Source of the DNA: a virus
Taxonomy: Duplodnaviria; Caudoviricetes
DNA: 29,141 bases
Strand: one strand, 5' to 3'
IMG/VR virus record: IMGVR_UViG_3300027571_000050
Location: 1-29,141 of that record
The translations under genes were made by a program, and so were the position numbers. Shown piece after piece: positions 1 through 29,141 of this stretch. The notes beneath the pieces were generated by a model. The model saw only the letters and a list, made by a program, of their open reading frames with translations. It had not been told where the DNA came from and made no database searches. The first letter of the stretch is position 1. Every line of letters begins with the position of its first letter.

Positions 1-14
1 CCCATTATCTCTCA

Positions 15-563
15 TTAAATTGATTCGCCCCACACCGGAATGAATCTGCCGTCTTCTGTTCTTGTATAAGTCAGTATACCATCACCCATACGTCTTGTCA
101 ACTCTTGAGTTGAAGGAGTTATATTATTAGTTATTAACTTATCTCCACGGGGTCTTCCCATAGAGTAGGATGCTAGTATATCACGAATTTCTCTAACCTG
201 CGACTCAGAATAATAACTTCTTACTTGCCAACCAGTTTCTCCGCCTTTTTGAGATCCAGTTGGATGAGGAATCTCTCCACGCTTCATAAGACTGGGCATA
301 TACTTCTTATGCCTATTTACGAGGTCTGCTGTTTCCCCCACAGTGTAAGCTCTTTCACGATTTCTTTTAAAGTCACTAATAAGACAGCTTTCAATCTGGT
401 CTTTGATTATGTTGTATACAGACATAATGCCATTAGCACGGTTTATGTGGTGTGATCTTACTAAGTCTCCGTTTAAGAACCATACCTTTTTGTTACCAGG
501 AATTATTGGGGCTTCATTATATTCTTCACGAGTTCTATAACCACGCTTTGGATTTGGTGCCAT
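15..563 (-). CDS. Helix-turn-helix DNA-binding protein (MerR/BldC/excisionase-like HTH)
   Basis: 182-aa ORF. The segment AYTVGETADLVNRHKKYMPSLMKRGEIPHP...RSYYSESQVREIR fits the MerR/HTH_17 pattern (YTxxExAxxxxxxxxxxxxxxxxGxI...RxYxxxxV). Confidence 0.65.
   Translation of the reverse strand: MAPNPKRGYRTREEYNEAPIIPGNKKVWFLNGDLVRSHHINRANGIMSVYNIIKDQIESCLISDFKRNRERAYTVGETADLVNRHKKYMPSLMKRGEIPHPTGSQKGGETGWQVRSYYSESQVREIRDILASYSMGRPRGDKLITNNITPSTQELTRRMGDGILTYTRTEDGRFIPVWGESI
73..81 (-). promoter_or_regulatory. Possible internal extended -10 promoter TGGTATACT for the next gene beyond the window edge
   Basis: Exact copy of the intergenic motif at 17348-17356 and 26122-26130, about 58 nt before the end of the HTH gene. 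It lies in coding sequence (D-G-I-L codons), so it may be chance. Confidence 0.35.
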
Positions 564-572
564 GGCGTATTC

Positions 573-1019
573 CTATAGCTTTGTTGGTACGCCTATGATA
601 ATCAAGTTTACTGCCAAAGACAAGTCTCCAGCAGTGTTGTATCTGACCACACCAGTTACGCTAGATGTGGTGGTTGACTTGATAATGACCGAAACATCTT
701 TACCAGCTGCTGTGTTTCCAACGTTTACTGGTGTTGCAGTTACAATTGGGGCATACTTAAAATCTTCAAAGTTGTAAGAGAACTCCTGCTCATTACCAGC
801 ACTTACTGTACTGCTTGTAGCTACTTCTACATAGCCCCCAATAACCTTACCCTCGGCAGTCTTCACGCTCTGCCTTCCAGCAGTTGGGGTATCAATAGTC
901 AGATAGTTGTATGAGTTAGTTGACATCTCATCAGATAGATCATTTACTGCCGAAGCTAGCTGATATATGTATGATAGGTCTAGTGGTTGACCACGCTCAG
1001 GTACTGGAATTCTTGCCAT
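573..1019 (-). CDS. Minor tail/structural protein with C-terminal H-type-lectin-like beta domain
   Basis: 148 aa. An N-terminal helix is followed by FSYNFEDFKYAPIVTATP...VIIKSTTTSSVTGVV...VNLIIIG, resembling the F..F...P.V...T...F....W.AIG pattern of H-type lectin/gp53-like fibre domains. It sits at the end of the tail module. Confidence 0.5.
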   Translation of the reverse strand: MARIPVPERGQPLDLSYIYQLASAVNDLSDEMSTNSYNYLTIDTPTAGRQSVKTAEGKVIGGYVEVATSSTVSAGNEQEFSYNFEDFKYAPIVTATPVNVGNTAAGKDVSVIIKSTTTSSVTGVVRYNTAGDLSLAVNLIIIGVPTKL

Positions 1020-1029
1020 AGTAAGATCA

Positions 1030-1038
1030 ATTATACCA
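1030..1038 (-). promoter_or_regulatory. Extended -10 promoter TGGTATAAT, near-leaderless
   Basis: Minus strand reads TAG-TTA-TGGTATAAT-TGATCTTACT-ATG. The consensus occupies a 22-nt intergenic gap, 10 nt before the ATG, with no SD. Confidence 0.7.
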
Positions 1039-1041
1039 TAA

Positions 1042-1767
1042 CTAGATCTCTAAAACACTTGATTTGGCAAAAACAATTTCTGGCCAATACTTACGTGGGT
1101 ATGTTCTTGTTTGAATTGAAACAGAGACTCTTGTATATCCGACGTTTGGTATAGGCATTGAGAAAAAGTTTCCAGATACAGTTGCCTGATATGTATAACT
1201 GCCCACGCCCTCGTTTACATCTACTTGAGTAACCCCAGCACCCCAAGCAACGTAGACGTCAAAGTCTTGTAGCGTGGAATTAGCTGGCACATCCCATGTT
1301 GCAGATAATGTTCCGTTTGCTGCCTGAACGAATATGCCTTCATCATCTACAGATGCCCTAGATACTGGCGATAGCACATGCTGTGGTGACCAGTGTGAAA
1401 GCCTGTTTCTGTCTTCAGAGACAATTCTATACCTTACAATGTAGTTTCCATAAGTTGCAGTTACTTCACCGCCAGAAACATAAGTGCTTGATGTTGATGG
1501 CCCCAGTATTTGAAATGTATTTGTTGTAGGTGTGGAGTACACAATGACGTTAGTTGCATTAAAGATTTCTGGGTCTATGCCAGATATTTCTATGGCATCC
1601 CCTGCAGACAACCCATGATTCTGAGAAGACGTATACTCGTAAACCCTGGCACCAGTTTCAAGGTTTGGCTTGCTAACTGCTGATGTCAGGGAGAATGAGT
1701 TGCCAGTTGGAACGGTCACTGGTGGCAGAGTTCCTTTTGCTATCCTAACCTTTTTAATAGTTGCCAT
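1042..1767 (-). CDS. Minor tail protein with inserted FCCH-like beta domain and Fn3/Ig-like C-terminus
   Basis: 241 aa. Contains the motif YTSSQNHGLSAGDAIEISG...FN...TFQI, then YIVRYRIVSEDRNRLSHWSP, then an Fn3-like segment LSATWDVP...FDVYVAW. TAATG-coupled to the upstream gene. Confidence 0.55.
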   Translation of the reverse strand: MATIKKVRIAKGTLPPVTVPTGNSFSLTSAVSKPNLETGARVYEYTSSQNHGLSAGDAIEISGIDPEIFNATNVIVYSTPTTNTFQILGPSTSSTYVSGGEVTATYGNYIVRYRIVSEDRNRLSHWSPQHVLSPVSRASVDDEGIFVQAANGTLSATWDVPANSTLQDFDVYVAWGAGVTQVDVNEGVGSYTYQATVSGNFFSMPIPNVGYTRVSVSIQTRTYPRKYWPEIVFAKSSVLEI

Positions 1768-2894
1768 TACAGAACATCCATTGCAAATCTAAATTCTACT
1801 AAGTTAGCGGTGTTTGAGTCTTTTACAATCGGCAGTGCGTTTGAAGTCTTTACCACCGAATATCCTGTAAGACCGTATAGGGCATTGATTGTATTTGTGT
1901 TCTCAAATCTTGCAGCATCTATTGCTACATAGAAATTTGGATCTGGATCTCCTGCGGAATCAAGCACTGATACATATACCTTTATGATCGAGATTGATCC
2001 CCAGCTAAACTCAGCACTCTTTACTAAATCCTGTAGAGTTGAACTCTTTACAATATATCGATTACTTGTTAGGTCACTAGCAAAAATCTCTGACTGCAAC
2101 ATTGCATACTGCCTTGCATCGGTGTTGGCGTCTTCTGAGGTAAACTCCAAGATCACACGAACGGTATCTGGTGTTGATGTATCATTAAGCTTGTTCATTA
2201 CAGAGAATGCCAGTCTAATTTCATCATTAGCTGAATTTTTATCTAAGTTAATTGAGGTGCCTGTCAGGTGAATATGTGGGGTGTTTGTTGCTGGCACTAA
2301 CTCGTCACCTACCTTAGATATCTCAGACATGTCTCCCCGAATAACAACCATGTTATTTAGGAATCGACATCTTTCGTTCCTGCTTATCCTAGAAGCATTG
2401 TTTTCAAATAAAGAATTGTCAGCATTAACGAAGAAAGCAACGCTTCCTCCATCCACGATCTCGCCCTGGGTAGCTTCATCGTTATTATCTAGTGGCCTAT
2501 CAATAGTAGGTATAGCTGTTGCTGATCCAAGAACATGGTATTCCCAGTTCTCTGTTTGGGCAAATGAATAAAGAACTCTACTATCATTAGCACCAGCTGA
2601 GGGGTTTGCTCCTGCTGAATAGACTCCTACTTCTGTTATCTCGTAGCGTTCTTCCGTAGGCACCTCGGCAGTTAAAACAATTTCTGTCACACCATTTTCG
2701 GTTACATACCCTCTTGAAATTATTGGTGCTCTAAACATTTCAAAGTCTAAGGACTTTTTTGCAGAGTAGTCTAGCCCACTTGCGGTCGATAGCTGAGCTG
2801 ATGGACCACAGCCTGCGGCAATGTAAGAGGCATAAGCTGGTGCTTGGCCAATCAAATATTTTGATAAAATGTTTTTTCCAGTTGTAGTAATCAT
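1767..2894 (-). CDS. Minor tail protein (tail-tip/fibre attachment; possible carbohydrate-binding jelly-roll insertion)
   Basis: 375 aa. The N-terminus MITTTGKNILSKYL...YIAAGCG...EMFR...ITEVGVY resembles tail-collar/fibre-base N-termini. The centre is beta-rich, and the position fits a tail-tip gene. Confidence 0.55.
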   Translation of the reverse strand: MITTTGKNILSKYLIGQAPAYASYIAAGCGPSAQLSTASGLDYSAKKSLDFEMFRAPIISRGYVTENGVTEIVLTAEVPTEERYEITEVGVYSAGANPSAGANDSRVLYSFAQTENWEYHVLGSATAIPTIDRPLDNNDEATQGEIVDGGSVAFFVNADNSLFENNASRISRNERCRFLNNMVVIRGDMSEISKVGDELVPATNTPHIHLTGTSINLDKNSANDEIRLAFSVMNKLNDTSTPDTVRVILEFTSEDANTDARQYAMLQSEIFASDLTSNRYIVKSSTLQDLVKSAEFSWGSISIIKVYVSVLDSAGDPDPNFYVAIDAARFENTNTINALYGLTGYSVVKTSNALPIVKDSNTANLVEFRFAMDVL

Positions 2895-2902
2895 ATTAGT
2901 CC

Positions 2903-3376
2903 TTAATATATTGTATCATTTAAAATGTCTCCAGATGTCAGAACCTGGACTTCTACTCTTTCATCTGCTTCCATGTTTATTAGATTAATGATAAGATCTC
3001 CAGTCCCCTCTTCGATATATATTACATTCTGAGTGTCTCCCTCTGGAATCTTGCTCTCGAGCTTGATAGGGAAGCTGTTAAAGTACGTAGTGCTTGGGTT
3101 TTGCAAGGATAAAAGATTTTGAGGAGAGTACTGAATTGCTATTGCAGATAAATTTTTAATTGGCCTATAGGCAACTGTTTGACCATTAACCATATCATGT
3201 CTTGCTATGTTGATTAGCTCTTGACCAGCTACCGACTCAAAAAGCAGGTCCTCTATAATTCCAACATCCTCCACCCTATCATTTACGAATAGATCTGGTG
3301 TTGCTGCCTTTATGCCTGAACTTGAAGAGCCTAAAGATGAGACTGGTACTGGAATATTTGGAGTTGGCTGAATCAT
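2903..3376 (-). CDS. Hypothetical minor tail protein
   Basis: 157-aa acidic ORF, TAATG-coupled with SD GAGGT, inside the tail-tip cluster. Confidence 0.55.
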   Translation of the reverse strand: MIQPTPNIPVPVSSLGSSSSGIKAATPDLFVNDRVEDVGIIEDLLFESVAGQELINIARHDMVNGQTVAYRPIKNLSAIAIQYSPQNLLSLQNPSTTYFNSFPIKLESKIPEGDTQNVIYIEEGTGDLIINLINMEADERVEVQVLTSGDILNDTIY

Positions 3377-6300
3377 TATAGTACCTCACTTAAGTATAGG
3401 GTCATTGACGTAGCTCCATCGGCCCTGTCATAAGCTATATTATACACTACAAACCTTGACCCTTCTGGTCCTACTATGCTGGTGCCCTGGTCATCTTTGT
3501 AATTTATGCTTACAATATCACCTAGTTGAATTGCAGGATTTGGAAATATTCTAACGCCAACAGACTTTCTTGGCTTTGTAACCTTGCCTAGCATCCAAGA
3601 CATTAGTTCAAATGCGTCGTCTTCAGACTGAACATATTTAGCGTCGAGAGAAAACTCTCTATTGCCGTAAGTCAGCCTGCTCAACTTTATGTCCTGGTAA
3701 TACTCCTTTGCCTTTTGGGGTGAGTCTACCAATGGGTCTGCAACAAACTCGTATTCTGAAAAGTCGCTCTTCCTAGAGAAGTAATCGTTCACTGTCAGGT
3801 CGGTTGATGATGACTGAGTTATGGTTACCCCGTGAATTGCAAGGTTTGCACCGTCTTCATTGAGAACCAATGCAGAGTCTGTGGCATTAAACACCAAGAA
3901 CTCTGCCCCATAAGCTCCTCCCATAAAGCCAGAAACTACTAAGTTCTTAACTTTAGAAACATTATGAACAAGCTTAGAGTACAATGCGGGGTATGCTTTA
4001 TCATACTTAATGTTATAGTAGGCAGCCTCTCGGAATATAGTACCAAACTCATCGTAGTATATGTTATACTTTGGGGGCTCAGCTGCACTGATGCCTCCTA
4101 GATAAGCCGACTGCACAAATCCGCTAATAGCATACTTCTTTAAAGAGTCGCTTGCAGTAATCTGCTTACTAAATACTGACTTTACTGGAGTGTCCAAGAC
4201 AAAAGAAGTGTTTTGAGCATAGTTTGTGCCTAGTGCATATATGTTCTCAAACATACACCTAGCAGATCCTCTCACAAACAATGCCATATTGTTATAAACT
4301 GGAAGTGGATCTGTGTCGTCAACAACAGCTACGACTCTATTATTTATATAGAGGTAGAACCTCCTGGTACTTCCGATGTTTTCATATTCTACTGCTAAAT
4401 CATATACGGTGGTTACTTCATCGTCTACTCGTCTGCTCAAGCCGACCATGGTTCCATCGTCTGTAATTATTCCGGCTGAATTCTGACCCCAAAGCTTTAC
4501 TGGAACTGCCGACTCGTCTTTAAGTAGAGTCCACGGCGTTGTCTCTGACCCAGCAAAGGTAACTCTATAGTATCCATTTTCTAAGCTATTGGATTGTGCG
4601 GAAAGAAGAAGCCTATCTCCAACCTGCAATTGGTTGCCTGACCATGAAATAGCTCCATTTGAAGATGACCTTAGAACATTTGATGACAAGGTTCCATCTA
4701 GATTTGAGTCTATTAAATAGTCGTAGGATTCATTTTTTGCTAGCTTATAAAATATAACGTTGTCAACGTCATAGTTCTGATCTGTTAGGGCTGCTATTTC
4801 AAAAAAGTATCCATTATTAGTGATTGGGTTTAGCAATACGCCGAGTCCTCCAGAAGATGCACCTATAGTGATACTCTTTTCTGGAGAAGATCCATCTACA
4901 GTGTAATATGTCGAACTACCCGATGGACTCTGAACTCTATTTGTATCATTAAGTATCTTACCGACTATCCTTAGTCTGGTTCCAAAGTGACTGTAGCTTT
5001 CTCCAAGATCTTTTGGAATATAAGATATAAAGTCTGTGGACGTTTCGCTACTCAAGAATGGCTTTCCAGTTATAACCAATGCTGAGGCTTGTACTGTAGC
5101 AGACGCTGTTGACAGTATCTTTGCCTGCTCTCCCTCTGGCTGATTGTCTAGGGCCAGGTAGTTTTTTATCAGGCTGGTTGCCGAAGTTCTCTTGGCTTCA
5201 GCGTTGCTTAGCTTTCCAGAGCTAGTAGACAATCCAACTGGTCCTGCAACTAATGACATGTCTGCTATTGGTGAGGAGTCAGAGAATAGGTATTTTGAGT
5301 TCATTGAGCATCCATACATATTACCTGAGTTTGTCCAGTATGGATCCAACCCAGCATAGTGCTCTACAATATCTGTACCGAATTGTCCACGACCGTGCTT
5401 GGAGACTGCTCCATTTGAAAGCCTAGTGACTCCGTTAATGACTTCATAGTTAGGCTCTGAGTAAATCCTAATTAATCCAGTTGGGTATATTTTGCCATTA
5501 AAGGGTATTTGTGAAAAATACTTTTCGTACTCTTGCGAGCTGCTTATCCAAACATTTGGGCCACCGTTGGCTACCGACAGACCAGATACTGTATACTGTA
5601 CAGCGTCATATTTTATGATCTCTCCGTTTGCATAGAAGTATCCCTTATACCTTGATATGTAGTAAACTCCCTCTCCTAAATCAACGGTGTTGTTTATTAG
5701 CTGATTGCCGACTACCGTTGGAACATTGCTAGAAAGAGTAGAGTTGATGGGTATTGCGGCCAGTGCATCCTGAGTAGTATCCGATGAGCCATTACGTGTT
5801 TTCAATACTGGTATTGAAGCCCCCTCCCAGAGTATAACTGGTCGGTAAATCCAAGACTTATATCTGTCGGTACTTCCTGCTTGCTCAGTTCCAGAGTACT
5901 GTCGCTGTATATATCTAGTAGAGTATACGACCTTGCCATTGTTATAAACAAGATTTTCCTGCGAGCTTATCTCTGCTATATTTGCTAGAACCTCTGAAGT
6001 CTTAGCATTTTGGTAGGCACCATCTTTTGAAAAGTCTTTTGATCCATAAAGAATAATGTCAGTATCTCGATCTTCTTCCGATGGCATGATATAATTTTTG
6101 CTCATAACGATAAAGTTGTTGTGCTCATCAAAGAACATTGCATATTGGGTTGAGACTGCAAGGTCGCTTAGGACTTCTGCTACCGTTCGGTTTGGCTCTA
6201 CGTAGAAGTATGGAATGATAGGGTCAGAATCTGAGGCCAGCCTAATAAAAGAGTAATTGGAAAACCCAATGTTGTCTAGCAACGTCGATATTGCATAGCT

Positions 6301-7902
6301 AAGAGATACGCTAGTTATTAGTAGTTCTGGTGCTGTGATTGACTCGAAGTAGAAAAACATATCTCTTAGTTCTAAAGAAACAGACCTGACCGAGTTTTCG
6401 TACTCTGGGAATCCGTCAAAATACATTGTCTTGATTGGCACGTAGTAGTCGTATGAGTCTACGTCTTTTATGATCTCATGGAACTTTACCTGTAAATTTT
6501 GAGATGTATGTGCTGCAATTATGCTGTTTGTGTTTGTAGAAATAAATGCATTGTCGTAGTCAAAGATGTCTAGTGTTCCAGTTGCTGCTAGAAGCTGTCC
6601 GACTGGCATTCCGCTTACACCAAGATCAGATGCTGTTCTATTTACGGAGTAAGAAGAAACCCTGTCTGATATATTTGCTGCAAGTCTTGGAGACATTTCT
6701 ATTAAGTCAAATGTTGCGTCTTGCTTGTTCATCGTTTCAACGACTACCCTGATACCCTGAAGATACTGAAACTCTCTATACTTAATCTTGTTGTCTACAT
6801 TTTGAATAAATTGTGGTGGGTTCACAAATTCTGTTACATAAGGTGTTCTATTGTCTACAGACTCATCCGATAAGATCCAACCATATGAGGGCTCGAACGA
6901 TTGATACTCTGCTCCATCCCAGACGTAGTAGGTTCCATTATCTAGTTCCGATGTCTTAACCAGGTAAGCGGCACCAATAAAGTTGTTGTCTGGCAAAAGA
7001 CCAACAGAGGTAATGGTGTTTGCAAAGTAAAAGTTATTCTTAAACTCTTCTGGCACTTGTAGGCCATAGGAAATCTCCACATATCCGTCTTCACCGACAA
7101 CTGGTTGGCCGTCTAGTCTTACAGAGTTCTCGTCAAATCTGATTGCGTCATTCCAAACACCGTCTTCTAGGTATTGAATTGACCACCTCAGAGGTGTCGT
7201 TTTGTTCTCTTCTCCAAATAGTGGGTCGTCAAAGTTTTGGTAGCTGTTTGAAAATGGACCCAGGTCCACAGTACCAACGTTAGTTTGCATTTTTACAATA
7301 ATTCTATTTGCTGGAACTTGGCTCTTATAAACTACGTATGGTGAGGCATCATCTATATAGTGATTTCCGTTTACGGTTGTTGACGCTATACCCCGCTCTA
7401 CAGATATTCCAGACTCGTCTACCTCTGTCCTGTAAGATGTCCAGTACTTAAACTTATCTTCTTTGTGCGACATGTAGTATCTCGGCCTAGAAGACATGCT
7501 CTGATTAACATGGTGAGTAAACTTGTCATTAAAGTACCTGACTTTATTAATACCAGACCTTGGTCTAAATCTTCCTAAACAATCTTCTAAGGAGTATAGC
7601 AGCTGCTCTTTTTCTTTTGACGAAGCAAACACAATAGGAATATCTGAATCGTCGAATCCTCCGTCGACAGAGATATCGGAGTATGTAGCGTCTGTATAGT
7701 AGTTTCCTGCGTCGTTGAGGTCAAACGAGGATGCTGGGTTACGATAAATAGAACCAACATCGCTTGTTGGCCTGTACCTATAATTGCCAATACGATCTAT
7801 ATTGGTAGCAACATTCATGTTCCATTCCAAAACAACCAAAGACTGATTAGTTATGGTGGAAGATGTCTCTAAGTGTTCTTTAAGAATGTCGTTCTGAAAC
7901 AT
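3376..7902 (-). CDS. Large tail-tip protein (baseplate hub/Tal/central-fibre-like)
   Basis: 1508 aa, second gene after the tape measure. Hub-like motifs: TVAEVLSDLAVSTQYAMFFDEHNNFIV, and C-terminal VRIFPNPAIQLGDIVSI...FVVYNIAY...MTLYLSEV. A LamG-like segment (YDLAVEY...FYLYINNRVVAVVDD) is also present. Confidence 0.7.
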   Translation of the reverse strand: MFQNDILKEHLETSSTITNQSLVVLEWNMNVATNIDRIGNYRYRPTSDVGSIYRNPASSFDLNDAGNYYTDATYSDISVDGGFDDSDIPIVFASSKEKEQLLYSLEDCLGRFRPRSGINKVRYFNDKFTHHVNQSMSSRPRYYMSHKEDKFKYWTSYRTEVDESGISVERGIASTTVNGNHYIDDASPYVVYKSQVPANRIIVKMQTNVGTVDLGPFSNSYQNFDDPLFGEENKTTPLRWSIQYLEDGVWNDAIRFDENSVRLDGQPVVGEDGYVEISYGLQVPEEFKNNFYFANTITSVGLLPDNNFIGAAYLVKTSELDNGTYYVWDGAEYQSFEPSYGWILSDESVDNRTPYVTEFVNPPQFIQNVDNKIKYREFQYLQGIRVVVETMNKQDATFDLIEMSPRLAANISDRVSSYSVNRTASDLGVSGMPVGQLLAATGTLDIFDYDNAFISTNTNSIIAAHTSQNLQVKFHEIIKDVDSYDYYVPIKTMYFDGFPEYENSVRSVSLELRDMFFYFESITAPELLITSVSLSYAISTLLDNIGFSNYSFIRLASDSDPIIPYFYVEPNRTVAEVLSDLAVSTQYAMFFDEHNNFIVMSKNYIMPSEEDRDTDIILYGSKDFSKDGAYQNAKTSEVLANIAEISSQENLVYNNGKVVYSTRYIQRQYSGTEQAGSTDRYKSWIYRPVILWEGASIPVLKTRNGSSDTTQDALAAIPINSTLSSNVPTVVGNQLINNTVDLGEGVYYISRYKGYFYANGEIIKYDAVQYTVSGLSVANGGPNVWISSSQEYEKYFSQIPFNGKIYPTGLIRIYSEPNYEVINGVTRLSNGAVSKHGRGQFGTDIVEHYAGLDPYWTNSGNMYGCSMNSKYLFSDSSPIADMSLVAGPVGLSTSSGKLSNAEAKRTSATSLIKNYLALDNQPEGEQAKILSTASATVQASALVITGKPFLSSETSTDFISYIPKDLGESYSHFGTRLRIVGKILNDTNRVQSPSGSSTYYTVDGSSPEKSITIGASSGGLGVLLNPITNNGYFFEIAALTDQNYDVDNVIFYKLAKNESYDYLIDSNLDGTLSSNVLRSSSNGAISWSGNQLQVGDRLLLSAQSNSLENGYYRVTFAGSETTPWTLLKDESAVPVKLWGQNSAGIITDDGTMVGLSRRVDDEVTTVYDLAVEYENIGSTRRFYLYINNRVVAVVDDTDPLPVYNNMALFVRGSARCMFENIYALGTNYAQNTSFVLDTPVKSVFSKQITASDSLKKYAISGFVQSAYLGGISAAEPPKYNIYYDEFGTIFREAAYYNIKYDKAYPALYSKLVHNVSKVKNLVVSGFMGGAYGAEFLVFNATDSALVLNEDGANLAIHGVTITQSSSTDLTVNDYFSRKSDFSEYEFVADPLVDSPQKAKEYYQDIKLSRLTYGNREFSLDAKYVQSEDDAFELMSWMLGKVTKPRKSVGVRIFPNPAIQLGDIVSINYKDDQGTSIVGPEGSRFVVYNIAYDRADGATSMTLYLSEVL

Positions 7903-7903
7903 A

Positions 7904-8557
7904 CTAAACCTCTTCTAGCGTTACAGATATATTCCAGAAGTCAAAGTTATTTGCGCCACGCTTTTCTACAGAGTAGGAGAAGTCAGAAAAGAACATCTCA
8001 ACTATCTGGTTATATTGACCTAGGTGTGCGTATGCCGAATCGTCATCTCCAAAAGATGAGTACTTGTCGTATGCAAGGTATACCCAGAAGGATCCGGAAT
8101 GATTTTCGTACCAATTAAGGATCTCGACACCACCAGCTCCGCCATCTGTAGTATACTCAAACTGATTATTACCATACATATCTGACCTTCCAGCTGTAGC
8201 AACGGGGTCTTGAGATGACTCTATGGCAAAATCTGGTCTAAGAGCATATGATCTAGATGGTAGCATGTCCCACGATGTAGAAATAGAAAGTTTGTCGGCC
8301 ACGTGAAAAGACCTCATTCTTCCATTAATCATTCTTTCACGATTCTCTATACGCTCTATATCAAAGTTGATGGGGCCACGGTTGTCGTCTGATAGGATTA
8401 TAAAATCGTCACTTAGCGTACCCGAATAGTCTGCACCCACTTCGTAACCCTGTGGTAGGTAAAGTCCGTTCTCCAATGTTCCTGGGTTATTTGCCCAAAG
8501 CATTGCCTGTGGCCTAGCATACTTAGTACGCCCTGACATGTAGTCTGATGTTGCCAT
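7904..8557 (-). CDS. Distal tail protein (Dit-like)
   Basis: 217 aa immediately after the tape measure gene. RERMINGRMRSFHVADKLSISTSWDMLP and a terminal WNISVTLEEV are typical of tube-fold distal tail proteins. Confidence 0.65.
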   Translation of the reverse strand: MATSDYMSGRTKYARPQAMLWANNPGTLENGLYLPQGYEVGADYSGTLSDDFIILSDDNRGPINFDIERIENRERMINGRMRSFHVADKLSISTSWDMLPSRSYALRPDFAIESSQDPVATAGRSDMYGNNQFEYTTDGGAGGVEILNWYENHSGSFWVYLAYDKYSSFGDDDSAYAHLGQYNQIVEMFFSDFSYSVEKRGANNFDFWNISVTLEEV

Positions 8558-11500
8558 TAGAACCTGTTACTCCTAATCCTCTGTGAGTCAATCTGCTTAA
8601 TCTGTGTCATAACCGATCTTGCAATTTGATCTGGGTTTGCATCTGATTTTACATTTACGTTTACACTATAATTATACACTGATTCGCCAGAATATGTTCC
8701 AGAGTTTACAGCCTTCATTTTATCTAGTCCAAAGTTCTGTACTGCATACTTACGCATTACGAACTCTCCTGGAGTAAGCATTGCTGGAACTGTGTCTGTG
8801 CCCCTGGCAAATCCCCCAGCTGCAAAATATTTTGGAACCATTCCACCAGATGATAACGGTATTGAATACTTTTGACCTGGGTATATCAGGTTGGGGTTGC
8901 TACCAATAATAGACTTATTGGCATTATAGATCTTCTTCCACTGTGAGGCAGAACCATAAAACTTTTTGGCAATTCCAGATAGCGTATCGCCACTCTTTAC
9001 GGTATATGTTTTTGTAGTAGGCTCTGCAGCTTCTGGTGCTGGGGTCTGCGTAGGCGTTTCTGCTGGAGTTGGCTCAGTCGGTGTAACTGCTTCTGTAGTG
9101 TTGTCACTAAGTATCTTATCTGCATCAACAGTGATAGAGGCAGATCCATCTTCACCTATAGTTAGGTCTACGCCTTCGATGGCATTAAATGCATCTATGA
9201 GTGACTGCTTATATGCATCAGTTTTTGTTATAGCTGCATCTATGTTACCCTCAATAAGTGACCATGCTGTTGCACTCTTGCCAAGATAGTCTAGCTCTTC
9301 AATCCGAAGGTCTCTGGCTTCCTCTGCAATCGTAAGCAATCTTTGATTTGGTTCTATCCTTGACTCTTCAATTTCGGCAATGTTTTTGGTTAAAGTTTCA
9401 ATTTCTGATTCTATCTCTTTTTTGGTTAGAGTCTTTTCTATCTGCTTTCCAGTCTCCTCATCCCATACTTTGAATGTAATCTTTAGGCTTTCTAGTTCTG
9501 CCTTGCGAGCCTTCTCTAGGTTTGTTGACTGTGCATCTCTTGCTCTCTCAGCCCGAAGCTTTCTCTCTTCCCTCTGTGCCTTTGCTGCTGCTGCTAGGTC
9601 ACCAGAAGCAAGAGCATCTGCTACATCTAGCTGTGCCCTTGATTGCTCGACTAGTGCCTGGTTTGACTCGTAGATACTGTCTAAAGCTTCCTGCCTTTGA
9701 TCATACTTATCATTTATCTTTGACTCTTCTTCAGAGATTAAAGATAGTCCGTACTGGTAGTCATCTAGAACTACCTGGTCTTTTGCAATTTCTTGCTGAG
9801 CTAGCTTAATTGCATCTAATGTGTCCTGGTTATCTGCGGTAAACTGTAACTGTATTGCATTTTCCTGAGAACTAAAATAACCCTGAATCTTACTAAACTG
9901 TTCCTTTAAGTATGAGGTTCTGCCCTCTGGCGTTGATAGCTTTAACTCTAGAGACTTTTTCTCAAGTACGTCAAAGTCTTTTACCAACTGCTGGACTTCT
10001 TCTGAGCTTGCAGCGGTTGCAATACTAAATGCTAGCTGAGCATCCTGTGCCACTTCAAAGGCGTCTGCCAAAGACATTCCTGCGGCACGAAGCTTTGTGA
10101 TAGCCTTAAACTGCATATTTACATCTGACAACCCCTGCCTTAACGAAAGCTGGAAGTCTCCAATAGTTACTTCAGAGAATGCCTTGGCCATAGCTTTTCC
10201 AGCTGAGGTTACCTTGACAACCCCATCATTAATCGATACAAAAGTTTTTCTGGTTTCTTCATCTAGACCATTGATGTAATCAATGAACTCTCTGCCATAG
10301 CCAGCTGAAACAAGCTTTTGGTCAAAGCCCTTAAAAATTTCAATGTTCTTAGTTCCTCCAAGAACCCTCTTCAATTCTCCTACTCCACCAGCTGCATTGA
10401 TTGCTGCATCTCTAACCTGCTTTAGTCTAGTAAGAATGCTCTCAAATGGGTCTTGCTTTTGTGAGCCGTTGGAAGGTGTTGGTGATGGATCAGTTTCTTC
10501 TGTCCCGCCAACATTTTGCTGTTTGCCCTTTTGGACTTCGTATGCAGCTGCTTGATCAGAGTACTCTCTCATAAGGTAAGCTTGGTCATACTTCTCTAGC
10601 TCATAGCCCCTTCCTGTGGCTAATAGATATCTTTGCACAGAATTCCAGTCTCCAGTTGCTACGAAGTCTACGAAGACTGAAGCGGAACCAATCATTCCCT
10701 CTCCGAACAAAGTATCCCAGTTGTCAATTATAGCTTGTAGGCTTGGATCTTGCAAATCTTTGTTAAAATTAACCAAGAAGTCTTTAGACATTGTCTCTGG
10801 CATACCTTGAATCAGCTTGACCATGTCTGTAACTTCTTGAAGGGTGTTTGTGTTTGATGACGCAGTTAAATCAATATTAATGCCATACTCTTTATTCATA
10901 TTGGCTATTTGAGACAATGCCTCTACTTTGTTTTCATAGTCTTCGTCTGTATCGAATTGAGCTGACAGAGAGAACTCTTGAAGATATGTGGACATTCCAG
11001 CTTCATCAAGACCTGACTTTATAAGTAGGTCCATCAGCTGGCCGCCTGCAGCTGTCCCCTTTTCTTCTACAATTAAATCAAATTTTCTTTTAACAGATGC
11101 GTCCGTCTTGTCTAAACCAAGAAGCATGTTTACGGCATCAATGCTGAGATCTTTCGATGCGAAAGAAAGCTGCAAGGTTGTGTAGAATTCAGTGTCATCT
11201 CCAGCACTAAAGGCTTCGGATGCGGCATCATTAAGTCTTGATACTGCATCTTCTGCAAATACTCGTAACGGATTGTCCTCTTCATATCCAGATAATACCG
11301 ATGACTTTATAGCATCGCCAAATACCTTGGAGTCAAACTCATCCTTATAGCCAACAATGACGTCTAATGACTTTGAATTAGCTGCTAGCAGGGCATCAGT
11401 ATCTCTTTTTCTATCAGCTATTAGAGAGTTTAGTTCATTTTCTAGCTTAGTTCTTTTTTCAACATCTGAGGTTGCAGTAATTTGGTTCTTTAAATCATCT

Positions 11501-14500
11501 TCTCTAGTTTGGTATTGAGAGTTTAGAGAATCTAAGAGTTGTTGGTTCTGCTGTACCTGATTTATTCCAAGAGCTATTGCTGCTGATTGCAACTCTGCAG
11601 TTTGTCTAGTTTTTTCCAAAATAAATTCTGGGTCAAGGTCTGATATGTCAGAGTTATCTGCACCAATTGCAAAGCCAAACCCATCTGCTGCCCAACCTTC
11701 TAGTCCTGCTACAAAGCCATCCCAGCCACCTCTTGCATAGGCAATGTCTCTATCTACGGCGTCTTGAATTCTCTTGCCAGAAATTGCATCTTTGATTTTA
11801 CCCGACAATGCTTCTGGATCAGTCGCTAGAGCTACAGTATCTGATAGACTTTCTAAGGATTGTTGTTGGATTTCTAGCATTACCCTGAGAGGATTGTTTA
11901 TTAGGTCTGTGCCATTTGGACCAGTAATGCTAATTACCGTGGCTGCCACATCTGCAGCAAAGCTGTAGTCATTTAGCTCTGTGCCTATGGCAGATGCAAT
12001 ACTTGCTGCCTCTCCAGATGTTAAAATGCCCTCTGCCAATCCAACAGAAAGCTGTCGGCCAATCGCTGCTGCTGCGTCTGACTTTGAAAGACCCTGGGAG
12101 ATTAGAGTGTCTATGTCTCCTAGCAGGTTTTGCCCCGCCTCTGATTCTAAGTATGTTTGACCATATTTTCTTTGTGCGTTTGTATCTCCAGCTAGCTGGT
12201 CTTCTTGCTCTCTTCTTCTGGACTCTGTAGCTGATACACGGCCAGTTGCCTCTGACATAGCTATTAGCTTTGAGGTGTTCATAGTTAAGGCGTCGCCAAA
12301 CTTCTTGCCGTCCTCCCTAGCCTTATTCATCATCTCATTATATTTCATGAATGCGAATACTCCTAGCCCAACTACTGCCACTAGAGCAGCTATTGGTGCA
12401 CTAAGAGATAACAAAATCGGACCAATCATTGCAAGTCCGCTTGCAATTGGAACTATAGACTGAGCAATCTCTCCAACTTGACCACCCATACCAGATGCAA
12501 CACCAGCACCCATTGCAACCATTCCTGCCAAACCAGCAACCCTGCCTGCACGAGATACACGCTTTTGAGCTTTAGATTGCTTTGTTAGCTTTTTGTATGC
12601 CTCTCCAGTCATTGGAGTTCCGTCTGGATTGGTTACTACATTTCCGTCTTTATCATAAGCTAAAGGCTGTGTTCCTGGAACATCCGTTCCAACCTCAGCA
12701 ACCTGCTGTCGCTGATTTGCAAGCTCTCTCTTACTTCTATCTAGCTGTGTTTCTCCAGCTATATCTGCAATACCATCCATGCCAGCATTTTTACGCATAG
12801 TGTCTGCAAGAATACCGCCATACTTTGTCTTACCCAGAGCACCGTCCATAAGAGAGGTTTCAATCTTTCCTACGATCTTGCCACCGATGCCTGAAAGCTT
12901 TCTCTTTGCTGTTCCGCCAATAGATAGGTCAGCGTCAGACAGCCCGTCTACAATATTATTTTGCATTGATGGCAGCCCCATCCTTGCTGCTGCTTCATCT
13001 GAAATACCGCCAGAAGGAGCTGTAGGTGAGGTTGGGATTGTTGGTGGGCCATAACCGTTCGAGGAATTTAGGCCAGCATCGAAGTTGATCTTATACTCTC
13101 TAGCATCATCTGCACCATCGGGACCAGACAATGGATGAGGACTGTTACGGTCTCTAGCATACATGTATGGATCTTCAGATTTTGCCTCTACCTGTCTTCC
13201 AAATTCTTTTGCGTACAGGTCTGCGTCTGTGGTGGCATCCGCTACTGGCTGAACAGATGGGCCATTCAACTTATCTAATGATCTTGTTCCTGTTTCAAAG
13301 GTTCCGCCTGGAACAACATGTTTGCCAGCACCTACCGTAAAACTATTTGTCCTAAGCTTACCAGACGACTTGGTCCTTGCGACTGCGATGTCGGTGCCCG
13401 TAGCAAAAACTTGAGGCCTACCAGCGGTTTGCCTTAATTCTCCCTCTCCAGATGCTACTATGTCCTCGTAAAATGCTTCTGCAGAACCTGCAACCTTTCC
13501 AGCTGATGTCTTTATATTTTGAACACCGACTTGACGTGCAGTAACTGGCATAGAAGATCGTGCCTTCATTCCAGCAGCCACGTCCTGCCTTGCTTCATTT
13601 CCAGATGTAGCAAACTCGTTTATAACTGTGTTGGTCACATCTGCCATTAGCTGATCTAGCCAACCAGTGACTGATTTATCAATGTTTCCGTTGTCTATAG
13701 CACTTGCTATTCTTTGACCAATCTCAACATCTAGCTGTGATACTGCAGCATCAATTGCTGCACCAGAGCCCATCTGTCCTGCTGCCTGTGCCCTAGAAGA
13801 AACATTCTTAAACCCCTCTCCAGAGTTCTTGTCCCACTCAGAGGTGAACTCCTGTGAAGACATTCCAGTGCCTCTGGCTTTTTGATTTAGGGTTGTGGAT
13901 TTTGTTGCGGTTAAGTCAGACAGGACTATGGTTGCTTCTAGCAGTCTGTCTGAGAATGTAGAAATTCTTGGGAATATTTTATCTAACTCGGCTAGAATTG
14001 CTGGAGTTTTTGCCATTGGCATTGACATGTGCGTCTCTTGCATACCAGGGGTTCCCTTTGCAAACCCAGGAATGTTGTCAGAGATGATCCCCTGAATTAA
14101 TGGACCATATTTTTTTGCCCTATCTGTAGGAATAACAGCTTCTCCAGGAGAAAGCATGGCTGGCACTATATCTCCAGCACCCTTTGGACCAGGAACGCTA
14201 AATATACCACTAGCTAGCTTTAAGGGGTTTCCCTTTGGATCTACAAGCCCAGTGGTCCTACCCATTGTCCTGCCAGTTGCAGATGAAATATTGTATGAGC
14301 TAGCGGCTGCGTTTGCTGCCTGATATGCCCCTACAAGATTATAAAGTGCTCCTGCTTCAGAAGTAAATATTTGAGCTAGCTGAGCATGTGTCTGACCCAA
14401 AGATCCTGCAACAGCAGCAGCCTCTAGCTGTTCTTGTGTCATGTAGCCTAGCTCCATTGACACTCCAGAGGATGCACCAGACAAAGAAAGCATTACGCTT

Positions 14501-16242
14501 CTTACAACACCAAAACCTTTTATTAGGTTCGCTACACCGTTAGCTAGTAGACCAAAAGTCATTAGCGCTACTGGGGCAATAAGTCCTAGTACAGCAATTG
14601 CTCCAATAACAAATTGCTTGACTCCAGCATCCATATTGTTAAATTGCTTTAGCAGCCCATTAGCAAACTCAATGATAGGGGTTATTAGCTTTATGAATTC
14701 TTGGCCCAGTGGAACCAGAGATGCCTTTATGTCTTCTAGTGACTTTTGGAACTTGTAGGCTGGCGAATCTTCTACACGCTTTAGCTCTCTCTCGGAGAGG
14801 ATTGCTAGCTCTGCTGCGGTTGCCCTTGAAAGATCTAGAACTCTTTGTGCCTGAGTACCCTCGGCAATAACGTTCTGGAACAATGTTGAGATACGGGAGA
14901 ACTGGAACTTTCCAAACAACTGTTCGATGGCTTGGGCTCTATTTAGTGGATCTAGCTTGTCTAGAGCCTGGGCAAAGCCAATAACTGTTCCCTTAAGATC
15001 TCCAGCATTAGCCTCTACGAGACCCTTGACATTTATGCCAAAACTTGCAAGCATGTCAGAGGACTGCTTAGTAGGATTAATAAGTGAAGCAAGACCAGAC
15101 TTTAGCGCATTGGCACCCTCGGAAGCATTAATGCCACCTTCACGCATGGCGGTCAGGAAGTATGCTAGATCTTCTACGTCTCCACCAAGCTGCTTTACAA
15201 CAGGACCAGCCTTTGGAATAGCAATGGTCAAGTCTTCGATTGCTGTAACTGTTTGGTTTTCTACAGCGTTTAGGAAGTCTATCTTAGATGCTAGCTCTTC
15301 TGTGGAAACTCCAAAAGCATTTGTTAGAGAGATTGAGGTCTTTAGGGCTTCGGACTGTTCTACCCCACCAAGAACAGCAAGCCTTGTTGCTTCTACAACC
15401 TGGGCAGTAAGAGCTGCACCCATCTGACCCATTGCAGCGGCTTCGGCTGCCAGATCCATGGTGTCTTTAACTGCAATGCCATACTTGGTGAACTCAGAAG
15501 CTAGTCTTTGGATACTATCCACCATCTTGTCAGTTTCTGCTGCTGTGGTGTTTAGCTCCCCGTAGACCCTCTTAAACTTTATTACTGCATCTTCCATCTC
15601 CATGAATGCTTTGCCAGCAGTGGATGCCATAATAGAAAGTGGTAGGGTGAAACCAACCATAAGCTGGCGACCAGCCCACTGGGTGTTTTTACCAAAGTTT
15701 AGAAGATTTGTAGAACCTTGCTTTAAGAGCTGATTAAAAACTTGCTGCTTTTGAGCAGCCATTTGCATCTGGGTTCCCAGATTGTTCATATCAAGGGATA
15801 GGGGCCTTACCTTGATTGCTTCAATTGCTCCGTTGGCATCCCGACCCATTTTTATATATTGGGTCTGAATGGTCTTTACCCGTTCACGAGCAACTTTGTC
15901 AATTGTATTAAATTCATTTTTGAACATGCTACTAAAGCTTTTAGTAGATGCCATACCGTACTTAAAGTACTGGCCCATTGAAAGCTTATTTTTTTCCAGG
16001 GACTCTGTGAATGAGTCTGCTGTACTTTTTACATTACTTAAGCTTGCAGAAAATTGTTTTGTAGAGTTTATAGAATTTATTAAATTCTTAGACATGTTGT
16101 CTGACATAGCAGCATTTGCTGCACTACCAGACGTTCTTAAGGACTGATGAAAGGCCGATATCTGACTTTGTAGGGCTTTGATTGACGCCAACGCACTGGA
16201 CGTATCAATATTAATCCCAATATTGGTTTCAATATCAGCCAT
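8557..16242 (-). CDS. Tape measure protein (TP901-type core) with LysM domain
   Basis: 2561 aa, Ala/Gly-rich and helical. TP901-like core region ([43 protein letters not shown]...AIEQLFGK), two hydrophobic clusters and a coiled coil. Follows the chaperone genes and has SD GAGGT. Confidence 0.95.
8857..9012 (-). other. LysM peptidoglycan-binding domain within the tape measure protein
   Basis: [52 protein letters not shown] is a canonical LysM sequence, preceded by a Pro/Thr/Glu linker. Confidence 0.93.
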
Positions 16243-16265
16243 TCATTAGTACCTCGTTTTGTGGA

Positions 16266-16589
16266 CTATTTGCCCAAGTTACCTACCACGGAGCTATCCG
16301 ACATCTTAATGCCAGAGGCTTCCTCTACAATCTTATAGACTGTTGGTAGGTCGATGTTGTCTTCCAACGCTTTGATGTCTCCAGCTAGCTCTGGCTTGTA
16401 CTGCTCCATAGCAATCTGAACACACTCCATTAGAAGATTCATTGACTTGTCATTATCATCAGCTACTGCTGCGATGCCCTCGAACTTCTTCATAAATGAG
16501 CGAAGTAAGGAAATCTTTAGTGGACGAACTGTAAGCTCGGTTCCATCAATTAGCTTGATGCTTTGTGATTCATTGACTGTTGTAGCCAT
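16266..16589 (-). CDS. Tail assembly chaperone, short form (gpG-like); paralog of 16646..17341
   Basis: 107 aa directly upstream of the tape measure gene. About 44/96 identities (manual alignment) to the N-terminus of the adjacent 231-aa ORF. SD AGAGGA. Confidence 0.8.
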   Translation of the reverse strand: MATTVNESQSIKLIDGTELTVRPLKISLLRSFMKKFEGIAAVADDNDKSMNLLMECVQIAMEQYKPELAGDIKALEDNIDLPTVYKIVEEASGIKMSDSSVVGNLGK

Positions 16590-16625
16590 CTATTCCTCTT
16601 CTCTATAACCAATATGGTCTTATTA

Positions 16626-16636
16626 ATTATACCACA
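16626..16636 (-). promoter_or_regulatory. Extended -10 promoter TGTGGTATAAT for the short chaperone and tape measure operon
   Basis: Perfect TRTGnTATAAT in a 56-nt intergenic gap, 36 nt before the ATG, with an SD in the leader. Confidence 0.75.
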
Positions 16637-16645
16637 AAGGGGATT

Positions 16646-17341
16646 CTATTGCTTGGTCAAATCAGTGTAATCTAGGCCCAAACCTATGCCAAATCCAGAT
16701 TGTTGAGCCTTATAGCCTTGGAATGAAGTGATGTCATTAGGGTCATTGGTCTTACCGCCACTAAATACCCTGGCCTTCATCTCTTCCCAAGCATTTGCAT
16801 TGCTGTTACCAGTCTTTTCGTCTAAGTCTATACCCTGAATCGCTGCCAAGAATTTTTTCTGCTGATAGTCAGCTTCGTTTTGACTCTCCAGTATTGCTAT
16901 TAGCTCAGGCATGGACAGTGAGGTTTCTAGCTCCTCGTAGTCTTTCCAGATACCCAGCAAAAAAGCACGGCTTTCAAGCTTAGCAAGATCCAGTGTTTCC
17001 CAGGAAGATCCGCTCTGCGTTGCCTGCTCTTTTACGCCCTCATCATTTTTATCAGCATCTACTTTTATTCCAGCTGCAACATCAAGTATCTTATATATGG
17101 TTGGGAGGTTTACACTGTCTTCTAGATCATCTATTGTTTTTATTGATGGATAGTACTGCTTCATCGCTACCCTGGCACACTCTGCTAGAGCAGACACCGC
17201 TTCTTCATCTCCAGATGCTTTTTTTACATCTTCAAACTTTTCCATAAACTCACGAAGGTATCTAATCTTAAGCGGAGTAAGATATAGCTCTGTTCCGTCT
17301 ATTAGTTCTATGATTCCAGTGTCGTATATTTTACTTGCCAT
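16646..17341 (-). CDS. Tail assembly chaperone, long form (gpG-T-like, in-frame fusion)
   Basis: 231 aa after the major tail gene. A G-like N-terminal ~95 aa, a polar linker, then a helical T-like domain (WETLDLAKLESRAFLLGIWKDYEELETSLSMPELIAIL...). The frame is uninterrupted. Confidence 0.8.
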   Translation of the reverse strand: MASKIYDTGIIELIDGTELYLTPLKIRYLREFMEKFEDVKKASGDEEAVSALAECARVAMKQYYPSIKTIDDLEDSVNLPTIYKILDVAAGIKVDADKNDEGVKEQATQSGSSWETLDLAKLESRAFLLGIWKDYEELETSLSMPELIAILESQNEADYQQKKFLAAIQGIDLDEKTGNSNANAWEEMKARVFSGGKTNDPNDITSFQGYKAQQSGFGIGLGLDYTDLTKQ

Positions 17342-17347
17342 CTTACA

Positions 17348-17356
17348 AGTATACCA
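17348..17356 (-). promoter_or_regulatory. Extended -10 promoter TGGTATACT, leaderless start
   Basis: TGGTATACT-TGTAAG-ATG, with a 6-nt spacer and no SD. It abuts the U-tract of the upstream terminator. Confidence 0.75.
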
Positions 17357-17393
17357 AAAATAAAACTGCCCCGACCGAAGCCAGGGCAGTTTT
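17356..17393 (-). terminator. Intrinsic terminator after the major tail gene, C(UUCG)G tetraloop
   Basis: Minus strand AAAACTGCCCTGGC-TTCG-GTCGGGGCAGTTTT-ATTTTT. The inner stem uses G-U pairs that work only on the minus-strand RNA. Confidence 0.9.
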
Positions 17394-17420
17394 TATTAAG
17401 TTATTTGTAGATGCAGTCTA

Positions 17421-18083
17421 TTAGACAGCAGCGGGGATTACTCGGTCTACGATCTTACCGTATGAACCAGAAGAATCTGGTAGTAGACGGAAAGAAACCT
17501 CGAACATTGTAGCCTCGTCACGCTTAGCGGATACGGTTACGTTCTCGATTGATAGAGCACGGTAAGCAGTGTAGATACGCTCAATGCTTGAGCCAGCCTC
17601 ACAGTCACCCGTACCAGGACCAACTGCAACAAGACCACGCTCAACTGGACACTCACCTAGGTTACCAGATGCAAGGTTAAGAGAGGCTGAGCCTGTTCCT
17701 AGTCCTGTAACACCAGTAATAGCCTCGTCCCAGTCAGCTGCGTTACCAGCGATGGCTAGAAGTAGGTTCTCTAGAGTTGCCTCAGCGAAAGCTGTGTTCA
17801 TGTTTACGGTCATACCCTGCTTGTATAGCTTTGCAGCGTCAAGTACCTGGTCAACCTGTACCTCACCGAAGTCAGGCTGGAAGACTAGTTCTAGACCGTT
17901 CATTGTGTAACCAACGTTACGATATCCTGCACCGAGTGTTTCATCGGTCAGGGTGTCACGGTAGGATGTGCCGTCTGTTGAATAATCTGGAAGATCCGTT
18001 GCTGGATCAATAGCTCCAGAGTATGCAAATAGAGCAGCTGCACCAACGATGATCTGTGCTGAATCACCACGTGTATATGCCAT
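17421..18083 (-). CDS. Major tail (tube) protein
   Basis: 220 aa. IIVGAAALF, YRNVGYTMNGLELVFQPDFGEVQVDQ, TAFAEATLENL and FEVSFRLLP are siphovirus tube motifs. Strong SD GAGGTG and a downstream terminator. Confidence 0.92.
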   Translation of the reverse strand: MAYTRGDSAQIIVGAAALFAYSGAIDPATDLPDYSTDGTSYRDTLTDETLGAGYRNVGYTMNGLELVFQPDFGEVQVDQVLDAAKLYKQGMTVNMNTAFAEATLENLLLAIAGNAADWDEAITGVTGLGTGSASLNLASGNLGECPVERGLVAVGPGTGDCEAGSSIERIYTAYRALSIENVTVSAKRDEATMFEVSFRLLPDSSGSYGKIVDRVIPAAV

Positions 18084-18089
18084 ATTAAT

Positions 18090-18131
18090 TCACCTCTTTT
18101 GTTTGATTAATAAAAGGGCGTGTTTCCTCAT
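18090..18131 (-). other. Putative leaderless uORF MRKHALLLIKQKR overlapping the major tail SD
   Basis: ATG lies 5 nt after TATACT. There are 13 sense codons, and the TGA stop overlaps GAGGTGA. Confidence 0.3.
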
Positions 18132-18143
18132 TTACAAGTATAC
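18132..18143 (-). promoter_or_regulatory. Promoter -10 (GTATACTTGTAA) for the major tail gene
   Basis: Identical 12-mer to 17343-17354, in a 78-nt intergenic region with an AT-rich upstream segment. Confidence 0.65.
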
Positions 18144-18161
18144 AGCACTTTTAAATATTAT

Positions 18162-18704
18162 TTAAAAATCTGGACTATTTGGGTCAACAGATAGGTGGTA
18201 GTCGTAGTCAATAATTATTTTATTTCCTGCGTAGGTTCTAGCAGTTCCAAAGTCGACGATGTCTCTGGACTCTTCTAAATGATAGATCTTAAAGTTATGG
18301 AAGTAAAAGTTGCAGGATATGCTTTCGCCCTCTACGGTTATGGGACCCCTATTCTTTGCCCACTCGTTTATCTCTTCGGCAGTCTCATCTTCTCTGTCCA
18401 TCAATCTTAAAATATTTTCTTGTAGCCTAATCATGTTGAGTTGGTAATCAGACCCTGTTGAATAAAAGTAGTATAGAACTTGCTCACATTTTATGTGTGG
18501 GAATGCTTTACGACGCATCTTAAACATTCTGTCGTATACCGACATCATACCGCTTTGTTCTAAGGAAAAAGAGTTTAGGGTCTCAAGGGTTGATGGCCCT
18601 GTGGGGAAAAATGGTAACGTGGCAAATCCAAGATTTTCCTCAAGCTTTTCTTTAAGGTATGTATTAATCCAAAGTATTGGTGTGTTTAGTAGTGACTGTG
18701 CCAT
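18162..18704 (-). CDS. Putative tail terminator protein
   Basis: 180 aa immediately upstream of the major tail gene. The call rests mainly on synteny and size. Confidence 0.55.
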   Translation of the reverse strand: MAQSLLNTPILWINTYLKEKLEENLGFATLPFFPTGPSTLETLNSFSLEQSGMMSVYDRMFKMRRKAFPHIKCEQVLYYFYSTGSDYQLNMIRLQENILRLMDREDETAEEINEWAKNRGPITVEGESISCNFYFHNFKIYHLEESRDIVDFGTARTYAGNKIIIDYDYHLSVDPNSPDF

Positions 18705-19384
18705 TATCCATCTGCCCTTGCTCTTGTTATAAAGTTGTATCCAACAGATCTACCAGCAGACCTTCCAAAAGTCTTTCCTCTAGAAATACTATTCTTGTAG
18801 TCTTTAGACGTCTTTAGATAATCTAGTATACCACTGTTACGCAACCAGGCTTGTGAAAAATATTGATTTACAAATACATTTACGATATTTTCAAATGATC
18901 CCTGGGCTTCTGTTCCACCTGGGCTTTCTACTGAAACGCTGCCTTTTACAAATACTTGCTCCCCGTCTTCATTAACGAACGACAAAACATCTGCTCTCTT
19001 AGGTCTTATTACCACTGGAATGCCCTGCTCCATAATCCTGGCCTTATCATAAAATGGAACTGACGATCCACTCTTTATAGATGTTGATTGCCTAAACGTA
19101 AAGTTAAAAGAAAGTCCAAAGCTATTTGATACATAGTTAATATCAAATAGTCTTGAGCTGGGGTTGCCAGCTTCATTCCACTCATACATGTGCTGCAGGG
19201 CAGCAGGATTTACTCTTGCATTAGAGTCTACGAATTGCCTAATTGCATCAATCGCATCTTTGCCTACATTGTCTACGAATACGCTTTTACCCTGGTTAAT
19301 TCCCTCTATGTATCCATTAGAGTAATCAAGTACGTTATTCATTTCTTTTAAGAATTTCTTGTCATCAAAGAATACGTTTAGCAT
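18704..19384 (-). CDS. Putative tail completion/neck protein (HK97 gp10-like position)
   Basis: 226 aa. KARIMEQGIPVVIRPKRADVLSF...VFVKGSVSVESPG resembles the E.G....I.PK.A..L.F......F...V.HPG motif of neck/tail completion proteins. Confidence 0.6.
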   Translation of the reverse strand: MLNVFFDDKKFLKEMNNVLDYSNGYIEGINQGKSVFVDNVGKDAIDAIRQFVDSNARVNPAALQHMYEWNEAGNPSSRLFDINYVSNSFGLSFNFTFRQSTSIKSGSSVPFYDKARIMEQGIPVVIRPKRADVLSFVNEDGEQVFVKGSVSVESPGGTEAQGSFENIVNVFVNQYFSQAWLRNSGILDYLKTSKDYKNSISRGKTFGRSAGRSVGYNFITRARADG

Positions 19385-19836
19385 TATACGTCTGCCGCCT
19401 GATTCTCGGATCTACGAAGAACTAGCTTATAATACTCTACGCCGCCAAATGGACCAACAAACGGCTCTTGAGTTGCAATTTCAAAGATTGTTGATTTACC
19501 TGCTCTTGGCCCAGATGTTTCGAGATATATTTCATTACAGTTAGAGTCTTTGATGTTGGTTACAATTACGTTGGTTATTGATGCATTAGAGTCTCTGCTT
19601 GAAACACGGATGTCTGTTTTTGCTCTACCGATTATGATTGTGTCTTGTGTAATGTTTACGTTAGGCTTTATCTCTTCTTTTAGTGCTGACCCAGCACCAG
19701 TAAGGCTACATGCAATAGTTCTATCTAAAACCCAGGTCTTAGAAACATTTCCGTATGCACCTTGCTCTACTATAGGGTAGTATATATCTGCCTGCATTGG
19801 GAACATAAAATCTGTAACTTCGCAGATTACATTCAT
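19384..19836 (-). CDS. Putative head-to-tail stopper (head closure)
   Basis: 150 aa beta-rich ORF (ADIYYP...QGAYGN...W...IAC...YYKLVLRR) directly after the adaptor gene. Confidence 0.6.
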   Translation of the reverse strand: MNVICEVTDFMFPMQADIYYPIVEQGAYGNVSKTWVLDRTIACSLTGAGSALKEEIKPNVNITQDTIIIGRAKTDIRVSSRDSNASITNVIVTNIKDSNCNEIYLETSGPRAGKSTIFEIATQEPFVGPFGGVEYYKLVLRRSENQAADV

Positions 19837-20987
19837 TATAGTACTCCGAATCTAGTTATTGTTTGGACATACTTACCAAGTATCTTGTCAACAATAATAT
19901 TTCCCGTTCCCTCTAGCATCTTCTTGTCGAACTGAATTTTGAACTGGTCAGTGTTGTACGATGTGATATACCTCTTGTAATACTCCATCTTTCCACACTT
20001 AATATCTTCGATCAGTAGCTTGGTTGCATACTCTATCTCTGGTGGTATAGCCTTGTACCCCGCATCCAGAATGAAGGTGTAGTCAAAGTCTCTTTGAAAT
20101 GCTGGAGAGCCAGGGCTTGCAAAGCCAAGATCTCCATTTGATGCTGGTAGTGCAATTGGGGCAGACTGATAGCGATTAATTCTATCGGTATACACCTTGT
20201 AGATTGCCGAATTGTCTAGCGTCACAGCGTAGGCATCATACCAGACTCTTTCTACAGTTCCAACCGATTCCTCAGTTGCAAGCGAGTAATCGCTTATGGT
20301 TTTAGAAATTCTAAATGAATACTCATCAATAATTTCAGATATTCTAAATGGGCTGTTGAGCTCGGCAAAGTCTTGCGAGAATCCAGCCAACTCAACTAGA
20401 TTGCCCACTGAGTAACCGTGCTTTACGGTTGTGGTAAGTCCCACACCGTCATTTACGTCTTGCAGTACATCGTAGAATGAGGCTACGCTTATTGCGGTGT
20501 CTTCGCTATTGTAGACCATTACATTGTTCTCGTAAACCCTTAGAACTTTGTTTGTGTCGTGCCAAAGCGGATAGTAGTCTGTGTTATTTCCCACACCCTG
20601 AACTACTAGCTTATGATTATAAAAACCATCACTAGTAAACTCATCAATGATTGCCCTCGCAACAATCTCAAGCATTTTGTACTCTGCAATTTCTGAAGCT
20701 ATTGTGCCAAGGCTATTTGGGTCTACATATGGTCTGTAAACATTTAGGTTGCTGTCTACTACAGCTAGATTTGTTGTATCGTATATTCTAATAGCAAAGT
20801 CTCTGTCAAACTGGATCTTTGACTGAGGCAGCTCATATACGATTTGAGCAGACGAGTTAGATGTAACATCGACTGTTTCTATCGAGTGGTCCACCAGATC
20901 CTCTAGCTCAATGACATAGTTGGTGTCAGCATCTGGGACATCCCAGGTAGTTACTAGCGGATATGGTGGAACCCTCAATATTTCCAT
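19836..20987 (-). CDS. Head-to-tail adaptor with N-terminal Ig-like region and inserted FCCH-like domain
   Basis: 383 aa. Adaptor hallmarks: ARAIIDEF, AGYKAIPPEIEYATKLL and TGNIIVDKILGKY. Internal insertion HGYSVGNLVELAG. Confidence 0.75.
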   Translation of the reverse strand: MEILRVPPYPLVTTWDVPDADTNYVIELEDLVDHSIETVDVTSNSSAQIVYELPQSKIQFDRDFAIRIYDTTNLAVVDSNLNVYRPYVDPNSLGTIASEIAEYKMLEIVARAIIDEFTSDGFYNHKLVVQGVGNNTDYYPLWHDTNKVLRVYENNVMVYNSEDTAISVASFYDVLQDVNDGVGLTTTVKHGYSVGNLVELAGFSQDFAELNSPFRISEIIDEYSFRISKTISDYSLATEESVGTVERVWYDAYAVTLDNSAIYKVYTDRINRYQSAPIALPASNGDLGFASPGSPAFQRDFDYTFILDAGYKAIPPEIEYATKLLIEDIKCGKMEYYKRYITSYNTDQFKIQFDKKMLEGTGNIIVDKILGKYVQTITRFGVL

Positions 20988-20991
20988 TTGA

Positions 20992-21450
20992 TTATAGAGC
21001 CTTTATCTCGTCTTCAGTTGCTTCTCGAACGTATTCAAGTGTTAGCCACTGGTCTGCTTCCTCTCTCGAAACAATGTGGTAGCCTCTAGAGAGACGTCCA
21101 ACGCCCTCCCAGTATGCATTCTTTGTTGAGAACACTGCTACCTTTTCTGAGCTTAGCTTTGGTGTTGCCTTTGGCTTTGGCTCCTCTTTCTTAGGAGCTG
21201 TAGGCTTTGATGCAGCAGGCTTAGCTTCTGGGGCTGGAGCCTCTTCCAGCTTTTCCTCTACAGCAGCATCCTCTACTGGACGAGCAAATTCTGTTCCATC
21301 CTGAACGATACCATCGCCATCCCCATCCCTTGCGTCTGGGTTAAAACCTTCTGGCAGGTCTGTTGCTGGACGCTCAAACTTTGTTCCGTCCTGGACCACG
21401 CCGTCTCCATCGCCATCTGTGGCTTCTGGGTTAAATACTTCTCTTGCCAT
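20992..21450 (-). CDS. Hypothetical protein with two DxDxDG acidic repeats, Pro/Ala/Lys linker and small C-terminal domain
   Basis: 152 aa with SD AGGAGG and its own promoter. Lies between the capsid and adaptor genes. Confidence 0.75.
   Translation of the reverse strand: MAREVFNPEATDGDGDGVVQDGTKFERPATDLPEGFNPDARDGDGDGIVQDGTEFARPVEDAAVEEKLEEAPAPEAKPAASKPTAPKKEEPKPKATPKLSSEKVAVFSTKNAYWEGVGRLSRGYHIVSREEADQWLTLEYVREATEDEIKAL
21277..21435 (-). repeat. Two 23-aa coding repeats, 90-nt period
   Basis: FNPEATDGDGDGVVQDGTKFERP (21367-21435) and FNPDARDGDGDGIVQDGTEFARP (21277-21345). Confidence 0.9.
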
Positions 21451-21468
21451 AATATTCCTCCTGAATCA

Positions 21469-21477
21469 ATTATAACA
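21469..21477 (-). promoter_or_regulatory. Extended -10 promoter TGTTATAAT
   Basis: TGTTATAAT-TGATTC-AGGAGG-AATATT-ATG, just downstream of the capsid terminator. Confidence 0.75.
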
Positions 21478-21484
21478 GATTACT

Positions 21485-21518
21485 AAAAAAGGGGCAGGAG
21501 CTGAGTAGCCCCTGCCCC
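21485..21518 (-). terminator. Intrinsic terminator after the major capsid gene
   Basis: GGGGCAGGGGCT-ACTC-AGCTCCTGCCCC-TTTTTT: a 12-bp stem with one G-U pair, followed by U6. Confidence 0.92.
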
Positions 21519-21537
21519 CTTAAGGTTTAGTTTAGAT

Positions 21538-22680
21538 TTAGCTATCTGCAGCTGCGTCAGCAAATGCGATTGCGTCCTCTTCCTCCCACTGAATACCGAA
21601 ACGTACGAATACGGTGTACTCAATGGTGTCCTTCTTTGCCTTGTACTCACGGTTTACAGTGATGTCTCTCTGGAAACCCCAAATGCGGTTAGCTGGGAAG
21701 GTTAGGTCTACGTAGCCAGTTGGGTAGTAAGGAACTTCCTGTACATCGACACCAAGAACACGAGTAGTACGTGCTCCACCGAATGTCTGCCCCATACCGT
21801 CTAGGTAGTCTTGACGGTTAGCCTGAGTTGAACCTGGGGTCATTCCTGCGAATGCCTCAGCAACAGCGTCAGCTAGTGTACCGTTGTGCTTAACGATTCC
21901 CTGGAATGCGTCAGTACCAGCGTAGAACTTAAGATTGTTCTTAAGTGCACGGTACTTGCGTGGCAATGCCAGGATGATCTGCTGCATAACGTCTGGAGTC
22001 CATGCATTGTCAGCTACAGTAACTACAGCCTCGTGTGCGTCTCCAGTGGTTGCCTTGTTGACAAATCCGTCCATGATGGACAAGAAGTTGCCAGTAGCAC
22101 CGTCACCGTTAATAGCTAGATCCTCGATGTCATTCGCAAAAGCGTTTGTCATCAATCGTACTAGGTGGTCCTCAAGTGCGGCACCTTCGATGCCATCCTC
22201 AAGGGACTCTGATGAGACTTCCCAGTCTAGACGGATCTTCTTTGTAGTAAGCTCCACCTTGCTGAATGTCGCACCTGCGTTGGTGTAGTCACCGACAGCC
22301 TGTGCGGCTGCACGAATAACACGCTCTCCAACATTAACCTTCTCGAGCTCCATGGTGTTTGCACGCATGGTAACACGACGGCCATCCTTGGCGAGAACAG
22401 TAGCATCCCAAACATAGTCAATAAAACGACGTGCCTGCTCTGGGCGTAGGATACCGCTGCCATCTGTACCAGATGGGTTTACGGCATTAGGTCCTGTTGT
22501 TAGACCATATTCTGCGTTAGGGATGTTGTTTAGGACACCACCTGTTGCATAGTTACCAGGAACATTCTCAGCTGTATCGCTGCCAGATGCCATTGCACCC
22601 TGACCTTGATATAGACCTGGAGCAGTACCACCTAGTTCGCCAGTTTCACCTGGCTGGTTTTTGATAATCTCTTCCGACAT
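21538..22680 (-). CDS. Major capsid protein (HK97 fold)
   Basis: 380 aa. GILRPEQARRFID, VELTTKKIRLDWEVSSESLED, FANDIEDLAINGDG and TVFVRFG are HK97-type capsid motifs. Strong SD AGGAGGTG and a downstream terminator. Confidence 0.95.
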   Translation of the reverse strand: MSEEIIKNQPGETGELGGTAPGLYQGQGAMASGSDTAENVPGNYATGGVLNNIPNAEYGLTTGPNAVNPSGTDGSGILRPEQARRFIDYVWDATVLAKDGRRVTMRANTMELEKVNVGERVIRAAAQAVGDYTNAGATFSKVELTTKKIRLDWEVSSESLEDGIEGAALEDHLVRLMTNAFANDIEDLAINGDGATGNFLSIMDGFVNKATTGDAHEAVVTVADNAWTPDVMQQIILALPRKYRALKNNLKFYAGTDAFQGIVKHNGTLADAVAEAFAGMTPGSTQANRQDYLDGMGQTFGGARTTRVLGVDVQEVPYYPTGYVDLTFPANRIWGFQRDITVNREYKAKKDTIEYTVFVRFGIQWEEEDAIAFADAAADS

Positions 22681-22710
22681 ATTGTCACCTCCTAAGTGAT
22701 TTTTGTTGTC

Positions 22711-23319
22711 TTAATTAAATAAGTCGGCAGTTTTGAGGAAACGTCCGCCCCATAGGGATTTCTGAACCTGTTCTGGTTCAGATTCCTGTACGATCTCGCC
22801 TAGATCGCCAGATTTACGGAAAGCGGTGTCTGCCTCTACGGCTTCAAACCTCTTTCCAAATTCATTAAAGTCACTCTTAGCAGATACGAGATCTTCCTTT
22901 ACGGACTTGATATCGCTGGCGTTGCCATCAATTGACTTCTTTAGTTCAGCAATCTCGTCATTTAATGACTTTACGACTGCTGTTAGGTCGCTAAAGGCTG
23001 ATGCAATACCGTCTTTTAGGTCAGTTACGACTGCGGTTACATCATCTGATTTTGATACCTCTTCAGTTGCATCTACAGAGTCGGACTTCTCGTCGTAAGA
23101 CTTGTCCTCTTCCTTCATGTCTTCTGACTTCTCTTCAGTTTCAGCATCGTCTGCCTTCTCTTCCATCTCGTCTTCGTCCATGTCGTCTGTCTTTGCAACG
23201 TCTGCGTCGTCTGCCTTTTCAACAGCCTCAGCTACGGCGTCTGCCTCTGGAGCGACCTGTGCTTCTGCAACTACGTCGTCAGACTTCTCGACGATCTCTT
23301 CATTAGTTGTTTCGTTCAT
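22711..23319 (-). CDS. Putative nested scaffolding protein (202 aa) from an internal in-frame start
   Basis: AAAGGAGG-8 nt-ATG at Met252 of the protease ORF, at the boundary of the acidic/coiled-coil region. Confidence 0.7.
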   Translation of the reverse strand: MNETTNEEIVEKSDDVVAEAQVAPEADAVAEAVEKADDADVAKTDDMDEDEMEEKADDAETEEKSEDMKEEDKSYDEKSDSVDATEEVSKSDDVTAVVTDLKDGIASAFSDLTAVVKSLNDEIAELKKSIDGNASDIKSVKEDLVSAKSDFNEFGKRFEAVEADTAFRKSGDLGEIVQESEPEQVQKSLWGGRFLKTADLFN

Positions 23320-24072
23320 AGGATCTTCCTCCTTTGTCATCTTAGCAAGATTCATGCCTTTAGCACTATCAACTAAGAACTTTATCATTTCTATTTTTTC
23401 GTCATCATTTTTTTCAACGAAACCTATGTTCTTCATTTGATCTCCAGATGAAGGGCTAACTGCTGAGTCTTCCTCAGAAAGCAGTACTAGGCCAGTCTGG
23501 TCATCCCAGAACACATTCTCTAGTGTAGTTTCGTCTCCCTTGACGACATCTACACCGTCTACCTTTTCGATAGACATGATGTTTGCAAACTGATTAGCTG
23601 GAGTGTCTACTAGAGAAAGCTCTACTAAGTCGTATTCTTTGATAACACGAACTGACTTGTCCATCTTCTCGTCATAGGCGTCGTCCCACTTGTTCATTCT
23701 ACCGCCAATAGAAAAGCCCTGGAGAGTTCCATCCATAACCTTTTCCCATGTGTCCTGTGCACCCTTTGAAACGTATGCAGAAACATAAACTCCTGCATAA
23801 AACTTCTTGGTGTCTGGATCAAAGTACTTGTCTTCTTTGAATGAAACCATCTTTCCGACGGCTAGTGGCTGGTGCATTTCTCGAATGTTACCACGGAACT
23901 TAGCAAAAGCCTTCATGCTTGCATCTGCAGTGACGATGTCATCCTGCTTATCTACGTTATCGAGTGTAGCAAATCCTGAGACGATACGCCTCTCTTTGTC
24001 AACCTTACTGAACGGCATTGAGAGACGGAGGTTGTCCCCGTCTGAACTCCATTGTGCCTTAGATATAGTCAT
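22711..24072 (-). CDS. Prohead protease (HK97/XkdF-like serine protease) with C-terminal scaffold
   Basis: RIVSGFAT..NVDKQDDIV, REMHQ (His), GFSIGG (Ser) and LVELSLVDTPAN, followed by an acidic region and a coiled coil. Lies between portal and capsid. Confidence 0.92.
   Translation of the reverse strand: MTISKAQWSSDGDNLRLSMPFSKVDKERRIVSGFATLDNVDKQDDIVTADASMKAFAKFRGNIREMHQPLAVGKMVSFKEDKYFDPDTKKFYAGVYVSAYVSKGAQDTWEKVMDGTLQGFSIGGRMNKWDDAYDEKMDKSVRVIKEYDLVELSLVDTPANQFANIMSIEKVDGVDVVKGDETTLENVFWDDQTGLVLLSEEDSAVSPSSGDQMKNIGFVEKNDDEKIEMIKFLVDSAKGMNLAKMTKEEDPMNETTNEEIVEKSDDVVAEAQVAPEADAVAEAVEKADDADVAKTDDMDEDEMEEKADDAETEEKSEDMKEEDKSYDEKSDSVDATEEVSKSDDVTAVVTDLKDGIASAFSDLTAVVKSLNDEIAELKKSIDGNASDIKSVKEDLVSAKSDFNEFGKRFEAVEADTAFRKSGDLGEIVQESEPEQVQKSLWGGRFLKTADLFN
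23328..23347 (-). promoter_or_regulatory. Internal extended -10 (TGCTAAGAT) and SD (AGGAGG) for scaffold and capsid
   Basis: TGCTAAGAT-GACAA-AGGAGG-AAGATCCT-ATG has the same layout as the promoter/SD at 21457-21477. Confidence 0.55.
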
Positions 24073-24081
24073 ACTACCCTA

Positions 24082-24087
24082 ATTATA
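24082..24087 (-). promoter_or_regulatory. -10 element TATAAT, near-leaderless start of the protease gene
   Basis: CGCTATAAT-TAGGGTAGT-ATG, with a 9-nt spacer and no clear SD. Confidence 0.65.
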
Positions 24088-24104
24088 GCGTACTTTTTAT
24101 AAAA

Positions 24105-24120
24105 GTTACAGAAATGTAAC
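24105..24120. promoter_or_regulatory. Inverted repeat GTTACA-N4-TGTAAC, possible operator over the -35 position
   Basis: Perfect 6-bp arms in the portal-protease intergenic gap, 17 nt upstream of the TATAAT. Confidence 0.4.
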
Positions 24121-24123
24121 ATT

Positions 24124-25746
24124 TTATTCTGAAGCCGCTCCCTCTCCTTGTGCATTCCTACCATCTATTGTACCAGATGAATCGGATTGCGTGTTCGATC
24201 TTTGAGTATCTCTTTCACGATTGCCCGCTAAATTAGCACGGGCATCTGTAGATTGACGGGCAGACATTTCAAAAGGTTCGTCTCCGTCTGGCCTTTGGGG
24301 CAAACCAAGTGCGTCACGTGCTTCGTTTGGCACCATGATTTGTGTCTTTACGTAACGCTCTAAAATCTGAGACTGTGCAATCTCGTCGGTCAGAGTTAGC
24401 TCGTTAAATACAAAGTCTAGAATGTCTGTCTTCTCGTGGACAATCTTATTAATCATCTTCTCGATATTGGTTTGTGCTGGTCTAGCTACCTGCTCTTTAA
24501 AGGTCCTGTCCTGAGCCAAAGCTGCAGCAATAGAGGATGAGTCTCCTCCACCAATCTTAGACAATGGCACCTGATGTGCAACTAAGATGTCTTCTCTATT
24601 ACGAAGCCTATACTCATTGAATGAAGCTTCTTGAACACCGTTCTCAATTGGCTTCATATCAAACTCTACCTTGTTTGTATCAGAGTCTCCAGGCAGCGGT
24701 ATATAAAGAGTTCTGTGTGACTGCCCCTTTAGGCTAGTCTGTAAGAATCTAAACATCTTGTCTTCTGCATCAGAGGATAGCTTGGCACCCTTTAGAGTTA
24801 CGACGTATCTTGGAACAGCCTTGTTGGCAAAGTAATCGATGTTGTACTGGCTTGCTAGCTGGTCTCCATGTAGAGATGAGATAGCTGCCATTATATCTGG
24901 TACCCCGTAAAATGTATTTAGCGGAGAATATTCTTTATAGTGTAGAATCTCGTTTGGTCTAGGATCTCCTGTAAGCGGGTTTGCATTCTTTGCCCCAAAA
25001 TTACGGAAGTATATAACCTTCTGACCAATAATCTGGACAAAGCCATCACGTAGCCTGCGTACACGCATTGTGGTGGATGGGATGTGTCCTACATATCCAA
25101 TCTCTCCGTTAGTCTTTCTTCCAATTTCAAGGTAGCCATTTCCAGTAGCCTGAACGTCTGTATAAAACTTCATCATTGTGTGAGTAAACGAGTCATCCTT
25201 GTTTAGGTTTTCAAGCCAGTCTGTTAGCTCAACCTTGGCTCGCTCAATTCTTTTACGAGCACGTGTGGTGGCATCTGGATTCTCTGTTGATTCTAGCTTA
25301 AGCAATGTCCTCTTAGACATCTCAAAGTCAAAGCCGAGGCCGACAATGTTTTCTACCTTGGCGTCGATGGCTGCGTGGTTAGCAAATGATGTGTCGTAGT
25401 AGTTTGCTAGCTCATACAAGTTCCATGGTGGTGTGATCACATCAAAGATTCCGTATCCATTTCTGAATACGTTACCTGGGTTAATCTGCTTTGATGCTGC
25501 ACCTTCTCCAACAGAGATTGCTCTGGCTGCCCCAGCGTACTGGGCAGTGGTCAGGTCTACGTTTGTTGGCTGTGCCGTATCGTATGCCTTTGAGAAGTTT
25601 CTGTCTTCTCTACGCTTAAAGTTTTTCTCGATGCCAGATAGAGTTTTTAGGTGATCCCATGTCTTGTTGAATGGATCTTTGGCCTTAAACAGGTCCTCTT
25701 CTTGCTCCAGCTCTGGTAGGCTTGCACCTACAATATATTCGCTCAT
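24124..25746 (-). CDS. Portal protein (HK97/PBSX family)
   Basis: 540 aa. HAAIDAKVENIVGLG, TGNGYLEIGR, EILHYKEYSPLNTFYGVP, DILVAHQVP..KIG and IMVPNEARDALGLP...GDE. Confidence 0.95.
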   Translation of the reverse strand: MSEYIVGASLPELEQEEDLFKAKDPFNKTWDHLKTLSGIEKNFKRREDRNFSKAYDTAQPTNVDLTTAQYAGAARAISVGEGAASKQINPGNVFRNGYGIFDVITPPWNLYELANYYDTSFANHAAIDAKVENIVGLGFDFEMSKRTLLKLESTENPDATTRARKRIERAKVELTDWLENLNKDDSFTHTMMKFYTDVQATGNGYLEIGRKTNGEIGYVGHIPSTTMRVRRLRDGFVQIIGQKVIYFRNFGAKNANPLTGDPRPNEILHYKEYSPLNTFYGVPDIMAAISSLHGDQLASQYNIDYFANKAVPRYVVTLKGAKLSSDAEDKMFRFLQTSLKGQSHRTLYIPLPGDSDTNKVEFDMKPIENGVQEASFNEYRLRNREDILVAHQVPLSKIGGGDSSSIAAALAQDRTFKEQVARPAQTNIEKMINKIVHEKTDILDFVFNELTLTDEIAQSQILERYVKTQIMVPNEARDALGLPQRPDGDEPFEMSARQSTDARANLAGNRERDTQRSNTQSDSSGTIDGRNAQGEGAASE

Positions 25747-26114
25747 TCTTCTTCCCCGTAAACTTCTAGTGTCTTCTTGGCTGCTATTACTGCACCAAGA
25801 TCATTCATGCTTGGTATCAGGCCCTGGTTTAGCCTGTCCATTTGCTCGGAGTGCTCTTCGTCTGTTATTCTGGCTGCACCTGGGAAAAATATTGGTTGGC
25901 CATCTGCCTCGCCGTAGTGAGCTGCTGCATCCCTTAGCTTCTGTATTTGATTCTCATCGTCTTTATTGGCAGGAACGTTTAGAACGTTTCCCTGTCCATC
26001 TGTGAACCACTTACCATTTGACTTTTTCCAAACATAAGTTCCCCACGCATAACCAGTTTTTTCAACTAGTGTTACCTTGGCCTTACCAAGGGCTTCTTCA
26101 AATTTGTCTTTCAT
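25743..26114 (-). CDS. Hypothetical protein (123 aa); start revised to ATG 26114
   Basis: The ORF track starts at GTG 26120, but that codon is only 1 nt past the -10 box. The ATG at 26114 is 7 nt after TATACT. ATGA overlap with the portal gene. Confidence 0.75.
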   Translation of the reverse strand: MKDKFEEALGKAKVTLVEKTGYAWGTYVWKKSNGKWFTDGQGNVLNVPANKDDENQIQKLRDAAAHYGEADGQPIFFPGAARITDEEHSEQMDRLNQGLIPSMNDLGAVIAAKKTLEVYGEEE

Positions 26115-26121
26115 AACCACT

Positions 26122-26130
26122 AGTATACCA
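26122..26130 (-). promoter_or_regulatory. Extended -10 promoter TGGTATACT, leaderless, for the portal operon
   Basis: TAG-TA-TGGTATACT-AGTGGTT-ATG fills the intergenic gap, with no SD. Confidence 0.75.
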
Positions 26131-26132
26131 TA

Positions 26133-29100
26133 CTAAACTGGTGTTACGACTGAAGAATCCCATTTTACGTCTTTATATACAGAATATTTGTAAGAATTAA
26201 ACTGAAGAGTCTTATCTGATGTTACTAATATCCTATTTGTTCCAGAATACTCTCTAAATATTGTAGAGGGATCTACTATATAGGCTCCTTCAACAGAAAT
26301 ATATAGAATATCCTGCCATAGCAATTGTGTGGGTGTAGTTAGATCTTCCCAAAAGTTTGCCAAATCTGATAGCTGATTCCACTTTCTAAAGATAACGCTC
26401 AGGGATGTTTGAGTGGATGGTAGCTGATAGTAAGATATGTTGTTAAATAGTGCTGGGCCAGTTAGCCTGATTGCACCAAGCTCTCCCTCAAACAGTAAGG
26501 AATCTGAAAACTGAATACCGATAATAGACCAGGAATCCATCTCTAGGAATAGGTCCTTGACGATAATTCCATTTAGGTAATATGCTATACCAGATACTGG
26601 AAGCTTAGTCTCTTGATTAATACCGTATATCTGACCACGTGTTCTTGATGCATTAGTGGCTACTAAATAAAACTTTGCGTATAGGTTCGAAGACTCTACC
26701 TCGAAAATCTCTGTAGCAGTTTCTGGAAAAAGTCCCTCTTGGTACTGCATGGCAAACTGGATAGCACCAATTGCATACTCAGTGACAAGCGATCTGTTTA
26801 TGGGTATTGATATGCCTGTCTTACCAGGGTCTCCGCAGACTTTTATACCGCTATATTTTGATGTATAAAGGTATGGGGTGCTACCCTTGTAGGTAGAATA
26901 TGCACCTATAGACTTATAGTTATAGTATATTGCACTTCTAGAGTATGGGTATATGTCATATCCGAATCTAGTTCCGACTGGATTTGGGGACTTAAAGTTG
27001 AGAGACTGTGAGGCTAACTGAAGGCTTTTCACCTTTACTGGAGTAGTCTGGGTACCTGGATTTTGTATCTCTACGTGAATTCCAATAGACAAGTTCTTAA
27101 AGTCTGCACTAGATGGAAGTTTTATGATATCTCCAGAAACTACCTCGTACTTTGTCTGTAGCCACTCGGATCCTGGCTGAACTACGTGGTTTTGAGCAGG
27201 CTGTGCCCTTGTTGTAAAATATTGATCCAGACTGTTTGATCCATTAGCCAGATACTGGAAGGTTACATATGTCCTAACTATGGAGCCACTAGTGTCTATG
27301 GATCCATCTGGAGATGTGAGCGGCCTTGGGACTGAACAATTAAACTGAATAAAATCTAGGTCTAATACCGTATCCCCAGACCCATCTGATACGTAACTAG
27401 CCAAATAAGAAAGAGGAACATAGTCTTCCCAGTATGAATCTACAGCAACATCTAAAGTAAAGGTGTCTACTATGTGTCTAGGAACCATTGTGTAGCTTGC
27501 TATGTGGTCCTGGAACCTTCCAAAAACAAATGAGTCCGCAAAGCCACCATCCATCACTGCCTCGAAAGATACCCACGTTCCAGATATCGGATCTATAAAT
27601 CCACCTATCACATCAAATGGTATTTGTCCGTCTAGGCCTTCTGCGTCAAAGTAAAGATAGAAGACATCTGAGAGGTCGGACGCCGATGATGCCGCTCCGT
27701 TATTACTGAAGAATGATTCGACCTTTTGTGCATTTCGGCTTGTGCAGAATCCAACATTATATATTCTTCCAGAGAATGTTTTTTCAAAATTTTTGCTTCC
27801 ACCAACGTAAACCTTTAGCTGATCCTTATTTCCAAAAAATGTTTTTAGGCTACCGTTATAAGTATTGGCAAGCTTTTCTATATTAAGACCTACAGAAAAC
27901 GCCACGTTTGGAACAATTGTTTCTAATGAGTACAGAGTACTAGCTTCTGAGTTGCCATATTTAAACTTATAGCTAATGAGGTTATCTTGTAGGGTAATTG
28001 CAAAATAGTTTCCTGTTGTTTCATTCTCTATGTTAACTAGTATTTGCTCTAGGGCTGAGTTCTCGGTTGGCTTAACAACAGCATAGATAGCAGCAACATC
28101 CTCTCCAATAGCATTTAGCTTATTAAAGAATAGGTATCCGTTTTCAGAGGACCAGTCTGTTGGCCTTAGAGTTATATAATCTCTAGCCTCTCCAGAAGAA
28201 TTATTATCCACCTTGTTCTCAGATAGCCAGTTATTATAAGTTCTAGATGGTGAAGAGAATACCGCCGATGGTGGCAAATAGTTAGGTGTTGAAATTGATG
28301 TGTTGTTTACAAATAGATTATCTGTAGCTCCCTGAGACCATCTACCAATATCTGGATAGTTGTAGTTGTTTGTATAGTCAGAGAATGAGTAGTCCATGAA
28401 AACTGATGCCCCATTATATGCGGTATTTAAGTTTTCTGGAAACTCGACCCCTTGACCATATACAAACCTTCTCTTAGCAACTACTTCTGGTACCCTGTAT
28501 GGATAGATGCCTATGCAATCAATCTCCATTACAGAAAGATCTTCATATGAATATATACCGAGCCAATCCTGATCCTTGTTGGTAGATGTGACTGTGTCAT
28601 AGATAAACTTTTCTGGAAAAGATAAGGAGTTCTCGTCTAAAGATAAAGAGATAACCACCTCTCCATTAACTATTAGGCTGGCCGACTTTGAGCTGATTCT
28701 TGTATCTAATAACATTGGCCTACCCCACTCTCCTACAAAGTGCGATCCTATAACATCCCCTATCTTAAGCATCAGGAATTGGCCGCTGACATATAGTCCA
28801 TCTGTTGAGTCTATGTATACGCCATTTGACAGAACCTTGCCTATTGGCCCCATAATTCTTCTTGGTTCGCTTGTGTAAGTATCTACCCTAAGCCAAAATT
28901 CTACGGTATGCTCTCTATACTTGCCAGACTCATTCATTGCACCAAAACCAGGGAAGATTATAGATGGTCCGCTGTTGCTATAAACCTTGGTAGAACTAGA
29001 TGCACCGTATACCATTGGAGATCCAGTGTTTCTAGCATAAAGCTGATTATCTGAAGAAATGTAGTAGGCGGTCTCATCTGCAAAGCCATATGGTGCTGCA

Positions 29101-29141
29101 GGAACTCCGTACTGCTGATCTGTGTATATTGATTCTGGCAA
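26133..29141 (-). CDS. Large beta-rich protein with concanavalin/LamG-like domains, 5'-truncated by the window edge; probably virion-associated
   Basis: The frame is open to the window edge (>1002 aa). LamG-like patterns: HTVEFWLR...ASLIVNGEVV, VYVGGS....FSGRIYNVGF and YYLNG.....WSIIGI. Rich in Y, S, N and G. Confidence 0.6.
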   Translation of the reverse strand: MPESIYTDQQYGVPAAPYGFADETAYYISSDNQLYARNTGSPMVYGASSSTKVYSNSGPSIIFPGFGAMNESGKYREHTVEFWLRVDTYTSEPRRIMGPIGKVLSNGVYIDSTDGLYVSGQFLMLKIGDVIGSHFVGEWGRPMLLDTRISSKSASLIVNGEVVISLSLDENSLSFPEKFIYDTVTSTNKDQDWLGIYSYEDLSVMEIDCIGIYPYRVPEVVAKRRFVYGQGVEFPENLNTAYNGASVFMDYSFSDYTNNYNYPDIGRWSQGATDNLFVNNTSISTPNYLPPSAVFSSPSRTYNNWLSENKVDNNSSGEARDYITLRPTDWSSENGYLFFNKLNAIGEDVAAIYAVVKPTENSALEQILVNIENETTGNYFAITLQDNLISYKFKYGNSEASTLYSLETIVPNVAFSVGLNIEKLANTYNGSLKTFFGNKDQLKVYVGGSKNFEKTFSGRIYNVGFCTSRNAQKVESFFSNNGAASSASDLSDVFYLYFDAEGLDGQIPFDVIGGFIDPISGTWVSFEAVMDGGFADSFVFGRFQDHIASYTMVPRHIVDTFTLDVAVDSYWEDYVPLSYLASYVSDGSGDTVLDLDFIQFNCSVPRPLTSPDGSIDTSGSIVRTYVTFQYLANGSNSLDQYFTTRAQPAQNHVVQPGSEWLQTKYEVVSGDIIKLPSSADFKNLSIGIHVEIQNPGTQTTPVKVKSLQLASQSLNFKSPNPVGTRFGYDIYPYSRSAIYYNYKSIGAYSTYKGSTPYLYTSKYSGIKVCGDPGKTGISIPINRSLVTEYAIGAIQFAMQYQEGLFPETATEIFEVESSNLYAKFYLVATNASRTRGQIYGINQETKLPVSGIAYYLNGIIVKDLFLEMDSWSIIGIQFSDSLLFEGELGAIRLTGPALFNNISYYQLPSTQTSLSVIFRKWNQLSDLANFWEDLTTPTQLLWQDILYISVEGAYIVDPSTIFREYSGTNRILVTSDKTLQFNSYKYSVYKDVKWDSSVVTPV

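Follow-up and report, generated by a model that had tools for sequence, protein, structure and literature searches.

The window analysed in this work is the whole 29,141 nucleotide stretch of the viral record IMGVR_UViG_3300027571_000050 (Caudoviricetes; positions 1 to 29,141), which also encodes portal, protease, capsid and tail genes. The putative tail chaperone locus lies entirely on the minus strand and is composed of a long gene (GT) and a short gene (short G), placed between the genes for the major tail protein and the tape measure protein (Table 1). In GT a G domain (amino acids 1-96) is followed by a variable linker and by a T domain starting at about amino acid 113; in a single frame the protein matches phrog_10504 over amino acids 1-99 and phrog_10474 over amino acids 131-192. 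Short G matches the G-type phrog_10504 only and has no T extension in any frame. By BLASTP the two proteins share 44 identical residues out of 96 (E 1e-27), as related, not identical, copies. A preliminary description of this DNA had reported two such ORFs between the two tail genes, the long one first with a -10 box right after a terminator, and the short one with its own -10 box and a Shine-Dalgarno (SD) site; all these elements are present, the boxes and the hairpin as promoter-like and terminator-like sites. TGGTATACT comes directly after the hairpin and is followed by six bases and the GT ATG. As a predicted site, TGTGGTATAAT is likely to serve the tape measure gene as well as short G.

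Table 1. Features of the GT and short G locus and similar promoter-like sites of the window.
Feature	Position	Strand	Basis
Major tail protein gene, 220 aa; upstream neighbour	17421..18083	-	phrog_2175, E 7e-31; tblastn to the annotated major tail protein of Streptomyces phages Faust, Evy, Karp
Intrinsic-terminator-like hairpin plus T run, predicted end of major tail transcript	17362..17393	-	14-pair stem
Extended -10 promoter-like site TGGTATACT, predicted leaderless transcript	17348..17356	-	ends exactly 6 bases before GT ATG
In-frame fused G-T gene (GT), 231 aa	16646..17341	-	phrog_10504 and phrog_10474
Extended -10 promoter-like site TGTGGTATAAT for short G	16626..16636	-	ends 36 bases before short G ATG
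Shine-Dalgarno-like AAGAGGA of short G	16594..16600	-	4 bases before ATG
Stand-alone G gene (short G), 107 aa	16266..16589	-	phrog_10504, E 4e-21
Tape measure gene, 2561 aa; downstream neighbour, predicted client	8557..16242	-	phrog_10030, E 5e-102; PF10145
Other extended -10 boxes	26130-26122, 21477-21469, 1038-1030	-	same box type before other genes

A tblastn search of 50,697 phage records gave 130 matching records (127 Streptomyces and 3 Rhodococcus), each matching at one place. In the 60 best and 45 spread rows the long protein was matched in two pieces, except in Rhodococcus phage Francesca (T only), and the genes under the matches mostly carry the annotators' label tail assembly chaperone. 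The Stanwilliamsviridae Faust, Evy, Karp and Yaboi have their genes in the order major tail, G, T, tape measure, the T frame being -1 relative to G and overlapping it; a joined CDS is annotated in Yaboi and in Francesca. Because of this overlap, the long protein of the window corresponds to what such phages would make by frameshifting. The window G and T domains are 35-45% identical to the Stanwilliamsviridae G and T, and the T domain of GT is 42% identical to the -1-frame T of Karp, which relates the C-terminal domain to the frameshift T extensions. By homology to these frameshifting relatives both domains are likely parts of tail-assembly chaperones, in agreement with the identity first proposed for them. 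Independent support for the label, weak but consistent, comes from the best BFVD match, named tail assembly chaperone (E 2e-6), from ESM Atlas neighbours among the chaperone G families and PF06223 (T) at 0.86-0.91, to be taken as leads only, and from sub-threshold Pfam hits (Phage_TAC_19, GP24_25 and T4_baseplate) in one to three of 121 alignment members. A structure model reached a pLDDT of 73. With the GT alignment as query Pfam returned DUF4778 alone (best E 3e-4), and direct comparison with lambda G and T (gpG/gpT) gave no significant similarity.

Relatives of the locus were collected by four scans of IMG/VR, two seeded with the window proteins and two with Streptomyces-led alignments, each contributing its best 80 matches. 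Together with four annotated records these gave 324 loci including repeats, a sample and not a census. The order major tail-GT-G-tape measure is found in 204 of the 324 and the order major tail-G-T-tape measure in 98; the other 22 show part of either layout and are, judging from locus length, cut by the contig end. No intermediate layout occurs among the 324, nor among the 75 further loci of a fifth scan around the group using the heptamer GGGAAAC (42 frameshift, 32 two-gene and 1 cut). Removal of identical rows left 128 unique two-gene loci and 69 unique frameshift loci. The 3780 protein clusters related to short G contain both layouts mixed.

All 69 frameshift loci have T in the -1 frame and a slippery heptamer after the last conserved motif of G, which is CCCAAAN in 39, GGGAAAC in 17 and CCCGGAA in 13. 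None of the 17 GGGAAAC loci departs from GGA AAC, and G GGA AAC is reported as a g-t shift site of an archaeal virus (PMC5009743). The two-gene loci have no conserved slip site in GT or in short G (128 loci), no frozen codons in the GT linker or in short G, and in none of the 128 is an alternative frame open for 60 codons after codon 97 of short G; the absence of frameshifting that the preliminary description had read from a single locus thus extends, as far as conserved sites go, to the whole set. Slippery heptamers are present at 5 of 128 short G ends. The GGGAAAC within GT of the window (W114-E115-T116) was considered as a slip site and rejected, being out of register for a -1 slip.

A tree was built from the major tail protein and the N-terminus of the tape measure protein (38 rows spanning the set, 513 columns, IQ-TREE, rooted on Francesca), with the window represented by locus L005, both proteins of which are identical to its own. 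All 17 two-gene rows fall into a single clade (100/99), which is joined to six GGGAAAC frameshifters as its sisters (99/96) and lies inside further frameshifting branches. Support for the two-gene clade was 0.37 in a first FastTree run and 100/99 with IQ-TREE on fewer rows. The tree of the T domain (62 rows) agrees, with T of GT nesting inside the GGGAAAC group (96/92 within 100/96). Since it forms a single clade nested among frameshifters, the two-gene state is derived and likely arose once, by duplication in an ancestor that used a -1 frameshift at GGGAAAC; descent from a frameshifting ancestor, implied by the original proposal, is borne out by both trees.

Trees of the G domain are less simple to read. 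Long and short copies each form one clade, and a larger group (97/80) unites both with GGGAAAC G; within it the best trees join short G to GGGAAAC G (100/96; 99/95) and leave the long copy just outside. A clade of the two G paralogues is not rejected (p-AU 0.22 and 0.07), yet it is not the best tree. The G-domain tree that had been suggested for finding the switch, in its best form, groups short G with the GGGAAAC G and does not recover the two copies as sisters.

The two G copies are 33-50% identical within two-gene loci and have diverged at different speeds, with a mean identity of 55% for the long copy and 69% for short G, the long copy being lower in 93% of 496 pairs. GT has replaced nine residues that hardly vary in short G or in GGGAAAC G (R22, S27, L28, K35, N46, S49, M50, V57 and Q58), and Tyr6, kept in GT (99%) and in GGGAAAC G (100%), is mostly replaced in short G. 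Judged from these alignments the divergence is reciprocal, in line with the earlier suggestion that two separate G domains are free to diverge. It would be the short copy that preserves the ancestral G surface, the long one having diverged faster. In 44 close pairs dN/dS is 0.10 for the G domain of GT, 0.06 for T and 0.08 for short G, and all three parts are under purifying selection. In the same pairs dS of short G is 0.31, about half of the 0.58-0.68 of GT, a possible sign of stronger codon selection on a gene with high expression.

Three other readings of the genes and their origin have to be weighed. The least probable is that the fusion is an assembly artefact or that the proteins are not tail chaperones. 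It can draw on the fact that no Pfam family passes the cut-off for the two proteins and that neither sequence profiles nor Foldseek against the PDB gave a significant match to a solved structure; the in-frame fusion is, however, found in 128 unique loci, which refutes the artefact, and isolated phages have homologues of both domains as a -1 frameshift pair flanked by the major tail and tape measure genes. Hardly more credible is that the long ORF itself recodes, by slippage or an early stop, to give a short form, the separate G being redundant or differently employed. Some perfect heptamer does occur in 20 of the 128 GT linkers, but this is about what the gene-wide rate predicts (0.006 per codon over some 22 codons), nine sequences are represented among the heptamers, linker length and codon usage are variable across the 128 loci, and short G is under purifying selection with its ancestral residues kept. 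Assembly artefact and hidden recoding are both unlikely in the two-gene loci. We regard as improbable, but less so, that the G domain of GT came from a distant frameshifting relative by recombination, or that the duplication predates the GGGAAAC split. The position of the long copy in the best G trees would fit this, as would the identity of GGGAAAC G to short G (62%) and to the long copy (45%). On the other side, the T domain of the very same long gene nests within the GGGAAAC group, the three kinds of G form one group in which monophyly of the paralogues is not rejected, and the long copy evolves faster, which could by itself pull it outward in the tree. In-place duplication is the likely origin of the G domain of GT.

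The start signals of the two genes differ, and do so throughout the clade. In a set of 89 unique loci TAnnnT stands exactly six bases before the GT ATG in 81, and 70 of these include TGn, a form that shuffled sequences give 0.36 times on average, so that the boxes before GT are promoter-like sites beyond chance. Of the 128 loci, 115 have a TAnnnT that precedes the GT ATG by 5-8 bases (by six in 100), 101 of these boxes being of the TGn form; in the other 13 the -10 box of GT lies about 9-10 bases before the ATG. These 13 (L203, L210 and the L214-L239 group) mostly have TAGAAT or TAAACT, with an implied leader of three or four bases. Short G is preceded by TGnTAnnnT in 128 of 128 loci, with TATAAT (TGnTATAAT) in 124, the box being 22-50 bases upstream; among the GT boxes TATAAT is found in 36 of 115. 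An SD-like motif precedes short G in 127 of 128 loci and GT in none of 128. The separate start signals first noticed at one locus are thus conserved across the clade. The G genes of frameshifting loci have TGnTAnnnT in 65 of 69, an SD-like motif in 68 of 69 and leaderless spacing in none of 69; from this resemblance, the leader of short G is the ancestral one, and the leaderless start is a gain of GT. The start codon is ATG in 128 of 128 GT and 127 of 128 short G genes, and TTG or GTG in 40 of 69 frameshifting G genes. In the earliest-branching GGGAAAC loci (L286 and L359-L362) the stretch from the -10 box to the ribosome-binding site of G contains a short inverted repeat.

In each of the 128 loci the 55 bases that come before the GT -10 box have a folding energy below -10 kcal/mol, and a strong hairpin between GT and G is found in 10 of 128. 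In one locus (L329) GT and G are separated by an inserted gene (1285-1842) that resembles endonuclease VII (PF02945, E 8e-22) and probably codes for a homing endonuclease. A leaderless-type site of its own, TGATATACT, stands six bases ahead of the ATG of the inserted gene. Farther downstream G still has TATGCTATAAT, a promoter-like site of its own as expected of separate units. The same extended -10 type precedes several other genes of the window (Table 1), some with a very short leader or none; the box at 1038 is 10 bases before an ATG and that at 26130 is 7 bases before one.

In phage lambda G and GT are reported at a ratio of about 30:1, and the binding partners are the tape measure protein for G and the major tail protein for T (PMC5009743); a TP901-1 mutant making only the fused GT is reported as non-infective (PMC4493119), which fits a need for separate G. 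For the two-gene phages, which are long-tailed, uncultured and form a large clade, the layout suggests how such a surplus might be made. The major tail transcript would stop at the hairpin before GT, and an extended -10 promoter of weaker consensus would then give a leaderless mRNA for GT, the only good route to GT, as this gene is without an SD site. Having no terminator between it and GT, G would be read from the GT mRNA too, and also from its own near-consensus promoter, with an SD leader like that of the ancestor. With two sources, G would outnumber GT; the direction of the ratio, G over GT, would follow from the layout, its size would not. A high G:GT ratio set by the start signals is plausible. 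On the lambda model, G would cover the tape measure protein, and the few GT molecules would bring in the major tail protein through their T domain. Taken jointly, a likely chaperone pair encoded by two genes, a single origin by duplication from a GGGAAAC frameshifter and a mechanism inferred from the start signals make up a reading that we consider highly probable. The fuller version, in which a leaderless, SD-free mRNA rations GT, an SD-led promoter floods the cell with G and the two G domains split the ancestral job, stands, as a whole, evenly poised between right and wrong.

The main competitor of this mechanism keeps the two genes as described and denies that start signals set the ratio: GT may equal G in amount, or the G domain of GT may bind weakly, the stoichiometry being fixed at protein level. 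In mycobacteria leaderless mRNAs are reported without systematic difference in protein/mRNA ratio and with lower predicted transcript production (PMC7148126), so that leader status does not predict that ratio there. The nine nearly invariant residues lost from the G domain of GT, R22 to Q58, would suit weak binding; the promoter type is shared with other window genes, and promoter weakness is not universal for GT, given TATAAT in 36 of its 115 boxes. Against this reading, the contrasts in SD motif (0/128 and 127/128) and in TATAAT (36/115 and 124/128) have been kept across the clade, and the gene order without terminator lets both transcripts yield G. We think it unlikely, though clearly less so than the alternatives above. 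In six metatranscriptome runs 5-10% of the words were present, and four that were examined held contigs of relatives, none spanning the locus; RNA contigs of this kind show neither starts nor levels, and no ranking of the genes is taken from them.

Comparison with known systems sets the locus apart at several points. Among the closest are the Stanwilliamsviridae (Faust, Evy, Karp, Yaboi) and Francesca, which share the protein families phrog_10504 and phrog_10474, the flanking genes and the terminator, extended -10 and SD leader before G. They differ in their overlapping -1-frame T, which follows CCCAAAT or CCCGGAA in the Stanwilliamsviridae; the Francesca heptamer is GGGAAAA. With lambda gpG/gpGT the window clade has in common the position between major tail and tape measure, a short and a C-terminally extended form, and the predicted roles. 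Unlike lambda it has no frameshift, T being in frame, its G domains are not identical, the order is GT then G, and similarity to lambda G and T is not detectable. T4 genes 26 and 51, which we take to be the two-gene chaperone pair of T4-like phages, share 20% identity over 161 amino acids (E 2e-6), far less than the window copies share with each other. They lie back to back on opposite strands, so separate promoters are needed there too, which is a precedent; the window genes instead form a tandem that starts with the long gene and is flanked by major tail and tape measure. The window proteins have no significant similarity to gp26 or gp51 (hhalign probability 2.5%), the gp26/gp51 family PF12322 matches 3 of the 121 members of the alignment, with a best E of 8e-4, and, in a further difference from T4-like phages, no sheath family match is found among the 21 window proteins scanned. 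The window clade also has frameshifting sister phages, so that the switch can be placed on a tree. By these comparisons the system would work like the T4-type pair without being a member of it, with a different family, a tandem order and an independent origin.

The -1 frameshift of long-tailed phages is reported as conserved (PMC5009743; PMC4493119), and for some T4-like phages one short gene and one fused long gene without frameshift are reported, as in the window clade (PMC10885494, citing Vladimirov et al. 2022). The two-gene concept itself is thus, by that report, not new, and the supposed novelty of the arrangement holds in part: we found no documentation of it as common and no literature description of the layout of this clade, in a search with poor coverage of subscription journals. 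What is new is an independent origin beside living frameshifting sisters, opposite modes of initiation that have been conserved, and the reciprocal divergence of the G copies.

The G/GT frameshift is among the most widely kept recoding events of phages. Two candidate reasons for keeping it are the control of the ratio and a need for identical G domains. A successful lineage that dropped the frameshift beside frameshifting sisters, and with culturable Streptomyces relatives, makes the question testable by locus swaps. If the switch to transcription and initiation is true, the near-universal frameshift would be kept for stoichiometry only, and the G surfaces needed by each form could be mapped; the reciprocal residue losses point to G surfaces that matter in the abundant or in the scarce form. 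For annotation there is a warning, namely that the second small gene in two-gene genomes is a G paralogue and not T.

The host may be an actinobacterium, a guess made from the isolated relatives. Ten loci are found in GTDB genomes, in bins of mixed taxa (Nanopelagicales, Acidimicrobiaceae, Bifidobacterium, Bacteroidota and Methylococcus), and these are probably mis-binned phage contigs. In the window, an ORF of 1002 amino acids without PHROG or Pfam match (26133-29141, minus strand) lies two genes upstream of portal and reaches the window edge. Amino acids 2413-2461 of the tape measure protein form a LysM domain near the C-terminal end, likely a cell-wall-binding addition. A frame change interrupts the tape measure gene of L045 and L140 (a single contig), where the near-identical L040 and L046 have it intact; the split is probably an assembly error.
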